Origin: a virus
Taxonomy: Duplodnaviria > Caudoviricetes
Strand: one strand, 5' to 3'
DNA length: 52,315 nt
Virus record (IMG/VR): IMGVR_UViG_3300042562_002373
Location: 1 to 52,315 of that record
How positions within the stretch are numbered: the stretch's first letter is position 1; each line of letters starts with the position of its first letter. Position numbers and translations under genes: made by a program. The notes beneath the pieces were generated by a model. It ran no database searches. It saw only the letters and a list, made by a program, of their open reading frames with translations, and was not told the DNA's origin. Of this stretch, positions 1 through 52,315 are shown piece after piece.

Positions 1-1462
1 CCATATGGTCAGGTCTACCATTTTTATAGATATATGTTTTCATCTCATGGATTAATCGTATTGAATTAATCTTAATAGTATTAGTTCTGATAGCTATCTC
101 TAAATTTGATATTAGCTGTAACCTACAACCGTTAATATTAAATCCAACTACTTTATTATCTTTAGTTTTCTCGTCATAATATAAATTAGGATATTTCAAT
201 TCAACTAATTTACTTGTCGTAGTATTTCCTACACCGATATTATCCACAATCAAAAACGCATCATATTTTAAACCATATATATTTAACACTTCTGCAAAAT
301 TATCTGGTGGTATTTTACCTTGGAACTCAACAACTTGTTCCATTGTTGTAAAATCTATAATCTGGAAACACGAATAATCGGCCCCATCGCCTCTAGCAAT
401 GTCAGCCGCCATTATATATTCATGACCTTCAATAGGTTCAGACCAAATCCATATTAAACCACTATTACCATCATAATATGTTTTATCAACATACTTTGGT
501 TCAGTTACATTATTCTTCTCATGGAAATCGATATATTCATCATCTATTACGTTACCCCCAGAACCTAAGAAAGATACATCTAACTCTTGCGCAATCTTCT
601 TCTTATCGTTATTCATGTTCTTACACATGTTTATATACCAAGAAGAGGCTGGCTTCCAACCATCTTTTATTCTTTTAGCGTATGAGTCAAGTTTAAATTC
701 GTATTCTTTAACGGTTTCGTCATTTTTGGTCCAACTTAAATCTTTATTGTACCTAGGGTCTTCATACCATTTTAATTCTATAATATTATATGTGTTCTCA
801 CCCCTCTTAGCTTGTTCATAAGTTTTATAATACAATGGGTCATAACCATTTGGTGTTGAAATTAATATCGCTCTACCCCCAGTACCTAACGATGTTACAG
901 CCGCTGCATATAAATCAGCACCTCTATCGATAAAGGCTGCCTCATCAAAGATTAGGAATGTTGGTGTATACCCCCTTAATGCATCCTCAGATGTTGCTAC
1001 AGCAATAATCTTAGAACCATTAGGTAATTCAACCTCAATTTGAGAATCTTTTACAAAGATACTTTTCTTCTCTTTATCTTTATCACCATAATATTCATTA
1101 CCCCATACCCATCTAGGTAATTGGTTAACATAGTCTTTTATCCCTTTTAAGAACTTCTTAGCCAATGTTAACTTATTGGCGATAACAATTATCGTCTCAG
1201 GGTTTTTAGGGTCAGCAAATCCAATCTTTATAGCACAATAACCTTGTGTGGTTGTTGATATACCAGCTTGTCGTGGTTTAGTTACTAAATTAAATCTATG
1301 ATTCTCATATGCTCTAACAATTTCTTTCTGTCTAACAAAAAGTTTAAACGGAACAAAACCCTCTTGCGTTTTATCAAATGTCTGTAAATAGGTCTCAATC
1401 GCATAGATTGGGTTATCTAGACACTTCGCATACTCCTCAAATATTTCTACTGCTGTTAGCAT
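1..1462 (-). CDS. terL: Terminase large subunit (T4 gp17-like), 3' end outside window
   Basis: Not in ORF track. Manual translation from ATG at 1462: MLTAVEIFEEYAKCLDNPIYAIETYLQTFDKTQEGFVPFKLFVRQKEIVRAYENHRFNLVTKPRQAGISTTT (Walker A-like RQxGxST), then LRGYTPTFLIFDEAAFI (Walker B), ISTPNG, and nuclease-domain AADIARGDGADYS. Confidence 0.93.
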   Translation of the reverse strand, partial: MLTAVEIFEEYAKCLDNPIYAIETYLQTFDKTQEGFVPFKLFVRQKEIVRAYENHRFNLVTKPRQAGISTTTQGYCAIKIGFADPKNPETIIVIANKLTLAKKFLKGIKDYVNQLPRWVWGNEYYGDKDKEKKSIFVKDSQIEVELPNGSKIIAVATSEDALRGYTPTFLIFDEAAFIDRGADLYAAAVTSLGTGGRAILISTPNGYDPLYYKTYEQAKRGENTYNIIELKWYEDPRYNKDLSWTKNDETVKEYEFKLDSYAKRIKDGWKPASSWYINMCKNMNNDKKKIAQELDVSFLGSGGNVIDDEYIDFHEKNNVTEPKYVDKTYYDGNSGLIWIWSEPIEGHEYIMAADIARGDGADYSCFQIIDFTTMEQVVEFQGKIPPDNFAEVLNIYGLKYDAFLIVDNIGVGNTTTSKLVELKYPNLYYDEKTKDNKVVGFNINGCRLQLISNLEIAIRTNTIKINSIRLIHEMKTYIYKNGRPDHM

Positions 1463-1500
1463 AAGTTTTTATTAATAAATATGTAAATACTAGTAAAAAC

Positions 1501-1530
1501 AAAAAAACCATCAATTATTGATGGTCTTAT
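1501..1530 (-). terminator. Rho-independent terminator
   Basis: accatcaat/attgatggt inverted repeat with A-tract on + strand (U-tract on -), just after the stop of 1537..2715. Confidence 0.7.
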
Positions 1531-1536
1531 TTAAGT

Positions 1537-2715
1537 TTATTCAAAATCTTCAGCTTCAAAATGGGTGTCGTTTAGTTCTCTAATCTGTTCTTCCATTTCA
1601 AGTTCTTGTTTGACATGCGAAAGTATTTCTAATATTACATGCTTACCATGTTTAGTTTTACCTAACACTTCTCTTAAATCATGTAAAAATTCTACAGCTG
1701 GTTTCTTAATAAATTCAGCAAATATCAAATGCTTTACATTCATATTTTTTCTAGGAATATTCTCACAGAATCTATCCCACATCTTAGGACCAATTCTTTC
1801 ATCCCATGGTTTAGCACCATCATAATCAGCATTATTAATAGCGTACTCTAATAATTTAGGGTTATTTGGAATACCATGTGTTGATAATACTTCCATAACA
1901 CCTCTATGTAATTCAGCTAATAAAATAGGGAAAGCCATTCCTCTTGCTTTTACAGTTGGAGTAATCTTACCATCTTTCTTACTTTCATATACCACATCAC
2001 AATTTCCACCTTCAACCATATCATCATTTTCTGGTTCAGTATATGATAAAAAGTCATTTGCAGCCATAATCTTTTTATAGTTACTTAATAACTTAGTGTT
2101 CATATGTTTTAACTCACCACCAAAGAAATGGTATAAATGGTCAAGATTTTTTGATGCACCAGCCATTAAAGCATTTATTGCTCTTCTTTTCTTAATCTCA
2201 TTATTACCTTTAACTAATTCGTCATGGTCCTCAAAGATAGTATCTTCAGTTATTTTATTTGATTTTTTACTTGGTTCAATCTCAGCAGTTAATTCAGCAT
2301 CAAATTCGATAGCACCCTCTGGTATTTCAAATTCTTCCATCATCATTTTAACTGCTAATTCTTCTAACTTTTTTTTATTTGGTTTCTCCATTTCTAAGGT
2401 TTCTTCAAATAAATGGTTCATATGCATATACATATCATTAGGGTCAACATGATTAACATCAAATGCTTCTCTACCATTCAATACCACATCTTTAAATCTA
2501 TCACCAATTAGATAGATATCAAAAGCTACTTCAGATTGTGGGAAAATACCACACTCAGTTAATGAATGTTCACTATTCAATATTGATTCCTCGATATCTG
2601 GATGCATAGTCTCATTAATACCTTCATGGTATAACGTATCGTGATATTTCTCACGCAAACCTTTAACTCGGTTCTCAACCAATATACGTTTAGTTATATG
2701 TTTATAATCTCCCAT
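1537..2715 (-). CDS. Hypothetical phage protein, probably virion/head-associated
   Basis: 392-aa ORF with phage-like codon usage next to terL; motifs KRRAINAL, ARGMAFPILLAEL, WDERIGP. Confidence 0.75.
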   Translation of the reverse strand: MGDYKHITKRILVENRVKGLREKYHDTLYHEGINETMHPDIEESILNSEHSLTECGIFPQSEVAFDIYLIGDRFKDVVLNGREAFDVNHVDPNDMYMHMNHLFEETLEMEKPNKKKLEELAVKMMMEEFEIPEGAIEFDAELTAEIEPSKKSNKITEDTIFEDHDELVKGNNEIKKRRAINALMAGASKNLDHLYHFFGGELKHMNTKLLSNYKKIMAANDFLSYTEPENDDMVEGGNCDVVYESKKDGKITPTVKARGMAFPILLAELHRGVMEVLSTHGIPNNPKLLEYAINNADYDGAKPWDERIGPKMWDRFCENIPRKNMNVKHLIFAEFIKKPAVEFLHDLREVLGKTKHGKHVILEILSHVKQELEMEEQIRELNDTHFEAEDFE

Positions 2716-2717
2716 GA

Positions 2718-2990
2718 TTATTTCTTTAAATTTTTTACTTTAATTACTTCTTTAACCTTTTTTTTAGGTTTAATTTCTTCTACATCTTCCTTTACTTCGT
2801 CTGGTCCCACTATTATACCAGCAAAATTTTTAGCTATTTTTTTAGCTTTATCATCATTACCCAAAGCTTTTGTAGTTGAATCTATAAAATCCTTAGTTGG
2901 TCCTTCTATAAATTCTTTAGCTTTTGCTAAATCATCAGCAACTTTTTCTGGTTTAAAAGCTTCCAAAAGGTCTTTTTTCTTAATTCTCAT
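2718..2990 (-). CDS. Hypothetical Lys-rich protein
   Basis: 90-aa ORF packed in the minus-strand operon. Confidence 0.7.
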   Translation of the reverse strand: MRIKKKDLLEAFKPEKVADDLAKAKEFIEGPTKDFIDSTTKALGNDDKAKKIAKNFAGIIVGPDEVKEDVEEIKPKKKVKEVIKVKNLKK

Positions 2991-3010
2991 AATAATTATA
3001 TTATTTAATA

Positions 3011-3403
3011 TTATTTACTATATTCTAATACTATATCTTTTTCATATAGTTTATCATTAACAGTTTTGATTTCCTCACCAAACTTAAACCAAAGTCTAAT
3101 TTCTGGGTATTCATCATATTCATCAATATTTTCCCAACCTAAAGCAATCACACCATCAACAGCATCCCATACACTAAATGTATCACTTTGTTGAACCAAT
3201 GATAACTTTACATTTGTAGTTAACTTACCAACCTTCTTAACGAATTCCTCACGAGGTGGTTCTGGTCTATTAGACGCTGGTACAGCATCCCAATCTTCAC
3301 CATCAACGTCTTTGATAGTGTTTGAATACAAAAACTCATATAAGTAATTACCTTGCCAGTCTTTACCTACACTATTTATATAAATTAAATACAACTTTTC
3401 CAT
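3011..3403 (-). CDS. Hypothetical phage protein
   Basis: 130-aa acidic/aromatic ORF in operon. Confidence 0.75.
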   Translation of the reverse strand: MEKLYLIYINSVGKDWQGNYLYEFLYSNTIKDVDGEDWDAVPASNRPEPPREEFVKKVGKLTTNVKLSLVQQSDTFSVWDAVDGVIALGWENIDEYDEYPEIRLWFKFGEEIKTVNDKLYEKDIVLEYSK

Positions 3404-3407
3404 TTTA

Positions 3408-4019
3408 TTACTTTTTTAATAGCATTATTGGGTTAACTTCCCACACTGATTCTTTTAAAGATTTTTTCTTCTTTTTAGTCTTAACACAATTGTTTACACG
3501 TTTACCAGTCTTATCTGATATTTTTGTACCTTCTTTATGATAACCAACCCAGCAAGATATTTCATCAATCATCTCTTCTTCATTAACATCGTCAGTTTCA
3601 GTTATCTCAACCATTAAATTACCAGTTCCTTTAATGACTCTATGATAAACATTTTTAGGTATTTCAATAGTTTCATTAATACTCATCTTTCTTGGTAACT
3701 CATTATCAAATTGAATCATCCAATCAGTTTCAGATAATAATTTAACTATTCTATCAGATTTATCTCTATGCCAAGTTAATTCATGCTCATCAACACTTTC
3801 AGAAAATGTTCTTCTAATGATATTATCAGTTCTTTCTTCAATATAAGGTTTCTCACCTTTAGCAGTCTGCGACTTTTTCCAAGCATCTAATGCTGGAAAA
3901 TTATAGGTATGTGTCTCACTATCGAACCCACATTTATGACATAGATATGGGTGAGCCTCTTGTTTAAGAGGCCACTCATGTCCACAGTTTTTACCTTCAC
4001 ATTTAAATTTTTCTTCCAT
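3408..4019 (-). CDS. Multidomain protein: Zn-ribbon + cupin-like domain + CWxGY..NCV motif
   Basis: CxxxxC..CxxC at N-terminus; WHRD...IPKNVYHRVIKG cupin-like His pattern; start moved to the ATG at 4019 (MEEKF), directly after the upstream stop. Confidence 0.65.
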   Translation of the reverse strand: MEEKFKCEGKNCGHEWPLKQEAHPYLCHKCGFDSETHTYNFPALDAWKKSQTAKGEKPYIEERTDNIIRRTFSESVDEHELTWHRDKSDRIVKLLSETDWMIQFDNELPRKMSINETIEIPKNVYHRVIKGTGNLMVEITETDDVNEEEMIDEISCWVGYHKEGTKISDKTGKRVNNCVKTKKKKKSLKESVWEVNPIMLLKK

Positions 4020-4020
4020 A

Positions 4021-5772
4021 TTACCAAAATCTACCACCACCAGATAAACCTAATAATTTAGCATATCTAGGCAAACGACATGACCAGTACCCTGGTGTAG
4101 TCTTATCATTCTTTTGTTCACAATTATGTCTATCAGCAAATGCTTTTCTAGCTTTTGGGTCTTTTAACTTAACAGATAAATTACCACCACCAGCTTTAGC
4201 ACCAAAAGATACTTTTTTAACTTTGCCAGTTTTAGGGTTCTTAACATAAACATAGAACTTTTTAGAACCACCTCTTTTTGGTTTACCTAATTCTACTTTT
4301 TTCCCTTGGTATTCAGCTTCAGTTAAAGTTCCTTTATTTAATTCCTTATTAACTGCATTTATTTTATCCTTTTTTTCCAAATTAGCTAAACTTATTCGGT
4401 TATAACCTTTCATTAAAAGAAATTCATCCATTTTTTTATCATCAGTCAAATTTGCTAAACCTATTCGGTTAAAACCATTATTTAAAAGGAAATCATCAAT
4501 ATTTTTAACATCAACATTTTCTTCTTCAGATTCCATAATTTGACCTAACTGAAAAATTTGGCCATTAAGTCTTACTTTTGAATCAATATCATTTACGATA
4601 AATATATCGTTCTCATTAAGTTTAATCAAGCCTTTAGTATATAAAGTTTTAACTTCTTTCAATAAATTGAAGAAATTATCAGAACCATATCTGTAAACTG
4701 ATTCACCTAAAGCTAATTTATTATCCATATGATACTTTAACCCATCAGAGATTTCAACTTCTTTTTTTAATTCCATTGGTTTTGACCATTCAGAATAATC
4801 ATAATCTTCTTCATCGTCTTCACGGTCTTCCATATCAACAGATTTCCACATATCACCACTATTAGTTTCATTCATTAAGAAATCAAATACTTGGTCGAAA
4901 CTTTCTTTAGCAGTTGCAATATGGTCAGCAGCCCAGTCATGTCCGCTATTTAAGATAGCTTCAATTTGACCTTCATCTAAATCTAATAATAAACCAGCTT
5001 GTCTTCTCATTTGTTCTAAATTACTGAAAAACATGTATCTAGTTGGGTTACCTTCTTCGTCACCACCTTCACCAAGTAAATCTTTCATTTCAAAATGTTT
5101 TGACTCTTCCATTTCTTCTTCAAACATACGAGTGTCGTTTTCGAAAGCACTTCTTTTTGTATCAGTTACAAATGTTTTATCTGGACCCCAAGCGTTCTCA
5201 TCAGTACCTTCATCAATCGGTTCTTCATCTTCTACTGGTACTTCATCCTCTGGCGCAGCCTCTGGCATATCTTCTTCTGGTTCATCATCACCTTTACCAG
5301 AATCCTCAATTTTTTTAACGATATCTTTTCTATCTTCTTCATCCATTTCAGCTGTATGTGTCGCAGCAATTACTGAATTGATAACATATTTCTCCAATTC
5401 AAAGTCTGGTTCACCTTCATCTTTAGTAAAAGTTCTTAATGTTGTAGCTATTTTACCAGCAAGTTGCTCGATAAATTTCTTTGGGTCTTCTTCCTCGTCA
5501 GCTTCAACACCAGCATCAAATGGTGTTTTATCAAATGGTGCATCACCAGCTGGTTCAGCAGTATCATCCATAGGCATATCATCCATAGGTGCATCATCCA
5601 TTGGTGCAGCCTCTGGTGCTGGCTCAGGGGTAGAAACAGCAGAAGCCGCCTTATTAGGCAGCTTCAACTTGTATTTAACGTCTTCGTTAACAGTCTCTAA
5701 TACATCTAAATTATAACCAGTTTCTTCATCAGAAAATAAACCAGTTGATATTTTAGCGTTATCGTTTAGACT
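4021..5772 (-). CDS. Acidic modular virion-associated protein; probably the C-terminal part of a -1 frameshift fusion with 5766..6527
   Basis: Frame is open upstream of the track's TTG start back to the A10 run (SLNDNAKISTGLFSDEETGYNLDVLETVNEDVKYKLKLP); D/E/P-rich linker; C-terminal basic domain EAEYQGKKV...KKVSFG...RHNC...GYWSC. Confidence 0.75.
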   Translation of the reverse strand, partial: SLNDNAKISTGLFSDEETGYNLDVLETVNEDVKYKLKLPNKAASAVSTPEPAPEAAPMDDAPMDDMPMDDTAEPAGDAPFDKTPFDAGVEADEEEDPKKFIEQLAGKIATTLRTFTKDEGEPDFELEKYVINSVIAATHTAEMDEEDRKDIVKKIEDSGKGDDEPEEDMPEAAPEDEVPVEDEEPIDEGTDENAWGPDKTFVTDTKRSAFENDTRMFEEEMEESKHFEMKDLLGEGGDEEGNPTRYMFFSNLEQMRRQAGLLLDLDEGQIEAILNSGHDWAADHIATAKESFDQVFDFLMNETNSGDMWKSVDMEDREDDEEDYDYSEWSKPMELKKEVEISDGLKYHMDNKLALGESVYRYGSDNFFNLLKEVKTLYTKGLIKLNENDIFIVNDIDSKVRLNGQIFQLGQIMESEEENVDVKNIDDFLLNNGFNRIGLANLTDDKKMDEFLLMKGYNRISLANLEKKDKINAVNKELNKGTLTEAEYQGKKVELGKPKRGGSKKFYVYVKNPKTGKVKKVSFGAKAGGGNLSVKLKDPKARKAFADRHNCEQKNDKTTPGYWSCRLPRYAKLLGLSGGGRFW

Positions 5773-6527
5773 TTTTTTTTTAATTCAGTTTGTAATTCAA
5801 CCATCTCTTCAATAGTAAGACCTTCCAAAATTGATTTAATTCTAGAATCATCTTTAGTTGAATCAATGATTGAATCCATTTCATGAATAGCTCTAGAAAT
5901 AGAGTATCCTTTTTTAGCTACTGGAGCTTCAATATCTTCAGTACCTTCTAAAATAGCATCGATAGCTTCTTCAGTTTCAGATAATTTAACTTTATCAAAA
6001 TCATTTTTAGTTTTACCATCAGCTAAGTTATCACCAAATTGACCTTCTTCTTTACCTTCTTTAGCGTCATAAGATAATTTATCTCCTTTTTTATCAACGA
6101 TATACTCTTCGTTATCACCAACACCTTTAGTTTCACTAAAAGCTGCTTCAGCTTTCATACCATGATGCTCAGTTAATAAGTTATCGTCTAAAAATGTATT
6201 AATTTTACCACCTTTATTGTAAGCTTCATTAAGACTTAAAAATTTAAGATTTAATTGTTTAATTGCTTTTGCATAAGAAGGATAAACTTCTGATTTTTTA
6301 TTTTGTAAACCACCAATGTATTGGAAGTCTTCAGTTACTAAATTCTCTTTAGGGTTAGTAACTTTAATGAAATATTCATGATTCTCTCTTACGATACCAT
6401 ATACTTTTCCATCAGGTCCAATTTTAGTTAATTCAACTACAGAAGTCTTAGTGTTTTCGTTAACTGGTTGTTTACCCATTAACTCTAACATTCTATTTAC
6501 TGCTTCTTTACCTTGTAAATTTTTCAT
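5766..6527 (-). CDS. Hypothetical head-associated protein (N-terminal part of putative frameshift fusion)
   Basis: 253-aa ORF ending TTA AAA AAA AAA GTC TAA; many L/I-x-E motifs. Confidence 0.8.
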   Translation of the reverse strand: MKNLQGKEAVNRMLELMGKQPVNENTKTSVVELTKIGPDGKVYGIVRENHEYFIKVTNPKENLVTEDFQYIGGLQNKKSEVYPSYAKAIKQLNLKFLSLNEAYNKGGKINTFLDDNLLTEHHGMKAEAAFSETKGVGDNEEYIVDKKGDKLSYDAKEGKEEGQFGDNLADGKTKNDFDKVKLSETEEAIDAILEGTEDIEAPVAKKGYSISRAIHEMDSIIDSTKDDSRIKSILEGLTIEEMVELQTELKKKV

Positions 6528-6549
6528 ATTTAATTATTAATTTATTTTA

Positions 6550-6795
6550 TTATAAGAAATCTGTGCTACCATCAAAAACTTCTCTAGGAGAACCTAAAAG
6601 GTAACATCCAGTACCACCAGACACACTGTTTATTCCTATGAAAATACTAGAACTACCACCCATACTAAAAGTGGTACCATTAATATTAATAGTACATCCA
6701 GCTGCTCCGCCATATATTTCAGTATAAGAGTGTCCAGTTAAATTAGCATTAGCTGGTGTAACAATTACACTATGTACGTCATATATTTTTGCCAT
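6550..6795 (-). CDS. Small Gly-rich beta protein, possible structural/decoration protein
   Basis: 81 aa, G/S/T-rich, first gene after an ATATTTAT motif. Confidence 0.65.
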   Translation of the reverse strand: MAKIYDVHSVIVTPANANLTGHSYTEIYGGAAGCTININGTTFSMGGSSSIFIGINSVSGGTGCYLLGSPREVFDGSTDFL

Positions 6796-6804
6796 ATCAT
6801 TTTA

Positions 6805-6819
6805 TTTATTAATAAATAT
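6805..6819 (-). promoter_or_regulatory. Putative phage late promoter motif ATATTTATTAATAAA
   Basis: Same core found shortly upstream of start codons at 13 positions in the window. Confidence 0.6.
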
Positions 6820-6830
6820 TAATGAAAACA

Positions 6831-6852
6831 AAAAAAGCCTCGTTTGAGGCTT
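6831..6852 (-). terminator. Rho-independent terminator
   Basis: aagcctc-gttt-gaggctt hairpin with A-tract on + strand. Confidence 0.75.
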
Positions 6853-6873
6853 AAATTAAATTTTATTTTATAA

Positions 6874-7707
6874 TTAATAATTACTTATGACATCAGCTGC
6901 TGCAATATTAGAACCTTTAATTCCTTTAGCTTGAGCTTTTTTCATTTCTTCATCAAATACTTTACCCCCACCATCTTTAATAAAATTAACAGCATTCTTA
7001 AATGCCCCCAAATCTCTAATACTATTTGCTGGGTTATTATTACCACTATAATCAACATTTAAAACTGGGTTTTCAATAGAATAATCTACTACTTTCTCAC
7101 CATCATGACTAGCATTAGGATTACTTCTATCCTCTTCTCTCAAAGTAATACCAAATGAGTATATTGCGATTTCTTCATCAGTAGGTTTTTCTTTTAATAA
7201 AACACCACCAGAAGCGTTACCTTGTTGGTCTTTTAATTTAGTTACTTTATAACTACGAACACCACCACCATGTGTATTTACTGCTACGCTATCTTTACCA
7301 GCTTTACTATCTACAGTGTATTCAGTACCATGAACATTACTATTCATTGAAAATGTTGGTTCTTCTTGTTTAGAACATGATGTTACTAAACCAGCAAGAC
7401 CGATAGCACACGCAACTACAATATCTTTAACACTTTCATCTAAATTACCATTTGCTTGTATAGTTTTAATTTCTTTACCTTGTGCATTAGTTAAAACTAC
7501 TTTTCCAACTTCACTTGGGTCAATACCAGCTTTTTCTAGCTCATCTGCTAAGTTTGATGGTACATTATCTTCACCTTCAGCAAAAGCAAACTTACCACCC
7601 TTTAACGGTAAAATAGCTTCACTTATTAATCCTTTTGATTGTAAATATCTTTGCTCAACCATTAAATTGGCTCTTTGTATACTTTTCTTTTTATCAATTC
7701 TTCTCAT
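6874..7707 (-). CDS. Hypothetical protein with shared N-terminal leader and internal lipobox-like segment
   Basis: N-terminus MRRIDKKKSIQRANLMVEQRYLQSKGLISE matches 49250..50146; internal IVVACAIGLAGLVTS-C-SKQEE. Confidence 0.8.
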   Translation of the reverse strand: MRRIDKKKSIQRANLMVEQRYLQSKGLISEAILPLKGGKFAFAEGEDNVPSNLADELEKAGIDPSEVGKVVLTNAQGKEIKTIQANGNLDESVKDIVVACAIGLAGLVTSCSKQEEPTFSMNSNVHGTEYTVDSKAGKDSVAVNTHGGGVRSYKVTKLKDQQGNASGGVLLKEKPTDEEIAIYSFGITLREEDRSNPNASHDGEKVVDYSIENPVLNVDYSGNNNPANSIRDLGAFKNAVNFIKDGGGKVFDEEMKKAQAKGIKGSNIAAADVISNY

Positions 7708-7709
7708 AA

Positions 7710-8270
7710 TTATTTATTATTAATTTTATCTGAGGCATATTTAACCCCCATTATTGTCCCTATAATTGAGAACGCGTTTGTTAGTAATATACCGAACATA
7801 TTAGACCATACATTACCAATGTCATGTGATTCCTTACTACCACTAATTATAGATGCTCCATACATTAAACTAGTAATAACACCAACACCGATTATAATGT
7901 ACAATGAAACTTTAACTATCACACCAATCAACTCAAATTGAGTTTTTTTCTGTAAGATATCTAAATCATTCTCAGCATTATTCTTAGCTTCTTCAGCTTG
8001 TTTAAGAGCGTCATTTAATTCGTCAGTCATCCTTTCATTCTCTTCACGCCATTGAGTTAACTCAGTGTTCTGCGTTTGAATCTTTTTGGTGATTTCTAGA
8101 CGTTTTCTTCTATTCTCGTTATCTTTTTCTATGCAAGCTTTTAGATAATCAGAAAATTCTTTATTATCTGTCTTAATTAGTTTAACGATATTACCCTCCA
8201 GACCCATTTTCTTCTTATCGTATAGAGCCAACAAGACCTCTATAGTTTTATCGTCAAACTTAACTTCCAT
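7710..8270 (-). CDS. Coiled-coil protein with two C-terminal TM helices
   Basis: Heptad-rich aa 50-110, hydrophobic aa ~113-140 and ~155-177; start overlaps the receiver stop by one base. Confidence 0.8.
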   Translation of the reverse strand: MEVKFDDKTIEVLLALYDKKKMGLEGNIVKLIKTDNKEFSDYLKACIEKDNENRRKRLEITKKIQTQNTELTQWREENERMTDELNDALKQAEEAKNNAENDLDILQKKTQFELIGVIVKVSLYIIIGVGVITSLMYGASIISGSKESHDIGNVWSNMFGILLTNAFSIIGTIMGVKYASDKINNK

Positions 8271-8707
8271 TATCTGTATACTTTAAATGGTGCTTTTCTA
8301 TTTTTATAGCTATCATAGTCCTTTCTAAACTCCTCAAGTCTAGGTTCAATTTCATCAGATTTAAGTATCCAAAATTGAGCCCCAGCCTTCATAGCTTTTG
8401 CTTGTTCCTCAGCTTCATTTGAAGAAGATATAATTCCGATAATCACATGATTACCATACTCAAAATTAATTCTTCTTACTAATTCGATTCCATCAAATGC
8501 AGAACCAATTAAATTTAAGTCAACGAAAACACATTCTGGTTTATCGTCTACATTATTACTTTCAAACCAAGCTTTGAATAATTTTTCTGCCTCATCTGCT
8601 GATGAAACACTTTGAAGTGAAAGGGTGATGTCTAAGAGACTGCAAGCGTCTTCAAAAACTAGATGAAATAAATCTTCATCATCTACTAATAGTATTGAAT
8701 CTATCAT
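8270..8707 (-). CDS. Single-domain response regulator (receiver)
   Basis: ILLVDDED acidic pocket, phosphoacceptor VFVDLNL, ISSS, conserved Lys in WILK. Confidence 0.92.
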   Translation of the reverse strand: MIDSILLVDDEDLFHLVFEDACSLLDITLSLQSVSSADEAEKLFKAWFESNNVDDKPECVFVDLNLIGSAFDGIELVRRINFEYGNHVIIGIISSSNEAEEQAKAMKAGAQFWILKSDEIEPRLEEFRKDYDSYKNRKAPFKVYR

Positions 8708-8743
8708 GGCTTTATATTTAAATATTAGGTTATTAGGTAAAAA

Positions 8744-10918
8744 TTATTTAATCATTATTAATATTCTGGTTCCAACCTCGTTTTTTTCACAAGTAATATT
8801 GAATCCATGCTCTTTAAGTATTGCTATACATATGTTTAAGCCCAATCCAGAGCCACTTTCTTTTTGATTTTCTTTTCTAGTATATGGTTCAGATAATTTA
8901 TTAAAATCATCTTGAGACATACCTCTACCATTATCTTGGATAGCAATATGTGAGTCATCTTCCATAAAAATCGCAACTACTTTTGAGTCAGAATCATTAT
9001 ATTTAAGACCATTACGAATTAAATTATCAATTGCTGTACAAAATAAAGGTTCGTTAACATCTAATGTTGGTAACCAATCAATCACAACTTGACTTGAATA
9101 TGCTGTTGATGATAAATATGAATTTAGAATATCTCTTAAATTTAAATGTTCTTTAGTTAATACAACATCTTCTTTAACTAAGTTAGTGAATTCATAAACT
9201 CCTTTGTAAACTTTTTGTGTATGTTTAAGACCTTCCTTAAGCATTTTTAATGGTGCTTCTAATTTCAAACGTTCAATGTCTTCTTTCTTTAATCTTCGTT
9301 CTAACGAACTAATTCCTCTTGGAATGTATGTATTTATTCCAGAATGCATATCATGTCTTAGAATCTTCGCAGCGTGTTCTAAATATGTATTTTTCTTTTC
9401 AATCTCTCTCTTTTGTTCATAAGAAATGGTAACATCTGTTGCAATTTTCATAATACGATAAACCTTACCGTCAACACCAACAATTGGGTTGTAAGTCGCT
9501 TGCAAATAAACTAAAGAACCATCTTTTTTTGTTCTAACAATTTCACCTGAAAATGATGAACCTTCTTTTAATTTTTCCCAAAAAAGATGATAATCGTCAC
9601 TTTTAGAATATTCTTTATCTACAAAAATTCTATGATGACCTCCAACTATTTCCTCACATGATGAATATCCCATAGTTTCTATGAATAAATCATTAGCAAA
9701 AATGATATTACCTTCTAAATCAAATTCAATAACTGCATTAGATTTATTTATAGCACTCATTCTATTATGAATTTCAACTTCCTTTTTTTTAAGTTCAGTA
9801 ACGTCTTGACGTATAGACATGAATCCTTCAAGTTTACCATCATCATCAAAACTAGCTTTTACAGAAGTATCTAAATAGTAAAGGTCTCCGTCTTTTTTCT
9901 TGTTGGTAACCACTTCATTCCATATCTTTTTATCCTTTACAACTGTTTTGTGCATATTATCCCAATATTCTGGTGGTATTGCAATAAATGGTACTGTTCC
10001 TAAATCTTTAGAATTTGAACTAGAGTTTACTATATTATGGTCTTTACCAATAGCTTCTTCTAATGACCATCCAGAAACATCAGTAAATTTCTGATTAATA
10101 TAAGTTATCTTTCCACGCTTATCAGCTTTACTAACCAATACAGATGAGTTCACAAAATGCTGAAACTCAGCTAATTCATTCTTAAGTTCGTTACCTTCTT
10201 GAACTGAATAAGCAAATGAGTATAATGACGATAACATTTCAGCAAAAGTAACTTCCACTTTATGCCATTCTCTAACTGTATAGCTTTCAATACAGATTAC
10301 ACCAATTACTTCACCTTTATAAACGATTGGAACGTCAAGCATTGCTTTAATACCTAATGGGTCTGAATAAGTTTCTTTAAAACATTGTGTTGATGGGTGT
10401 AAATTAACATCATTTGCAATTATAATCGGATTTGTTTTAAGACCACTGAAATATGGTTTATAATCTTTTTCAAAAATCTTAATACCATTAACCCATTCAC
10501 CAGTTTTTTTCTCATATAATTGTTCACATACAATACTTGTTTTTTTCTGGTTGTATAACCAAATAGAACATCTATCAGCACATATACTATTGGTAACTTC
10601 TTTAGTTAATAATTTTGCCCCATCAGTAACATTACCTTCATAGAATAATGGGTTATGAGTTTGAGAAATTAATGTTTCATTTAAATTTCTAGCGTAATAG
10701 TTTAGTTTAACGGATTCTTTGTTTTTATTTAAATAATCTTTAATCATTGTACCAAATAATGGTATAAGGGTTATAAAACATAAAAATTCAGTCCATCTAG
10801 TAATGACACATGATGGTACATAACCAGTTAATACACATAATTTTACAATTAAAAATATCGCCATAACTATTACTGCGAATACAAAACTAATAATTGAGCT
10901 CTTTTTAAGGTTAATCAT
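8744..10918 (-). CDS. Sensor histidine kinase: 2 TM + GAF + PAS + PAS + HisKA + HATPase_c
   Basis: GAF (RCSIWLY...GIKAMLDVPI..GVICIE), PAS (GKITYINQKF, GNIIFANDLF), H-box ILRHDM, N-box NLIRNGLKYN, G1 DNGRGM, G2 GSGLGL. Start moved to MINLKK (10918), downstream of an ATATTTAT motif and the yceI terminator. Confidence 0.93.
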   Translation of the reverse strand: MINLKKSSIISFVFAVIVMAIFLIVKLCVLTGYVPSCVITRWTEFLCFITLIPLFGTMIKDYLNKNKESVKLNYYARNLNETLISQTHNPLFYEGNVTDGAKLLTKEVTNSICADRCSIWLYNQKKTSIVCEQLYEKKTGEWVNGIKIFEKDYKPYFSGLKTNPIIIANDVNLHPSTQCFKETYSDPLGIKAMLDVPIVYKGEVIGVICIESYTVREWHKVEVTFAEMLSSLYSFAYSVQEGNELKNELAEFQHFVNSSVLVSKADKRGKITYINQKFTDVSGWSLEEAIGKDHNIVNSSSNSKDLGTVPFIAIPPEYWDNMHKTVVKDKKIWNEVVTNKKKDGDLYYLDTSVKASFDDDGKLEGFMSIRQDVTELKKKEVEIHNRMSAINKSNAVIEFDLEGNIIFANDLFIETMGYSSCEEIVGGHHRIFVDKEYSKSDDYHLFWEKLKEGSSFSGEIVRTKKDGSLVYLQATYNPIVGVDGKVYRIMKIATDVTISYEQKREIEKKNTYLEHAAKILRHDMHSGINTYIPRGISSLERRLKKEDIERLKLEAPLKMLKEGLKHTQKVYKGVYEFTNLVKEDVVLTKEHLNLRDILNSYLSSTAYSSQVVIDWLPTLDVNEPLFCTAIDNLIRNGLKYNDSDSKVVAIFMEDDSHIAIQDNGRGMSQDDFNKLSEPYTRKENQKESGSGLGLNICIAILKEHGFNITCEKNEVGTRILIMIK

Positions 10919-10954
10919 AAATTCTTTTATTAAATAAATATCTAATAAAATAAG

Positions 10955-10983
10955 AAAACCCCTAGGAAATTCCATAGGGGTTT
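10955..10983 (-). terminator. Terminator after yceI
   Basis: aaacccct...aggggttt inverted repeat. Confidence 0.6.
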
Positions 10984-11006
10984 ATGATTTTTTATATAAT
11001 TATTAA

Positions 11007-11531
11007 TTACGCTTTCATCATTTGGATACTAACGATTAATTTTACGTCATCTGATACTAAAATACCGCCTTTCTCACCAACAGCATTAAACGATAAACCA
11101 TACTCAGAACGCTTAATAACACCTTCCAATTCAAAACCATATTTAGTCTGTCCATAAGCATCAACATCGTTACCATTATAAGTACCGCTTAATGTAATTG
11201 GTAATTCAATATCACGAATAGTTAATAATCCATTAACATCATAATTACCATTGTCTAACTTATTAATTTCAGTTGATTTAAATGTAATTTTAGGGTAGTT
11301 CTCAGCTGAAAAGAAATCATCTGATTTTAAATGATTATCTCTATCTGTGATATTAGTTGTTACTGAATCAACATCCGCTTCAAATGTTAATGTAGCGTCA
11401 GTGAAATCTTCTAACTCTGCTTCCATAGTTGCATCAAATTTAGTGAATCTACCGTTAACAGTAGAAATCATTAAATGTTTCACCTTAAACTCAATGTCTG
11501 AGTGTAATGGGTCAATTTTAAATGTACTCAT
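11007..11531 (-). CDS. yceI: YceI family polyisoprenoid-binding protein
   Basis: IDPLHSDIEFKVKHLMISTVNGRF, RDNHLKSDDFF, YPKITFKST, GLLTIRD, IKRSEYGL. Confidence 0.93.
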   Translation of the reverse strand: MSTFKIDPLHSDIEFKVKHLMISTVNGRFTKFDATMEAELEDFTDATLTFEADVDSVTTNITDRDNHLKSDDFFSAENYPKITFKSTEINKLDNGNYDVNGLLTIRDIELPITLSGTYNGNDVDAYGQTKYGFELEGVIKRSEYGLSFNAVGEKGGILVSDDVKLIVSIQMMKA

Positions 11532-11536
11532 AATTT

Positions 11537-11965
11537 TTACTTTACTAATTCTTTTAATTTATTATTCATTATTAAAATTCGGTCCAAATCATCTGATTTT
11601 AATTTACCAGATTGGTTCCAAGTTTCAACTACATCTTTTAAATAGTCTACAACTTCACCTTTGTACTTATTAATTTCTTCTTCTCTAAGATTAAGTATTT
11701 CATCTTCAATTTTTTTAACATCAACAGCATCGTTTTTAACCGCATCATATTTTTTGAGGTGTTTATTTAAAACTTCACCTTGACTATCAGCTGTTTCAAA
11801 TCTGAAGTAATCAGTCTTATCAACATTTTTATATGTATAACTAGCTCCTCTTTTGAAGATAATAGTTAAGTCTTTTTTACTTGGTTCATATGTTGAAGCC
11901 AAGATGTTAGATGATTCATAGATTGCTTTAATCTTTACATCTGTTTCTACTCTTTTTAAAATCAT
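11537..11965 (-). CDS. KTSC-domain protein
   Basis: SSNILASTY...LTIIFKRGASYTYKNV...F..ADSQG pattern. Confidence 0.8.
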   Translation of the reverse strand: MILKRVETDVKIKAIYESSNILASTYEPSKKDLTIIFKRGASYTYKNVDKTDYFRFETADSQGEVLNKHLKKYDAVKNDAVDVKKIEDEILNLREEEINKYKGEVVDYLKDVVETWNQSGKLKSDDLDRILIMNNKLKELVK

Positions 11966-11984
11966 AACTTTATTTTATTTTTTA

Positions 11985-12200
11985 TTATTTTGCGTGTGTT
12001 CTGTACTTTTTAATATCTGATAACTCATATAATGTACCAGTACTAGTTACAGTACTTTCAGCATCAGCTGTTTCGTTTTCAACTATTATTAAGTAATTAC
12101 CAGTGATAACCATACCACTATCAGTGTATTCTTCTTTGATTATGTTGTTAGATACCTTAACCCATAATTCTACTTTTCCAAAAATTGGTGCTCCTTGCAT
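11985..12200 (-). CDS. Hypothetical protein
   Basis: Start moved to MQGAP (12200), just downstream of a TATCTTTG promoter box. Confidence 0.65.
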   Translation of the reverse strand: MQGAPIFGKVELWVKVSNNIIKEEYTDSGMVITGNYLIIVENETADAESTVTSTGTLYELSDIKKYRTHAK

Positions 12201-12217
12201 ATTAATTTTTTTTACAA

Positions 12218-12282
12218 CAAAGATAGTACTATTTATTATTAAAAACAACTATTGATTTTTTTTGTAATAATAACTACTTTTG
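12218..12282. promoter_or_regulatory. Divergent Bacteroidota-type -7 promoters (TAnnTTTG)
   Basis: TATCTTTG on - strand (12218-12225) and TACTTTTG on + strand (12275-12282). Confidence 0.65.
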
Positions 12283-12300
12283 TAAAAATAAAAATGTCTT

Positions 12301-14811
12301 ATGAATAGAGAAATTGTACCTAAGGTTAAACTTATAATAAACAACGCAATGAATGAAGCCAAAAGTAATGAGGATGTCCTTGTTAGACCTGAGCATATTT
12401 TAATAGCGGTATTATTGGATGATAGTAACATCTGTGTTAACGCATTTAAAAAATTAGGTGCGGATGTGAATGTATTACATGATAAGTTAAGTGAGCACAT
12501 CAGAGAAAAAAACTTAACACCTAGTGTTACTGGTAGTAAAAGAATTAGATTACCATTCAGTGATGAAATGAAATGGGTGATGAATAAAGTTGATAAAGAA
12601 TCTGAGTTATTGAATGATGCTCACATAGATTTAGAACATGTTACTTTATCGATTTTAACCCATAAAAAGTTGCGTATTGTTCAAATATTGACTAGCTTTG
12701 GTATAAATTACGAAAATTTTAAAAAAGTTATAATTAATATGAGAGGTAAATTAGATGAAAAAGATATCCCAAAGAATATGTTAGGGGATGACGATGAAAA
12801 CGTTTTTGGTGAAGAATTTGGTGATAAATCAAAGAAAACAACTGTTAAACGTGGTAAGGCAAGTAAAACACCAGTATTAGATAATTTCTGTGCTGACGTT
12901 ACTAAAGCTGTAGAAGAAGGGAATGTTGACCCTATTATTGGTAGAGAGAAAGAGATTAAACGTGTATCTCAAATTTTATCAAGAAGAAAAAAGAATAACC
13001 CAGTATTGATTGGTGAACCTGGTGTTGGTAAAACAGCTATCATTGAAGGTTTAGCTCAATTAATTGTTGATGGTAAAGCACCTAGAATGTTATTAGAAAA
13101 AAGAATCTATTCTTTAGACTTAGCATCGATTGTTGCTGGTACAAAATATCGTGGTCAATTCGAAGAACGTATGAAAGCGATATTAGATGAATTAAAAGCG
13201 AATAAAGACGTTATCTTATTCATTGATGAGTTACATACCATTGTTGGTGCTGGAAACTCCTCAGGCTCTTTAGATGCATCTAATATTTTCAAACCAGCAT
13301 TGGCTAGGGGTGAAATACAAATCATTGGTGCTACAACACTTGACGAATTTAGAGAGAACGTAGAAAAAGATGGTGCATTGACTAGACGTTTCCAACAAGT
13401 ATTGGTTGAAGAACCAAGTTTAGAGGAAACTATTACTATGCTTAAAAGTATTAGAGGTAAATATGAAAATCACCATAAGGTTACTTATACTGATGAAGCT
13501 ATTGAAGAATGTGTTAAATTATCTGATAGATATATCACTGATAGAGCTATGCCAGATAAAGCTATCGATGTTTTAGATGAAGCTGGTGCTAGTACAAATA
13601 TTGAAGTTGAGATTCCAGAAAAAGTAAAAACATTGGAAGCTAAGAAAGCTGAAATTCAAACTAAGAAAATGGATGTGGTTTCAAAACAAAAATATGAAGA
13701 AGCTGCTAAGTTAAGAGATGAGGAAAGAAAAATCGATACTGATTTAGCTAAGGCTAAAGAAGAATGGGTTAAAAATCTTGATGAGAAAAGAACTATTGTT
13801 GATGTTGATTTAATTTCTGATGTTGTATCTATGATGACTGGTATTCCAGTAAATAAGATTTCAACTCAAGAGAATAAACGATTAATGAATATGGATAAAG
13901 AATTGCTTGGTAAAGTAATTGGTCAAGATGATGCAATCGTTAAAGTATCCAAAGCTATCAAACGTAGTCGTTTAGGTATCAAAGATAAAAACAAACCATC
14001 ATCATTTATATTCTTAGGACCTACTGGTGTTGGTAAAACTCACTTATCTAAAGTACTAGCTGAATATGTATATGGTGATAAGGATGCATTGATTAGAGTG
14101 GATATGTCTGAGTTCATGGAGAAACATTCTGTGTCTAGATTGATTGGTCCACCACCAGGATATGTTGGTTATGAAGAAGGTGGACAATTAACTGAGAAAG
14201 TTAGAAGAAAACCATATTCAATTATCTTATTAGATGAAATTGAAAAAGGTCATGACGATGTATTCAACTTACTATTACAAGTATTAGATGAAGGTCATTT
14301 AACTGATGGTTTAGGTCGTAAGATAAATTTCAAAAATACTATTATCATTATGACATCAAATGTTGGTGTTAGAGAGTTAACTAGTTTCGGTAAGAACATT
14401 GGATTTGAAACTGACGCTGCAATTGTAAATGAACAAGAGAAAGCTCGTTCAATTATTGAGAAAGCATTGAAAAAGAAATTCAAACCAGAGTTCCTTAACC
14501 GTATTGATGAAACTATTATCTTTAACAGTCTTAAAGCAGATGATATCAATGTAATTATCCATAACGAATTGGATAAATTAAAAGCTAGAGTTAAAGAGAT
14601 TGGTTACGAAATCAAGATTAATAAATCAGCTGTTGATTATGTTGCTAAACAAGGTTATGATGAAGCATATGGTGCCAGACCACTTACTAGAGCGATTCAA
14701 AGATACATTGAAGACCCAGTAACTGATGAAATCCTTAATGGTAACTTTAAAGAAGGTGACACCATTAAAATCACATACGATAAGAAAGAAGATAAAATTA
14801 TTTTATCTTAA
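12301..14811 (+). CDS. clpC: ATP-dependent Clp protease ATP-binding subunit, ClpC-type
   Basis: Clp-N repeats, two AAA modules (GEPGVGKT, GPTGVGKT), UVR middle domain (QKYEEAAKLRDEE), IGF ClpP-docking loop, YGARPL. Confidence 0.95.
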   Translation: MNREIVPKVKLIINNAMNEAKSNEDVLVRPEHILIAVLLDDSNICVNAFKKLGADVNVLHDKLSEHIREKNLTPSVTGSKRIRLPFSDEMKWVMNKVDKESELLNDAHIDLEHVTLSILTHKKLRIVQILTSFGINYENFKKVIINMRGKLDEKDIPKNMLGDDDENVFGEEFGDKSKKTTVKRGKASKTPVLDNFCADVTKAVEEGNVDPIIGREKEIKRVSQILSRRKKNNPVLIGEPGVGKTAIIEGLAQLIVDGKAPRMLLEKRIYSLDLASIVAGTKYRGQFEERMKAILDELKANKDVILFIDELHTIVGAGNSSGSLDASNIFKPALARGEIQIIGATTLDEFRENVEKDGALTRRFQQVLVEEPSLEETITMLKSIRGKYENHHKVTYTDEAIEECVKLSDRYITDRAMPDKAIDVLDEAGASTNIEVEIPEKVKTLEAKKAEIQTKKMDVVSKQKYEEAAKLRDEERKIDTDLAKAKEEWVKNLDEKRTIVDVDLISDVVSMMTGIPVNKISTQENKRLMNMDKELLGKVIGQDDAIVKVSKAIKRSRLGIKDKNKPSSFIFLGPTGVGKTHLSKVLAEYVYGDKDALIRVDMSEFMEKHSVSRLIGPPPGYVGYEEGGQLTEKVRRKPYSIILLDEIEKGHDDVFNLLLQVLDEGHLTDGLGRKINFKNTIIIMTSNVGVRELTSFGKNIGFETDAAIVNEQEKARSIIEKALKKKFKPEFLNRIDETIIFNSLKADDINVIIHNELDKLKARVKEIGYEIKINKSAVDYVAKQGYDEAYGARPLTRAIQRYIEDPVTDEILNGNFKEGDTIKITYDKKEDKIILS

Positions 14812-14817
14812 ATAACT

Positions 14818-14845
14818 AAAGCCTGAATTTTTTCAGGCTTTTTTT
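14818..14845 (+). terminator. Rho-independent terminator
   Basis: aaagcctgaa-tttt-ttcaggcttt followed by T-tract. Confidence 0.8.
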
Positions 14846-14866
14846 ATATTTATTAAATAAAAAGTT

Positions 14867-15568
14867 ATGCCATACAAAGTACATACTAAAGACGGTAACC
14901 CATATTGTGTTGAGAAACTAAACGGTGAAGATGTTGGCTGTAGTGATAAAGAACATATTGGTGCTTATCTAGGTAAATTAAATTCAGTTGCTGAAAATGA
15001 AATAGAAGAAGGTTATTTAGATAAATTTAATATTAAAAAGGGCATGAATGCTCTAATACAAACATTAAAAGACGAAAGTATCAAGACATCTGACGCTTAT
15101 AAATTAATTACTTCTGGTAAAGAACTATCTAAAGAAGAGAAAAAGCAAGTACAAAAACAATTACTTAGTTTAATAACCAAACTAAGTTCAGCAGCAATAT
15201 TTTTATTACCAGGTGGCTCAATACCGATATTAGCATATAATTTAATTAAAAATAAAAAGGCAAAAGAAACCAAACAACCAGAAGAAATTATGGAAAATAA
15301 ACTAGTAGGTGGTAGAGCTGATAACGAAACTATTAAAGACTTATCAAAAAAGTTCAGAGTAACTGTAAAGTATTTACAACAACAACTTAAAAAAGGTATG
15401 AAAGTTGAATCTGAACATACTGATGATAAAGAGAAACAAAAAGAAATTGCATCAGACCATTTAGCTGAATTCCCAAACTACTACGAAGAACTTGAAGGCG
15501 TGGAAAAGAAACTAAAAAAATATTGGAAAGATAGACTTAAAGAAAAAGTTAATCAACCAAAGAAATAG
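14867..15568 (+). CDS. Modular protein with C-terminal DUF5661-like domain
   Basis: KGMKVESEHT...EIASDHLAEFPNYYEEL; central hydrophobic AIFLLPGGSIPILAY; ATATTTAT motif upstream. Confidence 0.7.
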   Translation: MPYKVHTKDGNPYCVEKLNGEDVGCSDKEHIGAYLGKLNSVAENEIEEGYLDKFNIKKGMNALIQTLKDESIKTSDAYKLITSGKELSKEEKKQVQKQLLSLITKLSSAAIFLLPGGSIPILAYNLIKNKKAKETKQPEEIMENKLVGGRADNETIKDLSKKFRVTVKYLQQQLKKGMKVESEHTDDKEKQKEIASDHLAEFPNYYEELEGVEKKLKKYWKDRLKEKVNQPKK

Positions 15569-16031
15569 TTCCAATGTACTCAAAACTACCACAAACTCTT
15601 TTATTATCCGCATAATGTTGTTTATAAACATTCTCATGTTTAATATCACTTCTTAATTTTTTATGTTTACTAGTTGGTTTCCATAAAGGTGAATTAAGTC
15701 TATATGATATTAATCTTGGGTGTGCTGTTCTAGAATAGTATCTACATCCATCATCAATATACATTTGAGCAATCATATCTGATAATCTAGGACCAATACC
15801 CATTCCTTGGAAATCTGGTAGTATTACAGTCCTATGACCTCTCCATGCATTTTTAATATAACCACTAGGCATTGATAACGTTGCATTGAAACCAATTACT
15901 TGACCATCCCATACAACAATATAGCATCTAGCGGCTTTATTTATTTTATCATCTAAATAGTGATGGTCCTTAAACATGTCCCAACCGCCATAGTTTGTGC
16001 GATATAACTCAAGTTTGATTTCTGGTCGGAC
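15549..16031 (-). CDS. GNAT (Mom-like) acetyltransferase domain; probably frameshift-fused to the upstream ATPase
   Basis: HHYL motif, RTVILPDFQGMGIG acetyl-CoA motif A; frame open upstream to the T9 run (VRPEIKLELYRTNYGGWDMFKDHHYL). Confidence 0.8.
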   Translation of the reverse strand, partial: VRPEIKLELYRTNYGGWDMFKDHHYLDDKINKAARCYIVVWDGQVIGFNATLSMPSGYIKNAWRGHRTVILPDFQGMGIGPRLSDMIAQMYIDDGCRYYSRTAHPRLISYRLNSPLWKPTSKHKKLRSDIKHENVYKQHYADNKRVCGSFEYIGTISLVD

Positions 16032-16639
16032 AAAAAAAAACCATCCAATAGTTCCCCAGTGTCTGTATTAATAACCCAATCAGGTTCAAGCCAATCGACT
16101 ATATCCATGTGACACGTTGATATCACAATGTTTTCAAAGTCATTGGTCTTTACATATCGAGATAAGGCCATTGAGGCCGCTTTAGCGACATTTCTATCCA
16201 CTACTGAGGTATATTCATCTATGACAGCATTTGAAGCTATCTTACGAGCTAAATCAGCTCTGAATTTTTCTCCATTAGATAATACATTATATGGTTTGTA
16301 CCATGATGGTATAGTATTGAATCCTACAGAACTTAATCTAGTGATACCTTCTTCAGGTGTCGCAAAATGCGATAGGATTGATTTATTGGAATCCCATGTA
16401 GGTTGTTCCTCAATTCCAAAGTGTTTAAGTAAGGTTGATTTACCAGAACCACTTGAACCTACAATGACACCTATCTTAAATTTCTTAGGTAATGTAGTTG
16501 GTAGTTCCCATGGGTGAAATTTTGATGTACCATCAAAGATACAATCAAATGCTGTTTCACTTGCTGTAATAAATTCATCGCGTTCAACAACTGAAGTCAA
16601 AGGGATTTCACTTCTTTTTAATTTTTCTAAAACTTTCAT
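15953..16639 (-). CDS. ABC-type ATPase domain
   Basis: Walker A GSSGSGKST, signature LSNGEKFR, Walker B VIDEYTSVVDR, H-loop STCH. Confidence 0.9.
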   Translation of the reverse strand: MKVLEKLKRSEIPLTSVVERDEFITASETAFDCIFDGTSKFHPWELPTTLPKKFKIGVIVGSSGSGKSTLLKHFGIEEQPTWDSNKSILSHFATPEEGITRLSSVGFNTIPSWYKPYNVLSNGEKFRADLARKIASNAVIDEYTSVVDRNVAKAASMALSRYVKTNDFENIVISTCHMDIVDWLEPDWVINTDTGELLDGFFLSDQKSNLSYIAQTMAVGTCLRTITI

Positions 16640-16650
16640 ATTACTACATA

Positions 16651-16691
16651 AAAAAAGAGCCAGTAACGTATATTTTACGCTACCAGCTTCT
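16651..16691 (-). terminator. Rho-independent terminator
   Basis: On - strand: agctggtagcgta...tacgttactggct followed by U-tract. Confidence 0.65.
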
Positions 16692-16709
16692 AGTTATTTA
16701 GCAAGGTAA

Positions 16710-16898
16710 TTATTTACCTTTAGTTAATTTACCGATTACAGCTTCTAATTTAGCAACTTTGCTTTCTAATAATGTAGCTTTTTTTGCTTCACTCTCAGCA
16801 ATCCACTGATTTTGTTTTTCAGATACTGCTTCGTTAACGATGTTTTCGATTAAATCAACTAATTCGTTTTCAGAAATTCTAACAATTTTTTTTGACAT
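16710..16898 (-). CDS. Small coiled-coil protein with leader-like N-terminus
   Basis: MSKKIVRISENELVDLIENIVNE; own ATATTTAT motif and terminator. Confidence 0.7.
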   Translation of the reverse strand: MSKKIVRISENELVDLIENIVNEAVSEKQNQWIAESEAKKATLLESKVAKLEAVIGKLTKGK

Positions 16899-16978
16899 GT
16901 CTTTATATTTTTTAAAAAATCTTATTTATACTAATAAATATATAATGATTTAAAAAAAGACTAAAATTTAAGTAAAAT

Positions 16979-17134
16979 TTAATTTTTTATTTCTCTAATG
17001 TCAAACAATTCTAATAAAGTAGCTACATTCATTTGTTTAATGAACGCAAAACGTTTAGTCGCATCCATGATGTTTTCTGACTTTAACTTATAAATCACCT
17101 CACCATCTTTGGCGAATATTCCGTATTCTCTCAT
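16979..17134 (-). CDS. Small hypothetical protein
   Basis: Start moved to MREYG (17134), downstream of TATATTTG box at 17180-17187. Confidence 0.6.
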   Translation of the reverse strand: MREYGIFAKDGEVIYKLKSENIMDATKRFAFIKQMNVATLLELFDIREIKN

Positions 17135-17199
17135 AATATATAGTTTTATAAAAATAAATATAATCTCTTTTAATTTATACAAATATAGTAATAAAATTA

Positions 17200-17227
17200 A
17201 AAAAGCACAGTCTTAGCTGTGCTTTTT
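17200..17227. terminator. Terminator hairpin
   Basis: aaaagcacag-tcttag-ctgtgctttt. Confidence 0.75.
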
Positions 17228-17228
17228 A

Positions 17229-17567
17229 TTATAAAAATCTGTTATAGAAATCCTCTTCAATATATTCTAGTAATCTCTTTCTTATGAACCATAGTAATCC
17301 ACTAGTGTTCTTATTTCTATCAATCATATCAACCATAACTTTATTTGGGTCCTCACCATCAGTCATTCTGTATTTAGCTTCTTCGAAGCAATCTACTCTA
17401 TCAATATTTAATAACTCATCCATAATTATGCTATACGTCTCCCATCTTAATTTAGTTTCGGCATCAACATTAGCCATAGTTGAAGTTACCAAATTATTAT
17501 ACTCCTTATCCAGATTATTAAACTTTCCAGTCCCAGCCTTGATTGTAATATTAAAATCTTTCATCAT
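17229..17567 (-). CDS. Hypothetical protein, paralog of 17690..18016
   Basis: RWETY..I..EL...KYRMTDGEDP motif. Confidence 0.75.
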   Translation of the reverse strand: MMKDFNITIKAGTGKFNNLDKEYNNLVTSTMANVDAETKLRWETYSIIMDELLNIDRVDCFEEAKYRMTDGEDPNKVMVDMIDRNKNTSGLLWFIRKRLLEYIEEDFYNRFL

Positions 17568-17654
17568 TAATTTAATTAATTTATTATTGTTATTTAATGA
17601 TAAATATCTTTCAATTTCGTATTCGACTTAAAATCATCAATATTTTTTTAAATA

Positions 17655-17678
17655 AAAAAACCCCATAAAATGGGGTTT
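17655..17678 (-). terminator. Terminator hairpin
   Basis: aaacccca-taaaa-tggggttt with A-tract on + strand. Confidence 0.65.
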
Positions 17679-17689
17679 AAAGTGGGATT

Positions 17690-18016
17690 TCATTTAAAAT
17701 TCATAATTTTATAATATAAACGCTCAAGTTCAGGTGTTTTGCTTTTTAAACTGTTCAAAACTTCTAAACAAACGTCTGTTGGGTCCACATTTTCGGTTAA
17801 CTTATATTGTAATTCTTTAACCTTTAATGTATCCTTTAAGTTATTCTTAAGTTCGATAATAACTTGATTATATGTTACCCATCTTCTTTTATTAGCAACA
17901 TCCCCAACATATAGATTTTCAGTGATAGTATTTTCATATTCATGTTCAAGGTAAGTACTGAATTCACCATATACTCCCCTTAATGCATTTCGTATGTTTT
18001 CTTTATCAATCACCAA
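17690..18016 (-). CDS. Hypothetical protein, paralog of 17229..17567
   Basis: RWVTY..V..EL...QYKLTENVDP motif; start codon uncertain (TTG/GTG). Confidence 0.7.
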   Translation of the reverse strand: MVIDKENIRNALRGVYGEFSTYLEHEYENTITENLYVGDVANKRRWVTYNQVIIELKNNLKDTLKVKELQYKLTENVDPTDVCLEVLNSLKSKTPELERLYYKIMNFK

Positions 18017-18040
18017 TCATTCTTTACATATAAATATCAA

Positions 18041-18361
18041 TTAATTGGTAGATGTCCTAACTTCTTCAATAATATTTCTAATCTCTGCTTTTCCCTTACC
18101 ACCAGAAAATCTAGTAACTATTTCACCATTTTTAACAAACACTACATTAGGGATACCTCTAACATTAAATTTGTTAGCGATTGCTGGTTGTTCATCAACA
18201 TTTATTTTAAGAATTTTAACATCTTTATCTTCAGCATATTCTTTAATTAATTCATCGATTGTAGGTGTTAACATTCTACATGGTCCGCACCATTCAGCAT
18301 AGAAGTCTAATACTGTAATTTGTTTATCTAACAAATCTTTTGGAATTTCATTTTCACTCAT
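18041..18361 (-). CDS. trxA: Thioredoxin
   Basis: DFYAEWCGPCRML, cis-Pro motif RGIP. Confidence 0.95.
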   Translation of the reverse strand: MSENEIPKDLLDKQITVLDFYAEWCGPCRMLTPTIDELIKEYAEDKDVKILKINVDEQPAIANKFNVRGIPNVVFVKNGEIVTRFSGGKGKAEIRNIIEEVRTSTN

Positions 18362-18431
18362 AATTTTACTTTTTATCTTTTCTCTTATACTTATAATTAT
18401 AATAATTTTTTTTTAAATATAAATAACTTAA

Positions 18432-18527
18432 ATGCACTATTTTTCAAACATCGCGAAGGACACTCAGAATACACCAGTAGCTGACGAGTGGGATGATTTT
18501 GGAGACCTTATTGATTTCGGGTTTTAA
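18432..18527 (+). CDS. 31-aa acidic peptide
   Basis: Manual translation: MHYFSNIAKDTQNTPVADEWDDFGDLIDFGF*. Confidence 0.45.
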   Translation: MHYFSNIAKDTQNTPVADEWDDFGDLIDFGF

Positions 18528-18550
18528 AGATTAGCATATTAATATGGGGT

Positions 18551-18586
18551 CACTTAAAACCACATATTAATATGTGGTTTTAAGTG
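18551..18586. repeat. Perfect 36-bp loopless palindrome
   Basis: cacttaaaaccacatatt|aatatgtggttttaagtg; core catattaatatg also present at 18535-18546. Confidence 0.95.
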
Positions 18587-18723
18587 CGTTCTTCATTAAT
18601 TTTTAGGAACCAGATAAACATAAACGTTAAAGCACAATTAAATGTGAAATCTGGAGTGTTAATAGTTCTATATGTTAAATATAGAAATGCTATTATTGTT
18701 GCGTGTAATATAATCTTTATCAT
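18580..18723 (-). CDS. 47-aa two-TM membrane peptide
   Basis: Manual translation MIKIILHATIIAFLYL...FMFIWFLKINEERT*; ATGA overlap with upstream stop. Confidence 0.55.
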   Translation of the reverse strand: MIKIILHATIIAFLYLTYRTINTPDFTFNCALTFMFIWFLKINEERT

Positions 18724-19208
18724 TCCCAATTAGTTTTTATCATTTTAACTTTAAAATGAGGTTTAAATTTGTACCTAGGTATTACATAACCTTTAGTATT
18801 ACTACCAGCATCACCAGAAAACTCTTTCACTTCAAATTCATTACTATTTATTAAATTCTTAAGTTTATCCGTTTTGATAAACCATGCTTCTTTTAAATAA
18901 GGGTAGTAATTTACGTAGTAATCCGCTTCAGTTACGTTAATACCAGAATCCTTACCTCTACACTCAAACTCAACAAATAAATTGTTAGTATCTGAATGTG
19001 GTAAACAGTATACATCAGTTTTAACTTCAAAGGTAGAAACCTTAACTAAGGAACCACCTTTATCAACTGGTAATGACATTTCCAAATCATACCTATAATC
19101 TTTATTATCAGAAATAAATGTATAACCATTTGATTCTAAGAAGTCTTTAATAATTAGCTCTCCTTTTTCACCTTGAGTAACATCTTCTGTAAAACTATAT
19201 TCAGCCAT
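18720..19208 (-). CDS. PD-(D/E)XK nuclease-fold protein
   Basis: GEKGE helix, YDL, FEVKTD, NLFVEFEC..SGI..TEADY. Confidence 0.75.
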   Translation of the reverse strand: MAEYSFTEDVTQGEKGELIIKDFLESNGYTFISDNKDYRYDLEMSLPVDKGGSLVKVSTFEVKTDVYCLPHSDTNNLFVEFECRGKDSGINVTEADYYVNYYPYLKEAWFIKTDKLKNLINSNEFEVKEFSGDAGSNTKGYVIPRYKFKPHFKVKMIKTNWE

Positions 19209-19209
19209 A

Positions 19210-19890
19210 TTAATAATATTTTACAATACCCATAACCTCGTCATACTCAACGTCAACTGGTAGATTGGCGTAGCTATATGCCTCATTTAAAACTGATGCA
19301 TTGATAAATTCAATATCATTTACTCTAATTGAACCATAACCTTGATGGATATGACCAAATACATTTACCTTTGGTTTAATTTCCATTACTCGTTCAAGTA
19401 ATTCTTCACAACCAGCATAAAACGCATCTCTAACAACATAATCTAATATCTTATTAGGTGGACCATGTGTAATCAAAATATCAGTATCAGCTGGAATAGC
19501 TTGCCATTTAGACATAATACCTGGTCCTTTTCTTGGTAGATTAAACGCCCAATCATAAAACCATGGTTGCCATGGTGAACCATAGATTTTAATTCCATCA
19601 ATAACAACTTCACTATCTTGTAGATAAGTTATATTTGGATATTCATCAAGTATTCTTTTAAATAAGTTAGGGTTATTCTCAGCTAATCTATCGTGATTAC
19701 CAGCGATAAAAATCTTATGTTCATAGTTATTTAACCCACTGAACCATTCACAGAAGTCCTTTACCTCTGTCTCATAATAACCACTGGTCATAATATCACC
19801 AGCATGAATAATCATATCACCACCAATTAAATCGTTCGTTAATTGACGATGTTTTTGATGTGTATCCGAAATAAATGTAATTTTTTTCAT
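19210..19890 (-). CDS. Metallophosphoesterase (calcineurin-like)
   Basis: SDTH, HAGD, AGNHD, ITHGPP, FGHIH. Confidence 0.92.
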   Translation of the reverse strand: MKKITFISDTHQKHRQLTNDLIGGDMIIHAGDIMTSGYYETEVKDFCEWFSGLNNYEHKIFIAGNHDRLAENNPNLFKRILDEYPNITYLQDSEVVIDGIKIYGSPWQPWFYDWAFNLPRKGPGIMSKWQAIPADTDILITHGPPNKILDYVVRDAFYAGCEELLERVMEIKPKVNVFGHIHQGYGSIRVNDIEFINASVLNEAYSYANLPVDVEYDEVMGIVKYY

Positions 19891-19903
19891 TATTTATAAT
19901 TTG

Positions 19904-20521
19904 TTAATCCCAAAAACGTTCTATATTCTCATCTAATAATTTAAATAGTAATTTACGACTACGTTTTTGATTCTCATGTGCAATTTCCATTGCGTATATC
20001 TTCTTATTCTCTTTCTCATTCTCGTCTCTGGTAAATAAATTCAATTCACCACTAACTGCTCTCTTATATTGTCTAGGATATCTTTCAAAATACTCATCAA
20101 ATCTTTCAGAGATTAAGTTTATTTCTAATCTCTTAGAATCTTTATATTTCTCTGGAATATCATCTTCATCAGTGATATCTAAAAAATTAAATTCAGATTC
20201 ATGATATTCCATGTATTCCATATCATATAAGTCTTCTTGTTGGATAGCAATTAATCTTGCAGCCAACATCATTAACTCAGCGTCTCTTTGTGCTCTAGTA
20301 TGTCTATTCTTAGTGGAAATATATACTGCTTGATTCTCTAATTTAACCCTAAGGACTTCATAGATATAAAATTGGTCATAATCACGGTCTTTCCATATTG
20401 TTGGAAACCATCTTATTAAATTTTTTACACCTTGTATTATTTCTCTATGCAAATGTTTTGCATCATACTTAATCCATCTGATAACTTTATCAAATGTTGT
20501 TTCTACGTATTCTTCGCTCAT
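19904..20521 (-). CDS. Hypothetical phage protein
   Basis: 205 aa; W..IWKDRDYD and C-terminal LF.LL..NIE.FWD. Confidence 0.75.
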   Translation of the reverse strand: MSEEYVETTFDKVIRWIKYDAKHLHREIIQGVKNLIRWFPTIWKDRDYDQFYIYEVLRVKLENQAVYISTKNRHTRAQRDAELMMLAARLIAIQQEDLYDMEYMEYHESEFNFLDITDEDDIPEKYKDSKRLEINLISERFDEYFERYPRQYKRAVSGELNLFTRDENEKENKKIYAMEIAHENQKRSRKLLFKLLDENIERFWD

Positions 20522-20522
20522 A

Positions 20523-20771
20523 TTATTGAATTAAATCATCTATTATTATACCATTCTCATACATTAACTCACTTATCTGTTGGAATACCAAATAAACTCC
20601 ATCATGTATATCTGAATCAGCTTCTTGAGCCTCAGCAATTGATTCACATCTTCTTTTTAGGTTAGTTTGTAACTCAAATAAAACTATTGCCATATCCAAT
20701 GATTTAACAGCTCTCATGTGGGCCATTCTATCATCTGGGTTGTCTAAATCAAACTCTAAAGTTGCTTTCAT
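20523..20771 (-). CDS. Hypothetical protein
   Basis: MKATLEFDL; follows TATATTTG box at 20795-20802. Confidence 0.75.
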   Translation of the reverse strand: MKATLEFDLDNPDDRMAHMRAVKSLDMAIVLFELQTNLKRRCESIAEAQEADSDIHDGVYLVFQQISELMYENGIIIDDLIQ

Positions 20772-20848
20772 ATTATATATATTTTAATTAAACACAAATA
20801 TAGTCAATTTTTACATAAAATGAAATATTTATAATAAAAAACTTTTTT

Positions 20849-21601
20849 ATGAGAGATTTTATTAAAGAAAATTTAAGAATACAGTTAGAAAACTTATTAT
20901 ATGAGTATCACGAAAATTTTGATGAAATACCTGACTCAATTAGATATCCAGAAACGAGAGTTCGTTCTAAAGAACAATTAATTAAATTGTCTGAGTTAGC
21001 TAAAAAACTAAATAATCAGTATCGTGATATATTTGGTGGTATTAATGATGGTGATGGAACATATACATTTAAAATTACTAAATCAGGTAATGGATTTTTA
21101 ATTGTACATGATAACGGTAAAGATGATAGGGATTATAGATTAGGTCAAGAAGGTAAAGCGTTAAGATTAAACGCTAATGCTTTTGGTAGTCAAGGTGATA
21201 AGTCTGATAAAACAGTTTTTTTTCCAATTGTTGACGCTAAAATTAAATTATTAGCTGATGATGAATCAATTAAAAATATTATGGATTTTGATTTTGAAGG
21301 GAGTTATACCGCTGATGACCAATTAGAAAAAAATAAAGAATTATCAACACAAAGTGTTGCTAGTGATGAATTTGATAAAAGAGAGAAACTTAATAGAGCA
21401 ACACGTAAAAATACATTAAGTATTAATGAACCTGATGCGACTGAAAGTAAAGAATATAAAGATGCAGTACGTATATATCAAAACTTATTACCATTATATA
21501 AAGAAAAAAGTAAAAAGGGTGAAGATATTGAACCATTAAAAACTAGATTAGATGATTTAAAAGCTATAATAGATAAAATTAATCCTAATTATGGAAAATA
21601 A
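20849..21601 (+). CDS. Hypothetical protein with leader-like N-terminus
   Basis: MRDFIKENLRIQLENLLYE; ATATTTAT at 20825. Confidence 0.75.
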   Translation: MRDFIKENLRIQLENLLYEYHENFDEIPDSIRYPETRVRSKEQLIKLSELAKKLNNQYRDIFGGINDGDGTYTFKITKSGNGFLIVHDNGKDDRDYRLGQEGKALRLNANAFGSQGDKSDKTVFFPIVDAKIKLLADDESIKNIMDFDFEGSYTADDQLEKNKELSTQSVASDEFDKREKLNRATRKNTLSINEPDATESKEYKDAVRIYQNLLPLYKEKSKKGEDIEPLKTRLDDLKAIIDKINPNYGK

Positions 21602-21989
21602 TATTAAACAATTATTAAGAGAGCAAATTGAAATAATGCCTAAAAAGGTTATCGTTGAAAAGTTTCTTGATTTCGTAAAAGATAATCTAGAATTAACTAA
21701 ACCATTTAAATTAACTCTAACTTCAAATAAAGATGGTATTAGAACTACTGCTGTGTATAATCATGTAGAAAATACTGTTACTATCTATATTAAGAATAGA
21801 GCATTGGTTGATGTATTAAGGTCAGTTGCTCATGAATTAGTTCATCACCTACAAAATCAACGTGGTGAATTAGATGGGACTAAAAATGAAGGTGGCGATG
21901 GCTCACCTTGGGAAAATGAAGCCAATGCCAAAGCTGGTGAATTGATTCGTATATTTGGTAGACAGAATCCAGAAATATACGAATCTTAA
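21591..21989 (+). CDS. HExxH zinc metallopeptidase-like protein
   Basis: SVAHELVHHLQ...WENEANAKAG; leader MENNIKQLLRE. Confidence 0.8.
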   Translation: MENNIKQLLREQIEIMPKKVIVEKFLDFVKDNLELTKPFKLTLTSNKDGIRTTAVYNHVENTVTIYIKNRALVDVLRSVAHELVHHLQNQRGELDGTKNEGGDGSPWENEANAKAGELIRIFGRQNPEIYES

Positions 21990-22382
21990 TTATTTCCTTC
22001 CGAAATCAGCTGGTATTTCACCCCATTCTTTTGTTAACCATTTATTAATGGCTACATTCTTATTTTTAAGGTACTCACAAGCTTTATCCATTCTATCTGA
22101 TACATCACCATTAAATGTTGATTTATGTTCCTTATTTCGCACCCATGCGATTGCTGTAACACTATCAGAATATACTGGCATATCCTTTAACTTATTTTTC
22201 CTAATGTAATGTACTGCATGTACCGCAGCTAAGAACTCAGCAACATTATTTGTACCCATACCTAAATGTTCTTCAAATATTATTTCGCCTGATTCTAAAT
22301 CAACGCCACGATAGAAACATGGACCTGGATTTCCCTCAGTTCCACCATCAACACATATTCCTCTTTTTGGTTTTTCACTCAT
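21990..22382 (-). CDS. rnhA: Ribonuclease HI
   Basis: VDGG..GNPG, GTNNVAEFLA, YSDS..AIAWV, KW.T..WGEIPADFGRK. Confidence 0.92.
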   Translation of the reverse strand: MSEKPKRGICVDGGTEGNPGPCFYRGVDLESGEIIFEEHLGMGTNNVAEFLAAVHAVHYIRKNKLKDMPVYSDSVTAIAWVRNKEHKSTFNGDVSDRMDKACEYLKNKNVAINKWLTKEWGEIPADFGRK

Positions 22383-22393
22383 ATTTTTATTTA

Positions 22394-23551
22394 TTAAAAT
22401 GGTAACGCTACTTCTGGTTTATTATATTCATTATTATAATCTTCTTCTGACATACCAAGCATTTTAACGTTGAATTCCTTAATGTATTTTTGTACCATTT
22501 CATCTAACCCAACTGGTGCATTGCAATTGTTATAACCTCTAAATTGACCATATACTAATCCTTTGTCACTCCAGTCTTTTCTAACTTCTAAAGTATAACC
22601 ATCAATATGGTAAATACCACATGTATGTGATTCTACTCTATTAACATAAGTTGCAACACAATGTTTATTCTTTTTACCTTCAATACACATCTCCTTAGTT
22701 GTAGTTAATATAGTGAAATTAGCGAACTCAGAAAATTTAAGGAATATTGGATGAATAACCATTTTTCTATCAGCATCCATATACGTAATATCAGTAATTT
22801 CTTCTGACCATAAATCATGCATCTCCTTTAGACGTTTTAACTTCCATTTACAGTTTACCTTTCTATTTAAAACTCTAGCCATTTTAACAGTATCTGTAAA
22901 TAACATAGTATTAGTTTTAATAAGTTCAGCGTCAAATGATGTAATATTCTCAAGATATTCTAAATTCTTTTTAAAATGATTTATAAACATTTGAACATCA
23001 TGATTATATGTTTTTTCATTCACCTCATGAATTGCATTACCAACTGGATATGGTACATTATAAGTATGTAAGATTGCTTTCTTATATGAATACAATTTCT
23101 TACTAACTATGGTATTGAAAGCTATGTTAGTTAATATATTTTTCTCTTCTACAAATCTTAACCATGTAAAATTCTCTTTTAAATATTCAATAACTGGGTG
23201 ACACCATTGACCGAAAGCTGAATGTAAATTAAATAATGTTAATGGTTTAACACCACGATTAAATATTAAATAAAATTTACCATTCTTATAGCTGATATTA
23301 GCCATTCTACGTTCACTATTGTAGATTCTATTGGTCTTAGATATACCAAATGATTTCTTGAATAATACAATATTAAATGTATTACCTTCAGTAAACAAAA
23401 CTACCTTCATGTATGAATACATATCTTTAGCGTTATTCATATATATAACCCTAGCATTATAAGGGTTATTACGATACACTTCAAATAATCGTTCAACAGC
23501 TGAACATTTATCTTCAAATAATACTTTGTAATCAAAATTTTCTTTCTCCAT
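22394..23551 (-). CDS. PcfJ-like domain protein
   Basis: LKEMHD, EG..NKHCVATY, YTLEV, QFRGYNN in the C-terminal third. Confidence 0.75.
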   Translation of the reverse strand: MEKENFDYKVLFEDKCSAVERLFEVYRNNPYNARVIYMNNAKDMYSYMKVVLFTEGNTFNIVLFKKSFGISKTNRIYNSERRMANISYKNGKFYLIFNRGVKPLTLFNLHSAFGQWCHPVIEYLKENFTWLRFVEEKNILTNIAFNTIVSKKLYSYKKAILHTYNVPYPVGNAIHEVNEKTYNHDVQMFINHFKKNLEYLENITSFDAELIKTNTMLFTDTVKMARVLNRKVNCKWKLKRLKEMHDLWSEEITDITYMDADRKMVIHPIFLKFSEFANFTILTTTKEMCIEGKKNKHCVATYVNRVESHTCGIYHIDGYTLEVRKDWSDKGLVYGQFRGYNNCNAPVGLDEMVQKYIKEFNVKMLGMSEEDYNNEYNKPEVALPF

Positions 23552-23627
23552 AATTTTTTGTTTTTTGCAAATATAAGTATAAAATTGATTTATGCAAACT
23601 AATTTAATATATTTGTTAAAAAAAAGT

Positions 23628-23729
23628 ATGAAAAGAATAAGAAGTTGGTTTAGAGAATGGGTTAAGAGACATATTGTTGATACTTTACCTGATGATGATT
23701 ATAATGAATTTACTAATAAACATAGATAG
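23628..23729 (+). CDS. 33-aa peptide
   Basis: MKRIRSWFREWVKRHIVDTLPDDDYNEFTNKHR*, 12 nt after TATATTTG box (23608-23615). Confidence 0.55.
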   Translation: MKRIRSWFREWVKRHIVDTLPDDDYNEFTNKHR

Positions 23730-23785
23730 CTAACTATTGCATTTTATCTATAAAGTAACTATATTTGTAAAAAATAATATAAAAT

Positions 23786-24271
23786 ATGAGATTTAATGAA
23801 ATAAAACCGCCACAAGCGTTAAGTAATCTTACTAATACTATAAAGATGTTTCTAGCTGGTAGTATTGAGATGGGTGTAGCCGAAGATTGGCAAACAAAAG
23901 TTAGTTTAGAGTTGGAACAAAGAATCCATGGTCATGTATCTATTACTATTATTAATCCTAGACGTGAAGAATGGGATAATAGTTGGACACAATCGATTGA
24001 ATCACCACAGTTCTACCAACAAGTGAATTGGGAATTAAATGGATTAGATAAAGCTGATTATATTCTGATGTATTTCTCTCCAGAAACTAAGTCACCAATA
24101 TCATTATTAGAATTAGGATTATATGCTGCATCTGGTAAACTAATTGTATGTTGTCCTGAAGGATTCTGGAGAAAGGGTAATGTTGATATTGTATGTGAGA
24201 AATATGGAATACAAACAGTTGATACATTAGATGAATTAATTAATGTAATTGTTAATAAAATAAATAGATAA
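23786..24271 (+). CDS. Nucleoside 2-deoxyribosyltransferase-like protein
   Basis: FLAGSIEMG.A.DWQ, NPRR..WD, QVNWEL, SPISLLELGL, GFWRKGNV. Confidence 0.85.
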   Translation: MRFNEIKPPQALSNLTNTIKMFLAGSIEMGVAEDWQTKVSLELEQRIHGHVSITIINPRREEWDNSWTQSIESPQFYQQVNWELNGLDKADYILMYFSPETKSPISLLELGLYAASGKLIVCCPEGFWRKGNVDIVCEKYGIQTVDTLDELINVIVNKINR

Positions 24272-24273
24272 AA

Positions 24274-24486
24274 ATGAAGTATATTGGAATTAGTTTACTA
24301 ACTTTGGTTTTATTATCATGTACTAGTAAATTTAGGTATGAAAAAGGTGATATAACAAAATATAAGTTATATGATAATAGAGTATTAATTTTGGATACAT
24401 TTACAAAAGATAATCAACCTTGCTATAAAATAGAAGCAACTGATTGTGATAGATGTATTGAAGCAACCGATTTAGAATTAGAATAA
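24274..24486 (+). CDS. Small lipoprotein
   Basis: MKYIGISLLTLVLLS-C lipobox. Confidence 0.65.
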   Translation: MKYIGISLLTLVLLSCTSKFRYEKGDITKYKLYDNRVLILDTFTKDNQPCYKIEATDCDRCIEATDLELE

Positions 24487-24487
24487 T

Positions 24488-24865
24488 ATGGAAACACATT
24501 TTAACGTAGAGTCTATAGAGTATATTAAATTATATCCTAGTAAATTAGATGATGATTACTTATGGTTTGATGAAGAAATCAAACATATTAAAAAATTCTT
24601 TGGTTTAATCAAACGAACTGAAGTATGTCCATCTGGATGGTATAGAGTATATTGTAGTGGTTATAAAACTATATTAACATCACCACATGTGAATTATATT
24701 GTTAATGGTAATAACTTATATAGTAAAGCACGAATAGTTATAGCATTAAAAAGTGGTAGCGAGGTTTATAATAAATTTGATACTGATGAAGAATGTATTA
24801 ATTATGTTGAAGAGTTAAAAAAGAAGTGTAAAAATAAATTTGAAATTATTAGATATGAACGATAA
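24488..24865 (+). CDS. Hypothetical protein
   Basis: 125-aa ORF in operon. Confidence 0.7.
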   Translation: METHFNVESIEYIKLYPSKLDDDYLWFDEEIKHIKKFFGLIKRTEVCPSGWYRVYCSGYKTILTSPHVNYIVNGNNLYSKARIVIALKSGSEVYNKFDTDEECINYVEELKKKCKNKFEIIRYER

Positions 24866-25169
24866 ACTTACATGGGTTTGGGTAATTACCGATAATGAAG
24901 ATGGTAACGTATTATATGTTACCAATACTAGAGAGAGTGCTGATAAATTAATCTTAGAGGATTATTACTCTATTAAAGTAGGTGAAACTGAACACGAATC
25001 AAATGGTGATAAGTATTTAGGGTTTACTACTATTGAGTATTCTCATTTTGAAGATGATTTATATGGTTATTATACATTTGAATCTAATTATGATACCAGA
25101 CCTGATAGCCAGCTAAAAATACAGAGATATAATTTATTTAGTAAATATATAGACTATGCAGAAAAATGA
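24855..25169 (+). CDS. Hypothetical protein
   Basis: ATG start MNDKLTW preferred to the track's TTG. Confidence 0.65.
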   Translation: MNDKLTWVWVITDNEDGNVLYVTNTRESADKLILEDYYSIKVGETEHESNGDKYLGFTTIEYSHFEDDLYGYYTFESNYDTRPDSQLKIQRYNLFSKYIDYAEK

Positions 25170-25443
25170 ATATTATGAATTGGTTAGAATCAACGATGGT
25201 TTAACTAATAAATCTACAGATGTAACGTGGATTGAATTTAATGAAAATGGGCAAGGTAACAAAAGACATGATGAACCAGAAATAGGTTACTCGTTAGTTA
25301 TGTCACCATTTAACATGTTTTTTACATGGCAAACTACTGTTGTTACTGAAATCATTACTAATGAAGATGGTTTCGTACACTTCAAGACTCAGAATAGTGA
25401 GTACAAATTATATAAAAAAATTAAAGAAGATGAACAAGCATAG
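25156..25443 (+). CDS. Hypothetical phage protein
   Basis: FTWQTT.VTEI...FKTQNSEYKL. Confidence 0.7.
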   Translation: MQKNEYYELVRINDGLTNKSTDVTWIEFNENGQGNKRHDEPEIGYSLVMSPFNMFFTWQTTVVTEIITNEDGFVHFKTQNSEYKLYKKIKEDEQA

Positions 25444-25897
25444 AATAAATATGGGTAAAGATACACCAATTAAAAAAAATAATGGACCAACATTATCGGA
25501 ATATACCGACTTTGCTAAAAAATATTATGGTAGTTTAGATACAGTGTTTAATACTGAACCTGATGAGGTCCCATATGGTTCTATCTGCTCTTGTAATCCA
25601 ATGAATGGTGGTTCTGGTATGTGTGGTTGCATTAATGGTAATAAGATGGTACCAAACCCTAAAAAGAATGTTAGAGTAACTGAAACTATTACTGGTAATA
25701 ATACAATATTTACAAATTTTATTAATGACGTAGATAAGTATGATGAATTGTTTAAGTTATTTGATTACCTACAAGAGGAAGCTAAGAACAAACGATTATT
25801 AGCTGAGAAATCTAATGACCCAAATTACTATTATGGTATGGTGTCAGCATTTTTAGATATACAAAGTAAAATTTTAAAAACAATTAATAAAAAATAA
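25430..25897 (+). CDS. Hypothetical protein with CxCNPxNGGSGxCGC motif
   Basis: Start moved to MNKHR (25430); four-Cys metal-binding-like motif. Confidence 0.65.
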   Translation: MNKHRINMGKDTPIKKNNGPTLSEYTDFAKKYYGSLDTVFNTEPDEVPYGSICSCNPMNGGSGMCGCINGNKMVPNPKKNVRVTETITGNNTIFTNFINDVDKYDELFKLFDYLQEEAKNKRLLAEKSNDPNYYYGMVSAFLDIQSKILKTINKK

Positions 25898-25899
25898 TT

Positions 25900-26418
25900 A
25901 TGTCAGTTGTTAGATTTATTGCAGACTTACATCTTGGTCATATTAATATGGCTTTAAAACGAGGGTTCAATACTGTTGAAGACCATGATAACCATATTAT
26001 ACAATGTTGGAATAGTGTTGTACATAAACGAGATTGTACATGGATATTAGGTGATGTAACAATGGAATCTAGTAAATCGTACCAATTACTCAGTAATTTA
26101 AATGGTATGAAGAAAGTTATATTGGGTAATCACGATAGACCATCAGATATTCAAGAACTAATGAAATATGTTCAATCTATAGCTGGTATGGTTAAATATA
26201 AAGGTATTTGGTTAACACATTGTCCAGTACATGAACGAGAATTAGAATTTAGGGTACCTAGAAACATACATGGACACATTCATGAGCATAAAATAATGAC
26301 TACCATGTGGGTTGACGATGTAATATTTGATATACCAGATGATAGATATCACTGTGTATCATGTGAACAAGTAGATTATACGCCTAAAACTTTAGCTGAA
26401 CTAGGAATAGAAAGATAA
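25900..26418 (+). CDS. Metallophosphoesterase (calcineurin-like)
   Basis: ADLHLGH, LGDV, GNHD, LTHCP, NIHGHIH. Confidence 0.9.
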   Translation: MSVVRFIADLHLGHINMALKRGFNTVEDHDNHIIQCWNSVVHKRDCTWILGDVTMESSKSYQLLSNLNGMKKVILGNHDRPSDIQELMKYVQSIAGMVKYKGIWLTHCPVHERELEFRVPRNIHGHIHEHKIMTTMWVDDVIFDIPDDRYHCVSCEQVDYTPKTLAELGIER

Positions 26419-26419
26419 T

Positions 26420-26444
26420 AAAAAAGCCCTCAAGTGAGGGCTTT
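26420..26444. terminator. Bidirectional terminator
   Basis: aaagccctc-aagt-gagggcttt between convergent genes. Confidence 0.8.
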
Positions 26445-26446
26445 AA

Positions 26447-27043
26447 TTATTTAATATCGTTTGATTCGATAAGTGTATAAGTAAATGAATTACCATGAAT
26501 CTTTGATGATTTTTTTACAATCTTCATAAATTCATCAAAGTCTTTTACTCTTTTAAATACTTGACATCCTTCTGACCAGTTTTCAACCCAAGTTGAATCT
26601 TGTCCAGCTTTATGAATGTTGATTCCAAAAACACCTTCATCGATTTTATTTTCATCGTAAGTCATATCTCTATTAGCATCACGGTAAACCTTAACTGGTT
26701 TAGCTTGTCTTAATGCTTCATATTTACCTTGGTGAAGACCTAATGCATGTGAACCTCTGTATTGTCCTTCAACTAATCTTGCAACACCATTTTTATTATG
26801 GTATTCCATTACACCTTTTTTACCTGGTTCTGTTGTGTTCATCCATTGTTTAAAAACCCAATTACCAGTTTCATCTTTATATGATATTGTAATCATATCA
26901 TCAAATAAGTTAGTAACTTTATTACCAGTAGATGAATTTCTAACACCAACGATGTTAACATCATAACTTTTATTTGCGGTATCTTCGAACCACACATAAC
27001 CTTTAGCTTTTACAGCTGCTTCAATTTGTTCTTTTGTATACAT
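26447..27043 (-). CDS. YkuD / L,D-transpeptidase-like protein (putative cell-wall enzyme)
   Basis: GINIHKAG...NWSEGCQV matches the His...S.GC catalytic pattern; co-transcribed with endolysin. Confidence 0.6.
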   Translation of the reverse strand: MYTKEQIEAAVKAKGYVWFEDTANKSYDVNIVGVRNSSTGNKVTNLFDDMITISYKDETGNWVFKQWMNTTEPGKKGVMEYHNKNGVARLVEGQYRGSHALGLHQGKYEALRQAKPVKVYRDANRDMTYDENKIDEGVFGINIHKAGQDSTWVENWSEGCQVFKRVKDFDEFMKIVKKSSKIHGNSFTYTLIESNDIK

Positions 27044-27052
27044 AAAATTTAT

Positions 27053-27667
27053 TTATTTAGTTAACCATGAGTAATATCTTTTGGTTAATGAATTTCTATC
27101 ATCCAAACCATTAGTACCCCCATTTATTTTTTTAGTTATTGCTAATATTGCTGCATTATTAATTCCTTTATCAGCTATAGCCCATAATTTATTCTTATCA
27201 AAGAAGAATATTGCAGACTCAAATGAAAAGTCAGTCGCTACCAAATCTGGATTAGTTAAAATCTCTGGTTTACCCAAATGCTCTGAAAAAGCTTTATAAT
27301 TTCCCTTACCAGTGGTCTGCAACGCACCTCTGCCACGAAATAACCATCCTTCTTGAGAAGCTTCGTTACCGTTACCCATTCTATCAGCATAAACTTTTGA
27401 TGCGATTTTAACTGGCTGTCTAGCATATTGCTCAGCAGTTGTTGCGTTAAAATATTTACCAAATGTACCCACCAATCCTTTGGCACTGTAATTAAGGTTT
27501 TCACTAAACGCTGCGTAACCACCAGTTTCGTGCGCTGTCTGACCAAAGAAATGCGCTGCTCTTTCTGGTGTCATTTTAAAATAAACCATGGCTTTTCTTA
27601 ACGTATCAGGGCCAAATGAACCATCTGGGGTTGCCCCAATCTTTTCTTGTAATTTAATTAAACTCAT
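27053..27667 (-). CDS. Glycoside hydrolase family 19 endolysin
   Basis: AHFFGQTAHETGG, ENLNYS, FRGRGALQTTGKGNY, TKKINGGTNGL; N-terminal DG.FGP.TL peptidoglycan-binding-like motif. Confidence 0.92.
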   Translation of the reverse strand: MSLIKLQEKIGATPDGSFGPDTLRKAMVYFKMTPERAAHFFGQTAHETGGYAAFSENLNYSAKGLVGTFGKYFNATTAEQYARQPVKIASKVYADRMGNGNEASQEGWLFRGRGALQTTGKGNYKAFSEHLGKPEILTNPDLVATDFSFESAIFFFDKNKLWAIADKGINNAAILAITKKINGGTNGLDDRNSLTKRYYSWLTK

Positions 27668-27762
27668 TTTACTTGTTGTTTAAAAATATTTTTTTTAATT
27701 ATTATATTAATAAATAGTTTTTAATTTGAATAATTACTATATTTGTAAAAAAGAATTTAAAT

Positions 27763-28113
27763 ATGAAAGTTATTATTGCTGGTAGTAGAGGGTTCAACGA
27801 TTATGAAGTCTTATGTAAATTCTGTGATTACATAATTGGTGAGCCAGATGAAGAAGTAGAAATTGTTAGTGGAACTGCAAGAGGTGCCGATAAATTAGGT
27901 GAAAGATACGCTAATGATAGAAATTATAAAATTAAAGAGTTCCCAGCTAATTGGGATGAGCATGGTAAATCAGCTGGTTATATTAGAAATGGTGAAATGG
28001 CTGACTACGCTGATATGCTTATAGCATTTCATGATGGAGAATCAAAAGGTACTCAACATATGATTGATTTAGCAAATAAAAAAGAAATAAACGTAGCAGT
28101 TTATAAATATTAA
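27763..28113 (+). CDS. SLOG-superfamily protein (YspA / DUF2493-like)
   Basis: VIIAGSR.F, IVSGTARGAD, A.W..HGKSAG.IRN..M, DGESKGT..MI. Confidence 0.85.
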   Translation: MKVIIAGSRGFNDYEVLCKFCDYIIGEPDEEVEIVSGTARGADKLGERYANDRNYKIKEFPANWDEHGKSAGYIRNGEMADYADMLIAFHDGESKGTQHMIDLANKKEINVAVYKY

Positions 28114-28118
28114 AAAGT

Positions 28119-28571
28119 ATGATAAAAATTTATTTAGATGATGTAAGAACTCCAGTCGCTGATGATTGGAATGTAGTTAGAAATTATGATGAGTTCGTGA
28201 AAAAAGTTTTAGAATTGGGTTTAACTAATATTAATTTAATTTCATTGGACCATGATTTAGGTGATACCGCTATGAGTGAGTATTTCAAGAATGTATCCCC
28301 AAACTATGAATTGAATTATGATAATATTACAGAAAAGACTGGATTAGACTGTGTTAAATGGCTTATCAATCACTTCTATGATACAAACCCTAAACGAGTG
28401 AATATGAGTCGTTACGATAAGAAAAACTACCCTATTAAGTTTCCAGAAGTAGTTGTACATTCTGCCAATCCAATTGGTTCAGCAAATATGATGGGTTATA
28501 TTAATAATTTCTTAATGAATGAGGGACAACCTCAAACATGTGTAAGAGTAAACATTGAACATACAGTATAA
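28119..28571 (+). CDS. Cyclic-phosphate-processing receiver-like domain protein
   Basis: IYLDDVR, ISLDHDLG, TG.D, VHSANPIG. Confidence 0.75.
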   Translation: MIKIYLDDVRTPVADDWNVVRNYDEFVKKVLELGLTNINLISLDHDLGDTAMSEYFKNVSPNYELNYDNITEKTGLDCVKWLINHFYDTNPKRVNMSRYDKKNYPIKFPEVVVHSANPIGSANMMGYINNFLMNEGQPQTCVRVNIEHTV

Positions 28572-28573
28572 TT

Positions 28574-29617
28574 ATGGAAGTTAAAGTTAGTTATGTATCG
28601 AAATTACCTTTATTAGGTGATTCTCCAAAAGTTACAATCTATGATGAGGGTAATAAAGAATATATTGTTCAATTTATTGATTCATTTGGTTTGATTGTTA
28701 ATAGTGGTACTTATAAACCAAATGATTTAATGTTTGGTGGTAGACAATGGTTTAATGGCTGGGTTATTATTGTTCGTGATACAGAAGATAATATTTTATT
28801 TACTACTAAATTCGATGCAAAAGGTGAAACTGTTTTTATTAAATTAGATGCATACGCATTAGGTGATACTATTGCATGGATACCATTTGTTGAAGAGTTT
28901 AGATTAAAACATGAATGTAATGTTATCTGTTCAACTTTTCATAATAAGATATTAGCTGATGCTTATCCTAATATTTTATTTGCGGAACCAAATACTCAAA
29001 TACAAAATATATATGCTCAGTATTATATTGGTGCTAGTAGTGATGGTAATATTAAATATTCACCAATTATTACTGATGAAAATCCATTACAGAAAACTGC
29101 ATCAGAAATATTAGGCATGCCTTATAAAGAAATCCGACCAGATTTAACTCCAGTTATTAAACATGAACCTAAACCTAACAGAGATAAAAAATACGTATGT
29201 ATTTCTGAATATGGTAGTACTGATAAAAAGATGTGGAAAGAAGGTTTGGATGGTTGGCAAATTATTGTAGATTATTTAAACGATAATGGTTTCGATGTAT
29301 TGGTTATATCTAAAGAAGCTACTGAATTACAAAACGTGGTTAATGTAACTGGGGATATTTCTTTAATCGATAGAATGGTAGATTTATATCACTGTGAGTT
29401 CTTTATTGGTGTATCATCTGGGTTAGCATGGTTGGCTTGGGCCTTAGGTAAACATGTTGTTATGATTAGTGACGTAACACCTAGTGACCATGAGTTCTAT
29501 ACTGATTGTACAAGAATTAATGCTAACTTTTTAAAAAAGGTAGACTATAATGAGGAATTTTATAGTACAATTCCAGAAGTAATAAAAGATTTAAAATATT
29601 TGATACATGGAAGGTAA
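28574..29617 (+). CDS. Glycosyltransferase, TibC/AAH heptosyltransferase-like (GT-B)
   Basis: ALGDTIAWIPFVEEFR.KH.C, LQKTASEILG...EIRP, FFIGVSSGLAWLAWA. Confidence 0.8.
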   Translation: MEVKVSYVSKLPLLGDSPKVTIYDEGNKEYIVQFIDSFGLIVNSGTYKPNDLMFGGRQWFNGWVIIVRDTEDNILFTTKFDAKGETVFIKLDAYALGDTIAWIPFVEEFRLKHECNVICSTFHNKILADAYPNILFAEPNTQIQNIYAQYYIGASSDGNIKYSPIITDENPLQKTASEILGMPYKEIRPDLTPVIKHEPKPNRDKKYVCISEYGSTDKKMWKEGLDGWQIIVDYLNDNGFDVLVISKEATELQNVVNVTGDISLIDRMVDLYHCEFFIGVSSGLAWLAWALGKHVVMISDVTPSDHEFYTDCTRINANFLKKVDYNEEFYSTIPEVIKDLKYLIHGR

Positions 29618-29996
29618 ATTAGAAAAAACTGAACAAGGATGGATTATTAATCACGATGGGCATTATATCGATGTTGATACAAGAGATTATAAATATCTAA
29701 ATGATATGTGGATTGGTGATACTGTTGAATTTACAGTAATAAACGTTACTGATGGCACAAATGAACTTGATATTACTGATAAAGATTTAGCTAAGATAAC
29801 TTTTGAGTCTAACTTTTTTCAGAATGAATTACGTAATAACTTTGTAGTTACTTCTGAATATAGAAATAAAAATACTGATTATAATCACCTTATTAATGAA
29901 TTATCTGAAGGTATGACTCCAGAATTTAAAAAATGGTTAGGGTTGGTTATCATTAAGTTAAGGAATAAAAACTATAAAATTGTAAAAAATAATTAA
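29607..29996 (+). CDS. Hypothetical protein
   Basis: 129-aa ORF overlapping the GT stop. Confidence 0.7.
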   Translation: MEGKLEKTEQGWIINHDGHYIDVDTRDYKYLNDMWIGDTVEFTVINVTDGTNELDITDKDLAKITFESNFFQNELRNNFVVTSEYRNKNTDYNHLINELSEGMTPEFKKWLGLVIIKLRNKNYKIVKNN

Positions 29997-30000
29997 AATA

Positions 30001-30037
30001 GTTGCACAATTAAAAGATAATAACTAAATTTGTAAAA
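30001..30037 (+). promoter_or_regulatory. Bacteroidota-type promoter, repeat copy 1
   Basis: GTTGC-N19-TAAATTTG-TAAAA; near-identical copies at 30147, 30480 and 38211. Confidence 0.75.
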
Positions 30038-30039
30038 CA

Positions 30040-30141
30040 ATGAGAGAAGAATATTTGGAAGAGGAACATAATTTATTCATTGAGTCTGATGATTTTATTA
30101 AAATGTTAAAAGAATTAGAAGAATCTGAAAAAAATGTTTAA
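30040..30141 (+). CDS. 33-aa acidic peptide
   Basis: MREEYLEEEHNLFIESDDFIKMLKELEESEKNV*, between two promoter copies. Confidence 0.55.
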   Translation: MREEYLEEEHNLFIESDDFIKMLKELEESEKNV

Positions 30142-30146
30142 AAAAA

Positions 30147-30183
30147 GTTGCATAAATAAAATATAATAACTAGATTTGTAAAA
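30147..30183 (+). promoter_or_regulatory. Bacteroidota-type promoter, repeat copy 2
   Basis: gttgcataaataaaatataataactagatttgtaaaa. Confidence 0.75.
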
Positions 30184-30191
30184 AAAATATT

Positions 30192-30452
30192 ATGATAGTA
30201 AACGTAGTTGATACAAAAGGTGATTTCAAGAAAAAAATTGAAACTGATTTTAAACCTGAAACAGTATCAGGTTACATTGATGGATTAAAATCTATTGAAA
30301 GAGAGATAGGTAAAAGAATCATTGTTATTTTAAGAAACTTAAGATGGAGAATTGAAGAAGTTGAAGACCGTTCAAACGATAGTTTAAAAAATGAGTTAGA
30401 GAGTCTTTTAATCGATGGTAACATTCTAAATATAGAAATCACAGATTTATGA
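30192..30452 (+). CDS. Hypothetical protein
   Basis: 86-aa ORF between promoter copies. Confidence 0.7.
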   Translation: MIVNVVDTKGDFKKKIETDFKPETVSGYIDGLKSIEREIGKRIIVILRNLRWRIEEVEDRSNDSLKNELESLLIDGNILNIEITDL

Positions 30453-30479
30453 TTTTAGAGTTATAAAAATTAAAAAAAA

Positions 30480-30516
30480 GTTGCGTAAATAAAAAATAAT
30501 AACTAGATTTGTAAAA
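30480..30516 (+). promoter_or_regulatory. Bacteroidota-type promoter, repeat copy 3
   Basis: gttgcgtaaataaaaaataataactagatttgtaaaa. Confidence 0.75.
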
Positions 30517-30538
30517 AATTAAAATAATAACTAAATTT

Positions 30539-31459
30539 ATGAGTATGAAGAAGCATTCGTTATCGACTAAAGGTTTATCCTTATCACAAGCACAATCAAT
30601 TTCAAATTTGTGCAATCAAAGAGCAACTGATATTGCTGCCGAGTTAAATGGTATCAACAACGTTGAGAAACAACTTAAAATAGGTGACCAAACTTATATT
30701 GAGACAGTTGGTAAACCAGTACCTAGTAATTTAACTGAGTTGCTTTTGGAGAAAGCTAAGTTGCATGCAACTCAAGCGTTCTTGATGGAAAACGTCAAAG
30801 CAAAAGATGTTTTAATTAGAGAAGCTCGTTATAGAGGTATGGAAACTTCTTTAGAGATGCCATCTAGACCTAAGTTAGCAGATTTCGACCCAATCGAGGA
30901 GGTTGGTGAAGATTTTGGTTGGGGTCAATTGACTTCAAACGAGATTAATGAGTACACTGAGGCTGAGGCTTATGCTGCTCACATTGGTCAATTCATTCAT
31001 AAGCATGGTCCATTGGATAATCTTAGAAAAGAATTACCATCAATCAAAACTTTAGAGTGGATTGAAGTTGAGCAAGGTAAGAAAACGCCTTTAATGGTAA
31101 CAATTCATCATACTAATGACCAATTGTTAGGTATTCATAATGAATTGGCTGCTAAACACCGTCAGTATGAACAGCGAGTAAATTATTTCAAAGCTAAAGT
31201 TAAGGATTTAACTACTGCTGAGAATGCTCGTATCGCTAGACATAATGCGGATGGATTTGCTAAAGTTAATTCTTCTAACGAAGTATTGAATAGCCAATAC
31301 CAAAAAGAGTACGCAGCATACCAAGCTGAATTAACTAAGTTGAGACAAGACCTTGAGTTCCAACGTCAAACTGAGATTGGTGAAATTTCTTCACTAAGAA
31401 TCAGTATTGACTCAAGATTTCAAGATGTAATTGATACTTATTTAGCTCAATTAAATTAA
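30539..31459 (+). CDS. Alpha-helical coiled-coil protein of unknown function, upstream of a structured RNA
   Basis: 306 aa, A/E/Q/L-rich heptads; N-terminal GLSLSQAQSISNLCNQ. Confidence 0.85.
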   Translation: MSMKKHSLSTKGLSLSQAQSISNLCNQRATDIAAELNGINNVEKQLKIGDQTYIETVGKPVPSNLTELLLEKAKLHATQAFLMENVKAKDVLIREARYRGMETSLEMPSRPKLADFDPIEEVGEDFGWGQLTSNEINEYTEAEAYAAHIGQFIHKHGPLDNLRKELPSIKTLEWIEVEQGKKTPLMVTIHHTNDQLLGIHNELAAKHRQYEQRVNYFKAKVKDLTTAENARIARHNADGFAKVNSSNEVLNSQYQKEYAAYQAELTKLRQDLEFQRQTEIGEISSLRISIDSRFQDVIDTYLAQLN

Positions 31460-31465
31460 TAAGGT

Positions 31466-31810
31466 TAATGGTGGTTAAACACAAGTTGATACCACCATTA
31501 TTTAAACTTGATAGAGTAGGATTAAACTTCTATATAAATATATTGTTAATATACATGACTAATTTGACTGCCACAAGCGGTCTAATTAAAATATAAAAGC
31601 CGCTCCGAAAGGAGCTTACTATATCCGCTCTTTCTACAAATTTATAAAAACTGAGCTTGTCTCTAATGGCTACACAAGTTAACCGAAAAGGTACAATTGG
31701 GTAGCGAAAACAAGACTTAGATTTTGACTTTGCCTTTGAGTAGAAGGAGGTCTTTGGTTTTAGTTTTAATTTTAACTTTAGCTATGTCCCTTCTTTATTA
31801 GGTTACTTAT
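31466..31810 (+). ncRNA. Candidate novel structured ncRNA with phased hexamer array
   Basis: No ORF; at least six stems found by eye, GAAA tetraloop, long-range pairings, UUURNN repeats, 3' U-tract. Confidence 0.7.
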
Positions 31811-31841
31811 TTTTTTTTTATTCTTTGCAAAGAAGAATGTA

Positions 31842-31914
31842 TGACATGTAGCTCAGTTGGAAGAGCACTACTATTTTAATGTAGAGGTCGGTAGTTCGAA
31901 TCTACTCATGTTAT
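31842..31914 (+). tRNA. tRNA-Lys(UUU), atypical
   Basis: Acceptor TGACATG/CATGTTA, D arm GCTC/GAGC, anticodon TTT at 31875-31877, T arm GGTAG-TTCGAAT-CTACT; U31-U39 mismatch, A32, no encoded CCA. Confidence 0.75.
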
Positions 31915-32010
31915 CAAAGGTGGGAGTAATTAGCCCAACCCTAACAAGAATGTCTATCATATAGCTTAAAGAGATTTGGTACCACTAATTTCTGATGATA
32001 ATTCTTGATT

Positions 32011-32086
32011 CTCTACTTATGGTGTAAATTGGTTTGCACATCGGCTGGTGCCGAAGGACTATGGGTTCGAGTCCCTTGGGTAGAGC
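32011..32086 (+). ncRNA. tRNA-like RNA with truncated anticodon arm (pseudo-tRNA or mimic)
   Basis: D arm GTGT/GCAC, GGG-TTCGAGT-CCC T arm, 9-bp acceptor-like stem, anticodon arm TCGGC-TGGT-GCCGA with only a 4-nt loop. Confidence 0.6.
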
Positions 32087-32088
32087 AA

Positions 32089-32297
32089 TGAGTAAGGGGT
32101 ACTCAGTAGTCTTTGACCTAAGACTTATTTAACAATAGGTTAGTGAAACTGCATACAACTGAGGTTGCAGTCTTTGGGATAATGGCCTATAACACGGTTA
32201 CCATAGTAGTTTGACTTTTTTCATAGGGGATGCCCAGCAGGTTTTTTGAATTAGGAAGAAACCGATGTAACTACTCACCAGTAATCTCAAGGTGGGG
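32089..32297 (+). ncRNA. Candidate structured ncRNA between tRNA-like genes
   Basis: GC-enriched, no ORF, consecutive stems (tgagta/tactca, agtctt/aagact, ataggtta/tggcctat, actgca/tgcagt, gttac/gtaac, ggtttt/gaaacc, ctcacc/ggtggg). Confidence 0.55.
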
Positions 32298-32303
32298 AAA
32301 CTT

Positions 32304-32377
32304 GGCCTCATAGCTTAATCGTATAAAGCAACGCACTTCTAATGCGTAGAGTGAAGGTTAGAATCCTTCTGAGGTCA
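32304..32377 (+). tRNA. tRNA-Arg(UCU)
   Basis: GGCCTCA/TGAGGTC acceptor, ACGCA-CTTCTAA-TGCGT anticodon arm, GAAGG-TTAGAAT-CCTTC T arm; no encoded CCA. Confidence 0.85.
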
Positions 32378-32440
32378 CTTTTTTTTAATTTAATCTTTAA
32401 AAAATTTGTTTATTGATTATATTATGTATATATTTGTACC

Positions 32441-32644
32441 ATGTTTAACTTAAATAATAAAAATATGACAACAATTATGCCAGAAGAAATTCAAACATCA
32501 CCGATTAATAATTCAATTAATAACATGGATATGGTCGCATGGTGGACTAAAAACGGAGACGGAAATTTTAATTGGGTATTATACCATCAAATTATTCAAG
32601 CCAAAAGATTCTTAATTGAGAATCACTCCGATATGGAAAAATAA
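32441..32644 (+). CDS. Hypothetical protein
   Basis: Follows TATATTTG box at 32429-32436; true start may be the second Met. Confidence 0.6.
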   Translation: MFNLNNKNMTTIMPEEIQTSPINNSINNMDMVAWWTKNGDGNFNWVLYHQIIQAKRFLIENHSDMEK

Positions 32645-32649
32645 ATTAT

Positions 32650-33015
32650 ATGAAAAAAATTGTATTAATATTAGGGTTAATAAGTATAAGTCTTACAAAC
32701 ACTAATAATAAAACTGGTAAGGCAACTTACTACGACACTACAAATCATAAGAAAGTACACAGAACAGTACCTACAGCAGCGTACTGTCACGCAAAGTACA
32801 GAAATATGAAAATGGTAATAACCAATTTAAAAAATAAAGTTACTGACACAGTTACAATTACTGATAGACACTCAATGGGTAGCAATCATGTTGACTTAAG
32901 TCATTTAGCTTTTGATAGATTAACACAATTGGACACTATTACCGATAAAAATAAAAGAGATAGAAAACGTAAAGTAATCGGTGCGATTACAGTATCATTT
33001 AAAATAATAAAATAA
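32650..33015 (+). CDS. RlpA-like double-psi beta-barrel protein (putative lytic transglycosylase)
   Basis: Signal peptide, GKATYY, TAA, ITN, V.ITDR, VDLS..AF. Confidence 0.7.
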   Translation: MKKIVLILGLISISLTNTNNKTGKATYYDTTNHKKVHRTVPTAAYCHAKYRNMKMVITNLKNKVTDTVTITDRHSMGSNHVDLSHLAFDRLTQLDTITDKNKRDRKRKVIGAITVSFKIIK

Positions 33016-33503
33016 TGGGAACAAATTATTATAGAATACCAACTGAAGCTGAAATACTAGCTAGAAAACAGAAGTTAATAGATAATATTAACAACTTGGA
33101 TTTATCCGCTTCTAGTGTTGAAGATGGTTTTAGAGTTGAAGTAGAAGATTCTTGGGAAAGAACATCTTGCTGGGATGATTTCGTTGAAGGAACTAGTATT
33201 CACTTAGGTAAACGAAGTAGTGGTTGGAAATTCTGCTGGAACTTTCATGAGAACAAATACTATTCCACTAAAGAAGAGTTATTAGCTTTTGTTAGAAGTG
33301 GTAGAATTGTTGATGAATACGGAAGTGAAGAGAATGTTGAAGACTTTATTACAATGGCTCTTAACTGGGGTGAACCAGATGGTTTAGTATTTGATGAAGA
33401 TTATGAAAATAATAAATCTGGCTCATCGTATTTCCATGGTCCAAAATATTGGGATAGAGTTATTGATGGGCTAAGAGTATCGTCATCAACAGAATTTAGT
33501 TAA
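33015..33503 (+). CDS. Hypothetical phage protein (MGTNYY...HLGKRS.GW type)
   Basis: 162-aa ORF, coupled to neighbours. Confidence 0.75.
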   Translation: MGTNYYRIPTEAEILARKQKLIDNINNLDLSASSVEDGFRVEVEDSWERTSCWDDFVEGTSIHLGKRSSGWKFCWNFHENKYYSTKEELLAFVRSGRIVDEYGSEENVEDFITMALNWGEPDGLVFDEDYENNKSGSSYFHGPKYWDRVIDGLRVSSSTEFS

Positions 33504-33805
33504 TGAAATCGATTAGACAAATATTTAAATACAATCCTCAACTAATGGATGAACCAGAAGTTGAAGAGTTAATGGATTATTGTAGAGAACTAGAAGGTCA
33601 AGTTATGGAATATAGCTTGGCCTCTAACTATAATAAGGAAATTAATGTTACAGATATTGTTAGAGATATTCATATAAGTTGTGTTGATATAATTAAGCAA
33701 GACGAAGATAGATTTAATGATGAAGAAATTGATTATAAGCAAGCTATTATTAATTTAGATAAATATATTGTAAAACTATGTGAAGAATATAAGATTATAT
33801 TATAA
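33503..33805 (+). CDS. Hypothetical protein
   Basis: 100-aa helical ORF. Confidence 0.7.
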   Translation: MKSIRQIFKYNPQLMDEPEVEELMDYCRELEGQVMEYSLASNYNKEINVTDIVRDIHISCVDIIKQDEDRFNDEEIDYKQAIINLDKYIVKLCEEYKIIL

Positions 33806-33835
33806 TTAATAATATTTATTAATAAACAATATAAA

Positions 33836-34756
33836 ATGAAACTGGTAATATTTTTCTTACTGTTGTCATTCTATTCTATGGGTCAAACCACAATAGTAAA
33901 TGAACAATTCGCTTCAACACCACCAACTGGATGGTTATCAACAACACCTTCTGGATGGGCTACTAATAATTATGGAGCTAGTAATGCTCGTTCTGGTTCA
34001 TATGCATTAAGATTATCAAGTGCATCTAATAATAATGGTAAATATTTATATATCCCAATCAATGTTCAAAATGGTTATACTTATACAATAACATTTTGGA
34101 CTAAAAGAATTTGTAGTACAACAATAAACACAAATGAAACCGCTAATCAAACAACATTATTATCTACATTCACTCAAACAAATTCTAATTGCAACTCAAA
34201 TTGGAGTACTTGGTATCAATGGAGCAATACATACGTACCAACATATACTGGAACTATGTATTTTCAGATATTAGCAAATACTGTATATTTTGGACCTACA
34301 TCAATTTATATTGAGGATGTTACAATAGTTGAATCACCACCAGTTGAATTACCAATTGAATTATTATATTTTAAAGGTAGAAAATCACTTGAAGGTAATT
34401 TATTACAATGGGAAACTGCTTCAGAAAATAATAATGATTATTTTACAATATACCGCTCAACATATCCAATAGAATGGTTACCTATTGTGGAAATTGATGG
34501 TGCTGGTAATTCAATTACAAATAATAAATACCAATTCCTCGATTCGCGATTTGAGGATGATATTAATTATTATGTATTAAGGCAAACTGATTACGATGGT
34601 AAATATAAAGAATGTGAAATAATATCAATTGATAACAGAACCCCATATATTACACCAGTTAGAATAGTAAATTCTATTGGTCAAGAAGTGTCAATCGATT
34701 ACAATGGATTAAAATTCGTTACTTACGAGGATGGTTCTGTGGAAAGGCTTTATTAA
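33836..34756 (+). CDS. Secreted Bacteroidota-style protein: carbohydrate-binding-like jelly roll + Ig-like module
   Basis: Signal peptide ending G-Q, ARSGSYAL, LPIELLYFKG..LQWETASE.NNDYF.I.RS...YY.LRQTDYDG, short CTD-like tail NSIGQEV. Confidence 0.75.
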   Translation: MKLVIFFLLLSFYSMGQTTIVNEQFASTPPTGWLSTTPSGWATNNYGASNARSGSYALRLSSASNNNGKYLYIPINVQNGYTYTITFWTKRICSTTINTNETANQTTLLSTFTQTNSNCNSNWSTWYQWSNTYVPTYTGTMYFQILANTVYFGPTSIYIEDVTIVESPPVELPIELLYFKGRKSLEGNLLQWETASENNNDYFTIYRSTYPIEWLPIVEIDGAGNSITNNKYQFLDSRFEDDINYYVLRQTDYDGKYKECEIISIDNRTPYITPVRIVNSIGQEVSIDYNGLKFVTYEDGSVERLY

Positions 34757-34757
34757 A

Positions 34758-35564
34758 TTATGGTTCATATCTACTTGTACTATCCTTACCAAATAAATGT
34801 TTACCAATTTGTTTAGTAGATGTCCAACTTTCTGAACCCTCACCCCATTTAGGTGTAACTTTTGATGGGTTATAATAACTAGTAGCACCATTAGTATTAT
34901 CTTCTATTGTATTAATATACTTTGCGATGTTAACTGCTTTTTTCCAAACTTCGTCATTATTAGGGTAAGCGTCTTCAACATATCTTTTATGTACATCTTG
35001 AATTTTATCACCATCAATAGTATGTGAATTCCACATAGAAAATTGTTTTCTTTCTAATGCAATTTGAGCAACACTTTTACCAGTAGCCTTAGCTCTGTTC
35101 TTTAATACATTTGCTACAGCCCTCATGCCAATTCCTCCCTCACCACCAGCTTCACCAACTAAAGTAGTAGCAATAATAAAGTTGCTAGTTGATAATGGTT
35201 TTTCTATAGGTATTATTTTATCAGCAATCTGTTCAATATCTTGTTTAATTACACTTTTAGTCGCTTCTAAAGGTTTTTCTTTATCAATACCACCATTAAG
35301 ACCAATTAAACCTATAACACTCGCTATAGCAGTTGCTCTTAATTTCTTTTTAACATCTGAAGACGAAGAATCATACTTATCTTTAATTTTATTAAAGTAT
35401 TCAGTTGCCTTATCTTTAATAGATGTTTTATTATCTATATTCCATTCATATTCGTTTTCACCAGTTTTATTACCAGTAAAAACTTCATTAAGCATTTGCT
35501 TTGCGTAAACCTTTATAAATAAATCCTCTTTTAATTGCTCTAATATCAATGCTTTAGTACTCAT
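34758..35564 (-). CDS. SleB-like cell wall hydrolase (Hydrolase_2)
   Basis: TLVGEAGGEG..GM.AVANV..NR, QFSMWN, D.TNGATSYY, IGKHLF. Start moved to MSTKAL (35564), which removes the overlap with the Prs-like gene. Confidence 0.85.
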   Translation of the reverse strand: MSTKALILEQLKEDLFIKVYAKQMLNEVFTGNKTGENEYEWNIDNKTSIKDKATEYFNKIKDKYDSSSSDVKKKLRATAIASVIGLIGLNGGIDKEKPLEATKSVIKQDIEQIADKIIPIEKPLSTSNFIIATTLVGEAGGEGGIGMRAVANVLKNRAKATGKSVAQIALERKQFSMWNSHTIDGDKIQDVHKRYVEDAYPNNDEVWKKAVNIAKYINTIEDNTNGATSYYNPSKVTPKWGEGSESWTSTKQIGKHLFGKDSTSRYEP

Positions 35565-35658
35565 AAAATCTTTTTTATTAATAAATATCGATTTTTTAGT
35601 AAAAAAGTTTGCATTAACCGAATTAAAATACCTATATTTGTCAAAAGAAATTATACAT

Positions 35659-36510
35659 ATGAGAGCAGTTATTAATTTAGACGAAAACTTTAAACCATTT
35701 GGTAAAGAATTTACCGAGTTGGAATACCAGAAGTTTAGTTTCCCAAGTGGTTGCGAACCACACATTAAAATTATTGAAAAGAATTGGATGATAGGTGGTA
35801 ATGAAGTTATTATTACGACTAGAATTAAATCTTCAGAAGATTTGATGATTTTATTATTAGCTACCGATGCTTTAAAACGATTAGGGTTTACATATATTAA
35901 ACTATTTATTCCTTACCTACCGTTTGCTAGACAAGACCGCGTTATGGTTGGTGGTGAACCTTTATCAATTAAAGTTTTAGCAAACATTATTAATTCACAA
36001 GAATATAGTAAAGTTGCGGTATATGACGTACACTCTGAAGTGTCTTTAGCGTTAATTAATAATTGTGACCCAGTTAGTAATCATAACATTGTTAAACAAA
36101 TCTTAGCTGATAAGAAAGATTACTACATTGTATCACCAGATGCTGGCGCATATAAGAAAATCTTCAAAGCTGCACAATTCGTTGGTTATACAGATGCTAT
36201 CGTATTATGTAATAAAATCAGAGATGTAAAAACTGGTCAAATCTTAAATATGACTTGTGATGTAAATGATTTACATGGTAAAGATGTTTATATCATTGAT
36301 GATATTTGTGATGGTGGTGGTACATTCATTGGTTTAGCTGATAAACTTAAAGAGAATAATGCTGGTAACGTTAATTTAATTGTATCACATGGTATTTTCT
36401 CTAAAGGTATTGAGGCCTTACATAATATTGACCACATATACACTACTGACTCATTCCAAGACTTGGAACCAAATAATAAGTTAACTCAAATTAAATTAGA
36501 ATTCAAATAA
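35659..36510 (+). CDS. prs: PRPP synthetase-like protein (probable Adps of NARP1)
   Basis: FPSGCEPHIKI, PYLPFARQDRV, DVHS, VSPDAGAYKK, IIDDICDGGGTF, VSHGIFS; start moved to MRAVIN after TATATTTG box. Confidence 0.9.
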   Translation: MRAVINLDENFKPFGKEFTELEYQKFSFPSGCEPHIKIIEKNWMIGGNEVIITTRIKSSEDLMILLLATDALKRLGFTYIKLFIPYLPFARQDRVMVGGEPLSIKVLANIINSQEYSKVAVYDVHSEVSLALINNCDPVSNHNIVKQILADKKDYYIVSPDAGAYKKIFKAAQFVGYTDAIVLCNKIRDVKTGQILNMTCDVNDLHGKDVYIIDDICDGGGTFIGLADKLKENNAGNVNLIVSHGIFSKGIEALHNIDHIYTTDSFQDLEPNNKLTQIKLEFK

Positions 36511-36521
36511 AAACAAATAAT

Positions 36522-38219
36522 ATGAATAGTTACAGACAAAATCCGCTATTGATGACTGATGGTTATAAAACCAGTCACCATGCGATGTATCCAGAGGGTA
36601 CGACTGAGGTATATTCGAATTACACATTAAGAAATGTGAAGTATATGCCTAAACAAGCTAAAAAAATTGTAGTTGCTGGTGTGCAATATACAGTTAAGTC
36701 AATCCATGACATGTATGCTAATGATTTCTTTGCTAGACCTAAAGCTAAAGTTTGTGGTGAAGCTAAAGAATACTTATCATCGTATTTAGGAACTGACTAT
36801 GATGTATCTCACTTTGAAGCATTACACGATTTAGGTTACTTACCTATTGAGATTAAAGCATTAGACGAAGGAACTATCATTGATGAGAAAATCCCAGTAT
36901 TTACAATTAAGAATACTCATCCAGATTTCTTTTGGTTACCTAATTTCTTAGAAACATTGATTTCTTCTTTGATTTGGAAACCAGTTCATTCAGCTTCATT
37001 AGCTTATGGTTATAAAAACCTTTTATTATCACATGCTAGAAAAACTGATAAAGAAAATTTAGGATTTGTTGATTTCCAAGGACATGATTTCTCATTCAGA
37101 GGAATGCAACACCCAGAGTCAGCAATTAGTTCTGGTCTAGGTTTCTTAACTTCATTCTCTGGTACTGATACAATTCCAGCATTATTAGCTGCGAACTATT
37201 ACTACGGAACTAAGAATGTAGGTTTCAGTGTTCCAGCTTCTGAACATGCTGTTATGACTGCATACGGTAAAGAAGATGAGATTGGTGCTTTCAGAAGATT
37301 GATGCAACAATACCCAACTGGTATCTTATCAGTAGTATCTGATTCATTTGACTTATGGAAAGTATGTACTGAATACATTACTGAACTTAAAGAAGAAATT
37401 CTTTCTCGTGATGGTAAATTAGTATTACGCCCAGATTCTGGTGACCCAGTTGATATCTTATGTGGTTCAGTTAGTTTAAACTATACTTCATTAGACCAAG
37501 CTAAACATGATTTTAAAAATGAGTTATATGAGTCTACAGTTCATGGTGAAGATGAATACACTATCGATACAACTCGTATTGTTAATGTTAATGGTACATA
37601 TTACAAATTAACTGAAGACACTACTTGGAATCGTTATGATAAACAATATTATTATGTTGACGAATTATATATCGATGCTGAAGAAGTTGAATCTAAACCA
37701 GAATATGTTGGTGTAATCGAATTGTTATGGAATACATTTGGTGGTACTACTAATGGTCAAGGTTACAAATTATTAGATTCTCATATCGGTGCAATCTATG
37801 GTGATTCAATTACATTAGATAGAGCTGATGCTATTTGTACTAGATTAGCTGCAAAAGGTTTCGCATCTACTAACGTAGTATTAGGTATTGGTTCTTACTC
37901 TATGGGTTATGCGACAAGAGATAACCAAGGTGGTGCAGTTAAAGCTACTCACGTAGTAGTTAATGGTGTTGATAGAGATATCTTCAAAGACCCAGTAACT
38001 GATGATGGGACCAAAAAATCAGCAAGAGGTTACTTATATGTTTACGCTAAAGATAGTTTAACATATGCTCTTAAAGATAAATGTTCTCGTGATTTAGAGG
38101 AAAATGGTTTATTAACTACTGTTTACAAAAATGGTGACTTAGTTAAAACTACGACTCTGACTGAGATTAGAGAAAAAATAAATAATTATTCAAAATTAGT
38201 TCAAGAAACTGTTGCGTAA
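36522..38219 (+). CDS. nadV: Nicotinamide phosphoribosyltransferase-like protein (probable Namat of NARP1)
   Basis: TDGYKTSH, HDFSFRG, VPASEHAVM, SVVSDSFD, LRPDSGDP, IYGDSIT, KDPVTDDGTKKSARG. Confidence 0.92.
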   Translation: MNSYRQNPLLMTDGYKTSHHAMYPEGTTEVYSNYTLRNVKYMPKQAKKIVVAGVQYTVKSIHDMYANDFFARPKAKVCGEAKEYLSSYLGTDYDVSHFEALHDLGYLPIEIKALDEGTIIDEKIPVFTIKNTHPDFFWLPNFLETLISSLIWKPVHSASLAYGYKNLLLSHARKTDKENLGFVDFQGHDFSFRGMQHPESAISSGLGFLTSFSGTDTIPALLAANYYYGTKNVGFSVPASEHAVMTAYGKEDEIGAFRRLMQQYPTGILSVVSDSFDLWKVCTEYITELKEEILSRDGKLVLRPDSGDPVDILCGSVSLNYTSLDQAKHDFKNELYESTVHGEDEYTIDTTRIVNVNGTYYKLTEDTTWNRYDKQYYYVDELYIDAEEVESKPEYVGVIELLWNTFGGTTNGQGYKLLDSHIGAIYGDSITLDRADAICTRLAAKGFASTNVVLGIGSYSMGYATRDNQGGAVKATHVVVNGVDRDIFKDPVTDDGTKKSARGYLYVYAKDSLTYALKDKCSRDLEENGLLTTVYKNGDLVKTTTLTEIREKINNYSKLVQETVA

Positions 38220-38256
38220 TTTAAATATTATACCTAGATTTGTAAAAAATAAAAAT

Positions 38257-38460
38257 ATGAATGGTGTAACTACTTTAATATTGAAATTATCTGGAATGTT
38301 AATTTTATGGATTACAATTATATCGCTTATGGCTGAGTATGTAATTAGTAGAGATGTAAATATTATAATACAGATAATTTCAATAATGGGTGGCCTTTTG
38401 TTAACCGTAGGGGCTTTAAATTATATGGTTAAAACAATTATTAAATTTATAAATAAATAA
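38257..38460 (+). CDS. Small two-TM membrane protein
   Basis: Start moved to MNGVTT after the promoter copy at 38211-38247. Confidence 0.65.
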   Translation: MNGVTTLILKLSGMLILWITIISLMAEYVISRDVNIIIQIISIMGGLLLTVGALNYMVKTIIKFINK

Positions 38461-38474
38461 AAAAAAAGAAAAAA

Positions 38475-39407
38475 ATGATTAGTACATTAATTTTTGTAGC
38501 AGCGTTAATTATCGCAGCATTAGTAGCTATCTCAACGAAAGATAGTATGTTCGAAGGAACTGGTTATAACCGTGAATTCAGATTCGTATGGTTATTGAAA
38601 CCGATTGGTATCTTTATCTTAGGTATCATCTTAGCATCAGCACAACCATTCGCTATCGAAAGAATCGATGCTGGACATGTTGGTATCAAAGTAAACTTAA
38701 CTGGTAACAGTCGTGGAGTTTCTAAGTATGAGTATAAAACTGGATGGGTTTTATATAATACATGGACTGAGAACATCTACGAGTTCCCAACATTCCAACA
38801 ACACATTGAGTTTGAAGCACAACAAGTAATTACACGAGGTGGGTTCCCAGCGGATATCAAACCTACATTCAATTACTCATTGAAAGCTAATGCTGTTGGA
38901 GATATGTTCGTTAACTTACGATTACCAATTAAAGATATTGAACAAGGATGGTTGAAAAATGCAATCGTTGGTGCTGTGAATGACGTGGCTAACGGATGGG
39001 AAGTAGATTCAGTATTTGGACATAGACAAGCGTTTGAAGCTGCTATCGTAGCTGAATGTAATGTAAGATTATCTAAATGGTTTACAGTGTCTCAGATGCG
39101 TTCTAATATCGTTCCACCAGAAGCGTTGCAAGAATCTATTATAGCTAAAACAAAATCTATACAACAAGCAGAAGCATCTATTCAACAAGCAATTGCTGCA
39201 CAAGCTGATGGTCAACGTAAAGTTGCTGTAGCTAAGGCTGACTCTGCTGAGATGATTATTAATGCATCAGCACAAGCATACTCAATTAGATTGAAACAAA
39301 AAGAGTTAACACCAAACTATATCGAATTCAAGAAAATCGAGAAATGGGATGGTCAATTACCTACTACTGTTGCTGGTTCATCAGGAAGTTTCATAAATAT
39401 TAAATAA
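38475..39407 (+). CDS. SPFH / band-7 (prohibitin-like) membrane protein
   Basis: Two TM helices, RIDAGHVGIKV, Ala-rich coiled coil, IEKWDGQLP. Confidence 0.88.
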   Translation: MISTLIFVAALIIAALVAISTKDSMFEGTGYNREFRFVWLLKPIGIFILGIILASAQPFAIERIDAGHVGIKVNLTGNSRGVSKYEYKTGWVLYNTWTENIYEFPTFQQHIEFEAQQVITRGGFPADIKPTFNYSLKANAVGDMFVNLRLPIKDIEQGWLKNAIVGAVNDVANGWEVDSVFGHRQAFEAAIVAECNVRLSKWFTVSQMRSNIVPPEALQESIIAKTKSIQQAEASIQQAIAAQADGQRKVAVAKADSAEMIINASAQAYSIRLKQKELTPNYIEFKKIEKWDGQLPTTVAGSSGSFINIK

Positions 39408-39433
39408 ATTAAAGTTTGCTAATATTTATTAAT

Positions 39434-39535
39434 ATGATTATAATTTTTATATTAGCAAATATGTTAATGTTTTGGTTAGGTTATAAATTTGGTTCAAGAG
39501 TCAAAAAAATAAGACTAAATCAAAACAAATACTAA
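39434..39535 (+). CDS. 33-aa single-TM peptide with basic tail
   Basis: MIIIFILANMLMFWLGYKFGSRVKKIRLNQNKY*, directly after ATATTTAT (39422-39429). Confidence 0.5.
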   Translation: MIIIFILANMLMFWLGYKFGSRVKKIRLNQNKY

Positions 39536-39574
39536 AGATAAACGGATTAGGACCGTCTATGGTTACAAACCATC

Positions 39575-39617
39575 AAAACCTCTCAGAAGTGTCGCTACCA
39601 ATGAGAGGTTTTTTTTA
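39575..39617 (+). terminator. Terminator with large loop, preceded by two small hairpins
   Basis: aaaacctctca-(16 nt)-tgagaggtttt followed by T-tract. Confidence 0.7.
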
Positions 39618-39663
39618 TGTCTTAGTGTTGCTTATTTAATAAAAGTTTACTATTTTTGTAAAA

Positions 39664-40146
39664 ATGAATTTAATGGAAAATAAAGCAGAAAAAATAGTGA
39701 ATGATTTACTTACTAAATGTGCTGATATTGGTTTAAATGAAAAGATGGCTCTTAACTGTAGCATTCTACATGCAAATCAAGTGTTATCTGAACAAACTAC
39801 AAGTCAAAGGCAATTACTATATAAAAACGTATTATCAATACTTACCGATATGGAAAAAAATTGTATAATTGATTGGGACCTTTATCATGAAGCAAATAAA
39901 ACGCCAATCACAATTAAAACTTATAACTATAAAGATTTAATTACGATTACAAAGGGTAAAAAAGGTGGTAAACCTTGCGTTAGAGACACTAGAATTAGTG
40001 TGATGGATGTTCTATCCTATTTAAGTAATGGAATGTCTCACAAAGAGATTATGGATGACTTTCCAGAACTAACTAAAAACGACATCAATGCATGTCTTGA
40101 ATACGCTAACCAAATTTTAAATTATTTATTTACAAATGAAAAATAA
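39664..40146 (+). CDS. Protein with C-terminal DUF433 (antitoxin-type wHTH) domain
   Basis: GGKPCVRDTRISVMDVL..L..GMS..EI..DFPELT..DI.ACLEYA. Confidence 0.85.
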   Translation: MNLMENKAEKIVNDLLTKCADIGLNEKMALNCSILHANQVLSEQTTSQRQLLYKNVLSILTDMEKNCIIDWDLYHEANKTPITIKTYNYKDLITITKGKKGGKPCVRDTRISVMDVLSYLSNGMSHKEIMDDFPELTKNDINACLEYANQILNYLFTNEK

Positions 40147-40402
40147 AAATAAGATATTAGATATTGTAGGTGGTATACTAGGTGGTATACTTGTATTAGG
40201 ATTATGCATCTTACCATTCTGGTCTTTAAAACAAGAAATAGATTTAATCAATAAATGTAAATATACAATTATTGACGCTAATGGTACTAAATACCATGCT
40301 AAATCATTTACAATGGTAAGAGGTGTTAAAATAATTAAACTAGTTGATTACCAAGATAGAAAAATAACTATATACGGTGTAAAAACCATAATTGAAAAAT
40401 AA
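40136..40402 (+). CDS. Hypothetical membrane-anchored protein
   Basis: N-terminal TM helix. Confidence 0.65.
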   Translation: MKNKNKILDIVGGILGGILVLGLCILPFWSLKQEIDLINKCKYTIIDANGTKYHAKSFTMVRGVKIIKLVDYQDRKITIYGVKTIIEK

Positions 40403-40403
40403 T

Positions 40404-40700
40404 ATGAAAGATTTATACGCAAGTTTAAACGAAAATAATCCAGCACATAAAATGGTGATGAATATTAATAAGAAAAATGAAGAGTTATATGGTCCATATC
40501 ATAGTGAATGTGGATTGTTCCAAACTTTTTGTCATTGCGAGTTCCCTGAAATAAAATCCAATGAATTATCTGAAGCTAATAAAGAGATTTATTCAGATAT
40601 CGAGACTCTTATTATGCATTGGTGTAATGATGGTACCAAAACTGCTGGTACATTAACTAGAAGAATAATGTATGAATTAAATAAAAAAAATATATTATGA
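40404..40700 (+). CDS. Hypothetical protein
   Basis: ATG start MKDLYA; CGLFQTFCHC and W.NDGTKTAG.LTR.I segments. Confidence 0.65.
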   Translation: MKDLYASLNENNPAHKMVMNINKKNEELYGPYHSECGLFQTFCHCEFPEIKSNELSEANKEIYSDIETLIMHWCNDGTKTAGTLTRRIMYELNKKNIL

Positions 40701-42010
40701 ATAATTTAGATAAACAATACACAGCATTACTACAAGATATACTTGATAATGGTCATCAGAAAGGTGACCGAACTGGAACTGGAACTATATCAGTATTTGG
40801 TAGACAGATTCGCCACAACATGAAAGATGGGTTTCCGCTTATCACTACAAAGAAAATGTACTGGAGTGGCATCGTAACCGAGTTAATTTGGTTCTTGCGT
40901 GGTGATACAAACATTAAATTCCTTGTGGATAATAATTGTCATATTTGGGATGGAGATGCCTATAAGAATTATTGTAATGATAAGAATACAGTAGGCCCAT
41001 TAACAATGGCACAATTTATTGAAGAGATAAAAACGAATGACGAGTTTGCTAATAAATGGGGTGAATTAGGTCCCGTGTACGGAAAGCAATGGAGAGAATG
41101 GACTTACTTAACTAAAGAACAAAAACAAGATGTTGATGGAATAGATGAAGAAATATGTGGAGCTGATATGTGGGATGGCATTAGACATTATAGAACATTT
41201 GACCAAATCGCAAACCTAATCCATGACCTTAAAACAAACCCAGATTCAAGACGTTTGATGGTCAACGCTTGGAATGTTGGAGAATTGGATTCAATGGTAC
41301 TTCCACCTTGCCATTATGGATTTCAAGTTTATACAAGAGAGTTGAGTGGTGAAGAAAGATGGGATTTATTAAAGAAGAATGTTGGTAAAGAATTATTTGA
41401 TTCTTGGGTATCTGAAATAGTTCCGTTCGGTGGTGGATTAAGTGAATACTTACAATCATATAATATCCCAACCAGAGCAATCTCATTAATGTGGAATCAA
41501 CGTTCAGTAGATACATTCTTAGGTTTACCATTCAATATTGCATCTTATGGATTGTTATTGGAAATCATTGCCAAAGCAGTAAATATGGTTCCTGAAGAAT
41601 TAATAGGAAACTTAGGTGATACTCATCTATATTCAAATCATATTGAACAAGCCAAAGAACAAATTGGTATGGAATTGAGTAATGAAGAACGTTATAATAT
41701 TTGGTTCACTAATAATTATGAGACTGGAATGGAAAGATTCTTTGACCCAAATAATTTACCAGATTTTGAAGATTCATATTACGAACCAACACCTAAACGA
41801 ACTAGAGAACCATATCCATTACCAACATTAAATATCAACACAGAGTTCTGGCAATATGAAGGTGGAGAATGTGGAATAGGACCATTGGATGCAACTGGTG
41901 TAATTAAAGCATTTAGTGATGATAATTTCTGTAGATGCTTATTGGAAGAAGATATTCAATTAGGTAACTACCAATCACACCCATCTATTAAGGCTCCATT
42001 GTCAAATTAA
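40697..42010 (+). CDS. thyA: Thymidylate synthase with insertions
   Basis: DRTGTGT, ELIWFLRG, LGPVYGKQWR, PDSRR, LPPCH, NQRSVD, GLPFNIASY, GDTHLY.NH. Confidence 0.95.
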   Translation: MNNLDKQYTALLQDILDNGHQKGDRTGTGTISVFGRQIRHNMKDGFPLITTKKMYWSGIVTELIWFLRGDTNIKFLVDNNCHIWDGDAYKNYCNDKNTVGPLTMAQFIEEIKTNDEFANKWGELGPVYGKQWREWTYLTKEQKQDVDGIDEEICGADMWDGIRHYRTFDQIANLIHDLKTNPDSRRLMVNAWNVGELDSMVLPPCHYGFQVYTRELSGEERWDLLKKNVGKELFDSWVSEIVPFGGGLSEYLQSYNIPTRAISLMWNQRSVDTFLGLPFNIASYGLLLEIIAKAVNMVPEELIGNLGDTHLYSNHIEQAKEQIGMELSNEERYNIWFTNNYETGMERFFDPNNLPDFEDSYYEPTPKRTREPYPLPTLNINTEFWQYEGGECGIGPLDATGVIKAFSDDNFCRCLLEEDIQLGNYQSHPSIKAPLSN

Positions 42011-42011
42011 T

Positions 42012-42218
42012 ATGGAAAGAGATTTAAATTTTAATGACGTGCTGACTGAAATTTCGACACGTTTAACTACCGTTACTTATCAAGGTGATTTATCTGATAT
42101 TGGTAATGAGATTGGTCATATATTAGGTAATATTATACCTAACATGAATCAAGAAGAAATAGATACATTTATAACTGGGTTTAAACATGGTGTTAGTTTA
42201 ACAAATGGAACACATTAA
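42012..42218 (+). CDS. Hypothetical protein
   Basis: 68-aa ORF in operon. Confidence 0.65.
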   Translation: MERDLNFNDVLTEISTRLTTVTYQGDLSDIGNEIGHILGNIIPNMNQEEIDTFITGFKHGVSLTNGTH

Positions 42219-42222
42219 TAAT

Positions 42223-42705
42223 ATGAAAAAAGACGAATTAATTTATTTAGCTTCACCATATAGTAATGGTAATAAAGAAACTAATTTTAAAATCATCAGT
42301 AACATTTCCGCTGACTTAACCAAAGAAGGTTATACAACCATATCACCAATAACATATGGTCACACCCTATTGCAATTTAAAGAAATGCCAGATGATTGGG
42401 GTTTCTGGTTAAACTTTTGCTTAACATTATTAACTAAATGTGATAGATTGGTTGTATGTAAAATGAATGGTTGGGAAGAGTCTATTGGTGTTGAAGCTGA
42501 AATTAGTTATGCTAGAGACCATGGTATTCCTATCGAATACTATGAAGTCACTAATGAGTATGTACATGAGATTCATAAACAAGAAGTTATTAAAAAATGG
42601 GATAAAGCTGGTTTTTTAGATGGATTAAATCTTGATAATATAACGCTACCAATCGCTAAACGTGTTTTTAACACTGGTATCCAAGATAATAAAACTGAAG
42701 AATGA
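42223..42705 (+). CDS. DUF1937 (deoxyribosyltransferase-like) protein with capsid-like C-terminal tail
   Basis: IYLASPYS, SPI..GH, GWEESIGV.AEI..A...GIPI; tail KKWDKAGFLDGL...LPIAKRVF. Confidence 0.8.
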   Translation: MKKDELIYLASPYSNGNKETNFKIISNISADLTKEGYTTISPITYGHTLLQFKEMPDDWGFWLNFCLTLLTKCDRLVVCKMNGWEESIGVEAEISYARDHGIPIEYYEVTNEYVHEIHKQEVIKKWDKAGFLDGLNLDNITLPIAKRVFNTGIQDNKTEE

Positions 42706-42830
42706 AAATACTATACTATATAATTAAAGGAATATCAATGATATTATTATCACCAGTGGTTATTATCGCGATACCTGGTGCTATTTTACATTTCTTAGCA
42801 GAAGAAATTGAAGAACGTATTTATAAATAA
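42702..42830 (+). CDS. 42-aa membrane peptide
   Basis: Manual translation MKILYYIIKGISMILLSPVVIIAIPGAILHFLAEEIEERIYK*; ATGA overlap. Confidence 0.6.
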   Translation: MKILYYIIKGISMILLSPVVIIAIPGAILHFLAEEIEERIYK

Positions 42831-42838
42831 AATAATAT

Positions 42839-43924
42839 ATGCCAAAAAAAAGAACAAAAAAAAGTCTACCAGATTTTAGTTATACTCTGGATGACCAAGG
42901 GTTTAGAATCTATTCAGACCCAGTAGTAGCAAAGGTTTATGGAAACCTAAGAAATTTATCTGACCTAGTTGAAAGGTCTCAGGATAAAGCTGATAACGAA
43001 TTCCAAGATGTGGCTAGAATGATTATGGTTGATGGTAAACAAGATAAAGCTACCGACTTCCTAATTAATATCATTTGTAGTAGTTTTGAATTTATTGGTG
43101 AAGCTGAATTTGCTGGTGCAAAAATAGCAGCATGGTTAATCACTGGACTTATCGATACTTATCGTGAATCAACTCCAACAGATTTGCAAGGTGAAATTGA
43201 TGATGCATGGCAAGGATTGTCAAAAGCATTTCAATCAGTATCTGATGATGTATCCGATTGGATGGATAAACCAGAGAAATATTGGGGTGTTAAATATACT
43301 TCACCATACAGCACTGATACAGCATCAATCGATGATTTAAACACTATTGATATGATTCCAAATAATTCTCAAAAAGAATTTAAAGAAGCTGCAATATTAA
43401 TCGGTAATAAAGCAAAATATCTTGTAACAAAATCATTATTCCATAGAAAATGGCGTTTTGATAATATTGAGACTGGTGTTTGGTGGGATGCTTATTATAC
43501 AAGATGGAATAGCAATTACCAATGGGATGGTCCAAAATATGATGGATTAAATATTCAATGTATGTTTGGTGAATGTACATCATTCGTAGACCAAATTGTT
43601 GATAATGTACTTAACAGTAATCACGCTATCTACATCTCAACTGAACACCATGAAGAGTTTACTCATAACTGGTTTAGTAACGATACTAACTATGTAGGTA
43701 ACTATTACAGACAATGGTTCTTACAAGATAATAATGGTACCGCACCTGAAGATTTATTACATTGGTTATATACCGATGGGCCAACAGCAAATCCAGATGG
43801 GATAGCATCAATGTCTGATGTATTCACTAACTGGGGGTTAGCTGGTAAACCATTACCACATATAATAATAAAAGAATGTTGTTTTAAGTTTTTTTGTAGA
43901 AAAAAAATAATAAACCTTGCGTAA
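42839..43924 (+). CDS. Hypothetical protein, helical N-half with hydrophobic hairpin and Trp/Asn-rich C-half
   Basis: 361-aa ORF; no family recognised. Confidence 0.8.
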   Translation: MPKKRTKKSLPDFSYTLDDQGFRIYSDPVVAKVYGNLRNLSDLVERSQDKADNEFQDVARMIMVDGKQDKATDFLINIICSSFEFIGEAEFAGAKIAAWLITGLIDTYRESTPTDLQGEIDDAWQGLSKAFQSVSDDVSDWMDKPEKYWGVKYTSPYSTDTASIDDLNTIDMIPNNSQKEFKEAAILIGNKAKYLVTKSLFHRKWRFDNIETGVWWDAYYTRWNSNYQWDGPKYDGLNIQCMFGECTSFVDQIVDNVLNSNHAIYISTEHHEEFTHNWFSNDTNYVGNYYRQWFLQDNNGTAPEDLLHWLYTDGPTANPDGIASMSDVFTNWGLAGKPLPHIIIKECCFKFFCRKKIINLA

Positions 43925-43951
43925 TGTGTTTTTTATGACTATATTTGCAGT

Positions 43952-44119
43952 ATGAAAAATAAAAAACATATTACGTTAATTGAAATGATATTATCATTAT
44001 CACTATTGATTTTTATCATTTGGAATTGGAATGAATCAAGAATAACTGTTGGTCACTTCTTTTCTTTAGAATTACTCGCAATGTTGTTTTGGTACAGATA
44101 CGATAACTTTAAAAACTAA
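43952..44119 (+). CDS. 55-aa two-TM peptide
   Basis: Manual translation MKNKKHITLIEMILSLSLLIFIIWNW...; after TATATTTG (43940-43947). Confidence 0.55.
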   Translation: MKNKKHITLIEMILSLSLLIFIIWNWNESRITVGHFFSLELLAMLFWYRYDNFKN

Positions 44120-44124
44120 TAATT

Positions 44125-44652
44125 ATGGGTTGTGATATACATTCTTACGCAGAAGTAAGAAATAAAGAAACTGGTAAATGGGAACAAGCTCTTAATTTCA
44201 CTACATTAAGTGATTTTGATAAAGATTGGCATAAATGTGAAAAAGGTGACCATCCATTTGATTGGAGAGGTTATGGTATGTATGGATTCTTAGCTGGAGT
44301 TAGAAACTATAGTCACATTGACCCAATAGTTGAACCTAGAGGTATACCACCTGATGTATCAGATGCGGTAAAATCTGAATATCTATATTGGTATGAAGAT
44401 GCTCATACATCATCACATATCTATCTAAGAGAACTTGCTGAGTTTGATTATACTCAAGAATTCTGGAATAGAAGAGTTACCAAACAAACTGGACCAAATA
44501 GTTGGGATGGTGCCGCATTGGCTGAAGAAGGCGAAGGTGAAGTTTTATCTATTAATGATTTTTTATCTGAAATGTTTTTTCAACATATTGAGGATTTAAA
44601 AACATTAGGTGACTTGGATGATGTAAGAGTAGTATTTTGGTTCGATAATTAA
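44125..44652 (+). CDS. Hypothetical phage protein (MGCDIH...RVVFWFDN type)
   Basis: MGCDIH, R.Y..YG.LAGVRN, PRGIP.D.S, RVVFWFDN. Confidence 0.8.
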   Translation: MGCDIHSYAEVRNKETGKWEQALNFTTLSDFDKDWHKCEKGDHPFDWRGYGMYGFLAGVRNYSHIDPIVEPRGIPPDVSDAVKSEYLYWYEDAHTSSHIYLRELAEFDYTQEFWNRRVTKQTGPNSWDGAALAEEGEGEVLSINDFLSEMFFQHIEDLKTLGDLDDVRVVFWFDN

Positions 44653-44653
44653 T

Positions 44654-44884
44654 ATGGATGATAGTTTTACATTAAGAAGTGGAAAATATGCTGGCAAAAC
44701 TATTGAATGGTTAAGAAGAAATGACCCACAGTATTTAGAGTGGATTACCTTAAATCAACCAAGAATGTTGCAAGGACCAAAACAATCAGAGAAACCAAAA
44801 ACGGAAATACCTGATGAAGAAACTGTTTCAGCAATGAAACCTAATTTAAATTTTGACAATGAAAAGCAGAAGAAAAGCAATTGA
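44654..44884 (+). CDS. Small GKY.G...DP.YL.W motif protein (exonuclease X C-terminal / DUF3820-like)
   Basis: FTLRSGKYAGKTIEWLRRNDPQYLEWI. Confidence 0.65.
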   Translation: MDDSFTLRSGKYAGKTIEWLRRNDPQYLEWITLNQPRMLQGPKQSEKPKTEIPDEETVSAMKPNLNFDNEKQKKSN

Positions 44885-45209
44885 AAGCAAATTAATCGGT
44901 GAGAGCAAAACATCACCAGGGTATTTTAAATACCTATTCACTATCCAAGAAGTGGATGGTACTGTTCATGATATGCCAGCATATGGTAAAGACATGGAAG
45001 ATGCATTAGAACGTTTAGTATGGGTTGAACGTTCAAATAAAAAACCTTTTAGTGTATTAGTAATTTCAATGTTACTAACAATGATTGTGGTACCATCAAT
45101 TATCGCAGCATTAACTAGTGAACCATTATGGGTTATTGGTGCATTAGCAATCGCAACATTATTTGGTGTTGTTATGGTTAGAGTTGATAAATATTTTAAT
45201 AAAAAATAA
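44859..45209 (+). CDS. Membrane protein with two C-terminal TM helices
   Basis: PAYGKDMEDAL then two hydrophobic segments. Confidence 0.7.
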   Translation: MKSRRKAIESKLIGESKTSPGYFKYLFTIQEVDGTVHDMPAYGKDMEDALERLVWVERSNKKPFSVLVISMLLTMIVVPSIIAALTSEPLWVIGALAIATLFGVVMVRVDKYFNKK

Positions 45210-45215
45210 TAATTT

Positions 45216-45398
45216 ATGAAAAGATTACCAATAAAAATTATCAAATTTTTATCCAACAAATTAGGATACAAGATTGTGATGTTAAAAGCCAAAAATGGAA
45301 CAACAACCATTGAGGGGGACAAAGAACTACTGATATACACGGATATATCAGGATATTTTTTCAAAAAAGAACCATTAAAAAGAACAATTAAAAAATAA
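45216..45398 (+). CDS. Small basic hypothetical protein
   Basis: 60-aa ORF in operon. Confidence 0.6.
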   Translation: MKRLPIKIIKFLSNKLGYKIVMLKAKNGTTTIEGDKELLIYTDISGYFFKKEPLKRTIKK

Positions 45399-45399
45399 T

Positions 45400-45576
45400 A
45401 TGAGTGATAAATTTTTAGCATGGCTTTTTGGTATATCAGCTATAGCGACTACTTACAATACATACCTATCAAATCAAGATGGTAATTTTGATGCAACATT
45501 AGGATGGATAACAGCAACATGCTTCTCGTTATCAGCATTAGGGGCTTATTTAAAATTAATTAATAAAGATAAATAA
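45400..45576 (+). CDS. 58-aa two-TM peptide
   Basis: Manual translation MSDKFLAWLFGISAIA...; fills the gap in the operon exactly. Confidence 0.6.
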   Translation: MSDKFLAWLFGISAIATTYNTYLSNQDGNFDATLGWITATCFSLSALGAYLKLINKDK

Positions 45577-45577
45577 T

Positions 45578-46132
45578 ATGAAAAAGTACACAGTTTCCAT
45601 ACAAGGATATGGTCATGAGATTACCATCGGTTCAGTAACTGATGAGCAAAAAGAAATTCTTAGTAACGAAGAAAAAGAATTGATTGATATCGCTAACGAA
45701 GATTTAGATGATTATGGTGGGTATCATGAAATTGATAATCAATACCATAGATGGGGAGCGGTTGACCGTTATACAATTACAATTGAAGATGAAGAAGGTA
45801 ATGTAGTTTTTGAAGTTGATGAAAATACTTTATATGACCACGATACAGATGATTTTGAATTAGTTGAGTCTATAGATATATACGATAAAATAAATCAAGA
45901 TTTAGATTTATTGGTTTGTGTTGCACAAGAAAAAGGTAGTTTCTTTATGGGTGATTTCGAGACTGAAGAGTTTGATTTAACCAAATTAAAAATAACTATC
46001 GATACAGATATCGTAGCTTGTGACTACAATTTTAGTGACACAGTATCTGGTGTTTTCTATGATGAAGAAGAAGTGGATAACTATGGTGGTGACACTAGTG
46101 GTAAATCATTTGATGTTTATAAAAACTTTTAA
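45578..46132 (+). CDS. Highly acidic hypothetical protein
   Basis: 184 aa, strongly D/E-rich; EKGSFF.G, DTSGKS. Confidence 0.75.
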   Translation: MKKYTVSIQGYGHEITIGSVTDEQKEILSNEEKELIDIANEDLDDYGGYHEIDNQYHRWGAVDRYTITIEDEEGNVVFEVDENTLYDHDTDDFELVESIDIYDKINQDLDLLVCVAQEKGSFFMGDFETEEFDLTKLKITIDTDIVACDYNFSDTVSGVFYDEEEVDNYGGDTSGKSFDVYKNF

Positions 46133-46133
46133 T

Positions 46134-46373
46134 ATGAGAGCAAGAGATTTCGCGTTTTGGCTACAAGGCTTCTTTGAAGTTGCAAACCCAAGTACTATAG
46201 GTACAAAAGAAACTGAGATGATTAAAAAACATTTAGCTTTAGTTTTTAAACATGAGATTGACCCAGAGATGGGTGATGAGCAACATCAAGCCGAACTAAA
46301 CGCTATTCATAAACCTAATAGTTTAGAAAGTTATTTAAGACCACCTCATGAAGATGGTGTAATGAGATGTTAA
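46134..46373 (+). CDS. Hypothetical phage protein (F.FWLQGFFE type)
   Basis: Start moved to MRARDF (46134). Confidence 0.7.
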   Translation: MRARDFAFWLQGFFEVANPSTIGTKETEMIKKHLALVFKHEIDPEMGDEQHQAELNAIHKPNSLESYLRPPHEDGVMRC

Positions 46374-46391
46374 TTATTAAAAAAAATAAAT

Positions 46392-46574
46392 ATGAGTGAG
46401 TTTCAAGTACATAATAATACTGACTGTTCTGATGGACCAAAATCAGGTGGTATAGTTTTAAAAGAATTCATTGTTAGATGGGATTATAACGGTGATGGTA
46501 AAATAGTAGTATCATTAAATGATGCTAATGATAAATTAATCCAAAGTGTTGAACATGTAAAATCTAGAGTATAA
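46392..46574 (+). CDS. Hypothetical protein
   Basis: 60-aa ORF coupled to the AAA gene. Confidence 0.6.
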   Translation: MSEFQVHNNTDCSDGPKSGGIVLKEFIVRWDYNGDGKIVVSLNDANDKLIQSVEHVKSRV

Positions 46575-47626
46575 TGGGAATATGGGGTTTAATAGGAGTT
46601 ATTGGTAGTGTATTAGTATCAGTATGGGCCACAATGAGGTATTTAGTTAGTCAACATATGAGATTAGATGATAATCTTAGTAAAAACATTCTACCTTATT
46701 TGATAAAAGCTAAACGTAAGTTTGAAATAAACAATGAAATAAGTGTTAATAAAAAATATCCAGCAACTTATTCATCATTTGTTTTTATCGATGGAATATT
46801 CATGTTCTTCAGTAAGTCTGAACGATTACTAACAACTGGTTGGCAATCAAAAGAAGTGCTATCCGAAATATATTACCTAAGATGGCAAAGAAAAAAAGTG
46901 GAAGCGTTTGTAAGGTCTAAAGCTAAATCTGAAGAACATGTTAACGTAATGGCATTAACCCCATGGGGTAGTGATAAATTAGGTGAACTAAGCAAATTAG
47001 AAGAACCTAAAGTATATATAAACGATGACCAATACGAAGATATCGAAAGAGATATTGTAGAAATGTTATTAAGTGGTAGAGGTAAAACTAGTGCATTATT
47101 ACATGGGTTACCTGGTACTGGAAAGACTAGATTAATTAAATACTTTTCATTAAAGTATGATTTACCAATCTATTCAATCTACCTTAATCCAGAATACAAT
47201 AACCTAGATATTTTATTCATGTTTAGTGATATACCAAAGAAATGTATTGTGTTATTTGAAGATTTTGATAACTATTTCGATAAACGAGAATGTATCATGA
47301 AGAACAATGAAGTTAAGTTCACGTATGATGTTATTTTAAGCGTGTTAGACGGTGTTTATAATGAATATAATCAAGTAGCATTCTTTATGACTTGTAACGA
47401 CATTGAGAAGGTCGATAAAGCAATTAAAGAAAGACCATCAAGAATGAAGTATGTTAGAGAAATTACTGGACCTAACTTTGCAAAACGTTTGGATATATTA
47501 GATGGTGATGTTGAACTAGCAGAATTAACAGAAGGTATGACTACCGATAAAGTATTTTTTGCTAAATCGATAAATGGAAAATATAATAACGAAGAAATTT
47601 TAACTAAAATAAATACATTAGTGTGA
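46574..47626 (+). CDS. Membrane-anchored AAA+ ATPase (BCS1-like)
   Basis: N-terminal TM, LLHGLPGTGKT, VLFEDFD, LDG, MTCN, RPSRM. Confidence 0.85.
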   Translation: MGIWGLIGVIGSVLVSVWATMRYLVSQHMRLDDNLSKNILPYLIKAKRKFEINNEISVNKKYPATYSSFVFIDGIFMFFSKSERLLTTGWQSKEVLSEIYYLRWQRKKVEAFVRSKAKSEEHVNVMALTPWGSDKLGELSKLEEPKVYINDDQYEDIERDIVEMLLSGRGKTSALLHGLPGTGKTRLIKYFSLKYDLPIYSIYLNPEYNNLDILFMFSDIPKKCIVLFEDFDNYFDKRECIMKNNEVKFTYDVILSVLDGVYNEYNQVAFFMTCNDIEKVDKAIKERPSRMKYVREITGPNFAKRLDILDGDVELAELTEGMTTDKVFFAKSINGKYNNEEILTKINTLV

Positions 47627-47826
47627 AACTTTTAAAAGTAGAAGACCATAACTATTCAATTATTTATGTGAATGATAATGAAAACTATACTGTATATAGA
47701 AGATTTAACGAGAATAAATGGCAAATATTTTATAGAAACAGATGGAATGAATTTACCAAACATGAAGAATTGGAAAAATTATTTAAAGAAAGGGAAAAAA
47801 ATGAAAAAAGTAGTATGTATCAATGA
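47623..47826 (+). CDS. Hypothetical protein
   Basis: GTGA overlap with the AAA stop. Confidence 0.55.
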   Translation: MKLLKVEDHNYSIIYVNDNENYTVYRRFNENKWQIFYRNRWNEFTKHEELEKLFKEREKNEKSSMYQ

Positions 47827-48049
47827 TAAAAACCTACCACAAGGTGCAAAAGTAATTAAAGATAAAGAATACGAAGTTGAAGATGAATTCGTAAATGCTT
47901 TAGACCAAAGAGTTTATATCATTAAAGGTATAAACAATAAAGGTAGAACATCTTTAGGTATGGAGTGGTATGGTTATAGAGCTGATAGATTCAGTGAATT
48001 AGAAACCATGGAAATGGAAGAAAAGGTATATGATTACGCATTGAACTAA
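47801..48049 (+). CDS. Hypothetical phage protein (KVVCIND...Y.A.RF type)
   Basis: Start moved to MKKVVCIND (47801). Confidence 0.7.
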   Translation: MKKVVCINDKNLPQGAKVIKDKEYEVEDEFVNALDQRVYIIKGINNKGRTSLGMEWYGYRADRFSELETMEMEEKVYDYALN

Positions 48050-48051
48050 CC

Positions 48052-48216
48052 ATGGGTAATAAATTTAAACATAGATGGCAAGCAATTGCTGCATCTAAAA
48101 TTAGTTGGTTGTTTAAACAATTAACAAATAGAAACGTAGAATCCATTACAACTTCAATCTTAGTGATGTACCCAAACAAAAGATGGAGTTATGTACAAAC
48201 TATTAATTATAAATAA
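48052..48216 (+). CDS. 54-aa basic peptide
   Basis: Manual translation MGNKFKHRWQAIAASKISWLF...; TAATG coupling to the HNH gene. Confidence 0.55.
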   Translation: MGNKFKHRWQAIAASKISWLFKQLTNRNVESITTSILVMYPNKRWSYVQTINYK

Positions 48217-48698
48217 TGTCAGTGTTAGTCTTAAATAGCTTATATCAACCGATAAATATTGCAACCCTCGTGAGAGGGTTTAATCTTGTTTATCTAGGTA
48301 AGGCCGAAATACTAGAAGAAGTACCAATTCCAATTGTTACCGAAAATTCTAGTTATAAACGACCTAGCGTTATTAGACTTATCAATTACACACCATTCAA
48401 ATATAGGAAGAGTTATTTCAATAGAAAAAATGTATTCATTAGAGATAACCACGAATGTATATATTGTGGAAGTAAAACCAATTTAACCATTGACCATGTT
48501 TTACCATCATCAAGAGGTGGAAAAAATACTTGGCTGAATATGGTTACTTGCTGTAAAATTTGTAACGCTAAAAAAGATAATAGAACACCAGAAGAAGCAA
48601 ATATGGGTATGAAATATAAACCATTCGAACCTTCTTACGTATTCCTTATCAAACAGAATAGCACATACGATAAGTCATGGGCTAATTATCTAAAATGA
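48216..48698 (+). CDS. HNH endonuclease (McrA-like)
   Basis: VLVLN..Y.PI, RD...CIYCG...LTIDHVLP.SRGG..TW.N.VTCC..CN..K...TPEEA. Confidence 0.92.
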   Translation: MSVLVLNSLYQPINIATLVRGFNLVYLGKAEILEEVPIPIVTENSSYKRPSVIRLINYTPFKYRKSYFNRKNVFIRDNHECIYCGSKTNLTIDHVLPSSRGGKNTWLNMVTCCKICNAKKDNRTPEEANMGMKYKPFEPSYVFLIKQNSTYDKSWANYLK

Positions 48699-48727
48699 AA
48701 AAGGAGAGTGTTTAGCTCTCCTTTTTT
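48698..48727. terminator. Bidirectional terminator
   Basis: aaaaaggagag-tgtttag-ctctccttttt between convergent genes. Confidence 0.85.
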
Positions 48728-49245
48728 TATGGTATATCTATAAATGGTTTATTCATCTTATCTTTGTCGCTGAATTCCATCTTTTTAATCTCTCTGGCCG
48801 CTTTAAATATGTCTGACCATAATTCTTCCATAACTAATATGTAATCACCGTCAGAAGACTTATCCATATGCTTAACCTTCATTTCTTTGGCTTCAGCTTT
48901 ATGTGTAAACCCTAAACCATCCTTTGGTCGCATCATAGCCAACATTCCAACTCTTAACCTATCATATAATTTAGCATCCTTATACTTTGGCATCAATTTA
49001 TTAATACATAAATCAAAATCCTTTTTCTCGTCTTCTGACGCACTAAACGTCTTTGACTTTGAAATACACTTACCTAAGAAAGTTATTGCAATAGGAGCCA
49101 CTAAAAACGAAAAATAAGCATTACTAGAATCTTTAATTAAGTTCTTCATAGAACCTAATATAATAATATCAATCATATCCTTTGGATAATGATGATTCTG
49201 ACTCTTAGCGGCTTCAGTTAATAATTGCTTAATGTAGTCTTTCAT
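48727..49245 (-). CDS. HEPN-like helical protein, probably catalytically altered
   Basis: F.L...AI.FLGK.I helix, F...INK.MPKY, LYD.LRVGMLA (Rx4H position occupied by Ala); leader MKDYIKQLLTE. Confidence 0.5.
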   Translation of the reverse strand: MKDYIKQLLTEAAKSQNHHYPKDMIDIIILGSMKNLIKDSSNAYFSFLVAPIAITFLGKCISKSKTFSASEDEKKDFDLCINKLMPKYKDAKLYDRLRVGMLAMMRPKDGLGFTHKAEAKEMKVKHMDKSSDGDYILVMEELWSDIFKAAREIKKMEFSDKDKMNKPFIDIP

Positions 49246-49249
49246 TTAA

Positions 49250-50146
49250 TTAAAAATTTTTATCAATAAAAGAAGTTGATATTACATTGTTTTTAATTAC
49301 AAAATTTGGAATCCAAAGTTCTTTTTCTCTTCCAGATTCATTATGTTTTAATTTAACTAACGCAGCCTTAGATGTTCTAGCTTTAATTTCAATCGGTGTG
49401 TATGGTGAACCTTCCTTAGTCGTTAAATCTAATTTATATGTTGGTTTATTATATTCTTTATTTCTTCTACCTAACATTTCATTATATTCATCGTCAGTTA
49501 ATTCACGACCTAAATATTCTTCAACGTCACCTTTGTTGTTTGGATTAACACCAGCGGCTTTTAAGTCTCTTAAAGTATCGTAGTCTTCTTCATCTAACCT
49601 CTCATGTCTATCGTAATATGGATTAGGTTCATCTGGATGATTATCATTATATTCACTATTTACATATTCATTATGTTTTTGTACCAATTCATCACCCTTT
49701 TCAATCATATCTGTGATATAATCTTCAGCTTGTGCGCTAATATTAGCATTGTCACCAAGTGAAGCATCAGCAAGACCCACCCATGGTCTATCATCCAAAT
49801 TTGCCAAATCAGCTAATTTAAAATAATAAGTAGCAACTATTTCTTCATTATCACCATATACCTCAACTTTAGCGGTACCAGTATCATTACTATCAAAAGA
49901 AAAAGTTATATATTTACCATTCTGCTCAATATTATAAATAATATTATCATTAGGCATATTCATTAATTTTTGACGTTCTTCGTAATCTTTATCACCAAAT
50001 TGATTAATACCAGATTCACCAGCTCTATTAGCTGTATTATCATAATTATCAGTAACTTCCTTAATCAAACCTTTTGATGCAAGGTATCTTTGTTCAGCTA
50101 ATAAATTAGCATTTAACATGTTTTTTGTTTTATCAAATCTTCTCAT
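49250..50146 (-). CDS. Acidic hypothetical protein with shared N-terminal leader
   Basis: MRRFDKTKNMLNANLLAEQRYLASKGLIKE; ATATTTAT at 50164-50171. Confidence 0.8.
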   Translation of the reverse strand: MRRFDKTKNMLNANLLAEQRYLASKGLIKEVTDNYDNTANRAGESGINQFGDKDYEERQKLMNMPNDNIIYNIEQNGKYITFSFDSNDTGTAKVEVYGDNEEIVATYYFKLADLANLDDRPWVGLADASLGDNANISAQAEDYITDMIEKGDELVQKHNEYVNSEYNDNHPDEPNPYYDRHERLDEEDYDTLRDLKAAGVNPNNKGDVEEYLGRELTDDEYNEMLGRRNKEYNKPTYKLDLTTKEGSPYTPIEIKARTSKAALVKLKHNESGREKELWIPNFVIKNNVISTSFIDKNF

Positions 50147-50238
50147 AAAAATCTTTTTTATTAATAAATATCTTTTTTTTTACAAATGTATGATTTATTC
50201 CGATATTATACATATATTTGTAGAAAAAATTACAGATT

Positions 50239-52119
50239 ATGGCTTTTAAACCTTCAAAATATCAAAAAAAGATATTTAAATTTATTAATGAAGAAACTGG
50301 TAATGCGGTTATTAACGCTGTTGCTGGTTCAGGTAAAACTACAACATTAATTGAATCACTTAAACTGGTAGACCCAAATCTATCAATACTATTCCTTGCA
50401 TTTAATAAAAATATTAAACAAGAAATAGAAAAACGTATTAAAGCTGCTAACCTATCAGTAGATATTAATACATGTCATGGATTCGGCTATTCCACAATCC
50501 TTAGAAATACAGATAAGGAAATCGTATTAGATAATAATAAGTATTTCAAACTACTTAAAGACCTTATCAAATACGGTCAGAGCGATGATATTGAAGCTAT
50601 TAAACATTATAACTTCACCGAAGATGATATGCAATATACCGTAGGATTTAACTTGGAGTTCCAAAATAAAAAAGAAATAATTGAATTTCAAAAGAATGTA
50701 ACCAATCTAACAAACCTACTTAGATTATACGTATCCAAAGAACCAGCCGATATAGAAATGATTATCGATAAATACGATATTGTATTATCCGATAAAGAAA
50801 TTGAGCTCGCAATCCAATTATTAACATTGGGTCAAAAACTAAATAATATTATCGATTATACCGATATGTTATACTTACCCCTATTCTATGATTATGATGC
50901 ACCTCAATATGACTTAGTATATATCGATGAATGTCAAGACCTTAATACAGCACAACGTCTGCTTATGCTTAAATCCGTTAAACCAAACGGTAGGTTCATC
51001 GCTGTGGGTGATAAAAACCAAGCAATATATGGTTTCTCTGGTTCAGATGATGAATCATTCGATAAATTAACCCAATTAGATAATACTACAATATTAGGTT
51101 TATCTGAAACATATAGATGCGGTCATAATATCGTGGAAACTGTTAAACATATTGTATCTCAAATTGTTCCTCATAAGAATAATGTGCAAGGTGTTGTTAA
51201 TAAAACCGATTCAGTTAATAATATTGCATACGGTGATATGGTATTATGTAGAAATACATACCCATTAGTTAAACTATGTCTTAAGTTCATTACAGAAAAT
51301 AAAAAAGCTAATGTAATGGGTGCCGATATAGGTAAAACATTAATCAAACTAATAGAAGGGACCAACGAAACCAAAACGGTTAATGCTATTGCCAAATTAT
51401 ATGCCGACCTACAGACAGTTCTTAATAGAATTATGAGAACATATAATATCTCACCAGAAAACGCAATGAGAAAAGGTGAATATACAAATGCATTAGAACG
51501 AATTAAAGTATTTGAAATTATCTATAACGATTTGCCAGAAGATAAACGTGAATTCGTGGAAAATATCACAGCAAAACTAGCTCAGATATTTAAAGATGAA
51601 CGAGATGGAATACTCTTATCAACAATCCATAGAGCAAAAGGTCTTGAGTCTGATAAAGTGTTTATTATACATGCTGAACTTATGCCAAGCCCATATGCAA
51701 AAAAGATGTGGGAACTTAAACAAGAAGATAACCTTATCTATGTGGCTAGGACTAGAGCAATCCAACAATTAAGTTATGTAACAGATTTTGATGCATACGA
51801 AACAATGGGTTGCGAATCAGTAGATATTAGTCATATCGTTATTAAGGAATCTCAACATGTCGGTAGCATTGGTCAACGAATAGTACTAGAAGGTGAAATT
51901 ATAGAAGTGAAACATATAGAATCATATAACGAAGATATATTTGTTGTGCAAGATAAAGAAGGAAATATATTTGAACACTGGGGAAGAATACCTCAGCACT
52001 TTGTAACTGAGAAAAATCTAAGAATTAAAATAGGTACCAATATTAAAGGACCAATTAAAATTACAAAACATACATCATTCAACGATGTAAATAAAAATGG
52101 ATTTAAATGTCTTAAATAA
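50239..52119 (+). CDS. uvrD: UvrD/Rep-family SF1 helicase with OB-like C-terminal extension
   Basis: AVAGSGKTT, LAFN, IDECQD, VGDKNQAIYGF, TYRC, STIHRAKGLE, YVARTRA. Confidence 0.92.
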   Translation: MAFKPSKYQKKIFKFINEETGNAVINAVAGSGKTTTLIESLKLVDPNLSILFLAFNKNIKQEIEKRIKAANLSVDINTCHGFGYSTILRNTDKEIVLDNNKYFKLLKDLIKYGQSDDIEAIKHYNFTEDDMQYTVGFNLEFQNKKEIIEFQKNVTNLTNLLRLYVSKEPADIEMIIDKYDIVLSDKEIELAIQLLTLGQKLNNIIDYTDMLYLPLFYDYDAPQYDLVYIDECQDLNTAQRLLMLKSVKPNGRFIAVGDKNQAIYGFSGSDDESFDKLTQLDNTTILGLSETYRCGHNIVETVKHIVSQIVPHKNNVQGVVNKTDSVNNIAYGDMVLCRNTYPLVKLCLKFITENKKANVMGADIGKTLIKLIEGTNETKTVNAIAKLYADLQTVLNRIMRTYNISPENAMRKGEYTNALERIKVFEIIYNDLPEDKREFVENITAKLAQIFKDERDGILLSTIHRAKGLESDKVFIIHAELMPSPYAKKMWELKQEDNLIYVARTRAIQQLSYVTDFDAYETMGCESVDISHIVIKESQHVGSIGQRIVLEGEIIEVKHIESYNEDIFVVQDKEGNIFEHWGRIPQHFVTEKNLRIKIGTNIKGPIKITKHTSFNDVNKNGFKCLK

Positions 52120-52145
52120 AAAAAAGGTGGGTTATCCCACCTTTT
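52120..52145. terminator. Bidirectional terminator
   Basis: aaaaggtggg-ttat-cccacctttt. Confidence 0.85.
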
Positions 52146-52150
52146 ATATT

Positions 52151-52315
52151 TTAATCTTCTATTAAATTTACAAATTCATCTTTATGGTCCTTAACAAACT
52201 GAGAAGTCTCTTCATTATTTGGGTAATAATTAGTTAAAGTAACTAATGTGTTTACACCATTTATAGGTACAAAGTCAATATCTGATATATAATTAAATTC
52301 AAGTATAATTTCATC
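52151..52315 (-). CDS. 3' end of a hypothetical protein starting outside the window
   Basis: Open frame DEIILEFNYISDIDFVPING...FVNLIED* ending at the terminator. Confidence 0.6.
   Translation of the reverse strand, partial: DEIILEFNYISDIDFVPINGVNTLVTLTNYYPNNEETSQFVKDHKDEFVNLIED

Follow-up and report, generated by a model that had tools for sequence, protein, structure and literature searches.

What does a phage locus encode when the gene for a helical protein is followed by a long stretch that lacks open reading frames (ORFs) and is crowded with complementary segments? In the viral DNA analysed here (52,315 nt, hereafter the window), an ORF call places a 306-aa helical protein on the + strand at 30539-31459, and the sequence 3′ of it remains ORF-free as far as a tRNA-Lys at 31842-31915. 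The initial annotation had proposed a folded RNA that presents phased hexamers to an oligomeric protein, perhaps the upstream product, or that serves as a template or an antitoxin. A promoter-like TAGATTTG (TAnnTTTG; 30504-30511, + strand) lies 35 nt ahead of the ATG. Of 60 distinct homologous loci, 19 carry this box, putatively the -7 promoter element of Bacteroidota, no more than 90 nt ahead of the gene, compared with 2.35 ± 1.5 in shuffles.

The region 31461-31808 on the + strand is a genuine structured RNA that is conserved in relatives. It begins 2 nt past the stop codon and extends from the 5′ to the 3′ strand of its outermost helix; across 93 instances, one of which (L178) is probably spurious, its length varies from 297 to 394 nt with a median of 314 nt. 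The outermost helix, P0 (5′ strand AAG.U at 31461-31465; partner 31805-31808), is 97.5% paired, with changes on both sides in 2 of 4 pairs. It is followed by the P1 hairpin (31466-31500; stem 31466-74/31492-500), which has a conserved apical loop and an inner 2-bp stem (31479-80/31485-86), and where both-side changes are found in 8/8 stem pairs and 2/2 inner pairs. P2 is a long-range, G-U-rich closing helix (31505-31520/31789-31804) that is 91.1% paired and has both-side changes in 16/16 pairs. The segment 31789-31808 thus holds the 3′ strands of P2 and P0, and is followed in the window by a lineage-specific U10 tract (31810-31819).

The interior of the RNA combines a variable and a conserved part. 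The variable region (31521-31624; columns 65-200 of alignment A1, mostly gaps) carries lineage-specific hairpins that are unlike between lineages; the hairpins gactgc...gcggtc and gctcc-GAAA-ggagc, listed in the initial annotation, recur in near kin only; other members carry other hairpins. A conserved CCGC and the 5′ strand of P3 come next (31625-31636; the strand itself at 31628-31636), and the purine-rich 3′ strand of P3 (31741-31749) lies between the two hexamer arrays, A and B. P3 has 9 pairs, 8 of them with both-side changes, and is 99.1% paired. P4 (31651-31720; 31651-55/31716-20 and 31662-64/31712-14) encloses P5 (31669-73/31701-05 and 31675-80/31695-700), which shows both-side changes in 6 of 10 pairs; P4 is mostly invariant and is therefore backed by conservation only. 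The main pairings read earlier from the window (taatggtggt/accaccatta, the closing stem, ctctttctac/gtagaaggag, ctgag/cttag and gctac/gtagc) correspond to P1-P5 and are conserved in relatives. Of the four ACAAG copies that had also been pointed out, only the P1-loop copy is conserved as a motif; the other three differ in the consensus.

Folding calculations and covariation both support the structure. The + strand has a folding energy of -90.7 kcal/mol (z = -4.20; equalled by 0/100 shuffles), while the - strand reaches z = -2.89 (1/100 shuffles). The covariation of the main helices was scored over 61-71 relatives. For P0, P1 and P2 together, 90.9% of cells are paired, compared with 66.4% in shuffles and 41-50% with slid partners, and there are 513 double-change cells vs 164 in shuffles; for P3, P4 and P5 together, the values are 96.0%, 87.1% and 33-53%, with 165 vs 35 double-change cells. 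Moreover, G-U cells outnumber A-C cells by 166:34 in the first group and 223:21 in the second, an excess that identifies the + strand as the folded strand, in agreement with what the G-U pairs of the window had suggested.

The RNA falls in no Rfam family, and the initial annotation had likewise assigned it to none that it knew. At gathering thresholds, a scan of the whole window against Rfam 15 matches only two tRNAs. The interval 31300-32500 gives 9 matches at E ≤ 10, and those overlapping the RNA are all far under gathering (CRISPR-DR40, 20.9 vs 42 bits; Prevotella-2, 19.1 vs 72.1 bits on the minus strand; mir-16, HIV-1_SL3 and DUF805b); the GOLLD, ROOL and OLE models have no match in that interval at the same cutoff. 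ARAGORN calls no tmRNA in the window and none in the 79 downstream regions scanned, and the Rfam tmRNA models are silent. Two further assignments were considered and dropped: an intrinsic terminator, where the U tract noted after the closing stem is a U10 in the window but a T-run of at least 5 within 24 nt past P2 exists in just 23 of 93 instances, and a kink-turn in P4, where a covarying pair (columns 61-144) favours ordinary pairing.

Two runs of in-phase hexamers flank the 3′ strand of P3. Array A (31723-31740, + strand) has three hexamers, TTTGAC, TTTGCC and TTTGAG, in the loop closed by P3; a GGTC lead-in and array B (31749-31788, + strand) contribute six more, TTTGGT, TTTAGT, TTTAAT, TTTAAC, TTTAGC and TATGTC. 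The UUUG columns carry 1.3-2.0 bits, with the middle U and the G of each hexamer kept best, and GGTCTTTG is invariant or almost so across 71 sequences. Five consecutive copies of TTTRNN occur once in the 52-kb window (31753-31780) and in 0/100 shuffles. Main-clade arrays are fixed at 3 + 6 hexamers, with zero indels in 71 sequences whose proteins are ~45-90% identical. The gap between the arrays, put at 12 nt earlier, is exactly that in the window but 12-14 nt in relatives, and so a detail of the lineage.

The arrays are predicted to be single-stranded. Partial pairing of array A with the A-rich strand opposite it is possible; as a structural element this pairing was set aside, as several registers fit and none has covariation. 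A trans target was also sought. Complements of the CAAA-period-6 type elsewhere in the window number 7 at up to 3 mismatches, compared with 3.3 expected, and the best complement, arrays aside, is the conserved SQAQS codons of the gene, where synonymous variation indicates ordinary coding; this candidate was rejected.

How tightly are the gene and the RNA linked? Among 80 loci found through the protein, 77 have the RNA 3′ domain downstream on the same strand, and the 3 others are interrupted by contig ends. In the reverse test, a scan with the RNA motif that was blind to the protein yielded 118 loci. In 97 of them the gene lies immediately upstream in the same orientation, in 7 the upstream sequence is too short for a call, and 14 have room for the gene yet no tblastn match. 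One of these 14, L196, encodes a 294-aa distant homologue (hhalign probability 97.8%, E = 7.9e-13, 21% identity), while the other 13 appear unrelated. Across five carrier genomes, four of them complete (320-365 kb), the gene is present in one copy in all five and the RNA motif is single in four. In 3 of the 77 loci (L056 and L078/L079, the latter two with identical downstream regions), an ORF of 468 or 177 aa lies between gene and RNA, so immediate adjacency, and hence loading in cis, is not obligatory.

The distant homologue belongs to a second clade of 579 proteins with ~21% identity to the main clade. There, runs of at least 4 in-phase hexamers are found 3′ of the gene in 27 of 71 distinct loci, compared with 1/71 for ORF sequence and 13/1420 shuffles. 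A comparable helix strand sits between the arrays, with the UUG period of 6 kept on both sides; the inter-array spacer pairs with upstream sequence over at least 10 bp in 24 of 48 loci, compared with 44 of 480 shuffled spacers. The repeat number is ~2-3 + 3-6, vs ~3 + 6 in the main clade, and the lead hexamers are nearer GUUCUUG, which leaves only UUG as universal. Overall, hexamer phasing is the one feature to survive the deepest divergence, and the locus counts demonstrate a genetic linkage of gene and RNA that is strict and ancient. The earlier proposals of a conserved phase, of similar and covarying sequence downstream of homologues, and of a genetic tie to the upstream gene are all borne out.

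Beyond this pair, just two small unannotated ORFs are common to 20 or 21 of ~76 loci compared, the maximum sharing of any other neighbour gene is 21/~76, and the downstream genes vary from locus to locus. Among PHROG and Pfam names within 5 kb either side of the gene in the window, there is no reverse transcriptase or other polymerase, which speaks against a template role for the RNA. An antitoxin role of the type III kind is likewise unsupported: the unit is 6 nt rather than ~36 nt, the RNA follows the gene, and no PADLOC model fits.

The protein, like the RNA, falls in no known family. It has 2503 homologues at E ≤ 1e-5, and the 120 listed lack a Pfam domain and, if named at the source, read ‘hypothetical protein’, with the exception of one JGI label, ‘Skp family chaperone’. 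Pfam, PHROGs and PADLOC return coiled-coil noise only for the window protein or 60 aligned members, and the PADLOC matches among the 60 are scattered and weak (any model in ≤6/60, best E = 0.001). The OmpH model weakly matches 3 of 60 members (best E = 0.0056), and prefoldin and Skp are absent from the Foldseek and VIA matches listed. A sequence-profile search of the PDB has a best E of 0.4. The AF2 model (pLDDT 89.0, pTM 0.81) consists of two units of helix, beta-hairpin and long helix; no internal sequence repeat is detected (score 27 vs a shuffle mean of 27.9). Foldseek gives no fold match in the PDB (best E = 0.051, TM 0.17) and only an uncharacterised homologue in BFVD, the top VIA-align wide Z of 6.8 is in the noise range for helical proteins, and an ESM Atlas search has no usable match. 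In a single prediction job, a two-copy complex scores 0.40 vs a mark of 0.42, a value that counts neither for nor against oligomerisation. The protein is acidic: across 60 sequences, the median pI is 5.97 and the median net charge -6. Pfam recognises no RNA-binding domain in the window protein or the 60 aligned members, and the lone basic conserved stretch that stands out is RVNYFKAKVK.

Carrier contigs range from few-kb fragments to complete 320-365 kb jumbo phage genomes, recorded from lake water (the main clade being a lake clade) and, in one record, from animal faeces. Searched by tblastn with two family members, a set of 50,697 phage records yields PQ006092.1 and one unannotated fragment from faeces as its sole matches, and a blastn search with the RNA finds no genuine match among cultured or named carriers. 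In 185,579 species genomes there are 6 matches, all in MAG contigs with mutually inconsistent taxon labels; we read them as mis-binned phage contigs, giving no host. In GenBank PQ006092.1, a 58-aa ‘hypothetical protein’ CDS is drawn over the RNA; the region is presently unannotated or mis-annotated. Full-text literature searches found no earlier description of the RNA. A survey of candidate structured RNAs in IMG/VR describes 8495 motifs of 29-151 nt, and pieces such as P1 may be among them (PMC10690425).

The region is present in RNA libraries. One metatranscriptome contig (30998-31536) spans the stop codon, and co-transcription of gene and RNA is plausible; the libraries are represented by assembled mixed-strain contigs that carry no ends, strand or level, and in which DNA carry-over is possible. 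Word depth is higher on the RNA side than on the ORF side in X19 (41-61 vs 5-17) and X20 (7.6 vs 2-5), marginally higher in X23 and reversed in X22. Contig depth cannot rank the parts of a gene, and more strains collapse onto the RNA, which is better conserved than the ORF. The contig breaks at 31507 and 31536 fall in a strain-variable region.

Which arrangement of RNA and protein accounts best for these observations? Our leading explanation, which we hold tentatively and at somewhat less than even chances, is that the locus encodes a phage ribonucleoprotein whose RNA scaffold displays the UUG arrays to set the register of an oligomeric protein, most likely the one encoded by the adjacent gene. 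Gene and RNA together would make up a single two-part module. The RNA would be made from the gene's strand and would be, in most genomes, a direct 3′ continuation of the gene's mRNA. In the closed scaffold, P0 and P2 join the ends, P1 is a conserved hairpin, and P3-P5 form an inner domain; two short, fixed-length runs of UUG-core hexamers would be held out on either side of the P3 3′ strand. These runs could act as a ruler in which one hexamer is one landing site and a protein oligomer of set size binds in steps of six nucleotides; the likeliest binder would be the product of the adjacent gene, loaded in cis during synthesis. We infer both that a protein binds the arrays and that this protein is the neighbour's product, as well as a role for the particle in infection. 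Against this reading, an acidic protein without a recognisable RNA-binding domain does not look like an RNA binder. The stronger form of the proposal, in which the RNA ruler sets the size and geometry of a novel-fold protein assembly and the particle represents a new class of phage ribonucleoprotein, is possible but doubtful.

In a first alternative, the RNA would attract a host protein that binds single-stranded RNA, either as a decoy or to recruit it, and the phage protein would act alongside rather than on the arrays. The acidity of the phage protein is in keeping with some other molecule as the binder. We consider this alternative unlikely. Candidate host factors that cover ~6-7 nt per domain are ribosomal protein S1, RNase E/G and, most concretely, a cold-shock-domain (CSD) protein. 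For CspB of Bacillus subtilis, the reported consensus heptamer is 5′-GTCTTTG/T-3′, and its site covers seven bases, with a preference for T at positions 2, 4 and 6 and for C at position 3 (PMC1904285). The near-invariant GGUCUUUG that heads array B contains this heptamer, and the two variable positions ahead of each UUU are pyrimidine-rich, matching the place of the C; the likeness was spotted post hoc and refers to a Bacillus protein on DNA oligonucleotides. A canonical cold-shock protein is present in Bacteroides (PMC13370968), and the CSD models match B. thetaiotaomicron as a control; however, they find a CSD protein in 0/5 carrier phage genomes searched. Another Bacteroides protein, RbpB, was set aside: its one tested motif, GUAGGAUA, does not resemble the arrays (bioRxiv 10.1101/2021.04.27.441718), and the accessible text of a CLIP study gives no short RbpB motif (PMC11697453). 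The lead hexamers of the distant clade, where UUG alone is shared, further weaken the CspB likeness. Moreover, the indel-free arrays are unlike known decoy RNAs such as CsrB/RsmZ, in which the repeat number varies, and the strict linkage to one gene is left unexplained.

A second alternative, which we also regard as rather unlikely, requires no separate particle: the RNA would be a cis-acting 3′ UTR that serves in exonuclease protection, termination or autoregulation. Its onset 2 nt past the stop codon, its constant position downstream on the gene's strand, the 16-bp helix that ties its ends ahead of a U10 in the window, and the one RNA-library contig that joins gene and RNA all agree with this. 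However, a multi-helix domain of 300-390 nt with invariant, predicted single-stranded repeats exceeds what a stabiliser or terminator needs, the U tract is confined to the minority of instances counted above, and the RNA is intact in L056 and L078/L079 despite a whole ORF in between.

The size of the RNA, its many helices and its strong covariation would also fit a third alternative, that it is an RNA-only machine similar to GOLLD and ROOL, possibly a homo-oligomer, in which the arrays are strands for tertiary or inter-molecular contacts and the gene is merely a functional associate. The RNA is phage-borne and sometimes beside tRNA genes (tRNAs at most 900 nt downstream in 7 of 79 regions, the window included), and GOLLD, ROOL and OLE set a precedent by assembling as RNA-only homo-oligomers (PMC12286853). 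An invariant CUAU past array B complements the conserved AUAG of the P4 internal loop, but as a pseudoknot this pairing was rejected: both strands are invariant, without covariation, and the complementarity is lost in the window's own lineage. The Rfam models of these RNAs do not match, and an RNA-only machine offers no account of a UUG period that outlives all helix sequences across clades. Overall, we judge it quite improbable.

Could the arrays instead act as DNA, for example as clustered promoter-like TTTG boxes or as landing sites for a protein that binds DNA? TTTG is the core of Bacteroidota promoter elements, and TAnnTTTG is enriched upstream of the gene family, as described above. In contrast, the arrays are set between covarying RNA helices with a strong bias for G-U over A-C, the consensus has no TAnnTTTG at promoter spacing past the arrays, the core in the distant clade is UUG/CUUG rather than TTTG, and the genes downstream differ among loci; a DNA-level role has very little probability. 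Least credible of all is a short amphipathic peptide (pattern x-hydrophobic-x-hydrophobic) encoded by array B: one frame over its 48 nt lacks stops in 87 of 91 sequences (each of the remaining five frames is stopped in 51-87 of 91) and the middle U is kept best, as a second codon position would be, but the UUU-R-N-N pattern gives an open frame automatically, the window and L057, read by eye, show the frame beginning right after a stop without a leading ATG, GTG or TTG, the spacer of 12-14 nt interrupts it from one array to the next, L039 has a TGA within it, and the longest complete ORF in the RNA has a median of 37 aa, reaching at least 60 aa in 9 of 93 instances on varying strands and at varying positions.

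Returning to the ribonucleoprotein, a previously undescribed RNA and a gene of unknown family together point to a new kind of RNA-protein device. Both partners lack known relatives; even so, the pair is widespread and old (2503 + 579 proteins), and a single-copy module kept across such a span likely serves a basic step of infection. To our knowledge, large structured RNAs of unknown function are rare, and every one solved so far has revealed new biochemistry. If the proposed ruler exists, it would bring RNA-templated protein assembly with a six-nucleotide step inside large dsDNA phages; we know of such assembly so far from RNA-virus nucleocapsids. A candidate partner and a simple, mutable repeat code make the question of large phage RNAs directly approachable with a 1.3-kb construct.

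Several known systems share parts of this design. TRAP on the trp leader and HutP on the hut mRNA of Bacillus are oligomeric rings that read G/UAG triplets 2-4 nt apart, in the case of HutP as two three-repeat blocks. Here, too, cores are phased on RNA predicted to be single-stranded: in both clades, two blocks carry a UUG core with a period of 6 nt, which is the core-at-fixed-period arrangement of a TRAP/HutP-like mode. In contrast, the TRAP and HutP RNAs are short 5′ leaders that switch a terminator, while the present RNA is a 300-390-nt scaffold after the gene with no switch evident, and their proteins are small beta-rich subunits, while the candidate here is a 306-aa helical protein.

OLE RNA and OapA resemble the pair in another way, as a large conserved structured RNA tied to an adjacent protein gene, where OLE works as a ribonucleoprotein (PMC12054373, PMC12286853). 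There is no sequence or model match between OLE and the RNA of the window. OLE also differs in its length of ~600 nt, its occurrence in cells of Bacillota, its membrane protein partner and its lack of hexamer arrays. GOLLD and ROOL are likewise large, ornate RNAs of phages and prophages, often near tRNA genes; they are ~580-800 nt long and have no obligatory protein neighbour, and the resemblance is of kind only.

Repetition by itself is familiar from other RNAs. The CsrB/RsmZ sponges titrate a protein with many copies of a short motif, but their GGA motifs sit in hairpin loops and vary in number, while the present runs are contiguous, phased and fixed in length. ToxI, of type III toxin-antitoxin systems, is a repetitive RNA beside the gene of its protein partner; its repeats are ~34-36 nt, precede the toxin gene and are cleaved by the toxin, while the repeats here are 6 nt and lie downstream. 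Finally, the rule-of-six nucleoproteins and the TMV assembly origin provide polymers that advance by 6 or 3 nt per subunit; those polymers coat whole RNA-virus genomes, whereas here the corresponding register would span 18 + 36 nt in the non-coding RNA of a dsDNA phage.

The 306-aa ORF (30539-31459, + strand) lies in a 52-kb virus-record fragment with a G+C content of about 30%, and between it and a tRNA-Lys gene (31842-31915) lie 382 bases that hold no credible ORF. On the + strand, the folding energy of this ORF-free stretch, −90.7 kcal/mol, is equalled by none of 100 shuffles (z = −4.20); for the − strand, whose fold is equalled by 1 of 100 (z = −2.89), the excess is less clear. A protein search of IMG/VR returned 95 relatives, of which the best 80 (46-90% identity, contigs up to 365 kb) were kept, and among relatives the DNA 3′ of the gene is conserved, often beyond the expectation from the protein. 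Their alignments contain one common RNA architecture, whose helices were picked out by mutual information, without any energy model, from 93 distinct instances with lengths from 297 to 394 nt (median 314 nt, including L178, a chance motif match that is outside the alignments behind the pairing counts).

In this architecture, P0 joins the first and last bases of the RNA (31461-31808 in the window), and is followed by an invariant GGU, a hairpin of 9-10 bp whose 15-nt apical part is conserved (P1), a 13-16-bp long-range helix (P2), a variable region whose hairpins differ from lineage to lineage, a conserved CCGC and a 9-bp helix (P3) that encloses P4 and P5. In tool-made alignments of 61 sequences, P0, P1 and P2 are 90.9% paired, versus 66.4% in column shuffles and 41-50% with slid partners, and 513 cells are changed on both sides versus 164 in shuffles. 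Similarly, P3, P4 and P5 are 96.0% paired in tool-made alignments of 71 sequences, versus 87.1% and 33-53%, with 165 double-change cells versus 35. The covarying stems that the initial annotation proposed to look for in relatives are thus present; P4 hardly varies, so that its support is one of conservation. Moreover, G-U cells outnumber A-C cells by 166 to 34 in P0, P1 and P2 and by 223 to 21 in P3, P4 and P5, indicating that the gene's strand is the folded strand and bearing out the + strand preference first read from the window's own G-U pairs.

The RNA and the gene are found together from either side. Starting from the protein, 77 of 80 loci have, downstream and on the gene's strand, a match to an nhmmer profile built on the 3′ domain of the RNA; the other three contigs end ahead of the expected RNA position. 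Starting from the RNA, a protein-blind exact-pattern scan of IMG/VR found at least 118 loci; in 97 of the matches listed, the gene lies immediately upstream in the same orientation and the protein match stops 211-764 nt short of the motif, whereas 7 offer less than 700 nt of upstream room and 14 have the room but no tblastn match. Four of these 14 are unrelated 36-nt tandem repeats, eight have no profile match, L178 is the apparent chance match, and the last, L196, has an ORF of 294 aa, assigned to the family by hhalign (97.8% probability, E = 7.9e-13, 264 columns, 21% identity). The gene is single-copy in five of five carrier genomes, four of them complete (320-365 kb), and the RNA pattern occurs once per genome in four, with a variant spelling in the fifth. 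Besides the family gene there is no constant neighbour, the most widespread being present in 21 loci. Three loci (L056 and the pair L078 and L079, whose downstream regions are identical) have an extra ORF between gene and RNA, and therefore adjacency is a rule, not a requirement. The insert in L056, a lake phage, encodes a 468-aa protein with about 20 tandem TYDE(R/K)GN-type units (4014-5420); that in L078 and L079 is different and encodes 177 aa.

The genes neighbouring the ORF in the window are auxiliary, not virion genes: endolysins, a phosphoesterase, a SLOG-family protein, a glycosyltransferase and helicases, and further PRPP synthetase, nicotinamide phosphoribosyltransferase and thymidylate synthase. 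The ribose-phosphate pyrophosphokinase and nicotinamide phosphoribosyltransferase genes are adjacent (35638-38219; PHROG E = 3e-81 and 5.7e-180), a pair that in phages serves NAD+ salvage and is linked to the evasion of NAD-depleting defences. The 388-base gap (31916-32303) between tRNA-Lys and tRNA-Arg (32304-32378) does not fold unusually well as a whole (z = −1.17). It holds a tRNA-like piece, especially at 32012-32086, with a good T-arm, GGGTTCGAGTCCC, at 32063-32075; default ARAGORN and Rfam make no call there, and ARAGORN calls the piece only at relaxed thresholds, with a four-base anticodon (cggc).

The RNA carries two hexamer arrays, one on each side of the P3 3′ strand: array A (31723-31740, three units) within the P3-closed loop and array B (31753-31788, six units) after P3. 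The phased TTTRNN run occurs once in the window and in none of 100 shuffles. GGUC leads into array B, whose opening thus reads GGUCUUUG and is invariant or near-invariant across 71 sequences; information per hexamer is highest at the middle U and the G, and the two positions preceding the U's are unconstrained. None of the 71 sequences has an indel inside either array, while the spacer, which supplies the P3 strand, is 12-14 nt long. The single 6-nt register claimed from the window is therefore held within each array, but not across both.

The distant relatives around L196 form a second clade. By eye, the L196 RNA is richer in G+C, with a closing helix that begins directly after the stop codon and a perfect 10-bp helix strand between two UUUG hexamer runs. 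Its protein has 579 relatives, and an alignment of 47 of them was used to fetch 80 more loci with 71 distinct downstream regions. Runs of four or more in-phase hexamers with a Y-U-R ending are present in 27 of the 71 regions, versus 1 of 71 ORF controls and 13 of 1420 shuffles, and runs of three or more in 49 of 71, versus 16 of 71 and 316 of 1420, under a strict scoring that misses arrays with A-containing units (e.g. L209). The conserved phasing thus extends to this clade. The spacer before the longest run forms at least 10 contiguous bp with upstream sequence in 24 of 48 cases, versus 44 of 480 shuffled spacers. The core reads UUG, frequently as CUUG or AUUG, and the number of repeats is unlike that of the main clade. 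In the complete genome PQ006092.1 (L200, rodent faeces), the RNA occupies the interval from the homologous gene to its next neighbour, with arrays at 3550-3562 and 3576-3611 and a 10-bp helix (3499-3508/3565-3574) seen by eye; the annotated 58-aa 'hypothetical protein' CDS XHH63432.1 across the presumed RNA (L200 3383-3640; ~87,990-88,255, minus strand) is probably a mis-call. Judged by sequence comparison, what is kept through about 80% protein divergence is a pair of period-6 UUG arrays flanking a predicted helix strand, downstream of the family gene.

The 306-aa protein has 2503 homologues (E ≤ 1e-5), and the 120 listed carry no Pfam domain or informative name. Its AlphaFold2 model (60 sequences) is confident (pLDDT 89.0, pTM 0.81) and has two helix/beta-hairpin/long-helix units and C-terminal helices; Foldseek and VIA-align gave no convincing structural relative. 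The family is acidic (median pI 5.97), and a KAK-containing helix, an IGxxIH motif and an HR...N motif, common to both clades, are most conserved.

Because the RNA and the adjacent gene's product are present together throughout the tree, a ribonucleoprotein of the RNA with that product is ranked first, tentatively. The two would make up a self-contained module, its scaffold RNA displaying two measured runs of UUG sites that the partner, whose geometry would set their number, reads in register; such reading is suggested because length is fixed within a clade, the step is six bases, and the arrays outlast every helix sequence. That the partner is a host factor is unlikely, even though the lead hexamer of array B is identical to the published CspB binding consensus, a heptamer (PMC1904285). 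It is unlikely that the RNA is a purely cis-acting 3′ UTR, improbable that it forms an RNA-only assembly, and very improbable that the conserved object is a DNA-level site. Least credible is a peptide encoded by array B: one frame is free of stops in 87 of 91 sequences, but the U-U-U-purine pattern opens it by construction, by eye, neither the window nor L057 offers it a start codon, the variable spacer interrupts it, and L039 has an in-frame TGA.

The window's stretch was found in lake-water DNA runs and partly in six metatranscriptome runs. In four RNA runs, drawn from four studies, contigs cover the ORF as well as the RNA, one of them bridging the stop codon; such contigs show presence in RNA libraries, not ends, strand or abundance. 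Upstream of the gene, TAnnTTTG, presumably the Bacteroidota −7 promoter box, occurs in 19 of 60 loci versus 2.35 in shuffles (30504-30511 in the window), a lead towards a Bacteroidota host, not a host assignment. The window also has an imperfect direct repeat there, AAAATAATAACTA(G/A)ATTT (30493-30538, two copies), the first copy including a promoter-like box, TAGATTTG. In one sub-lineage (L052, L053, L063, L065-L067 and L071), a 20-nt element, ACAACTGAGTGCAGAGGGG, within 90 nt upstream replaces the TAnnTTTG box, and other loci have GTCCTGAG...hairpin; both are possibly lineage-specific regulatory or terminator elements. Across 185,579 species genomes there are six family matches, all MAG contigs labelled as unrelated taxa (Omnitrophota, Paceibacterota, Gammaproteobacteria, 'bacterium'); one (362,763 bp) has the same length as an IMG/VR virus contig from the motif scan (L125), and all six appear to be phage contigs that were binned with bacterial MAGs.

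Fragments of the RNA may be among the 29-151-nt candidates of PMC10690425; full-text literature searches found no published description of it. The element fails all Rfam 15 covariance-model tests, with no family at threshold and sub-threshold noise only at E ≤ 10, in agreement with the initial annotation, which could assign it to no family. It lacks the defining features of tmRNAs, terminators and type III antitoxins, so that the suggested antitoxin role is not supported for the type III kind. On purely comparative evidence, the gene-linked RNA is rated a putative new kind of element. OLE RNA with OapA is likewise a large RNA tied to an adjacent gene, and GOLLD and ROOL are likewise large phage RNAs, but the element belongs to neither group. 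TRAP and HutP, readers of phased triplets, are the nearest analogies, although the RNA is not a member of their systems.
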